A stretch of DNA of 64,000 nucleotides from Candidatus Aenigmatarchaeota archaeon (GTDB lineage Archaea; Aenigmatarchaeota; Aenigmatarchaeia; CG10238-14; SCSR01): NCBI GenBank assembly GCA_038998335.1, contig JAVZHQ010000001.1:32001-96000 (forward strand), in the 5' to 3' direction. Below are positions 1 through 64,000 of the stretch, one piece after another. A program made the translations under genes and the position numbers. How positions within the stretch are numbered: the stretch's first letter is position 1; each line of letters starts with the position of its first letter. The notes below the pieces were generated by a model. It saw only the letters and a program-made list of their open reading frames with translations. It was not told the DNA's origin and did no database searches.

Positions 1-1299
1 AGCTTTGCACTTTTGCCTTTACTAATAGCTGCTGCAGGAATTTTTGCCTCGCTTTTAGGAATTCTTTTTGTAAGGGTGGGAGAAAAAGAAAGTCCTGGAA
101 AAGGTTTGAACAGAGGAACCCTTTCAACTTGCATAATATTTGCAATTTTAACTTTTGCTATTCTCTACTTCCTTAACCTTGGAGAAAAAGCTTACGGAAT
201 TTTCTTCCCAACTTTAGCAGGCTTGCTAGCAGGAGCGATAATGGGAATAACAACTGACTATTACACTTCAATAGACAGAAACCCTGTTAAGAAAACTGCA
301 GAATCAGCAAAAACAGGAGCTGCTACCACAATCCTTTCAGGCTTTTCTTACGGAATAATAAGCATAGTTCCTTCCATAGTTGGAATTGCGGTAGCAACAA
401 TAGCAGCTTGGTACCTTTCCTCTTACTACGGAGTTAACAGCTTTTACGGAATTTCTGTTGCAGCAGTAGGAATGCTTTCCATAGTAGGAATGATAATTTC
501 TGCAGACGCTTATGGTCCAATAGTTGACAATTCTCGCGGTATAGTTGAGCAATCAAAGCTTGGAGAAAAAGTTTTGAAAATTACTGATAAATTAGATGCT
601 GCAGGTAACACAGCAAAAGCAATAACAAAAGGTTTTGCCATAGGAGCAGCAGCTTTAACAGTTTTAGCTTTGTTTGGAACTTATGCTGAGGTTGTGGGAA
701 TAGAAAAAGATGCTAATGGCATGTACATAATAAACATAGTTAACCCAAAAGTCATAGCAGGCTTATTTATAGGAGCGATGATGCCTCCTTTGCTTTCTGC
801 TCTTCTGATTCTTGCAGTAGGAAAAAATGCTTTTAGGATGATAGAGGAAGTGAGAAGACAGTTTAAAGAAATTCCTGGTTTAATTAAAGGAAAGGCTAAG
901 CCAGATTATGCTAGATGCGTTGATATAGCAACAAAAGGTGCGCTAAAAGAGCTCATGTTTCCCTGCTCGCTAGCAATAATAGTTCCTTTAATAGTTGGTT
1001 TTGTTCTTGGAAAAGAAGCTTTAGCAGGCTTTTTAGCAGGAAGCATAGTTACAGGAATAATATTTGCTCTTTTCATGGCAAACTCAGGAGGAGCTTGGGA
1101 TAATGCTAAGAAATTTATAGAAGAAGGAAACTTTGGAGGAAAAGGTTCAGAAGCTCATAAGGCCGCAGTTGTTGGCGATACCGTAGGAGATCCTTTCAAG
1201 GATACTGCTGGTCCTTCGCTAAACACTATGATAACAGTAATGTCACTAGTTTCTTCAGTCTTCGCTCCTCTTATAGTTTCTTATGCTTTGGTTTTCTGA
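1..1299 (+). CDS. hppA: Membrane-bound proton-translocating pyrophosphatase, 5'-truncated by window edge; probably K+-independent
   Basis: Hydrophobic helices with motifs [32 protein letters not shown] and [17 protein letters not shown]. Lys in GNTAKA marks the K+-independent type. Frame is open from base 1. Confidence 0.95.
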
Positions 1300-1823
1300 A
1301 ACTTTTTCTTGTAAAAGTTATTAGCGTAAATAACAATCTCTTTTGCTTCTTTTGAATTTTTCCATTCTTTAAACCTAGAGAATTTATGAGGCTCCAGCCT
1401 TTTATAAGTCTCAAAAAACTCCTGAATTTCCTTTAGCTTGTGAGGATGAACATCTTTTATATCTTTTATTCCATCAAATCTTGCGTCGTTTAAAGGAACA
1501 CAAAGAATTTTTGGGTCTTCACCTTTTTCATCTTCTATTATCAAAGCTCCTATAACTCTTGCTTTTACTATGCAACCAACTTCCAAAGGCTCATAGCTTA
1601 AGACTAAAGCGTCTAAAGGATCTTCATCGTTAAACCAAGTTTGGGGAATAAAACCATACTCTACAGGAAAAACAACAGAAGAAGGAATTATCCTATCGAG
1701 AACAAGCTCGTCCCACTCTACATTATATTCATACTTGTCTCTTGAACCGCTTATACACTCTATAACAACATTAACTATTTCTGGCGGCTTTTCGCCTAAG
1801 GGAATTTTATGTAAAATGCTCAT
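1281..1823 (-). CDS. ppa: Soluble inorganic pyrophosphatase (family I)
   Basis: KYEY, LDR, YGFIPQT, DEDPLD and FFETYKRLE motifs. Confidence 0.95.
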   Translation of the reverse strand: MSILHKIPLGEKPPEIVNVVIECISGSRDKYEYNVEWDELVLDRIIPSSVVFPVEYGFIPQTWFNDEDPLDALVLSYEPLEVGCIVKARVIGALIIEDEKGEDPKILCVPLNDARFDGIKDIKDVHPHKLKEIQEFFETYKRLEPHKFSRFKEWKNSKEAKEIVIYANNFYKKKFQKTKA

Positions 1824-1928
1824 AGCTATTTAATTTCTTCTGATACCTTTAAATTTTTTTTGTTTTTTTAAGTAAACATTAAATTTTTTATACTATTTGA
1901 GTAAGAATATAGTTTATTGAGTGGTTGA

Positions 1929-4673
1929 ATGGAAGAAGAGAAGTGGCATGCTTTGGACCCAAAAGAAGCGATGGAAAAATTGAAAGCAAGTGAAAAAGGT
2001 TTAAGCGAGGAAGAAGCTAAAAAAAGGTTGCAAGAGTATGGCTATAATGAGTTAAAGGAAAGGAAAAAAGTTTCAGCTTTGGAAATTTTTCTCAATCAAT
2101 TTAAAGATATATTTGTAATAATGCTTTTGGTTGCAATAGCTATTTCTGTTTTGATAGGATGGTACGAAATAAAAGAAAATCCAGAAAAAAGTTTTTTTGA
2201 AGCTTATGCTGATGCTGTAGCGATAGGGGCAATAGTTGTATTAAACGCAATAGTCGGCTTTACTCAAGAATACAGAGCTGAAAAAGCTTTGGAAGCTATG
2301 AAAAAACTTACTGCTCCTAAGGCTAGGGTTATAAGGGAAGGAAAAGAGGTTTTGATAGATGCAAGGGAAGTTGTTCCTGGTGATATTCTTCTAATAGAAG
2401 CAGGGGATAGAATTGCTGCAGATGGTTTACTTTTGGAAAGCGTTGAGCTTGAGGTTAACGAGGCAGTTTTGACTGGAGAATCAGCTCCTGTAAGAAAAAA
2501 AGTAGGAAAGTTAAAGCCTGATATACCAATAGCTGAAAGAAAGAATTATGTTTTTATGGCAACTTATGCAACTTACGGAAGAGGAAAAGTTTTAGTAACA
2601 GCTACAGGAATGAAAACAGAGTTTGGAAAAATTGCAGAAAAAGTTCAGGAAATAGAGGAGGAAGAAACTCCTTTGAAAAGAAAGCTAAACGATTTTGCAA
2701 AAAAGCTTGCGAAGTTTGTTGTTGTTATTTGCATAATAATTTTTGCTTTAGAACTTTACGAGATTTTAGGAATTTTTAAGATAAGAGAATTCGGAGAAAT
2801 TATAAAAGAGTCTTTAGACGCTTTCATGACTTCTGTTGCCTTAGCAGTTAGTGCAGTTCCTGAAGGTTTACCTGCAGTTGTTACAATAACTTTAGCCTTA
2901 GGTGCAAGAGAACTAGCAAGAAGAAATGCTATAATAAGAAAACTTTCCTCCGCCGAAACTTTGGGAGCAGTTACTGTTATTTGCTCCGATAAAACTGGAA
3001 CCTTAACAAAAGGAGAAATGACTGTTAAGAAAGTTTATGCTAACGATAAGATTATAGAAGTTACAGGCGTTGGTTATGAAGCAAAAGGAGAATTTTTGCT
3101 CGAGGGAAAAAGTTTTAACCCTAAGGAAATAGAGCTTTTGCTTAGAATTGCTTGCTTATGTAACAATGCAAGCTACGATGGGCAAACGATAAAAGGAGAC
3201 CCAACAGAAGGAGCTTTGATAGTTGCAGCAGCAAAGGCAGGAATGAAAAAAGAAGATTTGGAAAATGAGTATCAAAGAATTCATGAAATTCCTTTCAGCT
3301 CTGAAAGAAAGAGAATGACTACAATTCACTCATTTGAAAACAAAAAGTTTGCTTACATGAAAGGTGCTCCTGAAGTTGTTCTTGAGAGATGCGATTTTAT
3401 TTTAAAAGATGGAAAAATAGAAAAGTTGGATGAAAAAGAAAAGAAGAAGATTCTAAAGGCTAACGAAGATTTTGCTTCTCAAGCCTTAAGAGTTTTGGGT
3501 TTTGCTTTTAAAGAGCTGAAAGAAAAGTTTGACGATGAAAGCGCTGAAAAAGGTTTGGTTTTTGTTGGTCTAATGGGAATGATAGACCCAGCAAGAGAAG
3601 AAGCAAAAGAAGCTAATAAAAAATGTCAGGAAGCAGGAATAAAAACTGTGATGATTACTGGCGACCATAAGCTTACCGCAATAGCAATAGCAAAAGAGAT
3701 TGGTATGCTTGATAACAACGAAGAAGCTAAAGTTTTAACTGGCGAGGAGCTTGACAAGCTTAGCGACGAAGAATTTGAAAAGATTGTTGAAGAAGTTAGA
3801 ATTTATGCAAGAGTTTCTCCTGAACATAAGTTAAGAATTGTTAAAGCGTTAAAGAAAAAGGGTCATATAGTTGCCATGACAGGCGATGGAGTAAACGATG
3901 CTCCAGCTTTAAAGCAAGCAGACATTGGAATTGCTATGGGTATTACTGGTACAGAAGTAACAAAAGAAGCTTCCGACATGATCTTAGCTGATGATAACTT
4001 TGCAACAATAGTTAAAGCAGTTGAAGGAGGAAGAGGAATTTATGAAAACATAAGAAAGTTTGTTTTCTTTTTATTAAGATGCAATTTTGATGAGTTAGGA
4101 ATAATAGGAATTTTTGCCTTATTAGGTTTGCCTTTGCCTTTGAACGCTGCCATGATTTTATGGATTAACTTGGTTACTGACGGTGCACCAGCAATAGCTT
4201 TGAGCATGGACCCACCAGAAGAAGATTTGATGAAAAGAAAGCCTCGAGACCCAAAACAAGGAATTTTGCACGGAAGGTTTGCTCAAATTTTAGCATCTTT
4301 CATAACTCAGTTTTTCGGAACAGCCTTTATTTTCTGCCTTTCTTACTATGTTTGGAAAGAGCCTTTAGAAGAGGCTATGACCATGGCCTTTGTTCAAGCA
4401 AGCTTCCAAGAGTTGTTTACAGTTTTTAACTGCAGGTCAGAAAGAAAATCTGTCTTTAGGTATTCTCCTTTCACAAACAAATATTTGGTAATAGCTGTAG
4501 CAGCTTCTTTTGCTTTAACTTTAATGCTTTGCTATGTTCCAATATTTCAAGTAATGTTCGGTACAGTACCTCTTACTCTTCAAGATTTAGCCTTAGTTAT
4601 GGCAGTAAGCTCTCTTGGCTTGTTCATACTTCCTGAAATATTTTATGGAAGGAAGGTTTGGAAATGGGTTTAG
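1929..4673 (+). CDS. P-type cation-transporting ATPase (Ca2+-like, type IIA)
   Basis: TGES, PEGL, DKTGTLT phosphorylation site, KGAPE, MITGD, TGDGVNDAPAL. Confidence 0.95.
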   Translation: MEEEKWHALDPKEAMEKLKASEKGLSEEEAKKRLQEYGYNELKERKKVSALEIFLNQFKDIFVIMLLVAIAISVLIGWYEIKENPEKSFFEAYADAVAIGAIVVLNAIVGFTQEYRAEKALEAMKKLTAPKARVIREGKEVLIDAREVVPGDILLIEAGDRIAADGLLLESVELEVNEAVLTGESAPVRKKVGKLKPDIPIAERKNYVFMATYATYGRGKVLVTATGMKTEFGKIAEKVQEIEEEETPLKRKLNDFAKKLAKFVVVICIIIFALELYEILGIFKIREFGEIIKESLDAFMTSVALAVSAVPEGLPAVVTITLALGARELARRNAIIRKLSSAETLGAVTVICSDKTGTLTKGEMTVKKVYANDKIIEVTGVGYEAKGEFLLEGKSFNPKEIELLLRIACLCNNASYDGQTIKGDPTEGALIVAAAKAGMKKEDLENEYQRIHEIPFSSERKRMTTIHSFENKKFAYMKGAPEVVLERCDFILKDGKIEKLDEKEKKKILKANEDFASQALRVLGFAFKELKEKFDDESAEKGLVFVGLMGMIDPAREEAKEANKKCQEAGIKTVMITGDHKLTAIAIAKEIGMLDNNEEAKVLTGEELDKLSDEEFEKIVEEVRIYARVSPEHKLRIVKALKKKGHIVAMTGDGVNDAPALKQADIGIAMGITGTEVTKEASDMILADDNFATIVKAVEGGRGIYENIRKFVFFLLRCNFDELGIIGIFALLGLPLPLNAAMILWINLVTDGAPAIALSMDPPEEDLMKRKPRDPKQGILHGRFAQILASFITQFFGTAFIFCLSYYVWKEPLEEAMTMAFVQASFQELFTVFNCRSERKSVFRYSPFTNKYLVIAVAASFALTLMLCYVPIFQVMFGTVPLTLQDLALVMAVSSLGLFILPEIFYGRKVWKWV

Positions 4674-4717
4674 AAAAAGAATTTAATTATTCAAGATTAT
4701 CATAATAGTGATAAAAT

Positions 4718-5269
4718 ATGTACAAAATTTTTACAGTTGAAGAAAGAATAAGGGTTCCTCCGACAAAGCTTGGTTTAAAAGTTAAAGAAGCAGTGAAAGA
4801 AGCTATAGCTGATCAACTAGAAGGAACTTTAGACCCAAGGTTAGGAATAATACTTTCTGTTGTTTCAGTAGACGAAATTGGTGAAGGAAAAATTGTTCCA
4901 GGAGACCCTGGAGTTCATTATAACGCTAAGTTTAAGCTTCTAACCTTTAAGCCAGAAGTTAACGAGCTAGTTTTCGGTGAAGTAATAGATAACACTGAGT
5001 TTGGTTCTTTTGTTAGAATAGGTCCTTTTGATGGTTTAGTTCACATTTCTCAGCTTATGGATGATTTTGTAAGCTACGATTCAAAAAACGCAATATTTCT
5101 TGGAAAAGAAACTAAAAAAACATTAAAAGAAGGGGATAAGGTAAGAGCTAGAATAATTTCTGTTAGTTTTGGGACTGAGAATAAAATTGGTTTAACCATG
5201 AGACAAGCTGGCTTAGGAAACTTGGTTTGGATAGAGGAAGAAAAGAAGAAAAAGAAGAAGGGAAAATAA
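4718..5269 (+). CDS. rpoE1: DNA-directed RNA polymerase subunit E' (Rpo7)
   Basis: GEGKIVPGDPG, S1 domain FVRIGPFDGLVHISQ, KIGLTMRQAGLG. Confidence 0.95.
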   Translation: MYKIFTVEERIRVPPTKLGLKVKEAVKEAIADQLEGTLDPRLGIILSVVSVDEIGEGKIVPGDPGVHYNAKFKLLTFKPEVNELVFGEVIDNTEFGSFVRIGPFDGLVHISQLMDDFVSYDSKNAIFLGKETKKTLKEGDKVRARIISVSFGTENKIGLTMRQAGLGNLVWIEEEKKKKKKGK

Positions 5270-5458
5270 ATGGCAAAAAGGTTACAAGTTTGCAGGAATT
5301 GTAGAAGGTTTACAACAGAGCAGGCTTGTCCTTTTTGTAAGTCAACAAATCTTTCAACAAGCTGGAAAGGTTTAGTAATAATTCTAAACCCAGAAAGTGA
5401 AGTAGCAAAAATATTGAGAGTTAGTGAAGCAGGAAAGTATGCTTTATATGTTGGTTAA
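5270..5458 (+). CDS. spt4: Transcription elongation factor Spt4 (RpoE'')
   Basis: CRNC...CPFC zinc ribbon, WKGLVIILNPESEVAK, GKYAL; follows rpoE'. Confidence 0.93.
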   Translation: MAKRLQVCRNCRRFTTEQACPFCKSTNLSTSWKGLVIILNPESEVAKILRVSEAGKYALYVG

Positions 5459-6402
5459 AAGTACTTTCCGTTCAAAAACTCTTTTTTACTTTTTAGATAT
5501 TCGTAAGCAGCCAAAGCAGCTTTTGCTCCTTCGCCTGCAGCAATTATTATTTGCTTCCAAGTACAATCTGTAACGTCGCCAGCAGCAAAAATTCCGGGGT
5601 AAGAGGTTCTACAATCCTTATCTACAATTATTTCTTTTTTCTCGTTCAGCTTAACAGGCAAGTCTATATCAGTTCCTGGTCTTAGTCCAATCAATACAAA
5701 AACTCCTTTAACGTTAAGCTTAAACTTTTCTTTTGTTTTTATATTTTCTACTTCAACGCTTTCAACAAAATCCTTTCCTTCAATTCTTGTTATCCTACAA
5801 TTGTTGAAAATCTTAACATAAGAAAGCTTTTTCACTTTTTCTCTTGTTAGCTCATCTCCTCCTAGATTTTCAGTTATGTTAACAAGATAAATTTCCTTAG
5901 TAAATTTTGATAGCTGTAAAACTGCATCTAGGGCTGAATTGCCTCCACCAACAACTACTACTGGTAAATTTTTGAAAACTGGTGCATCGCAAACTGCACA
6001 GTAGCTTACTCCCCTTCCTATAAATTCTTCTTCTCCAGGAACGTTTAAGTGTAAAGGAAGTTTTCCAGAAGCTATTATAACGGCATTTGCTAAATAATTG
6101 TTCCTGTTTGTTTCAACAAGAAAAATTTCATCTTTTGGCTTTACTGCCCTTACCTCTTCATACTTTACTTCAATATTGAAAGCTTTTACATGCTCTTCAA
6201 ACTTTTTGACAAATTCTGGGCCAGTAATTAGTCTATAACCAAGATAATTTTCTATGGAAGAAGATAAGGCTGCTTGTCCGCCTAAATCTTTTGAAATAAC
6301 AAGAATGTCAAGCCTTTTTCTTGCAAGATAAATGCTTGCAGTTATTCCAGCCGGACCTGCCCCAACTATTATAACATCATAAGGAGTGATAGAACTCATC
6401 AT
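5455..6402 (-). CDS. trxB: Thioredoxin reductase (FAD/NAD(P)H disulfide oxidoreductase)
   Basis: GAGPAG, GVSYCAVCD, GGGNSA, FAAGDVT. Confidence 0.9.
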   Translation of the reverse strand: MMSSITPYDVIIVGAGPAGITASIYLARKRLDILVISKDLGGQAALSSSIENYLGYRLITGPEFVKKFEEHVKAFNIEVKYEEVRAVKPKDEIFLVETNRNNYLANAVIIASGKLPLHLNVPGEEEFIGRGVSYCAVCDAPVFKNLPVVVVGGGNSALDAVLQLSKFTKEIYLVNITENLGGDELTREKVKKLSYVKIFNNCRITRIEGKDFVESVEVENIKTKEKFKLNVKGVFVLIGLRPGTDIDLPVKLNEKKEIIVDKDCRTSYPGIFAAGDVTDCTWKQIIIAAGEGAKAALAAYEYLKSKKEFLNGKYF

Positions 6403-6436
6403 AAAATAAATTTTCTTAGCTTAGATAATAAATCTT

Positions 6437-6925
6437 ATGAAAGCTTTATTCATCTTAAGAGCTCAACCTTTTCATAAAGGTCATTTGTATGCTATAAAAA
6501 AAGCTGCAAAAAAATTTGAGGTAATAATTGGAATAGGAAGCTCTAACGTAAAAAACACTTTTGAAAACCCTTTCTCTTTTAAAGAAAGAAAAGAAATGCT
6601 CAGGCTTGCTGGAATAAAGCAAAAAATAGTTCCAATTCCCGATTTTCACGATTGCAAGAAATGGACAAACTATATTTTAAACAAAATAGATTTTGATGTA
6701 GTAATTTCTGGAAATGAGTGGGTAAAAGAATGTTTTAGAGGAAAGAAGAAAGTTATTAGCCCCGAATTTTTTAAACCAAGGAAATATAAAGCGAGTAAAA
6801 TTAGAGAAAAGATTGCAAAAGGGGAAAAATGGGAAGACTTGGTTCCTAGGAAAGTGGCTAACTATATTAAAAAAATAAAAGGTGAAGAAAGAATCAAAAA
6901 AATTGCTACGAGTTTCAATATTTGA
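6437..6925 (+). CDS. nadM: Nicotinamide-nucleotide adenylyltransferase (NadM family)
   Basis: RAQPFHKGH (HxGH), GIGSS, ENPFSFKER, WEDLVP. Confidence 0.85.
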   Translation: MKALFILRAQPFHKGHLYAIKKAAKKFEVIIGIGSSNVKNTFENPFSFKERKEMLRLAGIKQKIVPIPDFHDCKKWTNYILNKIDFDVVISGNEWVKECFRGKKKVISPEFFKPRKYKASKIREKIAKGEKWEDLVPRKVANYIKKIKGEERIKKIATSFNI

Positions 6926-7772
6926 TAACCTGTTTAACTATAGTGTGTATTTCTTCTATAAGGTTACTTGCAATCAAAGATTCAGAATATTTTTTTGCTG
7001 CAAGTTCGCCAGCCTTCCCATTCAAGTAAGCTGCAGCACAAGCCGAAGTAAAAACATCATTTCCTCTAGCTAAATAAGCCCCCAAAATTCCTGCTAAGGT
7101 ATCTCCCAGGCCACCTTTAGTTAAGGCTGGTGAGCCAGTTTTATTCAAAGCTACTTCCTTTCCGTTTGAAATAACATCTACATGACCTTTTAAAAGAATA
7201 GTTGTCTTAAGCTTCGCTGCAGTTTCTTTCACAACTTTAATTCTTTGGTTTAAATCATTACCAACTTGGATTCCTGAAAGAACCAAAAGCTCGTGAACAT
7301 GAGGAGTTAAAACAAAATTTTTATCCTTCAAAACTTCTTTTTTTGTTGCTACTGCATGGATAGCATCAGCATCTATCACTGCTGGAATATCTATTTTTTC
7401 CAAATACTCAACAACAGTTTCCAAAACTTCTTTTTCTCTTGTTAGTCCACCTCCAATAACAACAGCATTTTTGTTGTGGGTAAACTTTAACAACTCTTCC
7501 AAATGCTCTTTACAAAGATGGTCTCCTTTTAAAGGATAAGCTATTAAATCAGGAGCAAAGGAAGCTATTATGTTCGCTGCTCTCTCAGGAGCTAAGATAG
7601 TAACTAAATCGACACCTGCCCTTAAAGCTGCTAAAGCGTTGAAGGCTGGCGAGCCAGAATAATGTTTGCTTCCCCCTATTACTAGTAAGTGGCCAAACTG
7701 AAATTTGTGGCTCCACAAATTTCTTTTTTTATAGATTTTTTTTAATACTGATTTTTTGAGATACATTAACAT
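6915..7772 (-). CDS. nnrD: ADP-dependent NAD(P)H-hydrate dehydratase (YjeF C-terminal domain)
   Basis: SHKFQFGHLLVIGGS, VIDADA, LTPHVHE, LLKG, GGLGDTLAG. Confidence 0.9.
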   Translation of the reverse strand: MLMYLKKSVLKKIYKKRNLWSHKFQFGHLLVIGGSKHYSGSPAFNALAALRAGVDLVTILAPERAANIIASFAPDLIAYPLKGDHLCKEHLEELLKFTHNKNAVVIGGGLTREKEVLETVVEYLEKIDIPAVIDADAIHAVATKKEVLKDKNFVLTPHVHELLVLSGIQVGNDLNQRIKVVKETAAKLKTTILLKGHVDVISNGKEVALNKTGSPALTKGGLGDTLAGILGAYLARGNDVFTSACAAAYLNGKAGELAAKKYSESLIASNLIEEIHTIVKQVIKY

Positions 7773-7889
7773 TATCTCTTAAATAATTTTTTCTCGATTA
7801 AATTAATCTTTTTCATCTGTCAATATCGGAAGTTTACTTCCAAAAGTTAAATATTCTTAAAAAATTCTTATTTTTTTTTGGTGCTAAAA

Positions 7890-8885
7890 ATGGGCGAATT
7901 GTTTAAAATAAACAATGAAAATGAAATAGAATTTAATTCAGAAATATTACTAACTACTTTTTCAGAAAAAGAAAAAAGAAGGATGAAAGAATTTGAAAAA
8001 GTAATTTTTTTAAGGCAAAAAGGATTTCTTCCTAGCCAAATAAGTAGGTTACTAGGCATTCCAAAACAAAGAGTAGCTAGTTGGTTATTTGCTAATAAAA
8101 AGCCTATTGCCGTTAATGCTATAGAAATATGCAAGAAAAGAGGATTACTACCGATGAGAACGGACTTAAAGAGGTTCATCGTATTGCTGGATATTTTTTC
8201 TTGGATATTTGGTGATGGCAATTTAGGTAAAACACTAAATACTATTACTCTCTCTGGTAGAAAAAATGACTTAGAAAAAATAGCAAAAAGCATTACAAGT
8301 GCTTTTGGCTTTAAATGTGAAATAAAGACGGCCCCAGGAAGTAAAAATAAAGATAACTGTGCTTTAATTATACGAGGAAAAGGAACTCGTGCACTTTGTA
8401 GATTGTTAAAAGGTCTAGGTGCCCCGGTAGGAAATAAAGTAGAAAAGGCTTTCTTATTGCCTCAATGGGTCTTTTTATTAAAACCTAAGTTAAAGAAAAG
8501 ATTGTTAGAAGTATTTATGTCAAATGAAATAGGGATAGGGCATTTAGAAAAGAATGGGCAGATGCCATGTATAAGAATTAAGATGCGTAAAACTAAGAAA
8601 GAAGTACAAAATTTGATCGGGTTTTTAAATCAAATCGGTGTATTGCTTAAAGAGTTTGGAATTAAAGTATCAGAAGCAAAAATAGTAAAGGAAGTAGTTG
8701 ATAATAAAGGTGTAAAATGTGACGTTGTTCTTAACATTTCTAAGGCTATTAGAAATGTATTTACTTTTTCAAGTACTTTTAAGATGATTTTTGCGAAAGA
8801 AAAACAAGAAAGATTGGAAATACTTAAAGAGGCTGCAGAAAGGAAAATGAATTTGAACGAGAATTTTAATTTCATAATTCAATAA
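7890..8885 (+). CDS. Free-standing HTH + LAGLIDADG endonuclease-like protein (second motif degenerate)
   Basis: HTH-like SQISRLLGIPKQRVASWL; motif 1 DIFSWIFGDG; LGAPVGNKV..LPQWV typical of intein-type endonuclease domains; motif 2 LLEVFMSNE. No Hint splicing motifs. Confidence 0.7.
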   Translation: MGELFKINNENEIEFNSEILLTTFSEKEKRRMKEFEKVIFLRQKGFLPSQISRLLGIPKQRVASWLFANKKPIAVNAIEICKKRGLLPMRTDLKRFIVLLDIFSWIFGDGNLGKTLNTITLSGRKNDLEKIAKSITSAFGFKCEIKTAPGSKNKDNCALIIRGKGTRALCRLLKGLGAPVGNKVEKAFLLPQWVFLLKPKLKKRLLEVFMSNEIGIGHLEKNGQMPCIRIKMRKTKKEVQNLIGFLNQIGVLLKEFGIKVSEAKIVKEVVDNKGVKCDVVLNISKAIRNVFTFSSTFKMIFAKEKQERLEILKEAAERKMNLNENFNFIIQ

Positions 8886-8924
8886 AAAATATTATTAAAA
8901 TCAAAATTAATTTTAAGATAAACT

Positions 8925-9725
8925 ATGATTAAAACTCCTAAGGATGTTGCTGAAGAAGCAGTAGAAGTTTTTACCTCAAAAGCTACTCAAAGCGCTAAAA
9001 AAATTTTTATTCTTTCCTTCCTTGCAGGAGTTTTTATTGCTTTTGGTGCTGAGCTTTCGACCATAGTTTCCTTTGACTTAAGAAATTTTAGCCTAGGGTT
9101 TTCAAGATTTTTGGCAGGAAGTGTTTTCTCTTTTGGTTTAATGCTTGTTGTTCTTACGGGTGCAGAGCTTTTTACTGGAAACTGCTTAATGGTAATTCCT
9201 TTGCTTAAGGGAGAAATAACTAAAAAGCAATTTTTGAAAAGCTGGGCAATAGTATACTTTGGAAATTTTTTGGGCTCCTTATTCTTTTCTTTCCTAATCT
9301 TCTTTTCAGGAATATATAATAATGCTATAGCAAGCTATGCAGTAGAGATTGCTGCTAATAAAACAAACCTAAGCTTTTTAGAAGCTTTTTTAAGAGGAGT
9401 AGCTTGCAACTGGCTTGTAGCGTTAGCAGTATGGCTTGCTTTAACAGGAAGCAATATGCTGGAAAAAATGGTTGGAATTTACTTTCCAATAATGGCTTTT
9501 GTTGCTTCCGGTTTTGAACATAGCATAGCAAACATGTTTTTCATTCCTTTGGGAATTTTGTTGAAAGATTCTGTTTCAGTTTCCATAGATATAGCAAACC
9601 TTACACTTGAGGGCTTTTTCCTGAGAAACTTAATTCCAGTAACACTTGGCAATATTGTAGGTGGAGCAATTTTTGTCGGCTTGATTTACTGGTACATTTA
9701 TCTTAAGGAAGAGATAATTTTATAG
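8925..9725 (+). CDS. Formate/nitrite transporter family protein
   Basis: LAGVFIAFG, GAELFTGN, GNFLGS, CNWLV, FVASGFEHSIANM, GNIVGG. Confidence 0.93.
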   Translation: MIKTPKDVAEEAVEVFTSKATQSAKKIFILSFLAGVFIAFGAELSTIVSFDLRNFSLGFSRFLAGSVFSFGLMLVVLTGAELFTGNCLMVIPLLKGEITKKQFLKSWAIVYFGNFLGSLFFSFLIFFSGIYNNAIASYAVEIAANKTNLSFLEAFLRGVACNWLVALAVWLALTGSNMLEKMVGIYFPIMAFVASGFEHSIANMFFIPLGILLKDSVSVSIDIANLTLEGFFLRNLIPVTLGNIVGGAIFVGLIYWYIYLKEEIIL

Positions 9726-9741
9726 TATAAGGGGTGATGAG

Positions 9742-10779
9742 TTGACAATAAAAGTTGCTGTTAACGGAATAGGAACAATAGGAAAAAGAGTTGCCCATGC
9801 CATAAAATTGCAGGATGATATGAAGCTTGTAGCTATAGCAGATGTAGCAGCAACTTCTTGGCTAAGAACAGTCCTAGAGCCAGAAGGTCCTTTGTACAAA
9901 ACTGATTTGTATGCTTCGAATAAAGAAGGCTTAGAAGCTATGAGAAATGCAGGAATGTTCGTTAACGGCTTACTAGAGGATTTACTAGTTTCAAAGAAAG
10001 TTGACGTTGTTGTTGATTGTACGCCTGCAGGAATAGGCGCAAAAAATAAGCCTTTATACGAGAAATATGGAGTAAAAGTGGTTTATCAGGGAGGAGAAGA
10101 GGCTAATGTGGCTCAAGTTAGCTTTGTTGCTATAGCAAATTATGAAAAAGCTTTAAACGCTAACTCAGTAAGGGTTGTTAGCTGTAACACAACCTCTCTA
10201 GTAAGAACTTTGCACGCCTTAGACACAAACTTTGGAATAGAAGAAGTTTTAGCAGTTTTGGTAAGAAGAGCTACAGACCCTTGGGACGAAAAGCCAGGGC
10301 CAATAAATGCTGTAGTACCAGAAGTTCACATCCCATCACATCAAGGTCCTGACTTACAAACTGTTTTGCCACACATAAACATAACCACAATGGCATGCAA
10401 AGTTCCTTCAACTTTAGCTCACACACACTTTGTTAGCGGGACTCTTAAGAAAAAAGCTTCCTTAGATGAAATAAAAAATGCCTTAGAGAAAGCAGGAAGA
10501 ATAGTTCTTCTAAAAGCTTCTCATGGTTATACAGCAACCTCAAGAATTATTGAAAGATATAGAGACTTGTGTAGGCCAAGACACGATATGTACGAAGTAG
10601 CTATTTGGGACGAATCAATAACAGTAAAAGATAAGAAGTTCTACTGGATTCATGCAGTTCATTCAGAAGCTATAGTAATTCCAGAAAACATAGATGCGAT
10701 AAGAGCAATAACAGGAATAGAGAAAGATAAGTTCAAAAGCATAGAAAAAACAAACAAATCGCTTGGAATCAAGTGTTAA
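9742..10779 (+). CDS. gap: Glyceraldehyde-3-phosphate dehydrogenase, archaeal type II
   Basis: NGIGTIGKRVA, VVSCNTT, RRATDP, IPENIDAIRA; TTG start after GGGGTGA RBS. Confidence 0.93.
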   Translation: MTIKVAVNGIGTIGKRVAHAIKLQDDMKLVAIADVAATSWLRTVLEPEGPLYKTDLYASNKEGLEAMRNAGMFVNGLLEDLLVSKKVDVVVDCTPAGIGAKNKPLYEKYGVKVVYQGGEEANVAQVSFVAIANYEKALNANSVRVVSCNTTSLVRTLHALDTNFGIEEVLAVLVRRATDPWDEKPGPINAVVPEVHIPSHQGPDLQTVLPHINITTMACKVPSTLAHTHFVSGTLKKKASLDEIKNALEKAGRIVLLKASHGYTATSRIIERYRDLCRPRHDMYEVAIWDESITVKDKKFYWIHAVHSEAIVIPENIDAIRAITGIEKDKFKSIEKTNKSLGIKC

Positions 10780-10781
10780 GA

Positions 10782-12026
10782 ATGGAATTTTTAACCTTGG
10801 ATGAGGCTAAAGTAGCCAACAAAACAGTTTTGTTAAGAGTAGACATTAATGTTCCTTATGACTTGGAGAAAAAGGAAATACAAGATTCAGAAAGAATAAG
10901 GGAGCATGCAAAAACTATTAAAGAGCTTTCTGATAAAAAAGCAAAAGTAGTTATTCTTGCGCATCAAGGAAGAAAAGGGGATCCAGACTTTATTCATTTG
11001 GACCAGCACGCAAAGCTTTTATCAAAATATGTAGGAAAGGAAGTTCAGTTTGTCGACGATATAATAGGAGAAAAAGCGATAAAGAAAATAAAATCTCTTA
11101 AGCCAGGAGAAGTTTTGCTTTTAGATAACGTTAGGTTTTTAGACGAGGAAACCGAAGAAAAGAGCCCAAAAGAACATGCAAAAAGCAAATTGGTAAAAAA
11201 GCTTTCTAAGCTTGCAGAGATTTTTGTTAACGACGCTTTTTCTGCTTCTCATAGAAGCCATGCTTCCATAGTTGGTTTTACAGAGGTTTTACCAAGCTAT
11301 GCAGGAAGGATAATGGAAAAAGAGCTTAAGTCAGAAGAAAGAGCTTTAGATCCTTTAGGAACAAACGTTTTTGTTTTGGGAGGAGCAAAACCTGACGATT
11401 GCTTGAATATAATAGATTATATGTTTAAAAACAAGCCTGGCTCAATAGAAAAAGTTTTGACTTGCGGCACAGTAGGAGAAATATTCCTTGCAGCAAAAGG
11501 TTATGATTTGGGTAAGGAAACAAAAGAGTTTTTTGCAAAAAAAGGTTTTGATAAGCTCATAGAACAAGCAAAAGGTTTGCTCCAAAATTACGAGCTTGAA
11601 ATAGAGTTGCCTGTAGATGTTGCTTTCGAAGAAAATGGAACAAGAAAAGAAATTCCAGTAGAAAATTTGCCTGTCGAAAAACTTTTGCAAGATATAGGTA
11701 GCGAAACAGCTAAGAAATACTCCGAGATAATAAAAAAGGCAAGGACTGTTGTGGTTAAAGGGCCTGCAGGAGTTTATGAGAAGCAAGGATTTGAGGTTGG
11801 CACAAAGCTTATCCTCGAAGCTATAGCAAACTCAAAAGCATTTTCTTTAATTGGAGGAGGAGACACTCTAGTTGCCATAGAAAAATTGGGAATAGATAAA
11901 AACAAATTCTCTTACATAAGCCTAGGCGGAGGAGCTCTAATAACTTCCCTTTCAGGAAAAGGAATGCCAGGGGTTGAAGCTTTAATAAAAGCAGCTAAAA
12001 AAGTTAAAAAGAAAAAGAGGAAGTAA
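10782..12026 (+). CDS. pgk: Phosphoglycerate kinase
   Basis: RVDINVP, AHQGR, NDAFSASHRSHAS, LGGAKP, GGGDT, SLGGGA. Confidence 0.95.
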   Translation: MEFLTLDEAKVANKTVLLRVDINVPYDLEKKEIQDSERIREHAKTIKELSDKKAKVVILAHQGRKGDPDFIHLDQHAKLLSKYVGKEVQFVDDIIGEKAIKKIKSLKPGEVLLLDNVRFLDEETEEKSPKEHAKSKLVKKLSKLAEIFVNDAFSASHRSHASIVGFTEVLPSYAGRIMEKELKSEERALDPLGTNVFVLGGAKPDDCLNIIDYMFKNKPGSIEKVLTCGTVGEIFLAAKGYDLGKETKEFFAKKGFDKLIEQAKGLLQNYELEIELPVDVAFEENGTRKEIPVENLPVEKLLQDIGSETAKKYSEIIKKARTVVVKGPAGVYEKQGFEVGTKLILEAIANSKAFSLIGGGDTLVAIEKLGIDKNKFSYISLGGGALITSLSGKGMPGVEALIKAAKKVKKKKRK

Positions 12027-12066
12027 TTTTTTTAATTTTCCAGCTATCATTTTAAGTAGTGATTAA

Positions 12067-12345
12067 ATGAAAAAGATTAGAATTCATGCTTTTATTTCTG
12101 GCTTAGTTCAAGGTGTAAACTTTAGATACAACACAAAAAAGTTTGCAGAGGGTTTGGGAATTGCAGGCTGGGTAAGGAACTTAAAAGACGGAAGAGTAGA
12201 AGTTGTGGCAGAAGGAAGTGAAGTAAGAATAAAACATTTCTTAGATTTTCTTAAAAAAGGACCACCAGGCTCAAAAGTTGTAAACGTTGAAGTAATAGAA
12301 GAAGAATATAAAGGTGAATTTAAGTTTTTTGACATCCTTTACTAA
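12067..12345 (+). CDS. acyP: Acylphosphatase
   Basis: SGLVQGVNFR, GWVRNLKDGRVE. Confidence 0.93.
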   Translation: MKKIRIHAFISGLVQGVNFRYNTKKFAEGLGIAGWVRNLKDGRVEVVAEGSEVRIKHFLDFLKKGPPGSKVVNVEVIEEEYKGEFKFFDILY

Positions 12346-12647
12346 ATTTTCTTAAGAAGTTCCAGCATTATCTTGTTTCTCAATTCAGAATCTTTCAAAG
12401 CTTCTTCTACAAGCTTTTCCTTGAAATTTTTTAGGTCAAGGGAAGAAAATATAAGCTCTGCTATTTTCTTCCTTACTTCTTCATTATTTTTTGCTGTTTC
12501 TATGAAAGAGCTTAAGGCTTTCTCTGTTATATCAGTTTTAACTTCCTGTTTAACTTCTTCTTTATTCTCTTTTTTCTCAGAATCCTCAAAAACAATCTTT
12601 ACCTTTGCTGGAACTTCTTCTTTTTTTGGAATCTTTATTTCTGGCAT
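12342..12647 (-). CDS. Hypothetical charged helical protein
   Basis: 101-aa Lys/Glu-rich ORF with host-like codon usage; stop overlaps the acyP stop. Confidence 0.6.
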   Translation of the reverse strand: MPEIKIPKKEEVPAKVKIVFEDSEKKENKEEVKQEVKTDITEKALSSFIETAKNNEEVRKKIAELIFSSLDLKNFKEKLVEEALKDSELRNKIMLELLKKI

Positions 12648-12700
12648 AACAAAAAAATAAAACCTTAAACTTTAAATCCTTAACTATTCTCTTCTTGGTT

Positions 12701-12874
12701 ATGGAAGATTTAAAGTCACTTATAGAAGAGTTAATTTTTAAAGTAAAAAGTGATGAGGAATTTTTTAGGGAGTTTATTAGCTTTCTCAAAAGGTTTGGAA
12801 AGAGAGAAATATTACTAAGGATAGTAAGGAAAATTCTTTTAGATTCTTGTAAAAATTTAAAATTTAGCGAATAG
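12701..12874 (+). CDS. Small hypothetical protein (57 aa, not in ORF track)
   Basis: MEDLKSLIEELIFKVKSDEEFFREFISFLKRFGKREILLRIVRKILLDSCKNLKFSE; fills the gap, divergent from 12647, overlaps the tpiA end. Confidence 0.45.
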   Translation: MEDLKSLIEELIFKVKSDEEFFREFISFLKRFGKREILLRIVRKILLDSCKNLKFSE

Positions 12875-13532
12875 CTTTTGCAAAATCCTCTAGAACTCTT
12901 TTTGGATTTCTAGCTTTTACTACGCCTGAAGCAACAAGAATTCCTTTTGTTCCTAAATCCAAAGCTTTTTTAACGTCTTCTCCGTTAGTTATTCCTGCTC
13001 CGCACAAAACTTTTATTTCTGGATTAATTCTGTAAATTTCTTCGACAAATTCTTTAACACTATCAGGCTTTACTTTTGATATAGCCTTTCCACTTCCGAT
13101 TAAAATAGGATCCTCGTAAGCTATAAAATTCGGCTTAAATTTTGCGATTTCCTTTCCTTTTTCCAAGCTATCAGCGCAAACTACTGAAATAAGCTTGTAT
13201 TTCCTGAGCAATTCTACACGTTTTCCTATTTCTTCTAACTCAAGCTTTTTTTCTGAATGGTTTATTAAGCTTCCTTTTACTCCGTATTCTTTTAAAACTA
13301 ACAAAGAAACGTGTCCAGTAAAAGCTCCATATTCTATTGCGTCAACGTGCTGAGCAAAAACTGGTATTTTAACTTTTCTTGCAAGATAAAGGTCGGTAAA
13401 TTGTGGAGCAATAGCTATGTTAATTCTATAGTTTCTTGCAACTTTCTCGCAAATTTTTGTTAGCTTTAAAGCATTTTCTCCTGTAGCTTCTCTGTAGCAT
13501 TTAAAGTTAACAAGTATTAAAGGAAGTTTCAT
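12864..13532 (-). CDS. tpiA: Triosephosphate isomerase (archaeal type)
   Basis: VNFKCY, AQHVD, GAFTG, INHSE, AYEDPILIGSG, CGAGI, LVASG. Confidence 0.95.
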   Translation of the reverse strand: MKLPLILVNFKCYREATGENALKLTKICEKVARNYRINIAIAPQFTDLYLARKVKIPVFAQHVDAIEYGAFTGHVSLLVLKEYGVKGSLINHSEKKLELEEIGKRVELLRKYKLISVVCADSLEKGKEIAKFKPNFIAYEDPILIGSGKAISKVKPDSVKEFVEEIYRINPEIKVLCGAGITNGEDVKKALDLGTKGILVASGVVKARNPKRVLEDFAKAIR

Positions 13533-13631
13533 AATTTATTTTGTATCAGTCAAAATAAATAATCTTTAGTAAATGTTTACCACCTTAGTGGTAGGTAAAC
13601 TACTTATTTACATACTATCAAGTGGCCTAAG

Positions 13632-14579
13632 ATGGGATCCGAAAGTCCATCAGAAAAAATAAAAATCCGTAGTTTACCTTTAGAAGAAAGAATAAGACTA
13701 TATAACAAAGCAATCGATCTACACAAAAAATATGGTTGGGGATATGTGCGCATAAGCAAAAAACTCTCTGTTCCAATAGATGTTGTCAGGCATTGGTTAT
13801 ATTATGGAAGAATTCCAATTCGCCAAGGGCATCCCCATTTATTTGAGCCAACACCAAGCCCTGAATTAGCATATGTAATAGGAGTTGTTCTAGGTGATGG
13901 AAATTTAAGTCAAAGGAAAAAAAGTGGTGAAAGGTCTGGAAGGGTAATTAGACTAAGAGCAAGAGACAAAGAATTCGTAGAAAAGTTTGCTTTAGCCATG
14001 AGCAAATTGCTCAGAAAGAGAAAACCCTACAAGGTCGTATTTGAAAATAATCAATATAGAGTTTATGGTTATAGCTTTTATCTCTTTGAATTTTTGAAAA
14101 AACAATTCGATACATTAAAACCATTCATCGAAGCTTATCCGACAGAATTTATTAAAGGTGTTGTAGATAGTGAGGGAAGCGTGAAAATAAGTGTCTGGCG
14201 ATGGAAAACTTACAGAGCTTTAACAGTAAATGTGGCTATTACAAATACAAATTTAGAATTATTGTTATATGTTCATGAGCTTTTAAGAAAACATTTAGGA
14301 ATAGAAAGTATTATTAAGCCTAGCTATAAAGCAGGAAGCAAATTTTGGAGGAATGGTAAAGAATTTACTCGCAAAAAAGACATGTATGATTTAGTAATAA
14401 CTAAATTAAATGATGTGAAACTCTTTGCTTCTCGTGTGGGGTTTTCAATAAAAAGGAAACACCAAAAGTTGCTTGATGCAATTAGGATATGTGAAGATTT
14501 CAAATCTGGGGAAGAGCGAACTGAGGCTTGGTTAAAACTTTATAAAAAGAAAAATGGAAGGTGGGCAAGAATAAAGTAA
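13632..14579 (+). CDS. Free-standing HTH + double-motif LAGLIDADG homing endonuclease
   Basis: HTH GYVRISKKLSVPIDVVRHWL; motif 1 ELAYVIGVVLGDG; motif 2 EFIKGVVDSEG; both acidic catalytic positions retained; no intein termini. Confidence 0.85.
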   Translation: MGSESPSEKIKIRSLPLEERIRLYNKAIDLHKKYGWGYVRISKKLSVPIDVVRHWLYYGRIPIRQGHPHLFEPTPSPELAYVIGVVLGDGNLSQRKKSGERSGRVIRLRARDKEFVEKFALAMSKLLRKRKPYKVVFENNQYRVYGYSFYLFEFLKKQFDTLKPFIEAYPTEFIKGVVDSEGSVKISVWRWKTYRALTVNVAITNTNLELLLYVHELLRKHLGIESIIKPSYKAGSKFWRNGKEFTRKKDMYDLVITKLNDVKLFASRVGFSIKRKHQKLLDAIRICEDFKSGEERTEAWLKLYKKKNGRWARIK

Positions 14580-14607
14580 TATTAAAGTTTAAAAACAAAT
14601 AAATAAT

Positions 14608-15734
14608 ATGAGCGAGAAAATTACGGTATCTTTAATAAAGGCTGACATAGATGGCTCATAGGAGCCAGTGTAAGCAGCCTTGTAGGGCATGGGAGAGTTC
14701 ATCCGGATATAATCAAAACAGCAGAAGAACTTTTACAAAAAGCAAAAGACGAGAATTTAATAATAGATTTTTTTGTCACCAACTGTGGAGACGATTTAGA
14801 ACTTATAATGACTCATCAAAAATTTATAGAGAACCCAGAAATTCATAAGCTTGCTTTTGATACTTTTATGAAATGCGCAGAAATAGCTAAATCCTTAAAG
14901 CTTTATGGAGCAGGCCAAGACTTGCTTAAAACTGCTTTCTCTGGCAATATAAAAGGTATGGGCCCAGGAGTTTGTGAAATAGCTTTTGAGGAAAGAAAAA
15001 GCGAGCCAATAGTTTGCTTTATGGCAGATAAAACAGAGCCAGGAGCCTGGAACATGGCTTTGTATAAAATATTTGCCGATCCTTTTAACACTCCAGGCCT
15101 AGTTATAGATCCGAGCATGCATTCAGGTTTTTCCTTTGAGGTTCATGATTTGTTTGAACATAAAAAGATAAGGTTTTCAGCTCCCTCAGAAATATATGAT
15201 TTACTTGTTTTTATAGGAGCTCCAGCAAGGTACTGTATAAAATCAGTTTTTAGGAACTCAGATAACGAAATTGCAGCTGTTTCTTCTACCGATAGGCTAA
15301 GCCTAATCGCAGGTCATTATGTGGGAAAAGATGACCCGGCTTTAATAGTAAGGGCTCAGTCTGGTTTCCCAGCTGTTGGTGAAATTTTAGAACCTTTCGC
15401 CTTTCCTTATCTTGTAGCAGGAGGAATGCGTGGTTCTCATAATGTTCCTCTCATGCCAGTAAGTTTAAAAGATGCTCATCCTACACGATTTGATGCGCCA
15501 GCCAGAGTTATAGCTTTAGGATTTCAGCTTAATAATGGAAAATTACAAGGTCCGGTAGATTTATTTGATGACCCTGCCTTCGATTATGTAAGACAAAAAT
15601 GTAACGAAATAATGGATTACATAAGAAAACACGGAACCTTTGAGCCTCATCGCTTACCCTTGGATGAAATGGAATATACAACTCTGCCAGAAGTTAGAAA
15701 AAGGCTTGAAAGTAGGTTTGAAAAATTAGGTTAG
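14608..15734 (+). CDS. fbp: Fructose-1,6-bisphosphate aldolase/phosphatase (class V FBPase); two exons 14608-14650 and 14674-15734, 367 aa after splicing
   Basis: Exon 1 MSEKITVSLIKADI(G) joins exon 2 SLVGHGRVHP...CGDDLELIMTH...YGAGQDLL...ADKTEPGAWN...YVGKDDP...GGMRGSH. Confidence 0.93.
14651..14673 (+). other. 23-nt BHB-type mRNA intron in fbp
   Basis: Outer helix AAGGCTG/CAGCCTT, central helix ACAT/GTGT, bulges AGA and AAG, inner hairpin TGGCTC-ATAG-GAGCCA. Removal restores the ADIGS motif and the reading frame. Confidence 0.88.
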
Positions 15735-16978
15735 TGTTTCTTGATGAACTCTGTCAAAACCCTTGCTTTAAAATCAGAAATTATACTCATAAAGTTTACA
15801 AAACCATCTTGAGGAGTTGGAAAACAAGAGAAATATTTATGTACATCACCATCTCCCCACCATTTTGTACAACAATAATATAAATGGTCACTAATCTGTA
15901 AGAGTCGCCATATTCTTGTTAGCTCAGGATTGTTCAAGCTTTTGATAGCTTTTTCAAGGTTTTTTAACTCTTCGAAACAAACTTGTTGCATTCTGTTACC
16001 AAGCCAAGCAGAAGTATCCCTTTCCATGTCAGCCCAGGAAACTGTGCTAAACTCAAAAACATCTATTTCTCCTACAGGCTCATATTTCTCAATAATTTCA
16101 CTTGGTGTGCAAAACTCTAAGCTTTCATACTTTAGAACCTCATAAGGCAAAGCCTTTAAAAACCAGAATATTCCAGATTCTGCCCATTGATGCTCACCAA
16201 AAGTTTCATAATCCATAAAAATGTTTATACATTGACCAGGAGTTGCAGCAAGCCATGCAGCATACTTATCAGCAGTCAAAGGCCATTGGTCCCAGTCTCT
16301 TGAAGAAAATCTATAGCCAACGTCATCACTAAGCCTATAATTTCTTAGCAAAACTCTTATTCTGCTTTCAGGCCTAGGGTCGTTTGGGAAAGCGTACTTT
16401 CTTACATAAACATAATTTGGACTTCTCCATCCCAAAATTTTTTCTACTCCTTCTGTGAAAATTCCTTTAAAACCTAGGTCTTCGACAACTTTTGCTATTA
16501 AATTGTTATAAATCATTTCTGTGTTAACAAAAACTTTTGGTTTAAAATTTAGCAAATCTTTTATCGTTTGAGAATGCATCTTTACTTGCTCTATAAATTC
16601 GTTTTTTTCTTCAAAAAGGCTTGCTAAGGAATGATAATAAGTCTCGCCTAAAAATTCCACACATTTTGTTTCTGCTAATTGTTTAAAGCTATCAATCAAA
16701 TCCTTGTGAAACATTTCACACAACTCAAGAAAAACTCCTGTAACAGAAAAAGTTACCTTAAACTTCTTCTTTTCTTTTTTAAAGTTATCTATAAGCTCTA
16801 ACAAGATTCTATTCGTGGGGTAGTAACATCTGCTTGCAACTCTGTCAAAAATGTATTTATCCAAACCATGATTGAAATACTTTGAAAAAGCTTCCTGATT
16901 ACTTAAGATGCCGTTAGACTGGAAATTCATTAGTCTAAAAGGCTGATGAACCTGAAAACAAAGGCTTATTGAAGTCAT
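15731..16978 (-). CDS. Glycoside hydrolase family 57 (alpha-amylase-like)
   Basis: FQVHQPFRL, ETYYHSL, NTEMIY, LSDDVGYRFS, MDYETFGEHQW, SWADMERD. Confidence 0.92.
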   Translation of the reverse strand: MTSISLCFQVHQPFRLMNFQSNGILSNQEAFSKYFNHGLDKYIFDRVASRCYYPTNRILLELIDNFKKEKKKFKVTFSVTGVFLELCEMFHKDLIDSFKQLAETKCVEFLGETYYHSLASLFEEKNEFIEQVKMHSQTIKDLLNFKPKVFVNTEMIYNNLIAKVVEDLGFKGIFTEGVEKILGWRSPNYVYVRKYAFPNDPRPESRIRVLLRNYRLSDDVGYRFSSRDWDQWPLTADKYAAWLAATPGQCINIFMDYETFGEHQWAESGIFWFLKALPYEVLKYESLEFCTPSEIIEKYEPVGEIDVFEFSTVSWADMERDTSAWLGNRMQQVCFEELKNLEKAIKSLNNPELTRIWRLLQISDHLYYCCTKWWGDGDVHKYFSCFPTPQDGFVNFMSIISDFKARVLTEFIKKH

Positions 16979-17041
16979 GATATTAAATAATAGAGAGCTT
17001 ATAAATAAAGTTAATGTTTTAAGAAAAGAGAAAAAATATAT

Positions 17042-19033
17042 ATGAGCTTTTTATTGGCAAGCAACCTTTCAAAAAACTCTTATATCTTAGCAGGAAAAAA
17101 AGTTTTTTTCTATAGATATTGTGATACTGGTTTTAAAACTAAATGGACAGGCTTATGGCAGGATTCGAAAAAATTTTTGGATTACTTTAGCTTTAAAATA
17201 AATGGAGCTTGGCTTTCTCCTGAAAATTGTAAGAGTTTTGAGTTTGGAGAAATAGACGCTACTCACTTCTTCAATTTAAAAGAAATTGAAGTAAAAGAAT
17301 TTTTACAAGTTCCTGAAAATTTGAATTCTTTTATTTCTTTGCTTACAATTCAAAACAATTCAGAAAAAGAAGAAAAGGTTAGAGTCGAGGTTGAGCTTGG
17401 AATTAACATAAGAGAAAGGGAAGAGAATTGGCACGATAGAAGTTACTTAACAAGGTTTCAAGATAATAAGTTAATAGTAGAGTCTGATAAAGGTTGTTTA
17501 GTGTTTGGAAGCTCTCCTGCAGGCATTTTTGAACAAAAACCAATTTATAAAGATCACTATCCTTCAGGAGAAAAACAAAGATGCTTTATTCCAGGGAATT
17601 ATTTCTTAGATTTTGCTCTTGCTCCTAAATCTTCAAAGGAAATTTTCTTTATTTTTTCCCTAGGAGAAAGCGAACTAGAGGCTTTAACAGAGTTCGAAAA
17701 GACAAAAACATCTTTATTCTCATTACTCTTTGAAAAGGAGAAAAAATATCAAGAGCTTTTAAACATGACAAGGTTTTCATCTGGTATAGAAGAGCTAGAT
17801 GAGCTTTTCAAGTGGAGTGTTATCAACCTTGAAAAGCTTGCTTTTAACTCAAAGTTTGGGTTTGGTTATTTTGCTGGTTATCCTTGGTTCACCCAATTTT
17901 GGGGTAGAGATTTAGGATGGATAATTCCTGCAATAGTTGATTTGGGTAAGTTTGAAGAGGCAAGAGAAGCTTTAAAAACTCTTGCAAGCTTTCAGTCAGA
18001 TGAAGGAAAAATTCCTAATGTTATTTATATGAACGGAAAAGTTGATTATAGCTCAGCAGACTCGACACCCCTTTGGATAATTGCTTTAAGCCATTATTTA
18101 AAGAATTCAGGCGATATAACTTTTATCAAGAGTTTAAAGAAGAATTTTCTCAAAGCTTTAGAATGGATAAGGTCGAAAGAGAATAAAGATGGCTTTATAG
18201 AGCACGAAGAAAAAGAAACTTGGATGGACACTCTAGAAAGAAAAAACGCTTTAGAAATTCAAGCGATGCTTGTAGCTTCCTTGAAAGCTGCCTCAGAGAT
18301 AGCAAAAATTTTCTGGGACGATAATGAGCTATGGCAAAAAGCTGTAAAACTTGAAAGAAAGTTTGAAAAAGTTTTTTGGAATGAGAAAGAAGGTTTCTAC
18401 GTTGATTTTATAAACGGAAGAAAAGCTAGAACAATAAACTCAATATTTCCTCTGTTCTTTGAAATCTCAACAAAACCAAAAAAGGTTTTAAAAATAGTAG
18501 AAAGCGAGGAGTTTACCTCAGAGTATGGGGTAAGAACAATATCAAAGCAAGATTCTGAATACAATCCTGCAGGCTATCACACAGGAAGCTCCTGGGCATG
18601 GATTATTGGTTTAGTAGCTTGCGCAGAATTTAAAAATAAAAATTACAAGAAAGCTTTAGATTATTTAAAAATCCTTTACAGAAATTTAAACCAGGATTGT
18701 GTTAAAAGTTTGGGCGAAGCTTGGAATTCTGAAAATAACGACATAAACCTTTGGAAAGTTAAATTTTCTGAGCCTGGGGCTTGCTTGCAAGGCTGGAGTT
18801 CTGCTTTGGTTGTAAGATGCGTAGATGAATTTTTGCTAGGAATGAAAGTCGATGCTAAGGAGAGGACAATTTTATTTTCACCTTCTCTTTGGCCAGGCGC
18901 AAAAATTTCAAGGAGAAAAAGAATAGGTAATGATTTTGTTGACTTTACGATAAAAAGAGTGAAAAATAAAGTAGAAGTAAGCTACAAAAGTGAGAATAAC
19001 TTAAAGTATAAAGTATTGCTCCATGCTAAATAA
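17042..19033 (+). CDS. Amylo-alpha-1,6-glucosidase / glycogen debranching enzyme family
   Basis: AGYPWFTQFWGRD, SADSTPLW, TWMD, YHTGSSW, QGWSSA. Confidence 0.85.
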   Translation: MSFLLASNLSKNSYILAGKKVFFYRYCDTGFKTKWTGLWQDSKKFLDYFSFKINGAWLSPENCKSFEFGEIDATHFFNLKEIEVKEFLQVPENLNSFISLLTIQNNSEKEEKVRVEVELGINIREREENWHDRSYLTRFQDNKLIVESDKGCLVFGSSPAGIFEQKPIYKDHYPSGEKQRCFIPGNYFLDFALAPKSSKEIFFIFSLGESELEALTEFEKTKTSLFSLLFEKEKKYQELLNMTRFSSGIEELDELFKWSVINLEKLAFNSKFGFGYFAGYPWFTQFWGRDLGWIIPAIVDLGKFEEAREALKTLASFQSDEGKIPNVIYMNGKVDYSSADSTPLWIIALSHYLKNSGDITFIKSLKKNFLKALEWIRSKENKDGFIEHEEKETWMDTLERKNALEIQAMLVASLKAASEIAKIFWDDNELWQKAVKLERKFEKVFWNEKEGFYVDFINGRKARTINSIFPLFFEISTKPKKVLKIVESEEFTSEYGVRTISKQDSEYNPAGYHTGSSWAWIIGLVACAEFKNKNYKKALDYLKILYRNLNQDCVKSLGEAWNSENNDINLWKVKFSEPGACLQGWSSALVVRCVDEFLLGMKVDAKERTILFSPSLWPGAKISRRKRIGNDFVDFTIKRVKNKVEVSYKSENNLKYKVLLHAK

Positions 19034-19229
19034 GCTTGTAAAAAGTCCCTTTTTTGTCTTTTATTATCTCTATTTTTCCCTCTCTTCCTAACCATCCTAA
19101 AGCTCCATAAACTTCGTTTAACTTTAGCTTACTTTCCTTTGCTATCATGTTAGCCGTTAAAGGTCCTTTAGAGTTTAAAACATGCCAGACTTTTCCTGCG
19201 TTAACACCAAAAACTTCCTCAGGCTTCAT
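19026..19229 (-). CDS. Small winged-helix protein (DUF2582-like)
   Basis: FGVNAGKVWHVL...ALGWLGREGKI signature. Confidence 0.8.
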   Translation of the reverse strand: MKPEEVFGVNAGKVWHVLNSKGPLTANMIAKESKLKLNEVYGALGWLGREGKIEIIKDKKGTFYKLI

Positions 19230-19233
19230 AAAA

Positions 19234-19995
19234 TTAGGTTTGGTTTCCTATAAAATAAATTTTTTCATTCTTGAAAGGATCAAAAAGTATTTCCTTTAGC
19301 TTTTCTTCATCTTTTTCAAGAAGTTTTAATGGATTTTCTTTTTTCTTTAATCTTTTCATGAAGGAAAAAGTGCAGTTTCTGAAATTTGGGTTTGGTCTTA
19401 TTTCCAACTTATTCTTTGTAAGGAAAAGATGAAAGGGGAATCCTTTGTTTTTAATAGAAGAATAATCATGACCAGCAACTTCTGGGTAAAAAGTAGCAAA
19501 AAGAGTATCCTTCTTCCAGCAAACTGTTCTATGGTAAAATTTTGGATGAACAAAAATGGAATCTTTTTCCTTAAGTTTTATTATAAAAGTTTTGAAAGTT
19601 TGTTTTTCGGTTAGGATAAGAAAGCAATCATTTTTAATTATGTAGTAAGCCTCACCGCAATAAGTTTCATGAGCATGCCCATAGGTTGAGAAGAGTTCCC
19701 CTTCTTTAGACTCAGAGTAAACCCCAAACTTGAGTAAAGTTAAGTCGGAAGCGATTCTAGTTTTCTCAAAAATTTTTTTAAAAGTTTCTAAACTCTTCCA
19801 TAAGTTGTATTGTTCATAGACTATCAAATCCCCTTTAATTCTCAACATTTTTTCTGCATTCTTCAAATCAAGAATAACCTTATCTTGAATCAGTTGAGAA
19901 GCAAACCTTTTCCATCCTTCAACTTTTTGTCTAAAACTTAAAGTTAACCTATTATCTTTTTCTTTTAACTTAAACCCAAAATCTAACTTTGCCAT
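19234..19995 (-). CDS. Cupin-type glucose-6-phosphate isomerase family protein
   Basis: SDLT, ELFSTYGHAH, EAYY, HRT, AGHDYSSIKNKG; sits in a sugar metabolism cluster. Confidence 0.7.
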   Translation of the reverse strand: MAKLDFGFKLKEKDNRLTLSFRQKVEGWKRFASQLIQDKVILDLKNAEKMLRIKGDLIVYEQYNLWKSLETFKKIFEKTRIASDLTLLKFGVYSESKEGELFSTYGHAHETYCGEAYYIIKNDCFLILTEKQTFKTFIIKLKEKDSIFVHPKFYHRTVCWKKDTLFATFYPEVAGHDYSSIKNKGFPFHLFLTKNKLEIRPNPNFRNCTFSFMKRLKKKENPLKLLEKDEEKLKEILFDPFKNEKIYFIGNQT

Positions 19996-20028
19996 AATTT
20001 AAAATTGTCAAGAATTAAAATAAATCAT

Positions 20029-21300
20029 ATGAGCTTAGCAATTTATGTTCCTTGGCTTCATATGCATCAACCTTTAATTTGGTTTAAAACTAACCAAGAA
20101 GAAAAGTTAATAAGCAACTTGGAAAAAATGCTTCTTTCTCAAGATACAAGAGAAAGTTGGGATGCTAAGCTTATAGCAAGAGCTTACAAAAACCCTGCAA
20201 AATACTTTAAACAACTTAAAGAAGAAGGATATAAACCAAGAATAATCCTTGACTTTTCTGGAATCCTACTAGAAAGTTTAGAAGAACTGGGAAATAGAGG
20301 AATTTTGGACCGAATAGAAGTTGAAGGAGAAAAGGTAGGAAATATAATAGAAATTTACAAGGAAGTTTTTAGGTTTGACGGAATAGAAATAGCAGGTTCA
20401 GCTTATTCTCATTGCTATTTTCCTGCAACTCCCGAAGAAGATTGGAACTTGCAAGTTGAAGAATGGAAAAAAACTTTTGAAAGAATTTTTGGAAAGAAAT
20501 ATTTAGAAAAAGTGAAAGGATTTTGGCTTCCTGAATTAGGCTTGCCAGCTTTTGAGGATAGAGTCTATAAACTTTTGAAAGTTTTGGAAGATAACGGTTA
20601 TGAATGGCTTATCTTGCCTTTACAAGCAGTCGAGAATTATGAAAACTTAAGTTATGAAGAAAGGATAAGAATAGCTTGCCAGCCACACATGCTTAAAATA
20701 AAAGACATTTCCTTTAAAGTGATTTTCAGGTTTCCAAGCTATATAATAGACCAGCAAGCTGGCTGTAACGCTGAAGAAGTTTATAAAAGAGCTTTTCAAA
20801 CCGCAAAAATTTTTAGAAAATTCAGTGAAAAACCTGCTTTAATAGTTCCGGCAAGCGACGGGGAAAACGGCAACGTTATGATGAATGAATTTTTCCCCCA
20901 AACTTTCATTCCATTTTTTAAAGAAAAAATTGATCAAAAAGTATCTTCACTAACAATTTCTGAATTTCTTGAAGAATACTATAAGAAAATTAAAGATGAG
21001 ATAAGAGTGAAAACCTTAGGAGCATCTTGGATTAATGGTCATAGGCTTTGGCTCGAGGGTACAAAAAAACTAGAAATTGCAAACAAAATAGCAAGCTTGA
21101 GTAAAAGATTTCATAAGTTAAAAGAAAAAATTGATAAAAAGAGTTCAGAAGAAATTAAGAAATTATTATTGATAGCAGAAACATCTTGCTATGTTTACTG
21201 GGGGACTGATTTTTGGTATAACCAGGGAGAAAAAACTATAAGAATAATAGAGGAAAAGCTTAAAAATCTTGAAAAAATTTATATGGGGAATAAAGTTTAA
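20029..21300 (+). CDS. Glycoside hydrolase family 57 protein
   Basis: LHMHQP, DFSGILL, HCYFP, GFWLPE, SDGENG, AETSCYVYWG. Confidence 0.88.
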   Translation: MSLAIYVPWLHMHQPLIWFKTNQEEKLISNLEKMLLSQDTRESWDAKLIARAYKNPAKYFKQLKEEGYKPRIILDFSGILLESLEELGNRGILDRIEVEGEKVGNIIEIYKEVFRFDGIEIAGSAYSHCYFPATPEEDWNLQVEEWKKTFERIFGKKYLEKVKGFWLPELGLPAFEDRVYKLLKVLEDNGYEWLILPLQAVENYENLSYEERIRIACQPHMLKIKDISFKVIFRFPSYIIDQQAGCNAEEVYKRAFQTAKIFRKFSEKPALIVPASDGENGNVMMNEFFPQTFIPFFKEKIDQKVSSLTISEFLEEYYKKIKDEIRVKTLGASWINGHRLWLEGTKKLEIANKIASLSKRFHKLKEKIDKKSSEEIKKLLLIAETSCYVYWGTDFWYNQGEKTIRIIEEKLKNLEKIYMGNKV

Positions 21301-21323
21301 TATATTAATATCGGGGTTAAAGA

Positions 21324-22493
21324 ATGAGGATTGCTTTCTTTTCTTGGGAATCGCTGCATTCGATTCCGGTAGGAGGAATAGCAGTTCATGTAACTGAGCT
21401 TGCGGCAGCACTTCAAAGAAGAGGGCATGAGGTTCATGTTTTCACAAGAATAGGACCGAATCAGCAAATTTATGAATGTATAGATGGTGTGCATTACCAT
21501 AGATGCCCTTTCAACTTTCATTCTGATTTCATTCAAGAAATGCATAACATGAGCAAGTCTATGGTCCATTATTTCTGCGAAACAGAAAATTATGTAGGAA
21601 ATTTTGATATAGTTCATGGTCATGACTGGCATGTTGTCAGCGCTTTAGACGAGATTAAAAAAATAAGAAATAAAAAAATAGTCTGGACTTTACATTCAAC
21701 TCAGTTTGGAAGAGATGGAAATCATTTTCATGACGGTAAGGCAAACGATATAAAAAATATAGAATGGTACGGAACCTATATAGCTGACAGGCTAATAGTT
21801 TGTTCCCAAACTATGAAAAATGAAGCTCAATGGGTTCATAGAGTTCCTGAGTGGAAGATCAGGGTTATACATAATGGAATTTCTGCCCATAAGTTCAATG
21901 GTTTTATAGACCCTTGGAATGACGTGAAGAAAAGGTATGGAATAGGACCTTTAGATCCTGTTGCTGTTTTCATCGGAAGAATGACCTATCAAAAAGGTCC
22001 TGATTTGCTTATGGAAGCTATTCCTGATGTTTTAAACTCTTTCCCAAACGCAAAATTTTTCTTCGTAGGTGATGGTTACATGAAGTCTCAAATAGAGCAT
22101 AGAGCAAGAGAGCTAAATGTTTCCCATGCAATAAGATTTACTGGTTATGTTTCAGAGGAAGAGAAAATGAAGATTCTAAAAGCTTGTGATTGCGTTGTTG
22201 TTCCTAGCAGGAATGAACCTTTTGGTATAGTAGTTTTAGAAGGATGGGCAGCAGGAAAACCAGTAATAGCTACTCATGGAACAGGAGCAGGAGAAATAAT
22301 TTGGCATGAAGTTACAGGGCTAAGAGTTTATCAAGCTCCCAATTCAATTGCTTGGGGGATAAAATATATTTTCTCAAACTTCGAAAAGGCAAGGTGGATG
22401 GGAGGTAACGGAAGAAAAGCAGCAGAGGAAGCTTTTAGCTGGGATAGGATAGCTTATTACACGGAGCAAGTTTATAAGGAGTTAGTAGGATAG
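21324..22493 (+). CDS. GT4 glycosyltransferase (glycogen synthase-like)
   Basis: WESLHSIPVGGIAVHV, HGHDW, QKGPD, SRNEPFGIVVLE. Confidence 0.9.
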   Translation: MRIAFFSWESLHSIPVGGIAVHVTELAAALQRRGHEVHVFTRIGPNQQIYECIDGVHYHRCPFNFHSDFIQEMHNMSKSMVHYFCETENYVGNFDIVHGHDWHVVSALDEIKKIRNKKIVWTLHSTQFGRDGNHFHDGKANDIKNIEWYGTYIADRLIVCSQTMKNEAQWVHRVPEWKIRVIHNGISAHKFNGFIDPWNDVKKRYGIGPLDPVAVFIGRMTYQKGPDLLMEAIPDVLNSFPNAKFFFVGDGYMKSQIEHRARELNVSHAIRFTGYVSEEEKMKILKACDCVVVPSRNEPFGIVVLEGWAAGKPVIATHGTGAGEIIWHEVTGLRVYQAPNSIAWGIKYIFSNFEKARWMGGNGRKAAEEAFSWDRIAYYTEQVYKELVG

Positions 22494-22559
22494 TTTTTTA
22501 ATTGACCGATAAATTTAAGTAAGGGTTAAAGTAATTTGGTATTATTACAAGGTGAAAAA

Positions 22560-22781
22560 ATGAAATGTTGGTTTTGTGAAAAGGACGCTCGCGGAGTATG
22601 CATAGTTTGCGGAAGAGCGGTTTGCTACGAGCATGCTGACAAGCTAGATCAGTTTACACATGCTAAAAGTGATACTTGTTCTGGATTTGCGAGTTATGAA
22701 AAAGGTTTTAATGTTTTGAAGTGTAGAGAATGCAAGCTAGAATGGGAAAGTTGGGAACAAGGGAAAAGGATAATCAAGTAA
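22560..22781 (+). CDS. Small Cys/His-rich zinc-finger protein
   Basis: CWFC..CIVC..CYEH..CREC; GGTGA RBS before ATG 22560. Confidence 0.7.
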   Translation: MKCWFCEKDARGVCIVCGRAVCYEHADKLDQFTHAKSDTCSGFASYEKGFNVLKCRECKLEWESWEQGKRIIK

Positions 22782-22784
22782 AAT

Positions 22785-23831
22785 TTAAAATAAACCCAAA
22801 TATTTTCCTGCTATTATAAACATAGCATGACTCCAAGCCAAAGGAATTATAGAAGCTGGCTTACCATTTTTAATTTGTTCTGGTAGCTTTTCTTCAACCC
22901 TTTCTAAAACCCAGTTAAAATACTCTAAAGCTTTAACTCTATTTCCAGCTAAGCAAAAATAAATAGAAAGCCAAAAGTTTAAAACAGGCCAAGCTCCCCC
23001 TTCTTTTCTTCTTAAATAGCCTGCGTACTTATCTCCCTTATAACGCATAATTCCTTTTCCTTCTGTTGAGTTTTCTTCTATTATTTTTTCTACAGTAGAA
23101 ACAATTCTAGAGTCTTTCGCGTCAAAAACTTGAGAAGGCCAAACTAGGCCTAGTAAAGAAGAATCTACAATTTTATCTTTTTCTGAGTTAAACTTTCTAA
23201 CAAAACATTTACTTTCTTCATCATAAGCTCTTTCTATTCTTGCTCTCATTTGTTTTAGGCATTCTTCCCACCTTTTGTTCGGGCCAATTAGCTTTAAGGC
23301 ACACTCTAAACCTTTAATACACATAGCTAAAGAATAAGTAAAGTTTTCCTGTTTTTTTGGCGTAGCAACCCTTTCTTCCCATAAGTCATAATGTCTTTTG
23401 AAGCAACTTCCTTTCCATGAATTACAAATTCCCTCAGCAATTCTTTTGGCTAATTCGTTAAATTGGTTAGTTGAAAAAATCTCAGAATGATTATAAATTG
23501 CCCAGAGCAAGGTTCCTAGTTGGTCGGGCTGAAATTGCCTTCCATACATCTTTCCACTAGGATAATATCGCATGTAAAAAATTCCCTCTTCTTTAAATCT
23601 TTCAGCCTCCCAGCACCACTCGAAAAATTTTTCAGGAATTTTCTTGATTTTTAGCAAATCACAAGCATAACACACAAAGCTTGCATCCCTAGGCCAAACA
23701 TAAAAGTAATTTTTTACACCTTTTGGATAGTCTGGGTCATAAATGTTAGAAGCAACTATCGCTCCATTTCTCAAAGAGCATTCTTTAAAAACCTCTATAC
23801 TTCTTTTAAAAATTCTTTCAACTTTATCCAT
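22785..23831 (-). CDS. GH15 glucoamylase-like glycoside hydrolase
   Basis: GAIVAS, YFYVWPRDAS, QPDQ, DLWEE, DSSLL, LPEQ, PLAWSHAMF. Confidence 0.9.
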   Translation of the reverse strand: MDKVERIFKRSIEVFKECSLRNGAIVASNIYDPDYPKGVKNYFYVWPRDASFVCYACDLLKIKKIPEKFFEWCWEAERFKEEGIFYMRYYPSGKMYGRQFQPDQLGTLLWAIYNHSEIFSTNQFNELAKRIAEGICNSWKGSCFKRHYDLWEERVATPKKQENFTYSLAMCIKGLECALKLIGPNKRWEECLKQMRARIERAYDEESKCFVRKFNSEKDKIVDSSLLGLVWPSQVFDAKDSRIVSTVEKIIEENSTEGKGIMRYKGDKYAGYLRRKEGGAWPVLNFWLSIYFCLAGNRVKALEYFNWVLERVEEKLPEQIKNGKPASIIPLAWSHAMFIIAGKYLGLF

Positions 23832-24747
23832 ATTCTTTCCTTACTATTCCCTCAACATCTTTTCTTGTTGGAAATCTTTCATCACCAAACCTTGAGATAG
23901 CAAAAGAAGCTAACGCATTTCCATAAATTCCAGCTTTTTCAATTTTTTTGTGTTTCAAATAACCAAAAACAAAACCTGCGTTAAAAAAATCACCTGCTCC
24001 TGTAGGGTTTATCGCTTTAGTTTTTATAGCACTAATCCTAAAAGTTTTCTCATGGTTAGAAACTAGACATCCTTTTTCTCCTAATTTCAAAGCAACATTT
24101 TTACAACCAAAGCTTAAAATTTTTTCAACAATTTTTTCTTCATCTTTTTCTTTTGTTAAAATTTTTCCTTCTTCAAAATCTGGGAAGAAAAAATCAACAA
24201 ATTTCAAGTTGTTCTTTAGTTCTCTTAAATCGCAGTTTATTCCACTTTTTAAGTCAGGCTCTAAGCAGGTTATCATTCTTTTTTCTTTTGCATAATTTAA
24301 AACTTTTCTTACATCTTTTTGAAAACTTTTCTGTAGATTGTAGCCTCCAATGTACAAAACATTTCCTTTTATTTCTTTAAATTTAAAATCTTTCAAGGAA
24401 AACAAAGAGTTCGTTCCTCTAAAAGTTAATAAAGAGCGTGAGCCGTCTTTAAAATGAATTCCTATACTTATTCCTGTCTCTTTGCTTATTCTTTTTATTC
24501 TGCTTTCAACTCCAAACTTTTTGATCTCTTTTGCAACAAACTCTCCAAAAAAATCATTTCCAACTAAACCGATAAACCTTGTTTTTACCCCAAGCTTAGA
24601 AATTGCCATAGCAAAGTGAGCAGATCCTCCTCCAACTTCAAGTTTAGCACAATCTATCAAAACTTGAGAATCTTTTTTTGGATATTTTTCTATAGGAGAA
24701 GTCAAAACATCAACATTTATATCACCAATAACAGTTACTTTAGCCAT
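23824..24747 (-). CDS. PfkB-family carbohydrate kinase
   Basis: GGGSAH, GLVGNDFFG, KLGEKG, NPTGAGDFFNAGF. Confidence 0.9.
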   Translation of the reverse strand: MAKVTVIGDINVDVLTSPIEKYPKKDSQVLIDCAKLEVGGGSAHFAMAISKLGVKTRFIGLVGNDFFGEFVAKEIKKFGVESRIKRISKETGISIGIHFKDGSRSLLTFRGTNSLFSLKDFKFKEIKGNVLYIGGYNLQKSFQKDVRKVLNYAKEKRMITCLEPDLKSGINCDLRELKNNLKFVDFFFPDFEEGKILTKEKDEEKIVEKILSFGCKNVALKLGEKGCLVSNHEKTFRISAIKTKAINPTGAGDFFNAGFVFGYLKHKKIEKAGIYGNALASFAISRFGDERFPTRKDVEGIVRKEYG

Positions 24748-26071
24748 ACACTTCCCTTAATTTTTCCTTTATAAAATCTGAGTATTTTTTTACTAACTTT
24801 TTTAATCTTTTCTCATTTTTTGCTTCAACACAGAGATTAATTTCTGGCATAGTTTGACTTGCTCTAATTAAAACCCATTCATCTTCGCTTAAATCTATCT
24901 TAACACCATCCATAAGGTTTAAGGCATTTGGAAATTCTGATTTTATTTTCTCTATTACCTTTATCTTTTTTTCATCGTCATCTGCGTTGATGTATATTTT
25001 TTCAGTGGGATTAAGCTTGATTTTATCAACAAAATAAGAAAGTTTTTTCTTACTTTCATTCAACACTTTTACCATTAATAAAGTAGCAAGTATTCCGTCT
25101 GAAAAAGGATAGAATTCGTTAAAGTAGAAATGCGAACTTTGCTCTCCTGCAAAGATTGCTTTTTCTTCTACACATTTTCTTTCTATAAAACCATGACCAA
25201 CTCTCCACCATATAAGCTTTCCTTTCATTTTTTCTACTATTTTTTTAAGCTTGCTTGCACAATCTGCCGTGAGAATTACTTTCCCCTTCTTCTTTTTTAG
25301 AAAGTTTTTAACAAAAATTGCGCTTACTATACTTCCGTTTAATTCTCTGCCTTTATCATCAACAAAAATGCTTCTGTCTGCATCGCCGTCGAAAGCAACT
25401 CCAAACAAAGGCTTTTCTTCCTTAACTCTTTGAATAAGAAGCTTTAGATTTTCCCCTTTGGGTTCAGGTCTTTCAACACCATAAAAGTCTTTATCAGGAT
25501 TTTCATGTAAGCCTATAACTTCAAGCCCAAAATCTTTAAACAAAGAATTTGCAAGTGTTCCTGCCCCACCAAAAAATTCAACTACTATTTTCCCTTTCAA
25601 TTTTCCTATTCTTTTAAACAAAAAGTTCTTGTAGTCTTCTATAGCATTTCCATACTTTAAAACACTTCCTTTTCCTTCCAAAAAATTTTTTGAATCAAAA
25701 ATTCTTTCTATTTCTTTTATTTCTTCAAGAAAGCTTGTACCATCTGGTTTAATCATTTTAAAGCCGTTCCACTCCTTTGGGCTATGGGAGCTTGTAATCA
25801 TGCAACCAAAAGTTTTGTTCTTCCAGCAATAAAAATAAGCTACAGGATTAGGAACCATTCCTAAGGAAATTACTTTACAGCCAGTAGAAACTAGGCCAGA
25901 AGAAAACTTTTCAAACAAGGCAGGAGAAGAGGCTCTTGTATCATAGCCTATAGCAACACTTTCCTTTCCTTTTAAAAAAGTTCCTAGGGCTTTACCGATT
26001 TTAAAAGCAGTTTCTTCTGTTAAATCTTTTCCGTATATTCCGCGAATATCGTAAGCTCTAAAAATTCCCAT
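24740..26071 (-). CDS. Phosphoglucomutase/phosphomannomutase
   Basis: FRAYDIRG, ITSSHSP phosphoserine loop, DGDADR, GEQSSH, RASQT. Confidence 0.92.
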   Translation of the reverse strand: MGIFRAYDIRGIYGKDLTEETAFKIGKALGTFLKGKESVAIGYDTRASSPALFEKFSSGLVSTGCKVISLGMVPNPVAYFYCWKNKTFGCMITSSHSPKEWNGFKMIKPDGTSFLEEIKEIERIFDSKNFLEGKGSVLKYGNAIEDYKNFLFKRIGKLKGKIVVEFFGGAGTLANSLFKDFGLEVIGLHENPDKDFYGVERPEPKGENLKLLIQRVKEEKPLFGVAFDGDADRSIFVDDKGRELNGSIVSAIFVKNFLKKKKGKVILTADCASKLKKIVEKMKGKLIWWRVGHGFIERKCVEEKAIFAGEQSSHFYFNEFYPFSDGILATLLMVKVLNESKKKLSYFVDKIKLNPTEKIYINADDDEKKIKVIEKIKSEFPNALNLMDGVKIDLSEDEWVLIRASQTMPEINLCVEAKNEKRLKKLVKKYSDFIKEKLREVYG

Positions 26072-26113
26072 ATATTTTAAGTATAAAAACAATAAAATAA
26101 TTTTTAAGGTTTT

Positions 26114-27637
26114 ATGATGGAGAATAAAATTCTTCCAAATCTGGAAAATTTAATAATGGTTACCCCTGAGTTAAAAAGTTTTAAGTCAAAGGTTGGTGGT
26201 TTAGGAGATGTAGCAGAAGAGCTTAGTAAAGCTTTAGCAGACTTAGGAATTAAGGTAACAATCGTAAGCATTCTTTACAAAAAAGCTAGAAAAGAAGTTG
26301 AGGAAAACGGAAAAATTGTTATAAAAACTTTTGATGCAGATTATTCTGATTTGCCTATAGAAGACACAGGTAAGGAAGTTGAGGTTGATGTGGCAGGAGA
26401 AAAAGTTGTTGCAAAAATAAAAAAGTCAAAAGTAGGAAATGCAGATGTTATTTTTCTTGAAAACGGAAAGTATGGTGAGCTAGTTTATGGTGGAGATTTG
26501 CTAAAACAAGCAATCTTCATAGGAAGAGGAACCTTAGAAGCCTTGAGAGTTATGGGGATTAAGCCAACAATAATTCACATGCATGATGGTTTAACTGGTT
26601 TAGTCACTTTTCTTAGAACTGACGAAAGGTATTCGAAAGATGAGTTTTTAAACAAAGCAAAACTCGTTTTTACTGTTCACAACGCAGGCTATGCTTATCA
26701 GCAAATTTTCGATGCTAACAGGTTTGACGAGCTTGGCATAGATAGAATACACTGGGATGGTATAGTTTGGAATGGTAAGATAAATTTAACTTATGCTGCT
26801 TTGTTCCATTGTCAAAAATGTAATACTGTAAGTAAAGACTATGCTTTAACTTTAAGGAGCGATGGTGAAGGCCTAGGACCTATGTTTAGGAAAAAGGATA
26901 TAATAGGAATAGTTAATGGTATCGATGTAGAATACTGGAAGATAAAAAGAGAGAAAAGAGAAGCGAAGCTAGAGCTGATAAAAACTATGAAAAAATATGG
27001 AGTAAGCCTTAACCCAAACAAGTTTACAATAGTTATCCCAAGAAGGATAAGCTACCAAAAAGGTTGGGATACCGTTCTAAAAATTTTGAAAGAAATAGTG
27101 AAAGAAAGAAGTGAAGGAGGTTTGGGAGCACAACTAATTATTCTTGGAAGAGCTCATGAAAACGATCCTTTGGGTCAAGAATGGGTAAGAGAGTTTAAAA
27201 GATTAGTAAAAGAGTTAAAAAATAACTTTGTTTTCATCAATACTTTTGACCAATCTCTTGCAAAATTAATGTACGAAGGTGGAGACCTTTTACTTTACCC
27301 TTCTCTTCCTGATAAAGAGCCTTGTGGTACTGGCTATATGATAGCAATGGTAAACATGACACCAACGGTTGGAACAGATACTGGCGGATTAGTAGAGGTT
27401 ATAGAAGAATTTGACCCAGAAACTTTAAGAGGGAATGGTTTTAAAGTTCCAAAAAAAGAATACTCGCCAGAAGCTTTTTATGCAAAAATTTCTAAGGCTA
27501 TTGAGATATTTCTTTTCTATCCTCAAAAATGGAAAAAACTAATAGAAAATTGTATGAAAACTGATGTAAGCATGGAAAAAGTTGCAAAGGAATATGTTTA
27601 CAGAATTTATAAACCTGTTCTTGAAACAGAAATTTAA
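26114..27637 (+). CDS. glgA: Glycogen/starch synthase (GT5)
   Basis: KVGGLGDV, HMHD, FTVHN, GIVNGID, QKG, EPCG, TGGL. Confidence 0.85.
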   Translation: MMENKILPNLENLIMVTPELKSFKSKVGGLGDVAEELSKALADLGIKVTIVSILYKKARKEVEENGKIVIKTFDADYSDLPIEDTGKEVEVDVAGEKVVAKIKKSKVGNADVIFLENGKYGELVYGGDLLKQAIFIGRGTLEALRVMGIKPTIIHMHDGLTGLVTFLRTDERYSKDEFLNKAKLVFTVHNAGYAYQQIFDANRFDELGIDRIHWDGIVWNGKINLTYAALFHCQKCNTVSKDYALTLRSDGEGLGPMFRKKDIIGIVNGIDVEYWKIKREKREAKLELIKTMKKYGVSLNPNKFTIVIPRRISYQKGWDTVLKILKEIVKERSEGGLGAQLIILGRAHENDPLGQEWVREFKRLVKELKNNFVFINTFDQSLAKLMYEGGDLLLYPSLPDKEPCGTGYMIAMVNMTPTVGTDTGGLVEVIEEFDPETLRGNGFKVPKKEYSPEAFYAKISKAIEIFLFYPQKWKKLIENCMKTDVSMEKVAKEYVYRIYKPVLETEI

Positions 27638-27660
27638 TTTATTAAACAAAAATAAAATTT

Positions 27661-28905
27661 ATGAGAATTGCAATATTTTGTTGGGAATTCTATCCAAGGC
27701 TTGTAGGTGGCTTAGGGACTTATGCAGTAGAAATCTCAAGAAAATTTGAGGAAATGGGAAATGAAGTAACAGTTTTTACCTTGAATGATGGTACTTTAAA
27801 AACAAAAGAAGAATGGCAAGGAATAGAAATTCACAGGCCATTAATCCTTGACGTTAGCGATATTTTTCCTTTCATAGTTACCGAAGATTTAAAAAAATGG
27901 GGAACTTCAATAAAACTTTTTTCTGACATTTTTGCTTACAACTTGCTTTCAGCAACAAAGTTTGTGAATTTCTGTATAAAGAAAGAGAAAAGAAAGTTTG
28001 ATATAGTAGCAATTCATGACTGGCTTTCTTCAATTACAGGCTTAGCAATAAGGAAAGAAATAGGAAAAATTCCAATAGTTTTTCATCTTCATTCTGTGGA
28101 AGAACAGAGAAGCTTAGGTTCCGGTTCAGAAGTTGTGAAATATCTTGAAAAAACAATGGCTCAAAAAGCTGACAAAATAATTACTGTTTCAAACTCCATG
28201 AAAGAGTTCTTGATAAAACTTGGTTATCCTCAAGAAAAAATAGTAGTATGTTATAATGGTTGCGACCCAGAAAAATATAACCCAAAAAAAGTGAAGAAAG
28301 AGAAGCTGGAAAAGTTGAAAGAATATTACGGAATAAAAGAAGGAGAAAAAATGATATTTTTTATAGGAAGGTTGACTTGGGTAAAAGGGATAAAAAATCT
28401 TATAAAAGCTATGCCAATTGTTCTAAAAGATTTTCCTGAATCTAAGCTAATAATCCTTGGTAAAGGTGAAGAATATTCTGAGCTTGTCGAGCTTTCAAAA
28501 AAGCTTGGTATTAGCGATAAGGTAAAAATTCGCTCAGAATGGGTTTCTGAAGAAGAAAGAATTTTACACTATGCTTTAGCTGATGTTTGCGTTTTTCCTA
28601 GTATAAGCGAGCCTTTTGGTATAGTAAGTTTAGAAGCTATGGCAATGGAAAAACCAGTAGTTGTTGGGGCGGCAGGAGTTTCTGGGTTAAGGGAACAAGT
28701 AATTCCTTCTGGTAAGGAGAGAACAGGTACTCATGTGAACGGAGAAAGTCCAGAAGATATAGCTTGGGGGATAAAGGAAACTTTTAAGAATTTTGAAGAA
28801 GCAAAAAAATGGGGGAAAAACGGAAGAAAAAGAGTTTTAAAAGAATTTACTTGGAGCATAGCTGCTAAAAATACTTTAAAGGTTTATGAAAGTCTTGTTA
28901 AATGA
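27661..28905 (+). CDS. GT4 glycosyltransferase
   Basis: WEFYPRLVGGLG, HDW, VKG, SEPFGIVSLEAMA. Confidence 0.9.
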   Translation: MRIAIFCWEFYPRLVGGLGTYAVEISRKFEEMGNEVTVFTLNDGTLKTKEEWQGIEIHRPLILDVSDIFPFIVTEDLKKWGTSIKLFSDIFAYNLLSATKFVNFCIKKEKRKFDIVAIHDWLSSITGLAIRKEIGKIPIVFHLHSVEEQRSLGSGSEVVKYLEKTMAQKADKIITVSNSMKEFLIKLGYPQEKIVVCYNGCDPEKYNPKKVKKEKLEKLKEYYGIKEGEKMIFFIGRLTWVKGIKNLIKAMPIVLKDFPESKLIILGKGEEYSELVELSKKLGISDKVKIRSEWVSEEERILHYALADVCVFPSISEPFGIVSLEAMAMEKPVVVGAAGVSGLREQVIPSGKERTGTHVNGESPEDIAWGIKETFKNFEEAKKWGKNGRKRVLKEFTWSIAAKNTLKVYESLVK

Positions 28906-28906
28906 A

Positions 28907-28969
28907 TTACCAGTCTTCTTCCTCTTCTTCGTCAAAATCTTCTAAAGGATCCCATTGGTCTTCTTCCAT
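28907..28969 (-). CDS. Putative 20-aa acidic micropeptide
   Basis: ATG...TAA encoding MEEDQWDPLEDFDEEEEEDW, with AGGA upstream; abuts the stop of the convergent GT4 gene. Confidence 0.45.
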   Translation of the reverse strand: MEEDQWDPLEDFDEEEEEDW

Positions 28970-29026
28970 CCTAATCCTAATAAATTATAAATAATTAAAT
29001 ATAAATAATTTATTATTAGTGAGAGA

Positions 29027-29155
29027 ATGGCTTCCTTAGCAGTAGACGACGAGCTTCACAGAAGACTTAAGATAAAATGTTCAGAGATGGGTTTAAAGAT
29101 AAAGGATGTTGTAAATCAATTAATAGCAGATTGGCTAAAAAAACATGAGAAGTGA
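29027..29155 (+). CDS. Ribbon-helix-helix protein (ParG/CopG-like, 42 aa, not in ORF track)
   Basis: MASLAVDDELHRRLKIKCSEMGLKIKDVVNQLIADWLKKHEK matches the RHH strand-helix-G-helix pattern. Confidence 0.75.
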   Translation: MASLAVDDELHRRLKIKCSEMGLKIKDVVNQLIADWLKKHEK

Positions 29156-29187
29156 AAATTATTTTTAGGTTAAAAATTAAATAAAAA

Positions 29188-29964
29188 TTGATAAGCTTGA
29201 GAAAAATAGGAGTAATTTCTGGCAAAGGTGGAGTAGGTAAAACTACCTTAGTTGCTAATCTTGGTTTAGCTTTAAGAGAGTTTAACAGAAATGTTGCTAT
29301 AATTGACTGCAACCTAACAACTGCCCACCTAGGCTTTCACTTTGGTCTTTTCTACTTCCCTAAAACAATAAACAATGTTTTAAAGGGGGAAGCAAAGATA
29401 GAAGATGCTATATGTTATCATCCTTCTGGTCTTAAAATTATTCCAGCTTCTTTATCCTTAGATGATATAGTTGAAGTAAACATAAGCACTTTGAAGTATT
29501 TTTTAAGCGAGCTAAAGGATGTTGAAATTTTACTTTTAGATTCTGCTCCAGGTTTTGGAAGGGAAGCTGTTAGCGTTCTAAACGCAAGCGATGAAGTAAT
29601 TTTTATAACTAATCCAAACATAAGTGCAGTCTCAGATATAGAAAGAGCTTATACAATAGTTAAGGAGCTTGACCTAATTCCCTTAGGAATAGTTTTAAAC
29701 ATGGTTAAAAATGAGCCTTATGAGCTTTCAAGCAAAGATGTGGAAGAGCTTACAGGAATTCCTGTGATAGCGACAATTCCTTACGATAAAAATATAGAGA
29801 AAAGCCTTATGTTAGGAAAACCTATAGTTGGAATAAGCAAATATTCTCCCTCAGCGATAGCTTTTAGAAAGTTGGCTGCAGAAATTTTAGGCGAAAGGTA
29901 CTCCTTACCAAAAGCAAGAATTTTTTCGAGAATTTACGAATACTTTAAGCTATACTTTTCGTGA
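29188..29964 (+). CDS. minD: MinD/ParA-family ATPase (start may be TTG at 29197)
   Basis: Deviant Walker A SGKGGVGKTT, DCNL, DSAPG, LNMV, IPYD. Confidence 0.85.
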   Translation: MISLRKIGVISGKGGVGKTTLVANLGLALREFNRNVAIIDCNLTTAHLGFHFGLFYFPKTINNVLKGEAKIEDAICYHPSGLKIIPASLSLDDIVEVNISTLKYFLSELKDVEILLLDSAPGFGREAVSVLNASDEVIFITNPNISAVSDIERAYTIVKELDLIPLGIVLNMVKNEPYELSSKDVEELTGIPVIATIPYDKNIEKSLMLGKPIVGISKYSPSAIAFRKLAAEILGERYSLPKARIFSRIYEYFKLYFS

Positions 29965-30002
29965 AAAGCTTTTTGAATATTAACTTCAATAATTTAAGAA
30001 TT

Positions 30003-30314
30003 ATGGAGCTTGAAATCTTGGAGGAAAGGGAAAACCCATTCTTTGAGAGGAAAGAGTTAAAGGTAAGAATAATTCATGAAAAAGCACCTACCCCTTCTAA
30101 ACAAGAATTGAAAAAAGAGCTAGCTTCAAAATATTCTGTTCCAGAAGAGCATGTTGTGTTAGACTATATTCTAAGCAAAAAAGGTTTGAACGAAGCAATA
30201 GCAAAAGCAAAAATTTATAAAGAAGCACCAAAAATTAAAGAAAAGATAAGCGAGAAGAAGGAAGTTAAAGAAGAGAAAAAAGAGGAAGTGAAAAATGAAG
30301 CACAAGCCAGTTAA
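30003..30314 (+). CDS. rps24e: 30S ribosomal protein S24e
   Basis: [17 protein letters not shown]; real start is ATG 30003. Confidence 0.88.
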
Positions 30315-30465
30315 GCAAAGTGAGTATTATAAAATAGAAGGAAATAAAGTAACAAGGTTGAGAAGAACTTGTCCAAGATGTGGAGATTCTTGGTTAGCTT
30401 ACCATGATAATAGATATTACTGTGGAAAATGCGGCTACACAGAGCTAAAGTTAAACAAGACTTAA
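30295..30465 (+). CDS. rps27ae: 30S ribosomal protein S27ae (56 aa, not in ORF track)
   Basis: [36 protein letters not shown], following rps24e. Confidence 0.92.
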
Positions 30466-31128
30466 AGCTTCGGATATTCTTGCAAATTCTGGCCCACTTG
30501 TTAATTCTCCTATTACTGCTCCATTACTATTAGCAAACCCGCAAGCTCCTATAAAAGGTGAACCAAAGTTTGCTGTTCCTACATCAACGCTCACCTTCAA
30601 AACATCTTCTACAGTCTTAATTTCCTCTTCTTTAGCATCTCTGTGAATTACACAACCTTTGTTTGTAGCTATTCCACAAGCCCCAAGAGTTTTAATCTCG
30701 CCTATGCTTAAGTATTCACATTCCACGCCTAGCAAATCCTCGATTTTTTCCTTTTCTTTTCTTGAAAAAAGTTTGCTTATTATTGCACCTTTATCGTTAC
30801 ACAGTATTAAATTTCCCAAGGCTGTAAACTTTGTTTTAACAATTCCCAAATTAACGCTAAAATCTTTTTCTAATTGCTTTAAAAAATCGAACTCTTTTTC
30901 TGTTACAATTTTTGGTACAACTATACCATTAGAATTAAAGGAACAAAATATTCCAACCAAATCAGTTCTTGATAGAGTAACAGGGTAAACCTTTACTTTA
31001 AGAAATTCTTCAATTTTTTTCCTGAGGTTTAAGGGAATAAAGCTGCCTAACAAACAAAACTTATCACAAGCTTTTCCGTATATTCCTAAGTTATAATCTC
31101 CAAAAAAGTTTGTTTGAAGAATTTTCAT
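30451..31128 (-). CDS. eif6: Translation initiation factor 6 (aIF6)
   Basis: [37 protein letters not shown]. Confidence 0.92.
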
Positions 31129-31374
31129 TTAGCTCATCATTTCAACTTTTGAAGTTTTTTCATCAATTTTTACTATCTTAAGTCTAAACTTTGTTAGAGG
31201 TTTTGATCTTGAAAAAATTTTCTTGCTTATAGAGTTATCTAACTTTATTCTTTCAGTTTTACTTACTCTTTTAACCTTTTCTTTCAAGATTCTCATAGCT
31301 GCCTTTTTCCTTTTCCATACAGGAGCTTTCAAAAGCTCTTTCCTTATGTTTATCGTTACTATTTTCTCTTCCAT
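31129..31374 (-). CDS. rpl31e: 50S ribosomal protein L31e
   Basis: EKIVTINIR..APVWKRKKAAMR; lies between rpl39e and eif6. Confidence 0.85.
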   Translation of the reverse strand: MEEKIVTINIRKELLKAPVWKRKKAAMRILKEKVKRVSKTERIKLDNSISKKIFSRSKPLTKFRLKIVKIDEKTSKVEMMS

Positions 31375-31376
31375 TT

Positions 31377-31544
31377 TCAAACCTTTAGTCTGGCCCTTCT
31401 CCATCTCTTAATTTTATCTACATCTATCCTTCTTGTTCTTGCTCTTTTAAGTCCAAACTTTCTTATATCTGCCCATCTTGGTGCTGTTTTTATCTTCCTT
31501 ATTTTTCCTAACTTTACTTTCTTTGCTAAACTTTTTATCCCCAT
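31377..31544 (-). CDS. rpl39e: 50S ribosomal protein L39e (55 aa, not in ORF track)
   Basis: MGIKSLAKKVKLGK...APRWA...KRWRRARLKV; synteny with rpl31e and eif6. Confidence 0.85.
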   Translation of the reverse strand: MGIKSLAKKVKLGKIRKIKTAPRWADIRKFGLKRARTRRIDVDKIKRWRRARLKV

Positions 31545-32303
31545 TTACACCAACTTCCTTATTTCTTTACTTTTTTCTCTAGCTATATCAATCATTTTTA
31601 ATATATCATCAAACTCTAATTCTTTAAGCTGCTTTTGCATCGAGCATATTTTATCATCATCTCTTACAGAGATGCTAAGTTTTGAATCCAGAATTTTTTC
31701 TTCTTCTATTGTTGGGTCTAAAAGAAAGTTTTTACCTACTTTACAAACCGTTATGTTTATCGGCTTAAAAACTACTGGCAAACTTTTCTCAAATTCTCCC
31801 CTTATTATTTTCTCCCCTTCTATTTTTGGAATTCTTGTGTTATGTAAAGCAGCTACTGCTGCCAGAGCAGAAGCATCTAAAAGATTTCCTTTATCATTTA
31901 TTATATGAATATCAATGTACACACACCAAACTTTTTCTCCTGGAGTGATGCAAAGCTTGTCTAATTCTATGCACTTAGATTCTCTTATTCCTCTATCAAC
32001 AACTCTTGCTAATTCTATAGCATCTTCTCCAGGAGGACCAACATCAAACTCAGGCGAAGCCAAAGGAGTAAATTCAGCGTTTACAACTAAAGTGCCTTCT
32101 TCTGGTGTATCAGGGAAAGGTGTACCAAAATCCATTTTAACTCCAGCTATAACTTCTGTTTCCCCAAGTCTTACTCTTGCAGAACCTTCTGCCTTCTTAA
32201 TCATTCCCTTTTCAACTTCTATTTTCCTGAATTCATCAAACCTCCTTCCATCAATTCTCTTCCCTTTTTCTATAAGTTCTAGAGCATACTTTTCTTCCAT
32301 CAT
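31545..32303 (-). CDS. rrp42: Exosome complex subunit Rrp42
   Basis: GKRIDGR, AEGSARVRLG, PFPDTP, ELARVVDRGIRES. Confidence 0.95.
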   Translation of the reverse strand: MMEEKYALELIEKGKRIDGRRFDEFRKIEVEKGMIKKAEGSARVRLGETEVIAGVKMDFGTPFPDTPEEGTLVVNAEFTPLASPEFDVGPPGEDAIELARVVDRGIRESKCIELDKLCITPGEKVWCVYIDIHIINDKGNLLDASALAAVAALHNTRIPKIEGEKIIRGEFEKSLPVVFKPINITVCKVGKNFLLDPTIEEEKILDSKLSISVRDDDKICSMQKQLKELEFDDILKMIDIAREKSKEIRKLV

Positions 32304-33013
32304 TCTACTCTCCTGTACTTTTCTTTCAAAACATTTCTTTGCATCTCATAAATTTTCTTGCAAGCGTTTCTTGCAAGTTCTAAGAGCTTTTCTATTTCCT
32401 CTCTAGTTAAATTTCCATCCATTTGCAACAAAGTAACTTTGTTCTTAGAAGGCATCATAGCAAAGGCTAAATCTGCTTCAGAATTTTTGTCTTCTTCACC
32501 ATTTAAATCCAATATCAACGTTCCGTCAATCTTTCCTACAGAGCATGCTGCAATTAAATCTTTCATCGGAACTCCAGCACTTGCTAGAGCTAAAGAAGCA
32601 GCGTTAATTGCAGTTACTCTTGTTGAGCCATCTGCCTGAATTATTTCAACAAAAACATCTATAGTGGCTCTAGGAAAATCTTCAAGGAAAATAACAGGCT
32701 CTAAAGCAAGCCTTATAACTTTTGTTAGCTCTATACTTCTTCTATCAGGACCAGGGGATTTTCTTTCATCCACAGAAAAAGGTGCCATGTTGTATCTACA
32801 TCTAACTACACAAGTTTCTTGTTCTTGCAAATGTTTAGGAAAAAGAGCTCTTGGCCCATAAACAGAGGCTATCGCTACAGTATCGCCAAACCTTACTAAA
32901 GCAGATCCATCTGCTCTACTCACCACTCCGACTTTCATTTCTATTGGTCTAAGTTCTTCTGGTAATCTTCCATCAATTCTTCTTCCATTTTTAAGCAACT
33001 CTTTCTTTTCCAT
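32300..33013 (-). CDS. rrp41: Exosome complex exonuclease Rrp41
   Basis: RIDGR, ADGSA, YNMAPFS, DRRSIE, ADGSTR, EEDKNSEAD. Confidence 0.95.
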   Translation of the reverse strand: MEKKELLKNGRRIDGRLPEELRPIEMKVGVVSRADGSALVRFGDTVAIASVYGPRALFPKHLQEQETCVVRCRYNMAPFSVDERKSPGPDRRSIELTKVIRLALEPVIFLEDFPRATIDVFVEIIQADGSTRVTAINAASLALASAGVPMKDLIAACSVGKIDGTLILDLNGEEDKNSEADLAFAMMPSKNKVTLLQMDGNLTREEIEKLLELARNACKKIYEMQRNVLKEKYRRVE

Positions 33014-33014
33014 G

Positions 33015-33683
33015 CTATTCGCCTAACATTTTTTCTATTTTTTCTGTAAGTCCTATTATGTGAGATTCTTTTTCTATCTTTAAAATCGCTTCTATTGCTT
33101 TATCTTTTCTCTCACCTCTTAACCATATAACACCGTTTTGACCTACTATTACTTCACAACCAGTTTTCTTTTTAATCAAGTTTATCATGCTTCCTCCCTT
33201 TCCTATTATTCTTGGAACTTTTGTTGGAGTAACTTTTATTATTACTCCTTCTTTTAACTTTTTACAACCAACGTCTCTCATAGAAACTTGTACTATTTTA
33301 TTCTTTGGAACTTTCAATATCTTGCAGTAGATTATATCATTTATATCATAATACTTGCTCAAGTCAGTTTTTGAAATGTCTACAAATTCTTCTACACCTT
33401 CGCCTAAGGGCAAGAAAGCAGCGTAAGGAGAATTTATGTCGACACCCCAGCCAGAGATTTCAACCTCTGATACAATCCCAACAACTTTTTGACCAACCTT
33501 TGGAATGTAAGCTCCTGCTAAAGGAATAACAGATATCTCATTTTCTTCTATTTTTGGTATTCCCAAAACTTTTGAATAAACTTTTTCTCCTTCTAAATAA
33601 ACACCTCTTCCTAATTTTTTTCCTTCCCTTTCAGCAATAAATTCTCCCGGCAAAACAATTTCCATAAAGTTTTTCTCGTTCAT
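33015..33683 (-). CDS. rrp4: Exosome complex RNA-binding protein Rrp4
   Basis: VLPGE, YIPKVG, S1 + KH domains (VPRIIGKGGSMI, GQNG). Confidence 0.95.
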   Translation of the reverse strand: MNEKNFMEIVLPGEFIAEREGKKLGRGVYLEGEKVYSKVLGIPKIEENEISVIPLAGAYIPKVGQKVVGIVSEVEISGWGVDINSPYAAFLPLGEGVEEFVDISKTDLSKYYDINDIIYCKILKVPKNKIVQVSMRDVGCKKLKEGVIIKVTPTKVPRIIGKGGSMINLIKKKTGCEVIVGQNGVIWLRGERKDKAIEAILKIEKESHIIGLTEKIEKMLGE

Positions 33684-34390
33684 ATATCTTCCCTCTTTAT
33701 TATCTTTGATTCAAAGTTTCCGTGCGTTAAAGAAGAAACTTTCTGAAATATTTCATCTTGTAAACCAGCTAAAACTTCAAAACTTATTTCTAGACTACCA
33801 TCGTTTAACCACTTTTCACTTTTCACTTCTGCACTCTTCTTAATTATAGAAAAAACTTTTGAAGCATACTGAGGCGGAATTTTAAACTGTAAAGTAACTT
33901 TTTGAAACTTTATAGGCAAAATAGTTTTTATTTCTTTTAAAACTTTATCAACTTGCAACTCAGCATCAACAAAAGGGTCAACATTTACTCCAACTTGCTC
34001 CATAGCATTCAAAATTCTTTGAGGAGGATGAGGAGTGTTAGTTTGTGGGTTAATTCCTTTTCTTGAAATTATGTTTGCTATTTGAACTTTTTTCTGTTCA
34101 ACCATTTGTCTTCTTTGCTCAGTTGTTAATTGAAGTTCGCCTTCTTTTATTATTCTTTCCGCTACTTTAAAAATATCAGTAGTACCAAAAAACTTTTGAA
34201 GCTCACTTTCAGGCACACATTCTGTGCTTCTTACGTCACGATAAATTGCAGGGTAAGCTAAAATTTCATCCATGCTTATCTTTACCCCTTTCTTAAATTC
34301 CAAAGCCTTAAAAGGGTCTACCAAAATCTCAAATTTTCTTCCTGAAATAAATAGCCTTGAGACTACAGCTTTATCTATACTCACGCTCAA
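33680..34390 (-). CDS. sdo1: Ribosome maturation factor SBDS/Sdo1
   Basis: FEILVDP, GELQLTTEQRR, NPQTNTPHPPQRI. Confidence 0.93.
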   Translation of the reverse strand: MSVSIDKAVVSRLFISGRKFEILVDPFKALEFKKGVKISMDEILAYPAIYRDVRSTECVPESELQKFFGTTDIFKVAERIIKEGELQLTTEQRRQMVEQKKVQIANIISRKGINPQTNTPHPPQRILNAMEQVGVNVDPFVDAELQVDKVLKEIKTILPIKFQKVTLQFKIPPQYASKVFSIIKKSAEVKSEKWLNDGSLEISFEVLAGLQDEIFQKVSSLTHGNFESKIIKREDI

Positions 34391-34394
34391 AGAA

Positions 34395-35102
34395 TCACTT
34401 TAAAATCTTCTTTATTTCTTCTTCGCTTAACTTTTTAAATCTTTCCCCTTTCTTTATTATTGCTATGTCTATTGCATTTTCCTTTTTCTCTTTTTCTGTT
34501 TTACTAATTATGTCAATCGTTAAATCTATAGCTTCTTTTTCAGTTAAATCGTGCTTCCATTTCTGCTTTAATATTTTATTGGCTATTACTCCACCCCTTC
34601 CTATAGCATAAGCGTGCCATTCGTAAAGCATTCCAGAAGGGTCTGACTCTATTAAGTGTGTACCAGTTTTATCTACTCCACCTATCAAGAAGGAAACTCC
34701 GAAAGGTCTTAATCCTGCGTATAAGGTTGAGAGTTGCATTCTGTCGCCAATAACTCTTGCTAAACTCCAAATGTCTATTGGTTCATCGTAAGTTATTCTA
34801 TGGATTTGAGCTTTTATCCTTGCTTGATTTGCCAGAATTCTTGCGTCAGCTAACAAACCAGAAGCTACTGCTCCTGCATGCTCGTCTATCTTGAAAATTT
34901 TCTCTATACTTTGAGAAACCATAAGGCTTGCTGTTGGTTTTACTGTTGCCAGTAAAACACCATCCTTAAAAACAATTCCTAAGCAAGTTGTCCCTCTTTT
35001 TACAGCTTCCTTAGCATATTCTACTTGGAAAAGTCTACCATCAGGGGAGAATACAGCTATAGTTCTATCATAGCCCATGTACTCAGGCATTATTTCTACC
35101 AA
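34395..35102 (-). CDS. psmA: Proteasome alpha subunit
   Basis: GYDRTIAVFSPDGRLFQVEYAKEAV, RPFGVS, DPSG. Confidence 0.97.
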   Translation of the reverse strand: MVEIMPEYMGYDRTIAVFSPDGRLFQVEYAKEAVKRGTTCLGIVFKDGVLLATVKPTASLMVSQSIEKIFKIDEHAGAVASGLLADARILANQARIKAQIHRITYDEPIDIWSLARVIGDRMQLSTLYAGLRPFGVSFLIGGVDKTGTHLIESDPSGMLYEWHAYAIGRGGVIANKILKQKWKHDLTEKEAIDLTIDIISKTEKEKKENAIDIAIIKKGERFKKLSEEEIKKILK

Positions 35103-35129
35103 TTTACCAACCTCCTACACAAAATTCCT

Positions 35130-35498
35130 TTAATTTACTTGTATTTTAACTTTTTTTAACTTTAACTTTTTTATAGTTCCAGAAACTTTTAAAATCTTTG
35201 GCACTATTCTTACATCACCTAAACGAGAAATTAAACTTAAACAAACTATAGCTTTTGAGACAGATTTTGTGTTTGTTCTTATAACTCCTGTTTGCTTTTT
35301 TTCATCGTACAAATTCTTGATTAACCATAAGCTTGTTCTTGAAATTCCATACTCTCCAAAAAACTCTAACGCGCATTCCCAAAGGGCATTTTCTAAGTCA
35401 GAATAACTTATTGGTTCTTCTGAAATTATTTGAAAAGCTATGTATCTTTCCTTTTCTCTTAAAGTTGGAGGTAAGATTTTTAACTTTTTAATCTTCAT
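35130..35498 (-). CDS. rnp2: RNase P protein component 2 (Pop5/Rpp14)
   Basis: LPPTLREKERYIAF, VSGTIKK. Confidence 0.9.
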   Translation of the reverse strand: MKIKKLKILPPTLREKERYIAFQIISEEPISYSDLENALWECALEFFGEYGISRTSLWLIKNLYDEKKQTGVIRTNTKSVSKAIVCLSLISRLGDVRIVPKILKVSGTIKKLKLKKVKIQVN

Positions 35499-36211
35499 CC
35501 TATCACTTTTACACCAGGGATTATCCAGTTTTTGCTCTTTCTTTCTCTTATTCTTTTAACAATTTCTTGAGGAATTTTTGATACAGCTTGCTTTGCTTCT
35601 TTCAACTCCAGACCAAGCTCATAGCCAAGAGATACTAGCGAATAAGGGTCTCTCATTTCGAAATGATTTATTGCTCCAGAGCAGATTATTAAAGGAGCTT
35701 TATATTTTTGAGCAAGTTTTATGTTTTGCTGAATATTTTTCAGAACTAAGCATCTTGTCTTCTTTGTAGTAAACATTATTTCTCTAAAATTTACTTCTAT
35801 AGCAGTAAAATTTTTTGCAGCAAGTTTTGCTAAAACATGGTTTAAGCCAGAGTCTTGTCTTCCTAACTCAGGATGAGTTAAAATATCAACTTCTGGAGTT
35901 TCACAAGCTTCCCTGTTTAATTCTAAATCTCCACCTCTCACTAACAAAACATCAAAATCTTTTCTTCTTTTAGCTAAAGTTCTTAATTCCCTTAAGTTTC
36001 TTGCTTCAAACCCCAAAAAAATTTCTATTCCAAATTCTTTTTTCACTCTTTCAATTTCAGTTTTTAAAATTTCCTCTTCCCTTTTCTCTAGAGGGTAAGC
36101 AGTAAAGCAAAACCCAGAGTAGCCAAGTTTTTTTGCCATAGAGGCTAATTCCTCTAGGCTTGATTCCCCTCCGCTGAAAGCCGAATGTACATGAAAATCA
36201 AAAAATTTCAT
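35495..36211 (-). CDS. rnp3: RNase P protein component 3 (Rpp30)
   Basis: PHP-like fold; NREACE, VDILTHP, SGLNHVLAKLA, SGA...MRDP. Confidence 0.9.
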   Translation of the reverse strand: MKFFDFHVHSAFSGGESSLEELASMAKKLGYSGFCFTAYPLEKREEEILKTEIERVKKEFGIEIFLGFEARNLRELRTLAKRRKDFDVLLVRGGDLELNREACETPEVDILTHPELGRQDSGLNHVLAKLAAKNFTAIEVNFREIMFTTKKTRCLVLKNIQQNIKLAQKYKAPLIICSGAINHFEMRDPYSLVSLGYELGLELKEAKQAVSKIPQEIVKRIRERKSKNWIIPGVKVIG

Positions 36212-36281
36212 AATTAGAATTTAATTTAATACTTAAAATTATTCAACATCTTTAAAATTTTTTCCTTCTAAATTCAAGTAT

Positions 36282-36947
36282 ATGCTCGAGCTTTATTTAT
36301 CGAAAGAAGATTTTAAAGTTGGTAGAAGATTGATGGAAGAGGAAAAAATATATCCCATCACTTACGAAAATATGTTCGTCGCAGGAATTTACTGTATACT
36401 TTCAGCAGCAGAAAAACATTCTAAACATGTTCTTGTATACAATAAGCTAGTAAAAACCCTAGATATACCTGAAAAGATTTTAAGCAATAAAGAAAAGTTA
36501 AGGAAAATTGTTTCAGTTGCTAGATTCCCTAACTTAAAAACTGAAAGAATATATAACTTTGCCTCATGGTGGGTTAAAAACTCTTTACCAAAGAGAATAT
36601 TAAAAGACATAAATTCTGGAAGAGAAAAAGAGTTTGAACTAAGAAACGAATTAGCAGAAGAATGTCCTGGTATTTCTTATAAGGGAGCGTCTCTTTTTAT
36701 GGTGAAATGTGGTTATGAAAATGTAGTTCCTATAGATTTGTGGATGCTCAGGTTCTTAAGAAGTTTAGGGTACGAAGTTGAAATACCTGATTACAAGAAA
36801 AAAAGTGGACCCAAACCAAGAGAATACTTAGAGTATGAGAAAATAATTTCAGAAATAACAAGAAAACTTAAAGTTTCTCCTGCATTTTTACAATTTACTG
36901 TTTGGTCAAAATTTTCAAAAATAAAAAATTCAAAAAAATTATCTTAA
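36282..36947 (+). CDS. HhH DNA glycosylase/AP lyase (OGG2/8-oxoguanine glycosylase-like)
   Basis: [21 protein letters not shown] (HhH Lys), PIDLWMLR (catalytic Asp), YLEYE. Confidence 0.7.
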
Positions 36948-37460
36948 ACCTCTTGATTTTTTCCCTGCAGAAGTTAAACCTCTAAAAACTCTTTTTCTGT
37001 TTGCTGGTAAACAAATCCAGTTTATTTTTGGGTCAGATTTTATGTTTGGATGGTTAGGGTCAACCAAAATAACTTCAAAGTATTTGTAATTTCCATCTTC
37101 AGCAACATAGTAAGAATTTAAAACCTCTAAGTTTGGAAATTTTCTTTGGGCTTTTTCTTCTGCTATTTGCCTTAAAGATTTCTTTGGAGTGAATTTGACC
37201 AAACCAGCTTTACTTGGTTTTCTTCCTCCTCTTCCGTAAAGCCTCCTTCTTCTCCCCCCTTTCCTTACCCTAACCCTTGCTAAAACGAAACCTTTTTTTG
37301 CTTTATATCCTAAAGTTCTTGCTCTGTCTAAGCGAGTAGGCTTTTCTATTCTTTCAACTGTATGCTGTTTTCTCCATTCAACTAATTTTTCCTTTATACT
37401 TTTCTTTAAACTTCCAGACTTCCAAGCTTCTTTTAAATACTGGTAAAGCCCTTTTACCAT
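36939..37460 (-). CDS. rpl15e: 50S ribosomal protein L15e
   Basis: [33 protein letters not shown]. Confidence 0.96.
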
Positions 37461-37526
37461 GCTTAAAACCTTATTTACTTAAACATTTAAATATTCTTTT
37501 ATATTAAAATCTTTAAAGGTGATAAG

Positions 37527-37778
37527 TTGCATCCAATCGCGAAAATAATAATTGGTTTGATACTAATAGCAGCAAGCATTTACTACATAATCAACGGAGT
37601 ACCAGGGTACTTTGAACCAGGATGGCCAGCTTTGCTTACAGTATTAAAAGGTGTTATTCCTTTGGGTGTACTATTAATAGGAGTTTTCATAGTTTGGCTA
37701 GAGTGGGACGAGTTAAGGATAGAAAAAGAAATTAAAGCAGAAGAAGAAAAACCAGCAAGAAGAAAAGCTAAAAAGTAA
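37527..37778 (+). CDS. Small two-TM membrane protein
   Basis: Two hydrophobic helices and a charged tail; GGTGA RBS before TTG. Confidence 0.65.
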   Translation: MHPIAKIIIGLILIAASIYYIINGVPGYFEPGWPALLTVLKGVIPLGVLLIGVFIVWLEWDELRIEKEIKAEEEKPARRKAKK

Positions 37779-37822
37779 CTCTTTTTACTCTTTTTATTTT
37801 TAAATTTTATTGAGTGGAGATT

Positions 37823-38845
37823 ATGGGAGTTCAACTTTCTGGTTTATTACCAAGCAGAGAAGTTGAGCTTGAAGATTTGTCAGGCAAAAAAATTGCTATA
37901 GATGCTTTTAATACTCTCTACCAATTTTTATCGATAATAAGAGATAGAATGACGGGCGAACCTTTAAGAGATAGCAAAGGAAGAATCACATCTCATCTTT
38001 CAGGTTTGTTTTACAGGACTTCAAACCTAATAGAGGCAGGAATTAAGCCAGTATTTGTTTTTGATGGTAAGCCTCCAGAATTTAAGAAAAAAACCATAGA
38101 AAAAAGAGAAAAGTCTAAGGAAGAAGCAAGAAAAAAATGGGAAGAAGCTCTGGAAAAAGGAGAGGAAGCGATTACTTATGCTCAAGCAGCAGCAGCTTTA
38201 ACAGAGGAAATGGTCGAAGATTCAAAAAAGCTTTTAGAGTACATGGGGATTCCCTGGGTTCAAGCTTTGAGCGAAGGTGAAGCTCAATGTGCTTACATGT
38301 GTAAAAAAGGTTCGGTGGATTTCACTGCTTCTCAAGACTTTGATAGCTTGCTTTTTGGTTCTCCTCGTTTAGTTCGAAATTTGTCTATAACAGGAAAAAG
38401 AAAATTGCCTAGAAAAGAAGTTTATATCGAGATTAAACCTGAAATAATAGAGCTAAACCAAGCTTTAGAGGCTTTAGGTATAGACCAAAAGCAGCTTATA
38501 ACAATAGGGATTCTTGTTGGTACAGACTATGCAGAAGGAATAAAAGGTGTTGGGCCAAAAACTGCTTTAAAACTAGTAAAAGAACACAAAACCTTAGAAA
38601 AAATTTTAAAAAATGTGGAATGGAAAGCTGAAGTTGATGCAGAAGAAATTCTTAACTTCTTTCTTAAACCTCCTGTAAGTGATAAGTATAAGATTGAGTG
38701 GAAAGAACCAAACAGAGAAAAAATAATAGAGTTTATGGTAGAGGAACACGATTTTTCTAGAGAAAGAGTAGAAAAAGTTGTTGATAAACTAGAGCAAGCT
38801 TTTGCTTCAGGAAGACAAACAAGCTTGAAAGGTTGGTTTAAGTAA
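37823..38845 (+). CDS. fen: Flap endonuclease 1
   Basis: [40 protein letters not shown]-terminal PIP box QTSLKGWF. Confidence 0.96.
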
Positions 38846-38881
38846 ATTAATTTATTAATTTATTCACTCATATTTGAAATT

Positions 38882-40375
38882 ATGAACATAGAAAAAATTA
38901 TGGCAATAACAAAAAGGAGAGGCTTTATTTTTCCTAGCTCAGAAATTTACGGCGGCTTATCAGGATTTTTTGATTATGGTCCTTTAGGAGTTCTAATGAA
39001 GAAAAAAATAGAAAATTTTTGGCGTGAGTTCTTTGTTAGACAGAATAACATTTATGAAGTAGAAACTTGCACTATTATGCCTGAGCAAGTTTGGAAGGCT
39101 TCTGGTCATTTAAAAGATTTTGTTGATCCTTTAACTCAATGCGAAAAATGTAAATCAACTTTTAGAGCTGATGAGTTAATAAAAGATTTAACAGGAAAAT
39201 CTCTTGAAGGAGCAAAGCCAGAAGAGCTTACAGAGATAATAAAAAAAGAAAAATTGAAATGCCCAAAATGTAAAGGCAATTTAAGCGATGTTAGAATTTT
39301 TAACCTAATGCTTTCAACCCAAGTTGGGCCAGTAAAAGGAAGTATAGCTTACCTAAGACCTGAAACTGCTCAAGGAATTTTTGTAAATTTCAAGAATATT
39401 TTTAACTCGACAAGAGCAAAACTTCCTTTTGGTGTAGCTCAAGTAGGAACTTCTTATAGAAATGAAATTTCTCCAAGACAATTTCTCTCAAGGATGAGAG
39501 AGTTTAGGCAGATGGAGATAGAGTATTTCTTTAACCCAGAAAAAGCAAATGAGTTTGAAAAGTTTGAAGAAGTTGCAAAAACAAAAATAAGAATTCTAAC
39601 AAGAGAAGAACAGAAAAAAGGGGGAAAAGTCTTAGAAATTACTGCAGGAGAAGCTGTGAAACAAAAAATTTTACCGAATAAAATTATGGGTTATTTTCTA
39701 GCAAAAGAATTTTTATGGTACCAAAAGCTTGGAATCCCTTTTAATTCTTTAAGGTTTAGGCACATGCTTCCTGAAGAAACACCACATTATTCTAAAGGAA
39801 ACTTTGATTTAGAGATAGAGTTTGACTTTGGTTGGAAGGAAGTTGTTGGAAATGCTTACAGAAGCGATTATGACTTAAGCTCGCACGCAAAACTTTCTGG
39901 AGAAGATTTTTCAGTATTAGAAGACGGAAAGAAAATAATTCCTCATGTTGTTGAACCAAGTTTTGGAATAGACAGAACAATTTATGCAATTTTGCTCCAT
40001 TGTTTTGTTGAGGATAAGAAAAGAGGTTGGGATTGGTTCAGATTTCCACCAAGAATTGCTCCTTATAGTGTAGCAATCTTTCCTTTGGTAAGCAAGGATA
40101 ATTTACCGGAAAAAGCTAAGGAAGTTTTTTCTCAACTCAAGAATTGCTTTGAAGTTTTTTATGACGAATCAGGAAGCATAGGAAAAAGATACGCAAGGGC
40201 AGATGAAATAGGCGTGCCTTTTGCTGTTACAATAGATTACCAAACTTTAAAAGATAACACAGTTACCATTCGCTCAAGAGATACGACAGAACAAGTTAGA
40301 GTAAAGATAGAAAATTTAGCGAATATTATCTGGAAATTAGTTTACGAGGAAGCGAGTTTGAAAGAAGTAATTTAA
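38882..40375 (+). CDS. glyS: Glycine--tRNA ligase (alpha2 type)
   Basis: RRGFIFPSSEIYGG, LRPETAQG, RNEISPR, REFRQME, EPSFGIDR, GSIGKRYAR. Confidence 0.96.
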   Translation: MNIEKIMAITKRRGFIFPSSEIYGGLSGFFDYGPLGVLMKKKIENFWREFFVRQNNIYEVETCTIMPEQVWKASGHLKDFVDPLTQCEKCKSTFRADELIKDLTGKSLEGAKPEELTEIIKKEKLKCPKCKGNLSDVRIFNLMLSTQVGPVKGSIAYLRPETAQGIFVNFKNIFNSTRAKLPFGVAQVGTSYRNEISPRQFLSRMREFRQMEIEYFFNPEKANEFEKFEEVAKTKIRILTREEQKKGGKVLEITAGEAVKQKILPNKIMGYFLAKEFLWYQKLGIPFNSLRFRHMLPEETPHYSKGNFDLEIEFDFGWKEVVGNAYRSDYDLSSHAKLSGEDFSVLEDGKKIIPHVVEPSFGIDRTIYAILLHCFVEDKKRGWDWFRFPPRIAPYSVAIFPLVSKDNLPEKAKEVFSQLKNCFEVFYDESGSIGKRYARADEIGVPFAVTIDYQTLKDNTVTIRSRDTTEQVRVKIENLANIIWKLVYEEASLKEVI

Positions 40376-40722
40376 GCAGCCTTTCCTCTAAAAACTCTGG
40401 CAAAATCAGGAGTTATTATTAAGAAATCTTCATCTACTCCTACCATATCACCGTTCATAGCCAAGCAAGTTTTCTTTAATCTCTCTACACATCTTTTCAA
40501 CTCGTTTATGTCCTTATTTCTTAAATCTTTTATTTTAAGAAAAACAACATTCCCTTCTCTCAAAAGCTGTTGAACTTTTTCTGTATCTACAAAACCTGTA
40601 AGGTTTTCAACTTTTATTTTTATCCTTTTATCTTCCTCTAATAGGCTTGTGTCTAACTCTACAAATTCCTCTTTCTCTTCTTTTACTGGTTTGATTTTCT
40701 GGAGAAGGTCTTTTAGCGCCAT
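40372..40722 (-). CDS. sepF: Cell division protein SepF (archaeal)
   Basis: EEFVELD N-terminus, LREGNVVFL, GDMVGVDEDFLIITP. Confidence 0.85.
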   Translation of the reverse strand: MALKDLLQKIKPVKEEKEEFVELDTSLLEEDKRIKIKVENLTGFVDTEKVQQLLREGNVVFLKIKDLRNKDINELKRCVERLKKTCLAMNGDMVGVDEDFLIITPDFARVFRGKAA

Positions 40723-40760
40723 TCTAATCTAATTATAAATTATTTTTTAACTTTAAATAT

Positions 40761-41024
40761 TTAGCTCAAGTTTCTTCTTATTCCTTCTAACAAACTAACA
40801 ACATTCCATATTTGTGTTCTTGTGTACATCGGCATGTTCGGATCATTGATTATTTCGTCTAAAATACTTATGGCGGTGCTTATTTTAACTTCTGGTGCTT
40901 CGTTGCTGTTCAAAGCATTTTTTGAATCTTCTGCAGCTTTTCTTATGTTTTTTGGCACAGTTCTATCGTTTATTATTTTATCAAGCAATGCAATCGCTTG
41001 TTCCATCTCTTTCATATCCATCAC
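40761..41024 (-). CDS. UPF0147 family protein
   Basis: DRTVPKNIRKAA...DPNMPMYTRTQIW. Confidence 0.9.
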   Translation of the reverse strand: MMDMKEMEQAIALLDKIINDRTVPKNIRKAAEDSKNALNSNEAPEVKISTAISILDEIINDPNMPMYTRTQIWNVVSLLEGIRRNLS

Positions 41025-41353
41025 TTCAAGACATCCTTTAACTTATTTTGTAATTCCTTTAACTTATCTTTTAATTTTTCCTCACTTTTTTCTAAAGCTT
41101 TAATCCTTACTTCCAAATCTTCTTTCATCTCACTTAATTCTTTTTTCAATTCCTCAACAGGTTTTAAAACCATTATTTGCCCAGAAATTTTATAAGCATT
41201 TTTCTCTTTTGTTTGGTTTAATTCTTCTAAGGCCTTTTCTGTTTCCATAACTTGAATTTTAATACTTTCTTTTTGAATCAAAATGGTTTGCAATTGCTGT
41301 TGATAAGCTTGAAATTGTGCTAGTAAATTCTTCGTTTCTTCCGTCATTTCCAT
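41021..41353 (-). CDS. pfdB: Prefoldin beta subunit
   Basis: QQQLQ coiled coil, ALEEL, YKISGQIMV. Confidence 0.9.
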   Translation of the reverse strand: MEMTEETKNLLAQFQAYQQQLQTILIQKESIKIQVMETEKALEELNQTKEKNAYKISGQIMVLKPVEELKKELSEMKEDLEVRIKALEKSEEKLKDKLKELQNKLKDVLK

Positions 41354-41370
41354 AAAAACCACTGATTAAT

Positions 41371-41499
41371 TTATCTTGCTCTTACTCTTTTAATAACTTC
41401 TGGTCTAAGCTTTACAAATACTCTATAACCACAATAAGGACAACGAATCTTTTCATCAACTTTTGAAACTATTCTTTTACATTTCACGCACTTATACAA
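41371..41499 (-). CDS. rpoP: RNA polymerase subunit P (Rpo12; 42 aa, not in ORF track)
   Basis: TTG start, MYKCVKC...[22 protein letters not shown], downstream of rpl37ae. Confidence 0.92.
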
Positions 41500-41501
41500 G
41501 T

Positions 41502-41741
41502 CTATTCCTCCTTTTTAACTATTTCACCTGTTGGATAATAAGCTAAGCCTGCAAATTTTGTTCCACATTTTTTACATTTCCATATCCCCTTTGCAACTCT
41601 TTTAACATAGGGCATGTTACATTTTGGGCAGAGATGTCTTTGTCTCTGAATTTTTTCTATCTCACTTACGCTTGCTCTTATCCTTTTCCCATATCTTGGA
41701 CCAAACCTTCCTGCTATTGCTATTTCTTTTTTTCTTCCCAT
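41502..41741 (-). CDS. rpl37ae: 50S ribosomal protein L37Ae
   Basis: [27 protein letters not shown]. Confidence 0.95.
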
Positions 41742-41745
41742 AAGC

Positions 41746-41994
41746 TCACTTTATTATTTTAAATTCTTTTTTTGAGGTTAAACTTTCAAGTATAAGTTTT
41801 AATTGTTCATCACTAATCTCTTTTTTTATTTTATTTTGCTGGTAAAGTTGAAGTAAGTAAAGCTCAAGCTGAGCAGCAAGTTCTGGTTTAACCAGCTTAA
41901 TTCTTCCCAACCTTTCGAAAGCTTCTTTCGATAGAATTTTTTTTAAAACTACTTTTTTAAGTTCTTCTAGTTGTTTTAAATTTTCTTCATCCAT
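41746..41994 (-). CDS. PDCD5-like dsDNA-binding protein
   Basis: [28 protein letters not shown]; follows rps19e. Confidence 0.88.
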
Positions 41995-42406
41995 GCTTGC
42001 TCACTTCATAAGCAATATTATCTAAAAACTTTTGGCCTTTTGGGGTAATTTTCCTTCCTTTTCCTGCTTTTTCTACTAGACCAGCTTTTTCTAGTTGTTG
42101 TAAAATTTTTCTTATTATATTTCCTCCAGCTTTTCTAAAATGTGCAGGTTTATGTCCTCTTCTTTTTCTTCCTCCATAGTAAGTTCTTAATCTCTCAACC
42201 CCTATTGGACCGTCTAAATAAATTCTTCTTAATATAGAAGCTGCTCTTATGTACCAAAAATCCTTTTGCTCAGGAGGTCTTTCTCTATGCGAACCAGACT
42301 TAACAAACCTACTCCAAGGTAAAGGTTTTATCTCTTCAAACTTTTTAAGTTCCTCTTTTACTTTTTCTATAAGCTTTTGTGCACTAACTTCTCTTGCTGT
42401 AACCAT
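41987..42406 (-). CDS. rps19e: 30S ribosomal protein S19e
   Basis: [37 protein letters not shown]. Confidence 0.96.
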
Positions 42407-42442
42407 ACATATCCTTTAAGGATACAATACTTAAATAATTTT

Positions 42443-42757
42443 TTATCTGTAAGGATATCTGTATATTTTTTTACAGTTTAAGCATTTAACCTCTACAATT
42501 TTTTTCTTGCTTTTTATCCTTACTTGGGAAGAATAGCCAGGGATAAGCAAAGAGTTGCACTTTTTGCAAAACTTTCTTTTTAGTTCTTTTGGGAGCCTTA
42601 TGTTGTACCTTAGGCCAATTTTCCTTGCTAGCTCGATATAACGCTTACTCCTTTCAGGGTATTTTTTAAATTCTTTTTCTGCCAAATCAAAAAGGATTTG
42701 AATTCTTTCTTTTGCGATTTTTTGCTGCCATTTTGGCTTTCCTGCTCTTATTCTCAT
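42443..42757 (-). CDS. rnp4: RNase P protein component 4 (Rpp21)
   Basis: IAKERI, RYIELAR, FCKKC..LIPG, CLNC..RYP. Confidence 0.92.
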   Translation of the reverse strand: MRIRAGKPKWQQKIAKERIQILFDLAEKEFKKYPERSKRYIELARKIGLRYNIRLPKELKRKFCKKCNSLLIPGYSSQVRIKSKKKIVEVKCLNCKKIYRYPYR

Positions 42758-42882
42758 AAATGAAATTAAAGAGAATAAATTTAAGCCATTTTAGTCAAAT
42801 AGCGTCTAAAAATTCTAAACTCAAAATTTAATAAGAAAAAACTTAATAATTAATGTTGAAATCGTTAAAATAAGATGAGTTC

Positions 42883-43947
42883 ATGAAAAAAATTATAATT
42901 TTTGCTCTTGTAGTTGTAATTGTTTCTCTATCTTTAATCAGTTTTTATTATTACTTTTTTCCAAAAGAGGAATTTGAAAGAAGTCAACTTCCTATTCTTC
43001 ATGTTCAAGGAAATAAAATTCTAGACGAAAACAATACTCAAATCATTTTTCGAGGAGTAAATTCTATCGGGGTTGGCGAGATGATGTATTATGATAGGTG
43101 GAATGAAGAGTATTTTGAAAAAATGAAAGGGTGGAATGTGAAAATTGTAAGGTTTCCAATTCATTATGCATCTTATAAATGGTACGAAAAGCATAAGCCA
43201 GGATACTTTTTAAAATCACTTGACCAAGGAATAGAATGGGCTGCAAGAAATGGTATTTACTCTATTATCGATTTTCATTCTTGTGGTTGGCCTGTTACTG
43301 GTGAGCATTTTGGTGGAGAATATGACCCTACTTGGAGAGCTAATATTTACGAATTTACTTCTGATGAGTTAAAAGATTTCTGGGAAAAGGTTTCAAAGTA
43401 CTTCGCAAACGATACACGCATCGCATTTTACGACCTTTTTAACGAACCTGCAAAGGATAATCCAAATATAGGAGGTGTGGGAGATGATATAACCCTTGAA
43501 GCATGGTTGGAATGGCGTAACTTTGCTGAAGAATTAATAGATATTATCCGTAAAAATGACCCTAATCGTGCTGTATTAGTTGGTGGGTTACAATTTTCTT
43601 ATTATGTTAATCATGCAGTAGATTATCCTGTTCGCAGATCAAATGTGGTTTATTCTGTACATATTTATAATAACACGAATTGGATGGTAAGTTGGGACGA
43701 AGCATTTGGTAACGCTTCATCTTACATTCCGATATTGGTTGGAGAAATAGGTTTTGACCCAAACGACCCAAATATTGGCGGAACTGTTGAGAATTTTGCA
43801 GAACCACTGATAAAATATTTAGAAGAAAAAGGTATTGGTTGGCTAGCTTGGAATTTTGGTCCTGAATGGACTCCAAAACTTTTGCTTGATTGGGATTATA
43901 ATCCTACTGTTTCAGGTGAATTCTTTTACAAGAAATTACATAGTTAG
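42883..43947 (+). CDS. Membrane-anchored/secreted GH5 glycoside hydrolase
   Basis: N-terminal TM, RGVN, VRFP, IIDFH, FNEP acid/base, VHIY, VGEIG nucleophile, WLAW. Confidence 0.9.
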   Translation: MKKIIIFALVVVIVSLSLISFYYYFFPKEEFERSQLPILHVQGNKILDENNTQIIFRGVNSIGVGEMMYYDRWNEEYFEKMKGWNVKIVRFPIHYASYKWYEKHKPGYFLKSLDQGIEWAARNGIYSIIDFHSCGWPVTGEHFGGEYDPTWRANIYEFTSDELKDFWEKVSKYFANDTRIAFYDLFNEPAKDNPNIGGVGDDITLEAWLEWRNFAEELIDIIRKNDPNRAVLVGGLQFSYYVNHAVDYPVRRSNVVYSVHIYNNTNWMVSWDEAFGNASSYIPILVGEIGFDPNDPNIGGTVENFAEPLIKYLEEKGIGWLAWNFGPEWTPKLLLDWDYNPTVSGEFFYKKLHS

Positions 43948-43990
43948 TACTCAAACTCAAAGTTGAATTCTAATCGAAAAGGTCATAAGA

Positions 43991-44083
43991 TGGGGACGCT
44001 GGGATTTGAACCCAGGTTTTCTCGTGCAAAGCACTCTGAGCCTCCCAAGGGCCCGATCCTAGACCAAGCTAGACGACGTCCCC
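43991..44083 (-). tRNA. tRNA-Pro(TGG) with a probable 18-nt intron in the variable loop (44018-44035); CCA not encoded
   Basis: Acceptor GGGGACG/CGTCCCC, anticodon arm GGGCC-CTTGGGA-GGCTC, T arm CTGGG-TTCAAAT-CCCAG, 22-nt variable region. Confidence 0.9.
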
Positions 44084-44168
44084 CTTATTATAATTTTAAG
44101 TTTATGATAAATGCTTTTTATTTTCTTACTCTTGTGGAATAGTCTTATTTGCTTACCTTAATGAGATA

Positions 44169-44243
44169 TGGGAGGACCGGGATTTGAACCCGGGTTGCCG
44201 GCACCCCAAGCCGGATGCCTAGACCAAGCTAGCAGATCCTCCC
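44169..44243 (-). tRNA. tRNA-Pro(GGG), intronless; CCA not encoded
   Basis: Acceptor GGGAGGA/TCCTCCC, anticodon arm CCGGC-TTGGGGT-GCCGG, 4-nt variable loop CAAC, T arm CCGGG-TTCAAAT-CCCGG. Confidence 0.93.
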
Positions 44244-44284
44244 GATAATCAAACATTATTTGATTACAAATTAAAAAATAAATT

Positions 44285-46663
44285 ATGGTTTATGAAACTA
44301 TTGTTGGTAGACTAAAAGAAGATAGAGAAAAATTTGGAAACAAGTGCTCAGGCTACTTGGGTAAGCATATTGTTGGAACTGGCGAAGACGCTCACCTAAC
44401 AACAAAAGTTTTTATCGATTTGCTTCGATGTCATGTAATTCTAATTTCAGGAAAAAGGGGCTGTGTTACTAAGGATACACTCATTTTTACCGATAAAGGA
44501 TATAAACCAATAATGGAATTTGACAGGTTGAAGGATAAAGTTTATACCTGGAATTCTGAAACCGGTTCTTTTGAATGGACTGAGGCAAATTTGATTAGCT
44601 ACCCTATAGACGAGGAATTGTTTGAGATGGAGCTTCAAGACGGAAGAAGGATAATAGTAACCAATGATCATCCTCTTTTAACCTTTGAGGACGGCCATTT
44701 TAGGTGGAAAAAAGCCCAAGAATTGAAGGTCAACGACAGACTTGTTGTAAATTTAAAAGTTCCAGAAATAAGTAATGACAAGGAAAGCACTAGAATAGCT
44801 AGATTACTTGGTTTCGTTCTTGCCGATGGAAACATTTATATAAAAAAGGGTAAACAGAAAGATAGCAAAGGATATTGGTATAATGGAACTATAAAAAGAC
44901 TTAGAATTTTTAACGCTAATAAAAGTGTCCTACGTCAAGCTAAAAAAGATTTAGAGGAAGAATTTGGGGTTAAAGTTGGGGTTGAAAAGAGAAAAACAAG
45001 GGATGTTATTTTGCGAGTGAGAAATGGCAAAGTAATCGATAAATTTATAGAATTGGGAGTTCCTGTAGGTTCTAAGGCAGATAAAATAAGAGTACCACCA
45101 ATAGTTTGGGAGAGTTCGAATGATTTTAAAGCAAACTTCCTGAGCGCTCTTTTTTCCTGTGACGGTTATGTTGATAAAAATGGTGCGTTGTACTATTATT
45201 CAAAGTCAAGAAAATTTTTAGAAGATATTCAATTATTGCTCGCTCATTTTAAAATATTATCAACAATTAGACCAAAAATAGTGAAACTCAAGAAAAAACT
45301 GTTCATAAATTATACACTTTACATAACTGATCATTTTTCTATCGAGCAATTCAAGAAAATCGGCTTGATTCATGACAGGAAAAACAAACGATTGCAAAGT
45401 CATAAATTTAAAAAGTTTGAGATGAAGAAAGGAGTTAGATTTTTCACAGAAGAGTTAGTAGGTATTAAAATCAAAAAAATTAAAAAAGTCAAGGGAATTA
45501 AAGAAGTTTATGATCTTAACGTCCCAAAGACGCATTCTTTCTTAGCAAATGGTATCTTGTCCCATAATACAGGTAAAAGCTATGATGCAGGAGTAATAGC
45601 AGAAGAAATTGCTTCACTTCCACAAGAATTTAGAAAAAATTTAAGCGTAATTATGATAGATACTATGGGGATTTTCTGGAGCTTAAAAAAACCAAACGAA
45701 CAGCAAAAATCTTTACTTAAAGAATGGGGTCTAGAACCAAAAGGTTTTGAAAACGTGAAAGTTTTCGTTCCCTATTCTCAGCTAGAAGATTTTAAAAATG
45801 CAGGAATTCCCGTTGACGAAGGAATTTCTATTTTGCCTTATGAGTTTTCAGCCGAAGAATGGAGACTAGCTTTTAACTTAAAAAGAACAGAACCTGCAGG
45901 AATTGCTCTAGAAAAAGTTATAAACCAACTTTTAGAATCTCAACAAAATTTTTCCATAGATGATATAATAACAAAAGTTAGAGACGACAAAGAAACTTCA
46001 CAAGAAGTGAAAAGTGCTTTAGAAAACATGTTAACTGTAGCTAAGCAATGGGGAGTTTTTGGAGAAAAAGGAATTAATATAGATGATATTGTTCAACCAG
46101 GTCAAATTTCTGTGGTTGATGTTTCTAGGTTAAGGGCAACAGAAGCCTGGAGCGTTAGAAACTTTATTGTTGCTATGATAGCAAGAAAAGTTTATGAGTA
46201 TCGTTTGCTAGCAAGAAAAGAAGAGGAAATAGCAAAGCTTGAGGGAAGAAAACTTGAAAAAAGATATCCTATGGTTTGGCTTATTGTTGATGAGGCTCAC
46301 AACTTTTGTCCTTCAGATTTTGAAACAGTTTCTTCTCAACCATTTCTAACAATAGCAAAGCAAGGAAGAGAACCTGGGGTAAGCTTGGTAGTAATAACCC
46401 AAATGCCAAACAAAATTCATCAAGACATTCTAAGCCAATGTGATTTAGTAATTTCTCATCGTTTAACTTCTCGTGATGATTTACAAGCTTTGCATGCTGT
46501 TTATCAAACTTATATGGCTGAAGAAATTGAGAAAATGATTAACAAGCTCCCAAGATGGCCTGGAGCTGCTTTAATTCTTGACGATAATCTGGAAAAAATT
46601 TTTACTGTTTGCGTTAGGCCTAGACTTTCATGGCATGCAGGAGGAACTGCTGCAGTTGTTTAA
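44285..46663 (+). CDS. HerA/FtsK-like (DUF87) ATPase containing an intein
   Basis: Spliced Walker A GKRG|TGKS, IDTMG, Walker B LIVDEAH, KQGREPG, TQMP. Confidence 0.88.
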   Translation: MVYETIVGRLKEDREKFGNKCSGYLGKHIVGTGEDAHLTTKVFIDLLRCHVILISGKRGCVTKDTLIFTDKGYKPIMEFDRLKDKVYTWNSETGSFEWTEANLISYPIDEELFEMELQDGRRIIVTNDHPLLTFEDGHFRWKKAQELKVNDRLVVNLKVPEISNDKESTRIARLLGFVLADGNIYIKKGKQKDSKGYWYNGTIKRLRIFNANKSVLRQAKKDLEEEFGVKVGVEKRKTRDVILRVRNGKVIDKFIELGVPVGSKADKIRVPPIVWESSNDFKANFLSALFSCDGYVDKNGALYYYSKSRKFLEDIQLLLAHFKILSTIRPKIVKLKKKLFINYTLYITDHFSIEQFKKIGLIHDRKNKRLQSHKFKKFEMKKGVRFFTEELVGIKIKKIKKVKGIKEVYDLNVPKTHSFLANGILSHNTGKSYDAGVIAEEIASLPQEFRKNLSVIMIDTMGIFWSLKKPNEQQKSLLKEWGLEPKGFENVKVFVPYSQLEDFKNAGIPVDEGISILPYEFSAEEWRLAFNLKRTEPAGIALEKVINQLLESQQNFSIDDIITKVRDDKETSQEVKSALENMLTVAKQWGVFGEKGINIDDIVQPGQISVVDVSRLRATEAWSVRNFIVAMIARKVYEYRLLARKEEEIAKLEGRKLEKRYPMVWLIVDEAHNFCPSDFETVSSQPFLTIAKQGREPGVSLVVITQMPNKIHQDILSQCDLVISHRLTSRDDLQALHAVYQTYMAEEIEKMINKLPRWPGAALILDDNLEKIFTVCVRPRLSWHAGGTAAVV
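44462..45568 (+). mobile_element. Intein (369 aa) with LAGLIDADG homing endonuclease
   Basis: N-terminal C(VTKDT), block B TNDHP, motifs RLLGFVLADG and FLSALFSCDG, VYDLNV..HSFLANGILSHN, followed by Thr+1. Confidence 0.93.
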
Positions 46664-46687
46664 TTTAATAAAAATAGAATTAAAATT

Positions 46688-49600
46688 ATGAAGAAATTAG
46701 AACTTTTGGTTTTTATTTTTTTAATTTTTTCTATATTTTCTATAATATCATTTGAAGTCAGAGCAGAGAATTATAAATTGTTTTTTGGTGATTTGCACGG
46801 GCACACTTTTTGGTCTGACGGTAAAGGTTCTCCAGCCGAGTATTTCACTTATTGCAGAGATGTAGCAAAACTAGATTTTTGTGCAATTACAGATCATAAT
46901 GTGGGTCAGACCAGCCTGAACAATATCTCTGCTGAAGCTAATAAGTTTACTTCTCCCACTTTTATTGCTTTTGCAGGAAACGAATGGTCTTCACCTAAAT
47001 ATGGACACAAATGTTGCTATAACATTTCTACTTCTTGCAGTGCAACTTCTCAGAACTGTGATGAAACTAATGAACTTTACGAAAAAGTTAAAAGAGAAGG
47101 TGGGTTATGTCATACCGCCCATCCTGCAACTAGTTGGGAAGGTCAAAATGCTACTGACTGGAGTGTTGTAAGGGATGAAGTAGAAGTTGCAGGTGAAATT
47201 TATGCTAATGAAACTAAAATGATTGAGGCGTGGAGTAATTACAGTTTAAAACTAGGGGTGGTAGGGGTTAGCGATACTCATGACGGAAGGCCAGGGTCTA
47301 GCGGAATAACAGGGTGCTACGCTAGTGAGCTTACCAGAAAAGGAATTTTGGAAGCTTTAAAAGCAAGAAGATGTTTTGCTACAAGCTCTGGAGCTAACAG
47401 AACTCATTTTCCCATGAATTTAAGTTTTAAAATAAATGGTCATTGGATGGGGGAAGAAATTTCGCTTAATTATGGTTCTAAACTAAATTTTGAAATAATA
47501 GTTAATGCAACTTATAACGTCACTCGTATCTACATTAAGAAAAATGGAGAAACAATCGCAACAAAAACAGATTGCAATTTCCAAAATTGTGCATGGTTTT
47601 ATTCATCATTTGCCGATACAAATTCATATTACTATGTCGTTGCAACCACTTCTGCAGGTAAAAGTGTATGGTCATCACCAATTTTTATTAGTTTAAGTAA
47701 TCTAGTTACTAATCCTTCTTTCGAAGGAAATACTTGGCAAGTAGATCCGAATAATACAAACTTTGAAGATTGGGAGATTTCTCGCTACTCTCATAATGGG
47801 TTAATTAAAACATGGGTAGAAACTTCCAACGTTCATTCAGGAAGTAAAGCTTTTGGTTTTAGAACAGAAGCTCCCTCTTCAACTAACATAAGCTTAAGCA
47901 TTTCTTCTAACCGTTCAAAACTGATTCCAATAGATGAAAACAAGTACTTGGAAGCAGGTTTATGGGCCTATGTTAAAGAAGGATATTACGGTGATGATAT
48001 TTCTATAGTTTTCTATTTCGAAAACGGCTCTTCCATAAGACTTTGGGGTCAGGATAAGCTTGGGGGCTGGAACACAGGAATGTGGTCTAGAGTAAGCTAC
48101 TTATGGTATCCTTCTTCTCTAGGCGAAGGAAAAGGCTACATACCAAAAGGAGCAAAGTACGCAAGAATAGTTATATTTTGCAATTATCACGAAGGTGGAA
48201 TAAAAGAAAGAATATACGATGATGTTTTTGTTAAGCAGCATGATAATTATCCTGGCTGGAAAGAAAGACTGGAAAAAAATTTTACTAACTTAAAACTTCT
48301 AGCAGATTATAACAAATTTTTAGGAGTAAGCAATTTATCTTATGGAGTTCATGATGATAAAATACTATACTTAGGTAACGAAACCTTTTTAGAAAAAATT
48401 AGAGCGCTTAACTTCAGTTACATAAGATTCCAGTACAAGTATTACGAGGCATGTAAATATTGGAATGAAACTACCCATTCTTGTAAAGAATATGATTGGA
48501 CAAAAGTGGACAAGCTTATAGAAGCGATTAAAGCTACAGGTGCGGAACCAATAATATGCGTAGCTGGTGGAGATATAGGCAGTTCTACTTTTGATCCAAA
48601 TAAATCCTATTGGTTGCCTCCAGGAATGACAGGAAACTATTCTGGAACAGGTTATCCTTCTCATATAGATTTTGGAAATTATATTGCAGATATCGTAAGA
48701 CACTTAAATGTAGAAAAAGGATATAATGTAAAATATTGGGAAATATGGAACGAACCTTCCCCAACTGTAAATATAGATGAATTTGTAAATCTTTTTAACA
48801 ATGCTCAAAGAAGAATGCATGAAATTGACCCAACTATAAAAATTTCTAACGATAGGATAATGACAAATCTTTTAGCTGATGAAATGCTTGAAAAAGCAGA
48901 AGGTGTAGGCTTCCTTAGTTTTCATCATTACGCTGCTGGAGGAACTTGTATGTATCCTCATAACTCATCAAACTTAGAAAACATTTTTTACCCTCCTAAT
49001 GATGTGAATGGTTGGGACAGGGACGAAACTATAATGTATAGAGTTAATAGATTAGGTACAGACTGTTCTAGTTGGTGGTGTACTTATTCTCCTAAAAAAG
49101 CTAGAGAACTTTGGAAGCAAAAAACTGGAAAAGATTTAGAAGTTATAGGGACTGAACTTAATTTGAATTCTGCATGGAGAAACGGAACAGACCATAGGCA
49201 AAATAATATTTTTGGTGCAACTTGGTGGGCTGCAAAAGTTAAAGCTTATATCTTAGATGGTTTTGAAACAAGTTTAGTTTATTTTACTGTTGCTTCTTGG
49301 GACAGACCAGAACATAAAGACAAACCCATGGCAAAATATGGAGGTTTTGGCTTTGGGATGATGAATTCCTCTTATCCTTACAATCCTTATGCACCCTATT
49401 GGTCTATGTATTTACTTACTACATATATCCCAAAAGGAAGCAAATTATACTTCTCTAAATCCTCAGATTCAGATGTAATAGACATTCTTGCCGTAGAATC
49501 AAGAGGTTCAAAAAACATCCTGCTTATAAATAAGGTTAATGAAACAGTTAATTTTACTTTACCAATTCTTGGCTTCACTATTAAAAACGCTACTTTACAT

Positions 49601-50005
49601 ATTTTAGATAAAACAACTTATGTTCAAAGATATGAGCCTTCTTTAGACAGAACTATCATCTACAAATCCTCTATCGATAATATATCTCTTACCAAAAACA
49701 ATGTTCAAGATTTTACTTTTAATGGTTATACGGTAGCAGTATTAGAAGCATTTCCTGATTTAACTGCTCCTTACATAAAAAGCGTTACCGATATAGATTT
49801 GAAATCTGTGACTTGGCAGCCAAACAGGTACTCTATCAAATCAGAATGTCAAGGTTCAAACACAATTCAAGTTTACAGTAATACCAAGCCTTCTTCAATT
49901 AAAATAGGCAATCTTATTGTACCCTATGACGATTCTCTTTCTTCTATTCCTTCTTGGAAATATGATAGAGCTAACAAAATAATAACGATTAACTTCTCCT
50001 GTTAA
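46688..50005 (+). CDS. Secreted multidomain protein: PHP-type metallohydrolase + CBM-like + GH39/clan-A-like glycosidase + shared C-terminal module
   Basis: Signal peptide; GDLHGHT..SDG, TDH, HP, SDTH; NPSFE; YWEIWNEP, SFHHY, TELN. Confidence 0.7.
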   Translation: MKKLELLVFIFLIFSIFSIISFEVRAENYKLFFGDLHGHTFWSDGKGSPAEYFTYCRDVAKLDFCAITDHNVGQTSLNNISAEANKFTSPTFIAFAGNEWSSPKYGHKCCYNISTSCSATSQNCDETNELYEKVKREGGLCHTAHPATSWEGQNATDWSVVRDEVEVAGEIYANETKMIEAWSNYSLKLGVVGVSDTHDGRPGSSGITGCYASELTRKGILEALKARRCFATSSGANRTHFPMNLSFKINGHWMGEEISLNYGSKLNFEIIVNATYNVTRIYIKKNGETIATKTDCNFQNCAWFYSSFADTNSYYYVVATTSAGKSVWSSPIFISLSNLVTNPSFEGNTWQVDPNNTNFEDWEISRYSHNGLIKTWVETSNVHSGSKAFGFRTEAPSSTNISLSISSNRSKLIPIDENKYLEAGLWAYVKEGYYGDDISIVFYFENGSSIRLWGQDKLGGWNTGMWSRVSYLWYPSSLGEGKGYIPKGAKYARIVIFCNYHEGGIKERIYDDVFVKQHDNYPGWKERLEKNFTNLKLLADYNKFLGVSNLSYGVHDDKILYLGNETFLEKIRALNFSYIRFQYKYYEACKYWNETTHSCKEYDWTKVDKLIEAIKATGAEPIICVAGGDIGSSTFDPNKSYWLPPGMTGNYSGTGYPSHIDFGNYIADIVRHLNVEKGYNVKYWEIWNEPSPTVNIDEFVNLFNNAQRRMHEIDPTIKISNDRIMTNLLADEMLEKAEGVGFLSFHHYAAGGTCMYPHNSSNLENIFYPPNDVNGWDRDETIMYRVNRLGTDCSSWWCTYSPKKARELWKQKTGKDLEVIGTELNLNSAWRNGTDHRQNNIFGATWWAAKVKAYILDGFETSLVYFTVASWDRPEHKDKPMAKYGGFGFGMMNSSYPYNPYAPYWSMYLLTTYIPKGSKLYFSKSSDSDVIDILAVESRGSKNILLINKVNETVNFTLPILGFTIKNATLHILDKTTYVQRYEPSLDRTIIYKSSIDNISLTKNNVQDFTFNGYTVAVLEAFPDLTAPYIKSVTDIDLKSVTWQPNRYSIKSECQGSNTIQVYSNTKPSSIKIGNLIVPYDDSLSSIPSWKYDRANKIITINFSC
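49920..49962 (+). repeat. 43-bp dispersed repeat, copy 1 (identical at 55334-55376; 35/43 at 57042-57084)
   Basis: TACCCTATGACGATTCTCTTTCTTCTATTCCTTCTTGGAAATA, encoding PYDDSLSSIPSWKY. Confidence 0.9.
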
Positions 50006-50017
50006 TAAAATAATATT

Positions 50018-52219
50018 ATGAAGAAGATCTTGCTCATTCTATTCTTTTTCCTATTTCTACCAATCACTGTTTCAGCCCAAGATCTAGTAGCTTACTATTC
50101 CTTTGACGATTGCTCAGCCAAAGATTTATCTGGCTATAATAACAACGGAACAATTTATGGCGCAATCTGCACAGAAGGAAAAATAAATCAAGCTTTAAGC
50201 TTTGACGGTATAGACGATTACATAAATTGTGGAAATTCTTCTATTCTTAATCCTTCTTCGATAACAATCCTAGCCTGGATTTATCCAAAAGGCTGGGGAG
50301 AAAACGGAATGGGAAGAATAGTTACCAAATACTATTCCTACCAATTCTACGTTTATTCAGATGGCAACAGACTAAGCTTCTACTTTTGGAATTCCTCTAA
50401 TTCAACCAATCAAGCCTGGTCGAACATAAACTCAACAAAACTAAACGAATGGCAGTATGTAGGAGTAACTTATGATGGGCAATACATTAAGTTTTACGTT
50501 AACGGTTTACTTTCAGGACAAACAGCAATGAAAGCAGGAAGCTTGCAATCTTCTAACTCAAACCTAATTATAGGAAACAGAGAAAGCCTAGACAGAACTT
50601 TTAACGGCACAATAGACGAAGTAAAAATCTACAACAGAGCTTTAAGCAGCGAAGAAATCTACTCAGAATATCTAAAAACTGTTAAATACTTTCTTTCAGG
50701 TCAACTTAAAGACAAAAATGGTATTCCACTACAAGCAAATATTTCATTTTTAGACAAAGACACAAACGAAATAATTTTGATAAATCGAACAGACGAGAAT
50801 GGAAGTTATTTTTTGTCAGCTTACTATGGAAGTTATGATATCTTGTATGAATTATCTGGCCAAAACTTGTGGATAAAAATAAAAGATTTTAATTTAAATC
50901 AGGATACAAGCGACATTTTAAATTACATATCTTTTGAGTCAAATAAAATATCTTTTCAAGCCACCTTAGACAAAACAATTACTCTTGAGATATCAACTGA
51001 CAAACCTCCTAGCAAAATTTTAATAAACGGAACCGAATTGGAAAAAGTTAATTCTTTGCAAGAATTGAAAAATAACAGCTGGTTTTATGAGTCATTTAAA
51101 AAAATAATTCATTTACAAAATTTTTTAGACTGTAATTTTCTTTGTAAACTTAAAAGATTTTCTTATGGTTTATGTAGAAATACCATGGAAGGCTTCCCGA
51201 AACCAGCTCCATTAGATCTTTCTGATGCAAGAAGAACTTTATGGAGATATTTTCCTTACTTATGGCACAGACATGAAGTTTTGGTTGAACTTTTCAAAAA
51301 CTTATCAAATGCTCATCCAAAATACGCTTCTTACGAATCTATAGGTAAATCGCATGAAGGTAGAGATATATTGATGTTTAAGATAGGAAATCCAGAAGGA
51401 GGAAAAGTTATGTGGGATGGGTGCATCCATGGTCCCGAAGATATAGGAAGCGAGATAATGTATATAATTGCAAAATGGCTTCTTGAAAGTGGGAACGAGA
51501 CAGCTAATAGAATACTTCAAAGAAATTATATTCTTTTTATTCCTGTGGTGAATATGGATTCTTACGCAAGACAAAACAGGAATTTTAGCGCATGTCAATA
51601 CGGAGTAGATTTGAATAGAAACTTTGTAACAGGATGGCGCTCAAGAGCATGTACAATAGGAACGTGTACAAACGATACAGATTGCGAAAATAATTATGGC
51701 AGCTCTTATGTTTGTAGGAATAACACTTGTGTTAATAACTATGATTATTCTGGAGAGTCTCCTGCAAGTGAGAATGAAACAAAAGCATTAAGATATGCTT
51801 TTCAAACTTATAGACCAGAGTTTTATGTTAACACTCATAGAGGTGGTTCTATTCTGTACTATTATTCTGGCAATAATATGTCGATTGTAAATTCCTTACT
51901 CAAGAGAATTAATGAATTAAGCTTACAAATGGGTGTGACACCTTATTCTGCCACTTCAGTTGGAGCAAATGGTATGGCTTTAGCCGATGCAAATTATTTT
52001 GGCGCTACTTCTTGGCTTTTCGAAATAGAAACTTGGGATGTTAATGTAACTTATGACGATATAGTAAATGTTTATTTTCCAAGAGTTTTACCAGTTTTTA
52101 TAGCGATGTGCGAAGCTTCTGAAAAAGTTGTAGAAATTAATCCCTGCCTAAACGGAGAAATTTTAATTGACCAAAATACTTGTTTGCCATACTGGAAATG
52201 CTGTTGTTCTTTTTCTTAA
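50018..52219 (+). CDS. Secreted LamG + M14 zinc carboxypeptidase-family protein
   Basis: Signal peptide; LamG (ALSFDGIDDY...FNGTIDEVKIYNRALS); IHGPE, DLNRNF, ENET, NTH. Confidence 0.8.
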   Translation: MKKILLILFFFLFLPITVSAQDLVAYYSFDDCSAKDLSGYNNNGTIYGAICTEGKINQALSFDGIDDYINCGNSSILNPSSITILAWIYPKGWGENGMGRIVTKYYSYQFYVYSDGNRLSFYFWNSSNSTNQAWSNINSTKLNEWQYVGVTYDGQYIKFYVNGLLSGQTAMKAGSLQSSNSNLIIGNRESLDRTFNGTIDEVKIYNRALSSEEIYSEYLKTVKYFLSGQLKDKNGIPLQANISFLDKDTNEIILINRTDENGSYFLSAYYGSYDILYELSGQNLWIKIKDFNLNQDTSDILNYISFESNKISFQATLDKTITLEISTDKPPSKILINGTELEKVNSLQELKNNSWFYESFKKIIHLQNFLDCNFLCKLKRFSYGLCRNTMEGFPKPAPLDLSDARRTLWRYFPYLWHRHEVLVELFKNLSNAHPKYASYESIGKSHEGRDILMFKIGNPEGGKVMWDGCIHGPEDIGSEIMYIIAKWLLESGNETANRILQRNYILFIPVVNMDSYARQNRNFSACQYGVDLNRNFVTGWRSRACTIGTCTNDTDCENNYGSSYVCRNNTCVNNYDYSGESPASENETKALRYAFQTYRPEFYVNTHRGGSILYYYSGNNMSIVNSLLKRINELSLQMGVTPYSATSVGANGMALADANYFGATSWLFEIETWDVNVTYDDIVNVYFPRVLPVFIAMCEASEKVVEINPCLNGEILIDQNTCLPYWKCCCSFS

Positions 52220-52251
52220 AATATTTGTTCAAAGAACACTAAGTTATATTT

Positions 52252-55200
52252 ATGAAAATATGTTCTCAAATAATCGTTTTTCTTCTATTTATAGTTCTTT
52301 TATGTAGTCTCCCAACTTTCATTAAAAAAGATGAAATAAATAACGAAAATTCTTCTTTTGAAGAAGAATGTACAGCTGTAATAGTTACAGGAACTCACGC
52401 AAAAGACGGAAGGGCTATAATGATGAAGAATAGAGATTGGAGTGATACTCAGTACCAAAAACCTTGGTTTGTTAGTAGTTATGCTGGAGGAAATTACAGT
52501 TATATCTTAATGTCTGCTTATATGGGAATGAATGAAGTAGGGTTAGCTATTATGAACACTCTTCAATCTTGTCCTGGTTTAAATGTTTGGCATTATAACA
52601 TTCATGGAAATTACACTAATGATAAATCAGTAGCTATGCAGTATGTTCTCTCTCATTTTTCAGATGTGGAAAAAGCAGTTATGTGGATAGTCGAAAATAC
52701 TTACGGATTATGCGATTGTATAGGAATAATAGGTCAAAATAGTAGCGTAGGTGCTTTTGTTTGGATAGATGGTGATAAGAAATACATAACTTGGGTCAAT
52801 AATTCGCACGATGCTGCAGCAAACAGTTGGGTTCCAAACGGCGTTTACGGAACTAGAGGAGCAAGAGCAAAGCAACTTCTAGACCAAATCTACAACCAAA
52901 AAGGTTACATTTCTTGGGAGGATGTAATTCAAGAAATAAGTAAAGATGAGTTTGATAGAGAAAAAACCAACAACAATTGTTACAGCTATAGTGATTGTAT
53001 TAGCAGAGGAATAACAAGAGCAGCTATGGTAGCAGTTTCGGGAAATAGTAGCTATGAAGGCAGACTTAACATAATGTGGCTAACTTTTGGAGAAAATCCT
53101 ACTATAGGTCTCTTCTTACCCCTAATGCCTGGGGTAATAGATTCCTCTTCAGACATACCAAGCATTTTTACTTCTGGAAACGGTTTAGGAGCTTTAGTAG
53201 AAGTTAAGAGGAACTATGCTAGAAATGGTTGTAGTTCTGAGCAATGGAACGGCACAAGAGTGAGAGAGATTCAGTCTTATTCTTTTTACGCTGAAAATTA
53301 CACTTTTAAAAAATACGATGAACTGATGAAGACAATTCCAAGTGGCTTATCTTATACTCAATTAAAAACGCTTCTTAAAAATTATATGAATGATTCGATA
53401 ACTGTGGCTACCAACATATATATAGCAGAAAAAATACCTGAAGATTCTTTACCCAATTGTAGTGTCCTAAGTATAGATGAATCTTCTCCTTATGCTTATG
53501 CTTTAGACAATTCTATTTGGTATAGTAATCTTTCTACGGGAAGCTTTGCTGTCAATATAGAGACTAACGATGATAAAGGAATAAGCAAAGTGAGCTTTCC
53601 GAGTACTACTTCCTCAGGAGGGGATGACACAATTCCTCCATATTCTTGGACCTATAGTTGGAATACCCAGAGTACTTATTCTGGAATAGCTACAGTTACA
53701 GTTTACGATACAGCACAGCAAACTGGTACGTGTATTTTTAGCGTGATTAAGGATAGCGTAGCACCAACTACTACAGTAAATATCGAAGGAAACTATAACA
53801 TTATTTTAAGTTGCGAGGATTCTGGTGTGGGTTGTAATGTCACTTATTATTGCATAGATACCGATAATTCCTGTAATCCTTCGAATGTATACTTAAATCC
53901 TATAACAACTCCTTGTACTGGTTGTTGCTATTTAAGATACCGTTCAGCAGATAAGGTTAACAATGTAGAAACTGTCAAATCTGTTTCTTTTGGCCATACT
54001 TGCGGTTGCTCAAGAGGCAACCCTTCAGTTTTCATTATTCCATCATCTCAAAGTAACTTACCTGGGTATAAGTCAACTTACATAGTTTCAGTTAAAAGTA
54101 ATGATAATGAAGCATGTGGAATTTCTGTATTTAATTTGTCATTAGTCTGCCAAGCTGGTATAAGTTGTAGCTTAATTAATAATACCTTAGCTATCTTGCC
54201 CGGAAATGCAGTTAATACTACATTAGAAATAACTTCAAGTCCTTCTGCTTCAGAAGGCAATTATATTTTTACTGTTAGAGCAACAAATTCTTTACTAAGC
54301 AATTATTTTGGAGAGGCTTCAGGAAGTTACATCGTTGTCTTAAAAAAACTAGTTTTAGAATATAAGTTCAGTGAAGGTCTGGGGTTAGTAGCTTACGATA
54401 ACTCTGGATTTAATAATCATGCAAATATTTTTGGGGCAAATTGGATAGAAGGCAAACACGACTTTGCTTTAAGTTTTGACGGAATAGACGACTATCTTGA
54501 AGTTTTGCAAGCCGATTCGATTAGTGGTTTTTCTTATGGTTTGTCTTTGAGCTTATGGGTTAAGTTTAACGAATTAAATAGAAGACAGGCGATTCTCAAC
54601 AAATATGATACAAGAAGTAATCAAAGAGGTTGGTTCTTGGAGTACCAAAATCACTCTACTTATAGGGATGTTTTAGGATTTTTTGCTTCTTACAATGGAG
54701 TTAATTATAGTGAATGGTACACTTCTTTCAAGCCTAACTTAGGAGAATGGTATCACTTAGCAGTTGTTTGGGAGCCAAATAAACTACCAAAGTTCTACGT
54801 GAATGGCGAACTTAAACAAACAATAAACAACAGAACAATTCCGCAAATTTTCAACAATACTCTAGCACCATTTCACATAGGAAAAAGTACTTATGCTACT
54901 GGAAGAGAGTTTAACGGAACGATAGATGAAATTAAAATTTACAATTATGCTTTAACTGATAGTGAAATATTAGAAATTTTTTCAAATGAAAGTAAAAATT
55001 ATTTCAAAGGTTTCCTTACCGATAAAAATGGTAAACCATACCAAGGAATAGTATCAATCGACTCTCGCGCAGGAAGCATAGAGAATGGAAATTATTTTCT
55101 CAGAATTGATTCAGGAAATTATGATATTATATACTCTTTAGTCAACTTTCCTGTTCAGGGATTTTGGTTGAAACTTCTCAACTACTTAATCGATTCAGAT

Positions 55201-55422
55201 TTGAATAATATAGTAAATTATGTTGATAAGCAAGACAATAGAATTTCGTTCGTTGTCGAGTGTTTTAATTCTCAAAGTGTTCAGGCTTACAGCCCTTCCA
55301 AACCAAACAAAGTAAAAGTTAATGGGGTTGAGATACCCTATGACGATTCTCTTTCTTCTATTCCTTCTTGGAAATACATTTCATCGAATAAAACAATCAT
55401 TATTAAGTTCTTCTGTCAATAA
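52252..55422 (+). CDS. Secreted Ntn-hydrolase (C45/C69-like) + Ig-like + LamG protein
   Basis: Signal peptide; E-CTAVIVTG...KNRD, GMNEVGLAIMN; DSVAPTT Ig-like segment; LamG FNGTIDEIKIYN. Confidence 0.72.
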   Translation: MKICSQIIVFLLFIVLLCSLPTFIKKDEINNENSSFEEECTAVIVTGTHAKDGRAIMMKNRDWSDTQYQKPWFVSSYAGGNYSYILMSAYMGMNEVGLAIMNTLQSCPGLNVWHYNIHGNYTNDKSVAMQYVLSHFSDVEKAVMWIVENTYGLCDCIGIIGQNSSVGAFVWIDGDKKYITWVNNSHDAAANSWVPNGVYGTRGARAKQLLDQIYNQKGYISWEDVIQEISKDEFDREKTNNNCYSYSDCISRGITRAAMVAVSGNSSYEGRLNIMWLTFGENPTIGLFLPLMPGVIDSSSDIPSIFTSGNGLGALVEVKRNYARNGCSSEQWNGTRVREIQSYSFYAENYTFKKYDELMKTIPSGLSYTQLKTLLKNYMNDSITVATNIYIAEKIPEDSLPNCSVLSIDESSPYAYALDNSIWYSNLSTGSFAVNIETNDDKGISKVSFPSTTSSGGDDTIPPYSWTYSWNTQSTYSGIATVTVYDTAQQTGTCIFSVIKDSVAPTTTVNIEGNYNIILSCEDSGVGCNVTYYCIDTDNSCNPSNVYLNPITTPCTGCCYLRYRSADKVNNVETVKSVSFGHTCGCSRGNPSVFIIPSSQSNLPGYKSTYIVSVKSNDNEACGISVFNLSLVCQAGISCSLINNTLAILPGNAVNTTLEITSSPSASEGNYIFTVRATNSLLSNYFGEASGSYIVVLKKLVLEYKFSEGLGLVAYDNSGFNNHANIFGANWIEGKHDFALSFDGIDDYLEVLQADSISGFSYGLSLSLWVKFNELNRRQAILNKYDTRSNQRGWFLEYQNHSTYRDVLGFFASYNGVNYSEWYTSFKPNLGEWYHLAVVWEPNKLPKFYVNGELKQTINNRTIPQIFNNTLAPFHIGKSTYATGREFNGTIDEIKIYNYALTDSEILEIFSNESKNYFKGFLTDKNGKPYQGIVSIDSRAGSIENGNYFLRIDSGNYDIIYSLVNFPVQGFWLKLLNYLIDSDLNNIVNYVDKQDNRISFVVECFNSQSVQAYSPSKPNKVKVNGVEIPYDDSLSSIPSWKYISSNKTIIIKFFCQ
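55334..55376 (+). repeat. 43-bp dispersed repeat, copy 2
   Basis: Identical to 49920-49962. Confidence 0.9.
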
Positions 55423-55429
55423 AATTATT

Positions 55430-57127
55430 ATGAGTCAATTTTTTATCTTCCTTTTATCTGCTGCTCTTTTAATTTTACTCTTACCAACTTTCTATGACCT
55501 CCATACTTCTAAAGTTCAGAGTTACTATTTTCTTTCTAATTATGAATTAGCGCTTCTTAACTCTGAACTTTACCCTCTAGACTCAAATTTAATAACCGTT
55601 TGTTCTTCTGGGTGTAACTTTACTTCTATTTACTCAGCTATAAATTACGCTAATACTACTCCAGGAGCAGATATGATTTATATAAAGGAAGGCGTATACA
55701 CAGAAAACAACATCAAATTATACAGCAACATCACAATCGTAGGCGATGGTATAGACAAAACAATTATAAGAAATAAGCTTTCTAGCTCTGGCATAGGACA
55801 AAGGTACGATATTTTCACTAGTAATGTTCCTTTAGAAAATGTTCGGATCGAAAATCTAACTGTTGATACTTTAGGTGTGCCAGACAACATGGGAAGTAGT
55901 GCCATAACTTTTCGAGGTAATGGCACGAACAAAAATATTGTTATTAGAAATGTTAAATCTATAAACGCTTTTGGAGCAGGTATAGCGATTCCAAACTTTG
56001 AAAATCTTGTAATAGAAAATTGTATAATAAATAACACATGGACAGGAATAACAGTGGTTGGGGGAATAAATGCTTCGATTAAAAACAACATAATTGTTAA
56101 TACTAGAGGGGATGGGATTTTTCCACAAGTTAGACGTTCATCGAATCTCAGCGTTATAAAAGCTTTAATAGAAAATAATTATCTAGAGAATATCGGCGAC
56201 ACAGGAATAGATATAACTTCTGACTGTGATTTTAAACCTCATGAGGAAATTTATGTTGTCGGTAATAAGCTTAAAAATGCAAGTGTAAGAATTTCTTGTG
56301 CATTAAACATTACCTTAATTAAGAACTTTATCAAATATGGAAGCATCAGTGTAGATGCTGGTGCAGGAAGACCCATAAACATAGCAATCGAAAATAATTC
56401 GATAGAAAGTTCAAAAAGAGGTATTGTTCTAGGTGGTGCTTTAAACGTAACCGTCAGGGACAACATTATTCATTTCTTTGCGTCTTCGGATTCTTCGCAA
56501 ACAGGTATAAGTTCCGGAGTTTGGCAATCGTCGATATTACAAAATAATATTATTTTGAACCCACAAAACTATTGTATCGATTTTAATAATTGGCAGGTTG
56601 GCGGAAGCGGAAACACGTTAATAGAAAATAACACTCTAATCAACTGTGGTGATGTAGGGATTTATGATAATAATGTTAGTGTTGGAAAAGTAGTAATAAA
56701 AGGAAATAAGATAATAGACTTTAAGAACTTATCAAGACACAGCATTCTTACAGAGAAAGAAAGTAATGTATGGATTATAACTAACAACTGGATTTATAAT
56801 AAAAGCATCTTTGCACCAAGTAGCATAATTAATGATAATGATTACTCTTATCCTGAACAGTTTTATTTTCCAATTTCTTTAAAAAGTAATAAGTTTATCT
56901 TCTCTTCAATACTTCAAGATAGTAAAAATAAAATTTTAAGAATATATCTTGAAGAAATTGGATTTGGTTTGAACGAAGAAAACACGATAGAGATTTTCAG
57001 TCCAAAAAAACCTTCGAAAATTAAAATAAATAACCTTGTTGTAACATACGACGATTCTCTTTCTTTACTCCATTCTTGGAAATACGATTCTTCTAATAAA
57101 ACAATAACTTTAAAGTTCTTTTCTTAA
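55430..57127 (+). CDS. Secreted right-handed parallel beta-helix (pectin-lyase-like) protein
   Basis: Signal/TM at ATG 55430; FTSIYSAIN, IYIKEGVY, GDGIDKTII; repeated I.NN.I beta-helix turns. Confidence 0.78.
   Translation: MSQFFIFLLSAALLILLLPTFYDLHTSKVQSYYFLSNYELALLNSELYPLDSNLITVCSSGCNFTSIYSAINYANTTPGADMIYIKEGVYTENNIKLYSNITIVGDGIDKTIIRNKLSSSGIGQRYDIFTSNVPLENVRIENLTVDTLGVPDNMGSSAITFRGNGTNKNIVIRNVKSINAFGAGIAIPNFENLVIENCIINNTWTGITVVGGINASIKNNIIVNTRGDGIFPQVRRSSNLSVIKALIENNYLENIGDTGIDITSDCDFKPHEEIYVVGNKLKNASVRISCALNITLIKNFIKYGSISVDAGAGRPINIAIENNSIESSKRGIVLGGALNVTVRDNIIHFFASSDSSQTGISSGVWQSSILQNNIILNPQNYCIDFNNWQVGGSGNTLIENNTLINCGDVGIYDNNVSVGKVVIKGNKIIDFKNLSRHSILTEKESNVWIITNNWIYNKSIFAPSSIINDNDYSYPEQFYFPISLKSNKFIFSSILQDSKNKILRIYLEEIGFGLNEENTIEIFSPKKPSKIKINNLVVTYDDSLSLLHSWKYDSSNKTITLKFFS
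57042..57084 (+). repeat. 43-bp dispersed repeat, copy 3 (diverged)
   Basis: 8 mismatches to copies 1 and 2; encodes TYDDSLSLLHSWKY. Confidence 0.8.
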
Positions 57128-57267
57128 CCATAACTAAAAAACTCTAACCCACTTATTCTTTGTTCTTACAATTTTCTGTTTCGACTCAACGATTCGATAG
57201 CTTACTATTTCTAGCGAATATAGTCAAAGGTAAATGTTGATATTTAAAGGAGAATAAAAATATTTTA

Positions 57268-60200
57268 ATGAGAAAATTCCCTGCTTTTTTATTAGCTTTT
57301 CTTGTTAGCTTAATTTTTTTCATTAGCGAGTCCGGTGCTTACGATTTTGCAATAATAAACACAACTAATGTACCAGAAGTAAACAACATATACGAAATGT
57401 TTAAAAATTTAGGTATAACTTACAAAAGTTTTTCACCTTCTCAAGTAACAAGCGAATCTGTTTTTAGCGATGTAAATGGTATAGTCTCTTTTATAGATGA
57501 AGGTTTTCCTGTAGCAAATTCCTCCACAGTAATCGAGTTTGCAAAAAACCATGTTGTTATATGTCATGCTTACGATTTTGCAAATTATTATTTTCCTTCT
57601 TACTCAACTTCTTATCTTAAAGTCTCAGGAAGTACAGTAAATTACACTAAGGACTGGGGAAATTTTAGAAAAAACGATAAAGCTCATTTTCAAAGAGAAG
57701 ACGGCACTTTATACGTTTTTCTATCTAGCTCTCTAGAGGGCGATCCAACAATTGAAAAAATTGCTCAATTCGATGCTACAAGAACTGCTTTCTTCCAAAA
57801 GAAAGGTTTAACAGAAAATACTGGCTTTTATGTTCTTGACCTTAAGGTTACGAGAAACGAAACGGAATGGTCCGGAATTTGGCATATTTTTCCTGCAGTC
57901 AAGTTAGTAAAAAATTTTCCGACCGGTAAATATGCGATGTGGATGAGTAATGGAGTATACTGGTGGGATATAAACTGGGTAAACACCTTTACAGATAGTT
58001 TAGCTACAAACAATCCAGAAATAGTTTCGAAAATTGTTATAGGTAAAAGTCTTGAAGGTAGAGATATTAGCGCTATTCTCATCGGAAAAGGCAATCGGTA
58101 TGTAATAATCGATGGAGCAATTCATGGTAATGAAAAATTGTCAACGTTTGCAAGCTTGAGATTTGCTGAAATGATTATCGAAAATTATAAAGCTAGAGGT
58201 TATTGGTACGATAGGTTGCAAGAATTAAAGGTAATCATAGTACCCATTTTAAATCCTGACGGATTTGTCCATAATTGGAGACAAAATGCTAGAAGTTATC
58301 TTTATCCTTCAGATTATCAAAAATCTGGGTATGCTATGGCAGTGAATGACCAATGGATTGCTCATGGCATACCAAATAGGGCAGAAGTTGAAGGTCATAA
58401 GTGTAATATTGTTCCTCAAGATTCTAATGTTAATGGAACAGTTTTGAGTGTTAATCAAACACATTTCAAAGTTGGTTTGACTTGGAAATCTGATGGCTCG
58501 CCAGTAACCACACCCACAAACATTTCGTGGAGCTGCAACGCAACATGTTGTAATTTAAACCGTGATTTTCCACCAGGTGCTGACGCTAGCGAACCAGAAA
58601 CTAAAGCTTTAATAAACCTGGCAGCAAATTATACTCCTATAATTTACATAAATGGACATGAGGGTGCTTACTACGAGTACAATAAATATTATTATGCTTC
58701 TAATTTAAAAGAGCCTTACATGGGTTTTGCAAAAAGAGCTACTAGTTTTGCTAAGACAATTTTTACAAACTTAAAACACTGGGGCTATTATACTGATGGA
58801 GGAACAAATTATTTCCTTGGAAGAGTGGATACTGGAGCATGTTGTAATAATGTTTTTGCCACTTATTATGTCACATGGAAACATAATGCTTCTTCTTATC
58901 TTGTAGAAACGATTGTGTGGAGTAGCACTTATGGGGCCAGACAACAGTTATACGGTTTTGATTATTATCTTTCCTTTTTTGACGGAGTTATTTCTCATCT
59001 AGATATCCTCAAAGAAAAAAATTTTGTTATTCATAGCACAGCAAAAATTAAGTCGTTCAATTATGATAACCAATTAATCGTTATGTTAGATACTTCAGAA
59101 GCCATTTTACCTACACAAACTGTCATCTTTCTTGGTAATTATGGGAAACCCAATTCTGTAAAAATTGACGGGATAGAAAAATCTGAAGGTGATGGTTGGG
59201 TTTATTATACTGATAGTAATAACATAACCATTACAGGGGCTTCAAACTCAATTGTGCTTGGTTGGGAACCAACTTACACTGCTACCTTTTATCAAACAGG
59301 AATTCCTTCTGGTACACCATGGGGTGTGACTGTTGCTAGTAATAGGTATACTTCTACAGCAAGTAGTTTAACTGTATCTGGGCTGACAGGAACTGTTTCT
59401 TACAGCTATGATACCATTGTTCCTGGTGTATCAGGAACTAGATACTCTTGTGTTTCAGATTGTTCTGGCTACGTTAGCCAAGAGTATAATACAACTTCAG
59501 CAAATTACATTACTCAATATTTCTTGGCAATGAGCGTAAATCCCGTAGGAAGTGGTAATGTAGCCCCAGGTAACGGATGGTATAACTCTAGTATGTCAAT
59601 TACCATTAGTGCAAGTCCAAATCCAGGTTATGGCTTCTCTTCTTGGAATGGTTCTGGATCAGGCAGTTATACTGGCATAGAAAATCCTGCGTCGATAACG
59701 ATGAATTCACCAATAACAGAAATTGCTAATTTTGTTCCTTTTTCCGATGTAATCGGTTACTGGAAGTTTGACGAAGGTTCTGGTTATGAAGCAAAAGATT
59801 CCTCTGTTTATAAAAATAATGGTATAGTTAATGCGTCATGGTCATTAACTAACTGTCTTTCAATTTATTGCCTTAATTTTGACGGTATTGATGATGTTAT
59901 CAACTGTTCGAATTCTTCAATTTTAAACCCAACCCCAACAGGAAGCATAACAGTAGAAGCCTGGATCTATCCAAGATCTTACGGTGGAAACGGCTTAGGA
60001 AGAGTGGTTTCTAAAGAAACAGGAACTACAGCAAACCCTTATGCCTTAGAGTTAAGAAACACAACAGAAGCTTATACAAACGGCTTAATCTTTTGCATAG
60101 GAAACGGAACTTCAGAAACTTGCACTATAGGTTCAGCTTGTAACAACATAATTACTCTAAACACATGGCAGCATGTAGCAGGAAGATATAATCGCACGCA

Positions 60201-60852
60201 CTTAAGCGTTTTTGTAAACGGTGTTGAAAAGTGCACTCAAAGCTTACTTGATTACAACTTCCAACCAGCTTCTACAAACCTTTTGATAGGAAACAACCCT
60301 TCTAACGAAAGACAATTTAACGGCGCCATAGACGAAGTTAGAATCTGGAACAGAGCTTTAAGCAACGAAGAAATAAAAAGTGAGTACGAAAAATTCAAGA
60401 AAATTTTTGGGCAACTGAAAGATAATAATGGTATGGTTCTTCATGCTAACATCACAATTTACCAAGAAAATACAGAAAATATAGTATCTTTAGTCAAGAC
60501 CGACGATTTTGGTAATTATCTTCTTCATATATTGACAGGGAAGTACGATGTCAAGTTTAGCTTTTTAGACTTTTCCGTTTCTGATTATTGGGTTAAATTT
60601 TTATCTCTCAACATATCTTCTCACCTTTTTAATCTTTTAAACCAAATAGGTAAAACAAACAACAAAATCTCCTTCAATTTAAATATCAGTAATGACCAAT
60701 TGATTGAAATTTACAGTCAAAGTAAGCCAACAAATGTTATGGCTAACGGCAAAAAACTGACTGAAGTTTTCTCTTTTTATAACTTGCAACCAAACACTTG
60801 GTTTTATGATTCGAGTGGAAAAAAACTTTATTTGGTTGTTTTAATTTCTTAA
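57268..60852 (+). CDS. Secreted M14 peptidase + beta-repeat/Ig-like + LamG protein
   Basis: Signal peptide; IGKSLEGRDI, IHGNE, NPDG, NLNRDF, EPET, NGH; F.QTGIPSGTPWGV repeat; LamG FNGAIDEVRIWNRALS. Confidence 0.78.
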   Translation: MRKFPAFLLAFLVSLIFFISESGAYDFAIINTTNVPEVNNIYEMFKNLGITYKSFSPSQVTSESVFSDVNGIVSFIDEGFPVANSSTVIEFAKNHVVICHAYDFANYYFPSYSTSYLKVSGSTVNYTKDWGNFRKNDKAHFQREDGTLYVFLSSSLEGDPTIEKIAQFDATRTAFFQKKGLTENTGFYVLDLKVTRNETEWSGIWHIFPAVKLVKNFPTGKYAMWMSNGVYWWDINWVNTFTDSLATNNPEIVSKIVIGKSLEGRDISAILIGKGNRYVIIDGAIHGNEKLSTFASLRFAEMIIENYKARGYWYDRLQELKVIIVPILNPDGFVHNWRQNARSYLYPSDYQKSGYAMAVNDQWIAHGIPNRAEVEGHKCNIVPQDSNVNGTVLSVNQTHFKVGLTWKSDGSPVTTPTNISWSCNATCCNLNRDFPPGADASEPETKALINLAANYTPIIYINGHEGAYYEYNKYYYASNLKEPYMGFAKRATSFAKTIFTNLKHWGYYTDGGTNYFLGRVDTGACCNNVFATYYVTWKHNASSYLVETIVWSSTYGARQQLYGFDYYLSFFDGVISHLDILKEKNFVIHSTAKIKSFNYDNQLIVMLDTSEAILPTQTVIFLGNYGKPNSVKIDGIEKSEGDGWVYYTDSNNITITGASNSIVLGWEPTYTATFYQTGIPSGTPWGVTVASNRYTSTASSLTVSGLTGTVSYSYDTIVPGVSGTRYSCVSDCSGYVSQEYNTTSANYITQYFLAMSVNPVGSGNVAPGNGWYNSSMSITISASPNPGYGFSSWNGSGSGSYTGIENPASITMNSPITEIANFVPFSDVIGYWKFDEGSGYEAKDSSVYKNNGIVNASWSLTNCLSIYCLNFDGIDDVINCSNSSILNPTPTGSITVEAWIYPRSYGGNGLGRVVSKETGTTANPYALELRNTTEAYTNGLIFCIGNGTSETCTIGSACNNIITLNTWQHVAGRYNRTHLSVFVNGVEKCTQSLLDYNFQPASTNLLIGNNPSNERQFNGAIDEVRIWNRALSNEEIKSEYEKFKKIFGQLKDNNGMVLHANITIYQENTENIVSLVKTDDFGNYLLHILTGKYDVKFSFLDFSVSDYWVKFLSLNISSHLFNLLNQIGKTNNKISFNLNISNDQLIEIYSQSKPTNVMANGKKLTEVFSFYNLQPNTWFYDSSGKKLYLVVLIS

Positions 60853-60861
60853 TTTAAGAAT

Positions 60862-61425
60862 TCAACAAATTTTTTCTCCCAAAATCTCAAAAATACTTTC
60901 ATTCACAAAAACTGGTACTTCATAATCAACTCTTGCAGCTATAGCTAAAGCATCGCTTGGTCTAGAATCTAAGCCAAGAATCAAATTACCTTGTTTTAAA
61001 AAAAGTTTTGAAATGTAAGTTATTCTCCAGCTGCAATTTTCTTCTGGTAAGCAAGTCTCGTTTCTTGCTTCTGTTATTTTTACCATCAAAACTTGAATTC
61101 CAAAGTTTTTTAGCATATCTTTTATCAAATCATGAGTATAAGGTCTTGGTCCTAAAATTCTTTCCATTCCCCTTCCTATGGAAATTGCTTGGTTTTTATC
61201 AACCAACATACTTATTTGTTTGCAATCGCTTGTTAACCTAACGATTCCTTCATCTTCTTTTATTTCAACAGAAACAGAAGAAGGGGCAAAACCTATTGTT
61301 GAGAGTTGGGGCAAAGCAAAAAAAGTTGAGAAGAGATTGCTTAGCAAATACCAAAAGAATAAAATAGCCAATATCAAAATTAAAAAAATCGTTGTGAATT
61401 TGTAAAAATTCCTTTCTTTTTTCAT
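60862..61425 (-). CDS. Bifunctional nuclease (DUF151) family protein with N-terminal TM helix
   Basis: QAISI, PRPYTHDL, DSRPSDALAIA, PVFV. Confidence 0.82.
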   Translation of the reverse strand: MKKERNFYKFTTIFLILILAILFFWYLLSNLFSTFFALPQLSTIGFAPSSVSVEIKEDEGIVRLTSDCKQISMLVDKNQAISIGRGMERILGPRPYTHDLIKDMLKNFGIQVLMVKITEARNETCLPEENCSWRITYISKLFLKQGNLILGLDSRPSDALAIAARVDYEVPVFVNESIFEILGEKIC

Positions 61426-61448
61426 AATTTTAAAATAGCATTAGGCTT

Positions 61449-62417
61449 TTAAATCTCTAAGATGCAATCTTCCAAATTCTTATCGTTCCTTAACCTTACA
61501 AAGGAAGGAGCTCTTAGTTGTAAATCTTTTGTTATCTCCATAAACTTTACTTCACATATTAGCTTGGGCTTAACCCAGTTTACTATTAGATCAGAAGGAA
61601 GTTTTGGTTTTTCTTCTAAAGGACATTCGTCTATTCTCAATTTTTTCAACTCTTCTGTAAGCTCAGCATAACCTTTTTCATCCAAGCCAGTTCCACATCT
61701 TCCTACATACTTTAATTTTCCTTCATGGAAACAAGCTAAGATCAAAGCTCCAAAGTATTTTTCACGCCAGCCTTCACCTTTTGTGTACCCTACAATAATA
61801 CAATCTAAAGTTTTTAAGAACTTTATTTTTAGCCAATTTTTACTTCTTTTTCCTATTTCATACTTTGAATCTAAGCGTTTTGCCATTATCCCTTCTAAAC
61901 CTCTTTCCTTGGCTTTCTCAAAAAGTTCTTTTCCTTTGCCGATTATATAGCTTGAAAGCATTATTCTTTGATTTTCTTTAACAATACTCTCCAAAATCCT
62001 TTTTCTTTCAATCAAAGGTTTATCAACTAAGTCTTTTCCATCCAAATGTAAAATATCAAAAACTACATAAGTAGCTGGCATGATTTCAGATAAAAGCTTA
62101 ATTCTTAATTTTTCTCCAACATGCTCTCTTGTCTGCAAAGCAAAAAAATCTGGTTTGCCTTCTTTAAAGACAACTATTTCTCCGTCTAGCACAACTCTTT
62201 TCGCTTTTATGTTTTCATAAATTTTAAGAAGTTCAGGATAGTTTGACTCGAAGAACTTAAGCCTTCTGTTGAGAAACCTCACTTCCTTTTTTTCTTTATC
62301 TATATAAGCTATAGTTCTTGTGCCATCTAGCTTGATTTCAAAGCAAAATTCTTCAGAGTCAAAAGGTTCTGATATATAAGCAAGCATCGGTTTTATTATT
62401 TGTTCAAAGAGTGGCAT
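61449..62417 (-). CDS. ATP-dependent DNA ligase, LigD/LigC ligase-domain type
   Basis: KPMLA, EIKLDG (adenylated Lys), LDGEIV, FDIL, EGIMAK, WLKIK, VGRCGTG, LRAPSFVRLRNDK. Confidence 0.92.
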   Translation of the reverse strand: MPLFEQIIKPMLAYISEPFDSEEFCFEIKLDGTRTIAYIDKEKKEVRFLNRRLKFFESNYPELLKIYENIKAKRVVLDGEIVVFKEGKPDFFALQTREHVGEKLRIKLLSEIMPATYVVFDILHLDGKDLVDKPLIERKRILESIVKENQRIMLSSYIIGKGKELFEKAKERGLEGIMAKRLDSKYEIGKRSKNWLKIKFLKTLDCIIVGYTKGEGWREKYFGALILACFHEGKLKYVGRCGTGLDEKGYAELTEELKKLRIDECPLEEKPKLPSDLIVNWVKPKLICEVKFMEITKDLQLRAPSFVRLRNDKNLEDCILEI

Positions 62418-62504
62418 AATTAGATTTTATAAAAGAAATTATTTCTTTTCTTCTTTTTAATCTCAAAACTCTGGAAAATTGGATTAGGTAAAATTATCCA
62501 AAGT

Positions 62505-63314
62505 TCATCTACTGTTCACTTCTTTCTTTTCCTCTTTCTTCTTTTTCTTTTCAGCAAATTCTACACTAGCTTTTAAAGCCTCTACAAGCTCTTTCGTTTC
62601 AGGAATTTTCTCTTCTTTAACTTCAATTTCTTTTCCTTCTGCTCTTGCTTTTATCAGTTTCATAAGTTCTTCTGTGTAATTATCTTTAAATTTAGAGACA
62701 TCAAACTCTGACTCAGTTAACTTTGATATCAAAGCTTGGGCTAACTTAAGCTCTTCTTCTTTTACAGTTACTAAATTCTTAAGCTCGCTTATCTCTTCTA
62801 TATCCTTTACTTCTCCTAGATAATGTAGAATATGCATTACCAAGCCCTTTTTAAAAGCTCTTATCGCAACCAAGTATTCTTTATTCCTCATAACAACTTT
62901 TCCTATAGCAACTTTATTAGCTATTCTTAAAGCTTCAACAAAAAGAGAGTAAGCTTTTACTCCTGTTTCTTCAGGAGCAATATAATAGCTTTTTTCTAAG
63001 AAAATAGGGTCTATTTGAGAAGCATCAACAAATTCTTGAATTTCTATTGCTTTTGTTGTTTTTAACCTGAGCTTTTCTAAGTCTTCTTTTTTAATTATCA
63101 CATACTTTTCTTTTGTTATCTTGTATCCTTTCTCTATATCTTCATAGGCAACTTCTTTCTCGCATTTTGGACACCATCTTTTATAAACCAAAGGAGTTCC
63201 GCATTCTTTATGTAAGTTATTAAAAGAGATTATTCTACTCTCTGTTGCAGGGTAAATTTTTATTGGAATATTCACTAAGCCAAAAGATATGCTTCCTGAA
63301 AATATTGCTCTCAT
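62505..63314 (-). CDS. ku: Prokaryotic Ku (NHEJ DNA end-binding) protein
   Basis: MRAIFSGSISFGLVNIPIKIYPAT, KGY, IDPIF..SYY, AIGKVVMR, FKDNY, LVEALKASV, basic tail. Confidence 0.95.
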   Translation of the reverse strand: MRAIFSGSISFGLVNIPIKIYPATESRIISFNNLHKECGTPLVYKRWCPKCEKEVAYEDIEKGYKITKEKYVIIKKEDLEKLRLKTTKAIEIQEFVDASQIDPIFLEKSYYIAPEETGVKAYSLFVEALRIANKVAIGKVVMRNKEYLVAIRAFKKGLVMHILHYLGEVKDIEEISELKNLVTVKEEELKLAQALISKLTESEFDVSKFKDNYTEELMKLIKARAEGKEIEVKEEKIPETKELVEALKASVEFAEKKKKKEEKKEVNSR

Positions 63315-63330
63315 TTTCCCACAATTTAAA

Positions 63331-64000
63331 TTATGTGATATAATTTAAATCTAACTTTTTTGCATAATTCGCAACTTCTTTAAACTCTTCTTGAGTAATA
63401 CTTCTATTTATATCAATCTGTTCAAGAGCCTTAAACTCTGGCCTGTATTGGTCCATTATATTAACAATACACCTATCCTTAATGTTTTTTGCAATCCATT
63501 CCAATACTGGCTTGCTACAGCACTCAACATGATTGGGTAAAATTAAATGCCTAACAGTTAGTTCAGCTTGATTAGAAGCTATCAAATGATTTCTTGAAAC
63601 TATCTCAAAATAATTTTTTACTTTTGAAAGTCTAAGAGCACATTCATCATTTCCGTACTTAAAATCTGGCAAGTAAAGATCAACAATTCCTTCAAGAATT
63701 TTCATAGTCTTTTCGCTCATATAAAAGTTAGAGTTCCAAACTACTGGAATATTAGCATTGCAATATTTTAAGCTTTCAAGAATTGTTAAAAGATTAGGTG
63801 TAGGCTCACCACCAACAAAATTAACGTTTCTACAACCTTGTTCTCTTCTTTTTTCCATGATTCTTGCTAGTTCCTTTGGAGTAATTAAATAACCTTCTTC
63901 AAACCATTGACTTATAGTCCAATTCTGACAATACTGACAATGAAAGTTGCAGCCCATGAAGAAAACTGTATGGCTTGGAGTAATGTGGGCTTCTTCTCCG
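63331..64000 (-). CDS. Radical SAM protein (PflX-like), 5'-truncated by window edge
   Basis: CNFHCQYC (CxxxCxxC), NFVGGEPTP, YLPDFKYG, VRHLILP, MDQYRP; frame open to the window end. Confidence 0.9.
   Translation of the reverse strand, partial: GEEAHITPSHTVFFMGCNFHCQYCQNWTISQWFEEGYLITPKELARIMEKRREQGCRNVNFVGGEPTPNLLTILESLKYCNANIPVVWNSNFYMSEKTMKILEGIVDLYLPDFKYGNDECALRLSKVKNYFEIVSRNHLIASNQAELTVRHLILPNHVECCSKPVLEWIAKNIKDRCIVNIMDQYRPEFKALEQIDINRSITQEEFKEVANYAKKLDLNYIT

What the first reader, a model, noticed from the sequence alone, without database searches (positions are those of the whole stretch)
13632..14681. Free-standing LAGLIDADG endonuclease directly upstream of the mini-intron: candidate two-part homing system
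Seen: an intact double-motif LAGLIDADG gene ends 28 nt before the fbp start and ~70 nt before the intron. It sits between the otherwise divergent tpiA and fbp genes. Established: archaeal rRNA BHB introns often encode LAGLIDADG enzymes in their loop, and in phages free-standing endonucleases can cut intron-less alleles of a neighbouring gene, with the intron giving immunity (collaborative homing). Inference: the enzyme cleaves the uninterrupted AAGGCTGACATAG^GCAGCCTT site, which is pseudo-palindromic as LAGLIDADG targets often are. The 23-nt intron would disrupt that site, and both parts would spread by co-conversion. I know of no description of this for archaeal mRNA BHB introns.
Basis: inference. 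Interest (0 to 1): 0.82.

Follow-up and report, generated by a model that had tools for sequence, protein, structure and literature searches.

The report
Homing endonuclease paired with fbp mini-intron
A selfish DNA-cutting enzyme gene sits just in front of a sugar-metabolism gene that carries a tiny tRNA-type intron, and comparison with relatives suggests the intron shields the gene from that enzyme and travels with it, a pairing so far described only for phages.

Summary
An intact 315-aa I-DmoI-like double-LAGLIDADG gene (13632-14579) ends 28 nt before fbp. The fbp gene carries a canonical 23-nt BHB intron (14651-14673).

The two-part homing idea gains real but indirect support.
- This endonuclease (HEG) clade lies directly 5' of fbp in all 6 loci with DNA context, in three different outer neighbourhoods.
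- All 6 fbp alleles are unusual within about 20 nt of the KAD(I/V)G active-site motif. Three have BHB introns (23, 21 and 37 nt, at two sites 6 nt apart). Three have a rare Ala-to-Cys change (3 of 240 close relatives).
- None of 27 other intron-less fbp alleles in the order has an upstream HEG.
- The same genome holds a second pair, another LAGLIDADG gene abutting rtcB, which carries an 18-nt BHB intron. All 4 intact homologues of that HEG accompany an interrupted rtcB.
- Two further free-standing LAGLIDADG genes abut intron-bearing tRNA genes.

Cleavage, immunity and splicing are untested, and no RNA run was listed. The cited pseudo-palindrome is simply the BHB outer helix. I found nothing like this in print. 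Earlier notes of this scan describe similar pairs on other DNA.

The parts
12864..13532 (-). tpiA (triosephosphate isomerase), the ancestral divergent neighbour of fbp
   Evidence: ORF. Pfam TIM E 5.9e-41. It lies next to fbp in HEG-less relatives.
13533..13563 (.). Ancestral 31-nt tpiA-fbp spacer, ending in the motif CAAAATAAATAAT (13551-13563). In HEG-less alleles this motif directly precedes the fbp ATG.
   Evidence: Sequence. Compared by eye with the spacers of G060, G019 and G012.
13564..14607 (+). Inserted HEG cassette: a 68-nt leader, the HEG and a 28-nt spacer. The spacer repeats the motif CAAATAAATAAT (14596-14607) just before the fbp ATG.
   Evidence: Sequence, repeat read by eye. 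G001 and G005 lose nucleotide homology to G000 exactly at 13532.
13632..14579 (+). Free-standing gene for an N-terminal helical (HTH-like) domain plus a double-LAGLIDADG homing endonuclease, 315 aa, intact
   Evidence: The HTH is inferred from homologues that hit HTH_23 and HTH_28 and from helices 17-57 of the model.
14608..14650 (+). fbp exon 1 (MSEKITVSLIKADI plus the first base of the Gly codon)
14651..14673 (+). 23-nt BHB mini-intron. It shifts the reading frame if not removed.
   Evidence: A homologous 21-nt intron in G003 carries a compensatory A-U to G-C change in the central helix.
14638..14681 (+). The whole hBHBh' splicing motif, from outer helix to outer helix
14674..15734 (+). fbp exon 2 (class V fructose-1,6-bisphosphate aldolase/phosphatase). 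This is the only fbp copy found in the genome.
   Evidence: Pfam FBPase_3 E 1e-153. One match in G000.
14629..14695 (.). Inferred zone of the endonuclease recognition site in the uninterrupted gene: the codons for IKAD(I/V)G(S/G) and their neighbours. The exact site is unknown.
   Evidence: Inference. The two intron insertion points lie 6 nt apart (G000/G003 and L057). The rare Ala-to-Cys codon lies 8-10 nt upstream.

Best explanation
The ORF is a free-standing, I-DmoI-like monomeric LAGLIDADG homing endonuclease. Its home is the position immediately 5' of the fbp start codon, where it has hijacked the fbp promoter region.

Most likely it cuts HEG-less fbp alleles inside the DNA that encodes the invariant N-terminal active-site motif, IKAD(I/V)G(S/G). 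This lies about 40-70 bp from its own gene. Repair from a HEG-bearing allele then copies the HEG together with the short first exon.

Alleles that carry the HEG must be uncuttable. Here that is achieved by the 23-nt BHB mini-intron, which splits the site in DNA. The host tRNA-splicing endonuclease and RtcB ligase remove it from the mRNA, so the protein is unchanged. Other alleles reach the same end through a rare Ala-to-Cys codon change.

HEG and intron are therefore a linked pair that moves by co-conversion. This is an archaeal, BHB-intron counterpart of phage collaborative or trans homing. The HEG later decays while the intron stays.

Shown: the gene anatomy, the fold and catalytic residues, the BHB structure with compensatory change, and the comparative associations. 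Inferred: the cleavage site, the immunity, the splicing and the direction of transfer.
For: (1) The enzyme looks active. Both catalytic acidic residues are invariant and the fold matches I-DmoI, I-Tsp061I and E-DreI.

(2) It behaves as a selfish element.
- Matches at E<=1e-8 occur in 15 of 118 genomes of the order. Matches at E<=1e-30 occur in 9 of 371 genomes of the phylum.
- Some copies are broken: G003 has a frameshift, L057 a nonsense codon, and G038 a TAG.
- The cassette sits exactly at the fbp start and is flanked by a repeated 12-13-nt leader motif.

(3) The upstream-type HEGs form one clade with 93/92 support. They lie directly 5' of fbp in 6 of 6 loci with context: G000, G003, L055, L056, L057 and L135.
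- The fbp subfamilies involved are only 42-62% identical.
- The outer neighbours differ: tpiA, PCMT, or ProRS with an unknown ORF.
- The HEG is more conserved than fbp between G000 and L055 (58% against 45%), yet far less conserved between G000 and G003 (63% against 94%). That argues for transfer between fbp lineages.

(4) Signatures at the site.
- Introns are present in G000 (23 nt), G003 (21 nt, same site, A-U to G-C compensation, inner helix replaced but still paired) and L057 (37 nt, 6 nt downstream). All three have 4 of 4 central pairs.
- The three intron-less HEG-bearing alleles all read KCD instead of KAD.
- Among close relatives, 119 of the 120 nearest to L135's fbp and 118 of the 120 nearest to L055's fbp read KAD. 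One of the 3 exceptions appears to share a contig with a HEG homologue, inferred only from matching contig lengths.
- In the order, 29 fbp 5' ends were readable out of 33 genomes with fbp. The intron occurs in 2, both with an upstream HEG. None of the 27 others has an upstream HEG.

(5) A second, independent pair lies in the same genome. A 279-aa LAGLIDADG gene has a stop that overlaps the rtcB start, and rtcB holds an 18-nt BHB intron with two in-frame TAA in the GY|GFPIGG motif.
- All 6 homologues at >=49% identity, plus one 25-aa remnant, lie directly 5' of rtcB.
- The 4 intact ones all accompany an interrupted rtcB.
- The only intron-less rtcB has a HEG wrecked by 8 stop codons.

(6) Two more free-standing LAGLIDADG genes of G000 end on tRNA genes that carry inserts. 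That makes 4 of the 7 free-standing copies I counted.

(7) The locus is exchanged as a block. G001 is 92-95% identical in the flanks but holds an unalignable fbp plus HEG cassette between them. Both forms occur in the same runs.

(8) Splicing enzymes are encoded: EndA and RtcB.

(9) The phage precedent comes from passages of PMC2790892.
Against: - No cleavage, splicing or transfer was observed. No RNA run was listed.
- G000 and G003 are congeners, so their shared HEG plus intron is one event. Independent fbp intron cases number two (the G000/G003 pair and L057). The KCD cases may be one or two events.
- HEG and intron lie 71 nt apart, so linkage alone would make them be gained and lost together.
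- 3 of 6 upstream-HEG alleles lack an intron, so the intron is not required.
- Mini-introns are common in rtcB of this order. All 15 loci inspected, chosen because one search flagged them, carry one, and 8 of them have no HEG upstream. They sit at sites also used by inteins, so other endonucleases or HEG-independent processes may create them.
- Five related HEGs lie downstream of fbp with no intron or evident signature.
- fbp third codon positions are saturated between G000 and G003 (57% identity), so no co-conversion tract can be traced.
- Whether KCD affects enzyme activity or cleavage is unknown.
Confidence: 0.6

Rival explanations
1. The HEG does home to the fbp 5' flank, but its target is its own insertion point (the leader and start-codon region) or some other nearby site. 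The intron and the KCD codon would then be neutral polymorphisms of donor alleles, dragged along by co-conversion, with no role in immunity.
For: The HEG cassette is inserted exactly at the fbp start and is flanked by a repeated leader motif, so insertion alone could destroy a target there. HEG and intron lie only 71 nt apart. In phage T4, MobE mobilises a neighbouring intron without cutting at the intron insertion site (PMC2790892, passages).
Against: Three different unusual features fall within about 20 nt of one another in all 6 HEG-linked alleles: introns at two sites, and KCD in two fbp subfamilies. These features are found in 3 of 240 close relatives and in none of 27 other alleles of the order. 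The same pattern recurs at rtcB. Leader sequences are not conserved between the fbp subfamilies that the clade has colonised, whereas the KAD motif is.
Confidence: 0.2
2. The protein is a domesticated LAGLIDADG-HTH protein that serves fbp, for example as a transcription regulator of gluconeogenesis or as a helper of BHB splicing (a maturase). It would not be a mobile nuclease.
For: It has an N-terminal helical domain, and homologues hit HTH_23 and HTH_28. It lies next to fbp in 11 loci in two orientations. I recall LAGLIDADG-derived regulators (WhiA) and group I intron maturases from the literature. I did not look them up here.
Against: - The catalytic D and E are invariant.
- The distribution is patchy: most fbp genes in the order have no such neighbour (22 of 29 readable alleles).
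- Pseudogenes are frequent.
- Introns persist without the protein at rtcB (8 loci), and the protein occurs without an intron (3 fbp loci).
- The fbp plus HEG block is swapped between near-identical strains.
Confidence: 0.07
3. HEG and intron are unrelated. Mini-introns are simply frequent at conserved motifs in these DPANN genomes, free-standing HEGs are frequent too, and their adjacency here is chance plus shared ancestry.
For: - G000 has 31 LAGLIDADG_3 matches.
- rtcB mini-introns are widespread and often lack a HEG.
- A crude BHB scan of the genome gives 728 candidates and cannot tell how many real mRNA introns exist.
- tRNA introns are common in archaea regardless of HEGs.
Against: - Four of the 7 free-standing LAGLIDADG genes I counted in G000 abut the 5' end of an insert-bearing gene, with a gap between -10 and +28 nt.
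- The fbp intron occurs only with an upstream HEG (2 of 2 against 0 of 27 in the order, plus L057).
- Intact rtcB HEGs are always accompanied by an intron (4 of 4).
Confidence: 0.08

Closest known systems
Collaborative homing and trans homing in phages: F-CphI with the cyanophage psbA group I intron (Zeng, Bonocora and Shub 2009; Bonocora and Shub 2009), and T4 MobE with the nrdB intron (PMC2790892, passages read)
   Same: A free-standing endonuclease gene lies next to a gene whose intron has no endonuclease of its own. Cutting of intron-less alleles would mobilise both by gene conversion. Success depends on the cut site lying close to the intron.
   Different: - The host is an archaeal chromosome (DPANN), not a phage.
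- The intron is a 21-37-nt protein-spliced BHB intron, not a self-splicing group I ribozyme.
- The enzyme is LAGLIDADG, whereas F-CphI is Endo VII-like and MobE is HNH.
- The HEG sits 5' of the start codon.
- Cleavage at the intron site is not shown here.
Archaeal rRNA BHB introns that encode LAGLIDADG enzymes (I-DmoI, I-Tsp061I and others; PDB titles; 16S introns of Thermoproteales, PMC4496867, search listing only)
   Same: The enzyme subfamily is the same: I-DmoI is the best sequence hit and among the best fold matches. The intron type (BHB) and the splicing machinery are also the same.
   Different: In those cases the HEG lies inside the intron loop and the host gene is rRNA. Here the HEG is outside and upstream, the intron is too small to hold any ORF, and the host is a protein-coding gene.
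cbf5 pre-mRNA BHB intron of Crenarchaeota (PMC2738675, listing and start of abstract seen)
   Same: A BHB intron inside an archaeal protein-coding gene, gained and lost among relatives.
   Different: I did not read that paper beyond the start of its abstract, which names no endonuclease. The gene and the phylum also differ.
Free-standing homing endonucleases of T-even phages (seg and mob genes; PMC2988022, listing only)
   Same: Intergenic HEGs that cut a conserved neighbouring gene and spread with flanking markers. Resident alleles are protected by sequence differences, as the KCD alleles here may be.
   Different: Those are phage genes of the GIY-YIG and HNH families, and most involve no intron.

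Membership tests
LAGLIDADG homing endonuclease, monomeric double-motif (I-DmoI-like) | Two LAGLIDADG motifs, each ending in a catalytic acidic residue | tested here: met
   Motif 1 ...VVLGDGNL (D89) and motif 2 ...VVDSEGSV (E181) align with I-DmoI D21 and E117. Both are invariant in 14 homologues. The catalytic role of D21 and E117 is recalled. An I-DmoI E117A entry is listed.
LAGLIDADG homing endonuclease, monomeric double-motif (I-DmoI-like) | Two alpha-beta-beta-alpha-beta-beta-alpha domains forming one DNA-binding saddle | tested here: met
   AF2 pLDDT 88.4 and pTM 0.76. Foldseek matches at E 7e-10 to 1e-7 to E-DreI, I-Tsp061I, I-DmoI and I-OnuI.
LAGLIDADG homing endonuclease, monomeric double-motif (I-DmoI-like) | Site-specific double-strand cleavage of a long (about 20 bp) target | not testable with these tools
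   This needs an in vitro assay.
LAGLIDADG homing endonuclease, monomeric double-motif (I-DmoI-like) | Selfish distribution: sporadic, with decaying copies, at a fixed site in a conserved gene | tested here: met
Archaeal BHB (hBHBh') intron | A 4-bp central helix flanked by two 3-nt bulges on opposite strands, with cuts after bulge base 2 | tested here: met
   4 of 4 central pairs in G000, G003 and L057. The MFE fold of G003 is exactly hBHBh'. The cuts restore the frame and the conserved Gly codon.
Archaeal BHB (hBHBh') intron | Structure kept through compensatory change | tested here: met
   From G000 to G003 the central helix changes ACAU/GUGU to ACGU/GCGU, and the inner helix is wholly different yet still paired. 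Only two or three sequences are available, so the statistical weight is small.
Archaeal BHB (hBHBh') intron | Splicing enzymes are present in the genome | tested here: met
   EndA: PF01974, 95 bits. RtcB: PF01139, 547 bits, itself interrupted.
Archaeal BHB (hBHBh') intron | The spliced RNA is observed | not testable with these tools
   No RNA run was listed for this DNA.
Collaborative homing pair (free-standing HEG plus HEG-less intron) | The HEG is encoded outside but close to an intron that has no ORF | tested here: met
   The HEG stop lies 71 nt before the intron. The intron is 23 nt.
Collaborative homing pair (free-standing HEG plus HEG-less intron) | The HEG cuts intron-less alleles at or near the intron insertion site, and the intron-plus allele is immune | not testable with these tools
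   Only indirect evidence exists: introns or the rare KCD codon in 6 of 6 HEG-linked alleles.
Collaborative homing pair (free-standing HEG plus HEG-less intron) | HEG and intron co-occur across genomes | tested here: inconclusive
   - fbp: the intron occurs in 3 of 6 upstream-HEG alleles and in 0 of 27 others.
- rtcB: the intron occurs with 4 of 4 intact HEGs but also in 8 loci without a HEG.
- The samples are small and related.
Collaborative homing pair (free-standing HEG plus HEG-less intron) | The intron is a self-splicing group I intron, as in the described cases | tested here: not met
   The intron is 23 nt and of BHB type. This pair therefore works like the described system but is not a member of the described cases.
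Intron-encoded archaeal homing endonuclease (rRNA-intron type) | The endonuclease ORF lies inside the BHB intron | tested here: not met
   The ORF ends 28 nt before the fbp start codon.

The most novel reading that the evidence does not exclude
BHB mini-introns in archaeal protein-coding genes are born and kept as shields against homing endonucleases. Wherever a free-standing or intein-borne LAGLIDADG enzyme targets an invariant active-site motif that cannot mutate freely, a short insert that the tRNA-splicing machinery can remove breaks the DNA target while leaving the protein intact. HEG, first exon and intron then spread as one cassette, and the HEG later decays, leaving orphan mini-introns. 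This would explain why such introns sit at intein insertion sites (rtcB), and why fbp, rtcB and tRNA genes of this one genome each have a LAGLIDADG gene abutting their 5' end. It would also offer a route by which new introns arise in archaea.
Probability: 0.35. Interest if true: 0.9.

Novelty: new variant of a known kind. Interest (0 to 1): 0.8.

Why it matters
How archaeal BHB introns move has been unclear, because they are not self-splicing and, apart from the large rRNA introns, encode nothing. In print, protein-coding genes with such introns are known essentially from one case, cbf5.

If a free-standing endonuclease and a 20-40-nt intron form a linked homing and immunity pair, several things follow:
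- It gives a concrete, testable mechanism for the spread, and perhaps the birth, of mRNA and tRNA mini-introns in DPANN and other archaea.
- It extends collaborative homing from phage group I introns to a protein-spliced intron class.
- It explains the block-wise replacement of core metabolic genes (fbp here) between close strains.
- It warns annotators that apparently frameshifted core genes next to LAGLIDADG ORFs may be intact.
- It supplies candidate new meganucleases with inferable targets.

Tried and rejected
- RNA evidence: no RNA holder was listed for this DNA, so splicing could not be examined.
- Genome-wide BHB scan with an ORF-merging filter. It recovers the fbp and rtcB introns but gives 728 candidates. 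That is too unspecific to count mRNA introns or to test enrichment near HEGs.
- Co-conversion tract. Sliding-window identity of fbp among G000, G003, G005 and G012 shows no local excess, and third codon positions are saturated.
- Whether the rtcB HEG derives from the intein endonucleases at the same sites. Only generic similarity was found (best E 4e-4 at 24% identity), so this is uninformative.
- A C-terminal signature in fbp alleles with a downstream HEG: none seen.
- Whether the HIGN motif of cysS is a HEG-linked variant: rejected. HIGN is general in that subfamily, and the HEG is present in 1 of 30 loci. That HEG turned out to abut a tRNA gene instead.
- ARAGORN found no tRNA there. Rfam did.
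- The phylum-wide search added only one genome, G125, apparently the contig already held as L135.
- Contexts of the closest database homologues P0003, P0004, P0008, P0010 and P0011, and of the KCD proteins P0132 and P0272, could not be fetched.
- In one search my exon-2 query was one base out of frame, so only the exon-1 and HEG rows of that call are used.
- (earlier notes near this place) returned nothing.
- Literature searches found no paper pairing a free-standing HEG with a BHB intron in an mRNA. The library lacks most subscription journals, and I opened no supplements.
Full report
**What is there**

The window is G000:C1:32001-96000 of a roughly 1.0-Mb, 9-contig archaeal genome. Named relatives of its proteins are Aenigmatarchaeota (DPANN) MAGs.

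- Between tpiA (12864-13532, minus strand) and fbp lies an intact 315-aa ORF at 13632-14579.
- Its stop is followed by 28 nt and then the fbp ATG at 14608.
- After 43 nt of coding sequence, a 23-nt insert (14651-14673) breaks the frame.
- Removing the insert gives ...SLIKADIG|SLVGHGRVHPD..., as in every uninterrupted homologue.
- fbp is the only copy found in the genome.

**The endonuclease**

- Pfam finds LAGLIDADG_3, and a weak first-domain match appears.
- The best solved relative by sequence is I-DmoI, the enzyme of a Desulfurococcus rRNA BHB intron. Both motifs align, including the residues at I-DmoI D21 and E117.
- These residues (D89, E181) are invariant in 14 homologues.
- An AlphaFold model (pLDDT 88.4) matches E-DreI, I-Tsp061I, I-DmoI and I-OnuI-type meganucleases.
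- It adds an N-terminal three-helix domain. Homologues hit HTH families there.
- It is therefore a monomeric, probably active LAGLIDADG enzyme, and it is not inside any intron.

**The intron**

Parsed by the rule "central 4-bp helix, 3-nt bulges, cut after bulge base 2", the insert is a textbook hBHBh' motif: outer helix 7 bp, central helix 4 of 4 pairs, inner helix 6 bp. The fold has z = -4.2.

- The congener G003 has a 21-nt intron at the same site. Its minimum-energy fold is exactly hBHBh'.
- In G003 an exon change, ATA to GTA, is compensated in the intron (A-U becomes G-C). The inner helix is entirely different but still paired.
- Synonymous sites of fbp are saturated between the two genomes, so the structure has been maintained for a long time.
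- Contigs from runs of another study carry the same HEG and intron, with one change in the intron loop and no deletion.
- EndA and RtcB are encoded.
- No RNA run was listed.

**How the HEG sits in the locus**

In HEG-less relatives, tpiA and fbp are separated by about 31-33 nt ending in ...AAAATAAATAAT-ATG. In G000 that spacer is intact up to 13563. Then comes the cassette (leader, HEG, 28 nt), which ends with a second copy of the motif right before the fbp ATG. The HEG is therefore an insertion exactly at the fbp start, downstream of the old promoter region.

**Distribution**

- In the order (118 genomes), HEG relatives at E<=1e-8 occur in 15 genomes and fbp in 33.
- Seven HEGs lie next to fbp. 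Two are upstream and co-oriented (G000, G003). Five are downstream and convergent (G019, G001, G020, G062, G059).
- More distant relatives lie beside other housekeeping genes.
- A metagenome scan kept 80 loci, and a GTDB scan gave 19. Together they add three upstream cases (L055, L056, L057), one more upstream case (L135), and two downstream ones that mirror G062 and G019.
- The upstream HEGs form one clade (93/92), and the downstream ones fall outside it.
- The upstream clade is attached to fbp genes of four subfamilies (42-62% identity to G000's) and to different outer neighbours. What it follows is the fbp 5' end.
- The HEG is more similar than fbp between G000 and L055 (58% against 45%) but much less similar between G000 and G003 (63% against 94%). 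That is hard to explain without transfer of the HEG between fbp lineages. This is an inference.

**The key association**

Of 29 readable fbp 5' ends in the order, only G000 and G003 have the intron, and only they have an upstream HEG. Four further genomes were unreadable or not inspected: G042, G070, G084 and G086.

- L057 has a HEG with one nonsense codon that overlaps the fbp start by 14 nt.
- It carries a different BHB intron of 37 nt, 6 nt further downstream in the same motif, with 4 of 4 central pairs and z = -3.3.
- The three remaining upstream-HEG alleles (L055, L056, L135) have no intron, but all read KCD instead of the otherwise near-universal KAD.
- Among the 120 closest database relatives of L135's fbp, 119 read KAD. 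Among those of L055's fbp, 118 of 120 do. One of the three exceptions (P0239) appears to share a contig with a HEG homologue (P0005), judged only from matching contig lengths. The contexts of the other two are unknown.
- So 6 of 6 HEG-linked alleles are altered within about 20 nt of one another, in DNA that encodes an invariant active-site motif. They are altered in three different ways.
- The simplest reading is that the enzyme's roughly 20-bp site lies there and that each alteration makes the resident allele uncuttable.

**A second pair in the same genome**

Outside the window, at C1:119765-120604, another LAGLIDADG gene (279 aa, Pfam E 8e-24) ends in a stop that overlaps the GTG start of rtcB.

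- rtcB is interrupted at GY|GFPIGG by 18 nt carrying two in-frame TAA. The insert parses as a BHB with a weak outer helix. Its fold energy alone is not unusual (z +0.7).
- Across the order, all homologues of this HEG at >=49% identity (G093, G009, G083, G069, G102), plus a 25-aa remnant in G020, lie directly 5' of rtcB.
- The four intact HEGs (including G000's) all accompany an interrupted rtcB.
- G093 (two stop codons) and G020 (remnant) also have the interruption.
- G102, whose HEG has 8 stop codons, has an uninterrupted rtcB.
- Weaker HEG hits lie elsewhere than rtcB.
- Conversely, eight interrupted rtcB genes have no HEG upstream. Their upstream neighbours are ordinary genes or ORFs with no Pfam match.
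- That is what a HEG life cycle of invasion, decay and loss would leave behind. It is equally compatible with HEG-independent introns.
- Site-A introns vary from 16 to 29 nt yet keep the central helix, with a compensatory change in G056.
- rtcB also carries inserts at a second motif (GIGF|DINCG) and, in other genomes, inteins at GYGF|C and DIN|C. Mini-introns and inteins thus use the same few nucleotides.

**A wider pattern in G000**

Of 31 LAGLIDADG_3 matches, most lie in very long frames and are likely inteins. I counted seven free-standing genes. Four of these abut the 5' end of a gene with a BHB-type insert:
- fbp
- rtcB
- a tRNA with a roughly 31-nt anticodon-loop insert, where homology to the HEG-less strain G001 starts 5 nt before the tRNA
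- a second tRNA whose 5' part is overlapped by the last HEG codons

**Block exchange**

G001 is 94.6% identical to G000 up to the tpiA start and 92.4% identical from the end of fbp onward. The 2.2 kb between them cannot be aligned. G001 holds an fbp only 51-53% identical, plus a downstream HEG. Both forms, and a HEG-less form, are seen in the same runs. fbp identities to G000 within one other genus range from 57 to 97%. The locus is a hot spot of replacement, as expected where homing endonucleases act.

**Limits**

- Nothing here shows cleavage, immunity or splicing.
- G000 and G003 count as one event, and the samples are small and related.
- Linkage alone would tie HEG and intron together.
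- Half of the upstream-HEG alleles lack an intron.
- Downstream HEGs show no signature.
It is absent in intron-less alleles, so it is no clue to the target.

**Comparison with what is known**

The logic matches phage collaborative and trans homing (PMC2790892, passages). The enzyme matches rRNA-intron LAGLIDADG enzymes. The intron matches the cbf5 type of mRNA BHB intron (PMC2738675, listing and start of abstract).

The combination is a free-standing LAGLIDADG gene 5' of a protein-coding or tRNA gene plus an ORF-less BHB mini-intron. I did not find it in seven full-text searches. Earlier notes of this scan report similar pairs in other genomes and widespread rtcB mini-introns. Those are unchecked AI notes and I do not count them as evidence.

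**Verdict**

I rate it a new variant of a known kind, with confidence 0.6 in the homing-plus-immunity reading and interest 0.8.

Noticed in passing
G000:C1:119765-120604 and 120826-120843 (L155 515-1354 and 1576-1593), outside the window: A second free-standing LAGLIDADG gene has a stop that overlaps the rtcB start. rtcB is interrupted by an 18-nt BHB insert with two TAA in the GYGFPIGG motif. The splicing ligase mRNA would therefore itself need splicing.
   Followed up: yes
rtcB loci L216-L235 (relatives G009 to G114): In this order rtcB carries short inserts at two or more conserved motifs, sometimes two per gene. In other genomes it carries inteins at GYGF|C and DIN|C, within about 10 nt of the mini-intron sites.
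   Followed up: partly
G000:C1:370930-371550 with L237 1381-1485: A 206-aa free-standing LAGLIDADG gene ends on a tRNA gene (Rfam 42 bits) that has a roughly 31-nt insert in the anticodon loop. By eye the anticodon may be GCA, and cysS follows. The close strain G001 has the tRNA but not the HEG.
   Followed up: partly
G000:C1:650905-651711 (-) with L183 1331-1417 (-): The last codons of another LAGLIDADG ORF overlap the 5' part of a tRNA gene. That tRNA has a 15-nt anticodon-loop insert and, by eye, a 16-nt insert after the acceptor strand GGGACAG. EndA lies about 0.8 kb downstream.
   Followed up: partly
window 13533-15720 compared with L028 1373-3530 (G001): Two strains are 92-95% identical in the flanks but hold unalignable fbp plus HEG cassettes: HEG upstream with intron in one, a foreign fbp with a downstream HEG in the other. 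Both forms occur in the same sequencing runs.
   Followed up: yes
L135 2291-2340: A 23-nt tandem duplication (ATCAGGTGTAGTGCATGAAGATT, two copies) includes the fbp start codon at the HEG-fbp junction. It may be a recombination footprint.
   Followed up: no
window 44792-45355 (C1:76792-77355): Two LAGLIDADG_3 matches lie inside a 793-aa open frame, probably an intein in a host protein. The genome has many such matches (frames of 809-2046 aa).
   Followed up: no
cysS loci L237-L266 and the table: cysS identities to G000 within its own genus are 98, 89, 49 and 48%, which suggests two gene types and replacement, as for fbp. Several genomes of families f4 and f5 show a break in the match of roughly 30-150 nt near residues 170-210, inside one open frame.
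   Followed up: no
G084:C46:2916-3963: fbp is split into two matches 4 nt apart. This could be a frameshift or a pseudogene, and I did not inspect it.
   Followed up: no
G059, L031 390-400: The fbp start codon position reads ATT instead of ATG, and the motif reads NAD instead of KAD, in an allele with a downstream HEG.
   Followed up: no

What the first reader, a model, noticed from the sequence alone, without database searches (positions are those of the whole stretch)
14638..14681. 23-nt bulge-helix-bulge mRNA intron in the FBP aldolase/phosphatase gene
Seen: the gene starts at ATG 14608 (MSEKITVSLIKADI), hits TAG at 14659 and resumes in another frame (SLVGHGRVHP). The region folds as a canonical BHB: outer helix AAGGCTG(14638-44)/CAGCCTT(14675-81), 4-bp central helix ACAT(14645-48)/GTGT(14668-71), 3-nt bulges AGA(14649-51) and AAG(14672-74), and inner hairpin TGGCTC-ATAG-GAGCCA. 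Established: the archaeal tRNA splicing endonuclease cuts after the second base of each bulge. Those cuts remove exactly 14651-14673 and give GAC ATA GGC AGC = D-I-G-S, restoring the conserved ADIGS..GH metal-binding motif and a 367-aa protein. Unspliced RNA yields only a 17-aa peptide. Archaeal mRNA introns are rare; the well-known case is crenarchaeal cbf5. Inference: a spliced central-metabolism mRNA that pipelines would miscall as truncated or a pseudogene, and a possible splicing-level control on gluconeogenesis.
Basis: partly seen in the sequence, partly recalled or inferred. Interest (0 to 1): 0.95.

Follow-up and report, generated by a model that had tools for sequence, protein, structure and literature searches.

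The report
Spliced mini-intron in archaeal FBPase gene
A 23-base tRNA-type intron interrupts the gene for a key sugar-making enzyme of a tiny hot-spring archaeon and must be cut out of the messenger RNA; such introns are very rare in archaeal protein genes, and here they sit next to homing-endonuclease genes.

Summary
Confirmed. At window 14651-14673 a 23-nt insert breaks the FBP aldolase/phosphatase gene in codon 15. It sits in a textbook helix-bulge-helix-bulge-helix fold. Cutting after the second base of each bulge restores the conserved D-I-G-S..G-H motif and a 367-codon frame.

- **Not an artefact:** contigs from two studies carry it.
- **Not a dead gene:** dN/dS is 0.03 between two intron-bearing alleles.
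- **Comparative support:** two other alleles (21 nt, in-frame stop) occupy the same site, with four compensatory pair changes and no broken pair. 92 other orthologues examined lack the insert.
- **Machinery:** EndA and RtcB are encoded.
- **Gap:** no RNA data exist, so excision itself is inferred.

New here: the genome holds at least three more mRNA mini-introns (rtcB, alba, cbf5), all inside conserved motifs. Three of the four lie just downstream of a free-standing LAGLIDADG homing-endonuclease gene. The endonuclease family beside FBPase lies beside FBPase in 7 of 9 genomes. The family beside rtcB lies beside an interrupted rtcB in 11 of 11.

I read intron plus endonuclease as a mobile pair ('collaborative homing'), not a gluconeogenesis switch. 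This scan had already noted rtcB mini-introns in another genome.

The parts
13632..14579 (+). Free-standing LAGLIDADG homing-endonuclease gene (315 aa). It is inserted between the divergent TIM gene and the FBPase gene, and its stop lies 28 nt before the FBPase ATG.
   Evidence: Pfam LAGLIDADG_3, E 1.1e-11. It is absent from this position in the intron-less relatives, where the TIM start abuts FBPase. Its homologues lie next to FBPase in 7 of 9 genomes with E <= 1e-40.
14608..14650 (+). FBP aldolase/phosphatase exon 1: 14 codons plus the first base of codon 15.
   Evidence: The N-terminus aligns with those of the orthologues.
14638..14681 (+). Complete hBHBh' motif: outer helix 14638-44/14675-81, central helix 14645-48/14668-71, bulges 14649-51 and 14672-74, inner hairpin 14652-67.
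   Evidence: On three alleles, 49 of 49 cells are paired and 4 pairs changed on both sides.
14651..14673 (+). 23-nt intron. It holds the in-frame TAG at 14659 and shifts the frame by 2.
   Evidence: It is present without gaps in contigs of runs X1, X2 and X3, and the only change inside it is in the hairpin loop (14658 A>G).
14674..15734 (+). FBP aldolase/phosphatase exon 2: the last two bases of codon 15, codons 16-367 and the stop.
   Evidence: Pfam PF01950, E 1.4e-171. PDB 3r1m/1umg at E 4.5e-143 and 3t2b 'fructose-1,6-bisphosphate aldolase/phosphatase'. dN/dS is 0.017-0.028 against relatives.
12864..13532 (-). Triosephosphate isomerase gene, the conserved divergent neighbour that marks the ancestral gene order.
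   Evidence: Pfam TIM, E 5.9e-41. In relatives its start lies directly upstream of FBPase.

Best explanation
The 23 nt at 14651-14673 are an archaeal bulge-helix-bulge (tRNA-type) intron inside the coding sequence of the FBP aldolase/phosphatase gene of an Aenigmatarchaeota-like DPANN archaeon.

Proposed mechanism:
1. The pre-mRNA folds into helix / 3-nt bulge / 4-bp helix / 3-nt bulge / helix.
2. The genome's single 188-aa EndA cuts after the second base of each bulge.
3. RtcB joins the exons.
4. This recreates codon 15 (Gly) and the D-I-G-S-x-x-G-H motif of a 367-aa enzyme. Unspliced RNA gives only a 17-aa peptide.

Shown here: the geometry; exact repair of frame and motif; presence in DNA from two studies; covariation at the same site in two other alleles; purifying selection on interrupted alleles; the presence of the enzymes. 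Inferred: the cleavage and ligation themselves, because no RNA data exist.

The intron belongs to a set. The same genome has mini-introns of 12-31 nt in rtcB, alba and cbf5, each inside a conserved motif.

The next part I hold at about even odds. The intron and the free-standing LAGLIDADG gene just upstream form a mobile pair. The endonuclease cuts intron-less FBPase alleles at or near the conserved motif. Repair copies both the endonuclease gene and the intron. The intron splits the recognition site in its own genome and so protects it ('collaborative homing').

My confidence is about 0.9 for the intron and about 0.5 for the partnership.
For: Geometry and repair.

Cut rule checked on this genome's own tRNAs. 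In tRNA-Ser(CGA) at C1:504696-504833 and tRNA-Leu(UAA) at C1:785187-785307, the same rule gives the 37/38 junction and a 7-nt anticodon loop.

DNA reality. The X1 contig has 0 differences. The X2 and X3 contigs come from another study, are about 97% identical and have 0 gaps. The only change in the intron is in its loop.

Same-site alleles:
- G003 (same genus) and metagenome locus L142 carry a 21-nt insert with an in-frame TAA.
- The rule restores ADVGS and ADVGG respectively.
- 49 of 49 cells pair. One outer, one central and two inner pairs changed on both sides. 9 of 500 shuffles reach this, and slid registers give 23-52% pairing.

Intron-less orthologues: 12 of 13 relatives' loci, 77 of 80 metagenome loci with 2 not evaluable, and 3 further loci.

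Selection: G000 against G003, both interrupted, gives dN/dS 0.028 at dS 1.42.

Enzymes: EndA has both Pfam domains. RtcB scores 7.9e-165. ARAGORN reports 46 tRNA genes, many with introns.

More mRNA introns in this genome:
- rtcB, 18 nt with 2 TAA, splits PDMHFGY|GFPIG.
- alba, 31 nt, splits VG|RKP.
- cbf5, 12 nt with a TGA, splits GTLD|P.
- The rtcB insert recurs at the same site in 5 of 28 evaluable loci, with lengths 16, 18, 20, 26 and 29 nt and inner helices of different sequence.

Endonuclease link:
- 3 of the 4 interrupted genes have a LAGLIDADG_3 ORF that ends 0-28 nt before their start.
- FBPase-type endonuclease homologues with E <= 1e-40 lie beside FBPase in 7 of 9 genomes.
- rtcB-type homologues with E <= 1e-50 lie beside rtcB in 12 of 12 genomes. 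All 11 evaluable rtcB genes there carry an 18-36-nt insert in the PDxHxGYGxPIG coding stretch, at two sites 9 nt apart.
- Among relatives the endonuclease or a remnant is found at 3 of 4 evaluable intron-bearing rtcB loci and at 0 of 23 intron-less ones.
- Decay stages are visible: G003 has a frameshifted endonuclease gene; G020 keeps a 25-aa remnant with the intron; G146 has a remnant with 8 stops and an uninterrupted rtcB.
- The G003 and L142 introns are identical at 21 of 21 bases although synonymous sites of their host genes are saturated (pS 0.79).
Against: - No RNA run holds this DNA, so no spliced junction, excised intron or circle has been seen.
- The minimum-energy fold omits the central helix.
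- A motif of this quality turns up about 0.5 times per random genome.

Against the partnership specifically:
- Of the FBPase genes that lie beside this endonuclease family, only those of G000 and G003 (plus the X2/X3 strain) have the intron.
- G048 has the endonuclease upstream but no intron.
- In G001, G019, G103 and G106 the endonuclease lies convergent at the 3' end and there is no intron.
- L142 has the intron without the endonuclease.
- G012 rtcB and G019 alba have introns without a detectable endonuclease.
- cbf5 has no endonuclease neighbour.
- The alba endonuclease has no close relative in 371 genomes.
- The two exon segments that form the outer helix are already partly complementary in intron-less alleles. 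The mode is 5 of 7 pairs, and 3 of 89 reach 7 of 7 counting G-U. Exon co-adaptation is therefore weak evidence.
- Kin are not independent, so the association counts overstate significance.
Confidence: 0.82

Rival explanations
1. The intron is real and spliced, but its closeness to the endonuclease gene is only hitch-hiking. On this reading the endonuclease targets some other nearby sequence, such as the intergenic or 5' region. The intron is carried along by co-conversion or is simply old, and it gives no immunity.
For: Endonuclease without intron: G048, G001, G019, G103 and G106. Intron without endonuclease: L142, G012 rtcB, G019 alba and cbf5.
Against: Three of the four interrupted genes in one genome have the endonuclease gene directly upstream. 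For rtcB, 11 of 11 endonuclease-adjacent genes are interrupted within one 12-codon motif, at two different sites. That is what a split recognition site predicts, and simple carriage does not predict it.
Confidence: 0.3
2. The intron is a regulatory device: controlled splicing switches gluconeogenesis on and off.
For: Only the fact that unspliced RNA cannot give enzyme.
Against: The intron is missing from the closest relatives (G005, 95% identical protein; L140, 93%) and from 92 other orthologues. Similar inserts sit in rtcB, alba and cbf5, which share no pathway with FBPase. No sensor element was seen, and the 23 nt are fully used by the fold.
Confidence: 0.06
3. Translational recoding: the ribosome frameshifts or hops over the insert, and no RNA is cut.
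For: A stop lies right after the break and a hairpin lies in the gap, as in phage T4 gene 60 (recalled, not tested).
Against: There are no matching take-off and landing codons around the gap. A -1/+2 shift would put 8 foreign residues inside the D-x-G-S-x-x-G-H motif. The G003 and L142 alleles are in frame with a TAA, so they would need a different mechanism. The rtcB inserts of 16, 18, 20, 26 and 29 nt share fold geometry, not frame.
Confidence: 0.03
4. The gene is a pseudogene inactivated by a small palindromic insertion.
For: As annotated it is truncated. 27 of 41 related genomes gave no FBPase match, so the enzyme is dispensable in part of the group.
Against: dN/dS is 0.028 between two interrupted alleles at dS 1.42, and there is no other stop in 352 codons. 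The essential rtcB carries the same kind of insert in a genome full of intron-bearing tRNA genes.
Confidence: 0.03
5. The insert is an assembly or sequencing artefact.
For: None found.
Against: Contigs of three runs from two studies carry the insert with 0 gaps. Related inserts occur in G003 and in metagenome locus L142.
Confidence: 0.01

Closest known systems
cbf5 pre-mRNA intron of Desulfurococcales and Sulfolobales (Watanabe 2002; Yoshinari 2006; Yokobori 2009, PMC2738675, passages read)
   Same: A short intron inside a protein-coding gene, recognised through a BHB-like fold by the tRNA splicing endonuclease. It is patchy among relatives and is miscalled as a frameshift by pipelines.
   Different: The host gene is a central-metabolism enzyme, not an RNA-modification enzyme. 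The phylum is different (DPANN, not Thermoproteota). The motif here is strict hBHBh', whereas cbf5's is described as relaxed (PMC10485636). The EndA is a single alpha-type gene, not (alpha-beta)2. An endonuclease gene lies beside the interrupted gene. This genome's own cbf5 has a separate 12-nt insert. I did not compare its position with the crenarchaeal one.
HVO_1309 mRNA of Haloferax volcanii (Schwarz 2020, PMC7714728, listing only; as summarised in PMC10485636, passages read)
   Same: An archaeal mRNA cut by the splicing endonuclease at a BHB, with spliced product seen in RNA-seq.
   Different: That case has experimental support and this one has none. I did not read where in that mRNA the motif lies.
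Archaeal tRNA and rRNA BHB introns, some carrying LAGLIDADG homing endonucleases inside the intron (e.g. I-DmoI, I-PorI; recalled)
   Same: Same fold, same cut rule and same enzymes. A LAGLIDADG endonuclease acts as the mobility partner.
   Different: Here the endonuclease gene lies outside the intron, as a separate ORF upstream of the interrupted gene. The intron itself is only 23 nt and sits in an mRNA.
Collaborative homing: free-standing F-CphI beside the intron-bearing psbA of cyanophage S-PM2 (Zeng, Bonocora, Shub 2009, as described in PMC6083498, passages read)
   Same: A free-standing endonuclease gene lies next to a gene whose intron lacks an endonuclease. In that system the enzyme cuts the intron-less allele at the intron insertion site, and the intron prevents self-cleavage.
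   Different: That system is a self-splicing group I intron with an EndoVII-type enzyme in a phage, and cleavage was shown. Here it is a protein-spliced BHB mini-intron with a LAGLIDADG enzyme in a cellular archaeon, and cleavage is untested.
Putative 12-bp introns inserted into genes of an archaeal virus (Peng et al., as cited in PMC2738675, one passage read)
   Same: Very short inserts in archaeal protein-coding genes proposed to be spliced. The 12-nt size equals that of the cbf5 insert here.
   Different: That case is viral and splicing was never shown. I did not read the original paper.

Membership tests
Archaeal BHB (EndA/RtcB-spliced) intron | Two 3-nt bulges on opposite strands separated by a 4-bp helix, flanked by helices (hBHBh') | tested here: met
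   7-bp outer helix, 4-bp central helix (one G-U), 6-bp inner helix, bulges at 14649-51 and 14672-74; z = -3.39, though the minimum-energy fold lacks the central helix.
Archaeal BHB (EndA/RtcB-spliced) intron | Cutting after the 2nd base of each bulge yields a functional product | tested here: met
   The cuts restore a 367-codon frame and the D-I-G-S..G-H motif. The same rule gives the 37/38 junction in two of this genome's own tRNAs. It also restores conserved motifs in rtcB, alba and cbf5.
Archaeal BHB (EndA/RtcB-spliced) intron | The structure, not the sequence, is conserved among alleles (covariation) | tested here: met
   3 alleles, 49 of 49 cells paired, 4 pairs changed on both sides, 0 broken. 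The sample is small (3 sequences).
Archaeal BHB (EndA/RtcB-spliced) intron | The genome encodes the splicing endonuclease and the RtcB ligase | tested here: met
   EndA is a 188-aa ORF with PF02778 and PF01974. RtcB matches PF01139 with E 7.9e-165, and its own gene is interrupted.
Archaeal BHB (EndA/RtcB-spliced) intron | Spliced RNA, the excised or circular intron, or in-vitro cleavage is observed | not testable with these tools
   No RNA run holds the stretch.
FBP aldolase/phosphatase (Pfam FBPase_3, PF01950) | Full-length match to the family profile and to solved members | tested here: met
   Exon 2 matches profile positions 13-361 with E 1.4e-171. PDB 3r1m scores E 4.5e-143, and residue 1 of exon 2's frame aligns with Ser15 of that chain. 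Exon 1 supplies the missing N-terminus.
Collaborative homing (free-standing homing endonuclease plus endonuclease-less intron) | The endonuclease gene is free-standing, adjacent to the interrupted gene and optional among relatives | tested here: met
   It is present in G000, G003 and the X2/X3 strain, and absent at that position in G005 and the other relatives.
Collaborative homing (free-standing homing endonuclease plus endonuclease-less intron) | Intron and endonuclease co-occur more often than expected | tested here: inconclusive
   The association is strong for rtcB: 11 of 11 endonuclease-adjacent genes are interrupted, and 0 of 23 intron-less loci have the endonuclease. It is mixed for FBPase: the intron is present in 2 of 8 endonuclease-adjacent genes, and one intron has no endonuclease.
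Collaborative homing (free-standing homing endonuclease plus endonuclease-less intron) | The enzyme cuts the intron-less allele at or near the insertion site, and the intron blocks cutting | not testable with these tools
   This needs purified protein and DNA substrates.
Programmed translational bypass or frameshift | Matching take-off and landing codons, or a slippery site, with one mechanism fitting all alleles | tested here: not met
   There is no matching codon pair at the gap edges. Alleles of 21 nt (in frame, TAA) and 23 nt (out of frame) cannot share a recoding mechanism.

The most novel reading that the evidence does not exclude
In these DPANN archaea, protein-spliced BHB mini-introns act as 'immunity inserts' for free-standing LAGLIDADG homing endonucleases. 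The endonucleases target the DNA that encodes invariant catalytic motifs: FBPase D-I-G-S, RtcB PDxHxGYG and Alba VGxKP. Because such codons cannot drift, the host site can escape its own endonuclease only by being split with a spliceable insert. Endonuclease gene and mini-intron then spread together by gene conversion. This would be the first collaborative-homing system outside phage group I introns. It would also offer a route by which tRNA-type introns enter protein-coding genes, including rtcB, whose product is needed to mature its own mRNA.
Probability: 0.45. Interest if true: 0.9.

Novelty: new variant of a known kind. Interest (0 to 1): 0.8.

Why it matters
- **A very short list gets longer.** A 2023 review counts only two archaeal genes with endonuclease-spliced mRNAs and expects more (PMC10485636). 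This locus adds a central-metabolism enzyme. With rtcB, alba and cbf5 in the same genome, it shows that mRNA mini-introns can be a regular feature of a DPANN lineage.
- **Annotation.** Pipelines will call these genes truncated or pseudogenes. Metabolic reconstructions of such small genomes will then wrongly score gluconeogenesis, RNA ligation or chromatin proteins as missing.
- **A testable origin story.** The link to free-standing homing endonucleases gives a concrete explanation for where such introns come from and why they sit in the most conserved codons.
- **A self-dependent gene.** An rtcB gene that needs RtcB to be expressed is a self-dependent loop, which is worth study in its own right.

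I found no paper describing an intron in FBPase, rtcB or alba mRNA, or a free-standing LAGLIDADG gene paired with a BHB intron. That rests on searches of the held library only. Subscription journals and supplements were not seen.

Tried and rejected
- **RNA evidence.** No RNA holder was listed for the stretch, so expression and splicing could not be examined.
- **Genome-wide search for more mRNA introns by 'does excision fuse two open frames?'** Searches gave as many hits with the cut shifted by 1 or 2 bases as with the true rule (for example 238 against 235 and 247 loci). Gene-gene junctions swamp the signal, so the method was dropped. The count of four interrupted genes is therefore a lower bound. 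Those genes were found by looking beside endonuclease genes and by family searches.
- **ARAGORN's intron coordinates compared with the BHB rule**. This matched nothing, because ARAGORN places introns by a different logic. I replaced it with splice-then-recall. That approach cannot tell the cut rule from a shift of both cuts by +/-1, so the check rests on reading the resulting anticodon loops.
- **The other top-scoring strict BHB motifs** (C1:124175, C1:543606, C1:10690) lie between genes and fuse no frames.
- **The TAA that the genome search flagged inside G001's FBPase** is simply its stop codon.
- **The alba-linked endonuclease** has no close homologue in 371 genomes, so its association could not be tested.
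- **Exon co-adaptation to form the outer helix** is weak evidence, because intron-less alleles are already partly complementary.
- **Rfam** finds only the two tRNA-Pro genes in the window.
- **One search failed** on a BLAST parameter and was rerun.
Full report
**What is there.** The window lies in a 1.0-Mb, 9-contig, about 90% complete genome. Earlier notes of this scan label it a hot-spring Aenigmatarchaeota (DPANN) archaeon, and the run listing agrees on hot springs.
- The FBP aldolase/phosphatase gene starts at ATG 14608, meets TAG at 14659 and resumes in the +2 frame.
- Translated from 14676 it matches Pfam FBPase_3 with E 1.4e-171, but only from profile position 13. It also matches the solved enzymes 3r1m/1umg and 3t2b from their residue 15/16 on.
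- The missing dozen residues are encoded by 14608-14650.
Removing 14651-14673 gives 1101 nt, or 367 codons, with Gly as codon 15. The flanking bases differ, so the junction cannot slide.

**Is it more than chance?** The local fold is better than all 200 shuffles (z -3.39), although the weak central helix is not in the minimum-energy structure.
- Among 4,926 loosely defined helix-bulge-helix-bulge-helix motifs on both strands of the genome, this one scores second.
- Four Markov-simulated genomes gave 1, 1, 0 and 0 motifs as good. A motif of this quality somewhere in a genome is therefore unremarkable.
- What is remarkable is that it sits at the one place and has the one length that mends a conserved gene.
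- The cut rule (after the second bulge base) is textbook knowledge. I checked it on this genome's own tRNA-Ser(CGA) and tRNA-Leu(UAA), where it gives the canonical 37/38 junction and 7-nt anticodon loops.

**Not an artefact.** Logan contigs of run X1 (possibly the source sample) match with no difference. Contigs of X2 and X3, from another study, cover the insert without gaps at about 97% identity. The only change inside the intron is A>G at 14658, in the hairpin loop.

**Not a pseudogene.** G000 and G003 both carry the insert, and between them dN/dS is 0.028 at dS 1.42 over 212 codons.

**Comparative evidence at the same site.**
- Of 13 relatives' loci with an N-terminus, 12 are continuous. 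One, G003 (same genus, 94% identical protein), has a 21-nt insert with an in-frame TAA.
- Of 80 metagenome loci, 77 are continuous, 2 cannot be judged, and one (L142, 86% identical) has a 21-nt insert.
- Three more endonuclease-adjacent genes are continuous.
- In the three-allele alignment all 49 cells pair, and four pairs (one outer, one central, two inner) changed on both sides. 9 of 500 shuffles reach this, and slid registers pair at 23-52%.
- A 23-nt frame-shifting allele and 21-nt in-frame alleles with a stop cannot share a recoding mechanism, but both are mended by the same excision rule.
- The G003 and L142 introns are identical at 21 of 21 bases although the synonymous sites of their host genes are saturated (pS 0.79). 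That fits either strong constraint or recent transfer.

**Machinery.** One EndA gene (188 aa, both Pfam domains) and one rtcB are present. ARAGORN reports 46 tRNA genes, many of them interrupted. A paper read in passages says alpha4-type EndAs with an extra loop in DPANN go with many disrupted tRNA genes (PMC5829648). I did not test for that loop.

**The intron is one of a set.**
- *rtcB.* This genome's rtcB has two in-frame TAA codons. An 18-nt insert splits PDMHFGY|GFPIG. It has a G-U-rich 4-bp central helix, a 4-bp inner hairpin and only a 2-bp outer helix.
- *rtcB in relatives.* The same site is occupied in 5 of 28 evaluable loci, by inserts of 16, 18, 20, 26 and 29 nt whose inner helices differ in sequence but all pair.
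- *alba.* A 31-nt insert in a strict motif splits VG|RKP. G019 has one at the same site and 28 other loci have none.
- *cbf5.* A 12-nt insert with a TGA splits GTLD|P, in a bulge-helix-loop arrangement.
- All four sit in the most conserved codons of their genes.
RNase HII shows no stop here.

**The endonuclease link.**
- The FBPase, rtcB and alba genes are each preceded by a free-standing LAGLIDADG_3 ORF (315, 279 and 269 aa) that ends 28, 0 and 2 nt before the start codon. cbf5 has no such neighbour.
- The genome has 7 such ORFs outside inteins, 5 of them above Pfam's cut-off. Two of the others abut a tRNA-Cys gene with an intron and an uncalled tRNA-like sequence.
- The three endonucleases are not close relatives of each other.
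- In intron-less relatives the TIM gene start abuts FBPase, so the endonuclease gene is an insertion.
- *FBPase-linked family.* Across 371 genomes of the class, its homologues with E <= 1e-40 lie beside FBPase in 7 of 9 genomes. They are upstream in G000, G003 (frameshifted) and G048, and convergent at the 3' end in G001, G019, G103 and G106.
- *rtcB-linked family.* Its homologues with E <= 1e-50 lie beside rtcB in 12 of 12 genomes. All 11 rtcB genes that can be judged carry an 18-36-nt insert in the PDxHxGYGxPIG stretch, at two sites 9 nt apart. The BHB rule with at most one central mismatch restores the motif in 9 of the 11.
- Among 23 intron-less rtcB loci none has the endonuclease.
- Decay stages are visible: a frameshifted gene in G003; a 25-aa remnant with the intron in G020; a remnant with 8 stops next to an uninterrupted rtcB in G146.

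**Interpretation of the link.** The pattern matches what the phage literature calls collaborative homing. There a free-standing endonuclease cuts the intron-less allele at the intron insertion site, and the intron protects its own genome (PMC6083498, passages). Two insertion sites inside one motif for one endonuclease family is what a split recognition site predicts.

The FBPase data are weaker than the rtcB data:
- only G000, G003 and the X2/X3 strain combine endonuclease and intron;
- G048 has the endonuclease upstream without an intron;
- L142 has the intron alone;
- the exon segments that form the outer helix are already partly complementary in intron-less alleles.

I therefore hold the partnership at about even odds and the intron itself at about 0.9.

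**Rivals.** Frameshifting or hopping, a pseudogene and an assembly artefact are each contradicted, as set out above. Against it stand the intron's absence from the nearest relatives and the unrelated functions of the four interrupted genes.

**Known or new.** A 2023 review counts cbf5 and HVO_1309 as the only archaeal genes with endonuclease-spliced mRNAs (PMC10485636, passages). Yokobori 2009 notes that other cases were predicted but unconfirmed, and mentions putative 12-bp introns in an archaeal virus (PMC2738675, passages).

Seven searches of the held library found no FBPase, rtcB or alba mRNA intron and no free-standing LAGLIDADG gene paired with a BHB intron. Supplements and subscription journals were not seen.

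My verdict is a new member of the archaeal mRNA-intron kind. Its setting (several genes, mini size, DPANN, endonuclease partner) makes it a new variant. All of this rests on computation only.

Noticed in passing
G000:C1:120826-120843 (L017:1576-1593), outside the window: The rtcB gene carries an 18-nt insert with two TAA codons inside PDMHFGY|GFPIG, and a LAGLIDADG ORF (C1:119765-120604) overlaps its start. The ligase mRNA would need the ligase for its own maturation.
   Followed up: yes
G000:C1:675450-675480 (minus strand), outside the window: The alba gene has a 31-nt strict BHB insert splitting VG|RKP, 51 nt downstream of a 269-aa LAGLIDADG/NUMOD3 ORF. G019 has an intron at the same site plus a second 18-nt insert further into the gene.
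   Followed up: partly
G000:C1:283826-284179 (minus strand; L139:1790-1860): cbf5, the classic intron-bearing gene of Crenarchaeota, has here a 12-nt insert with a TGA inside the catalytic GTLD|P motif. It folds as bulge-helix-loop and has no endonuclease neighbour. I did not compare its position with the crenarchaeal intron.
   Followed up: partly
G000:C1:370897-371646 and C1:650760-651774: Two more free-standing LAGLIDADG ORFs end at a tRNA. One abuts tRNA-Cys(GCA), which has a predicted 31-nt intron. The other is followed by a sequence with a tRNA T-arm that ARAGORN does not call, possibly a tRNA with an unusual intron or a split tRNA.
   Followed up: partly
window 43991-44083 (minus strand): tRNA-Pro(UGG) is 93 nt long. 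Excising a 14-nt BHB-like segment gives a 79-nt tRNA-Pro, so it probably has a small non-canonical intron.
   Followed up: partly
window 44792-45355 (C1:76792-77355): Two LAGLIDADG_3 matches lie inside a 793-aa open frame, probably an intein in a host gene that I did not identify.
   Followed up: no
G000:C1:124175-124260: This is the best-scoring strict BHB motif of the genome (79-nt 'intron'). It lies between genes and fuses no frames. It may be a processing site of a non-coding RNA.
   Followed up: partly
L110 (G048:C32), between the endonuclease gene and FBPase: A 24-nt stretch holding the ribosome-binding site and start codon of FBPase is tandemly duplicated right after the endonuclease stop. 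This FBPase has no intron.
   Followed up: no
Relatives' rtcB loci: G011:C49, G034:C59, G030:C9, G020:C80, G004:C35: rtcB of relatives is broken in further ways. Open frames of 520-840 aa after residue ~30 of exon 2 suggest inteins. A 13-nt insert in G020 splits GG|IGFD.
   Followed up: partly
L223-L229, L231 (rtcB of other families of the class): In more distant families the rtcB insert (29-36 nt, long inner hairpin) sits after the His codon of PDGH, 9 nt upstream of the site used in the window's family. It lies next to homologous endonuclease genes.
   Followed up: partly
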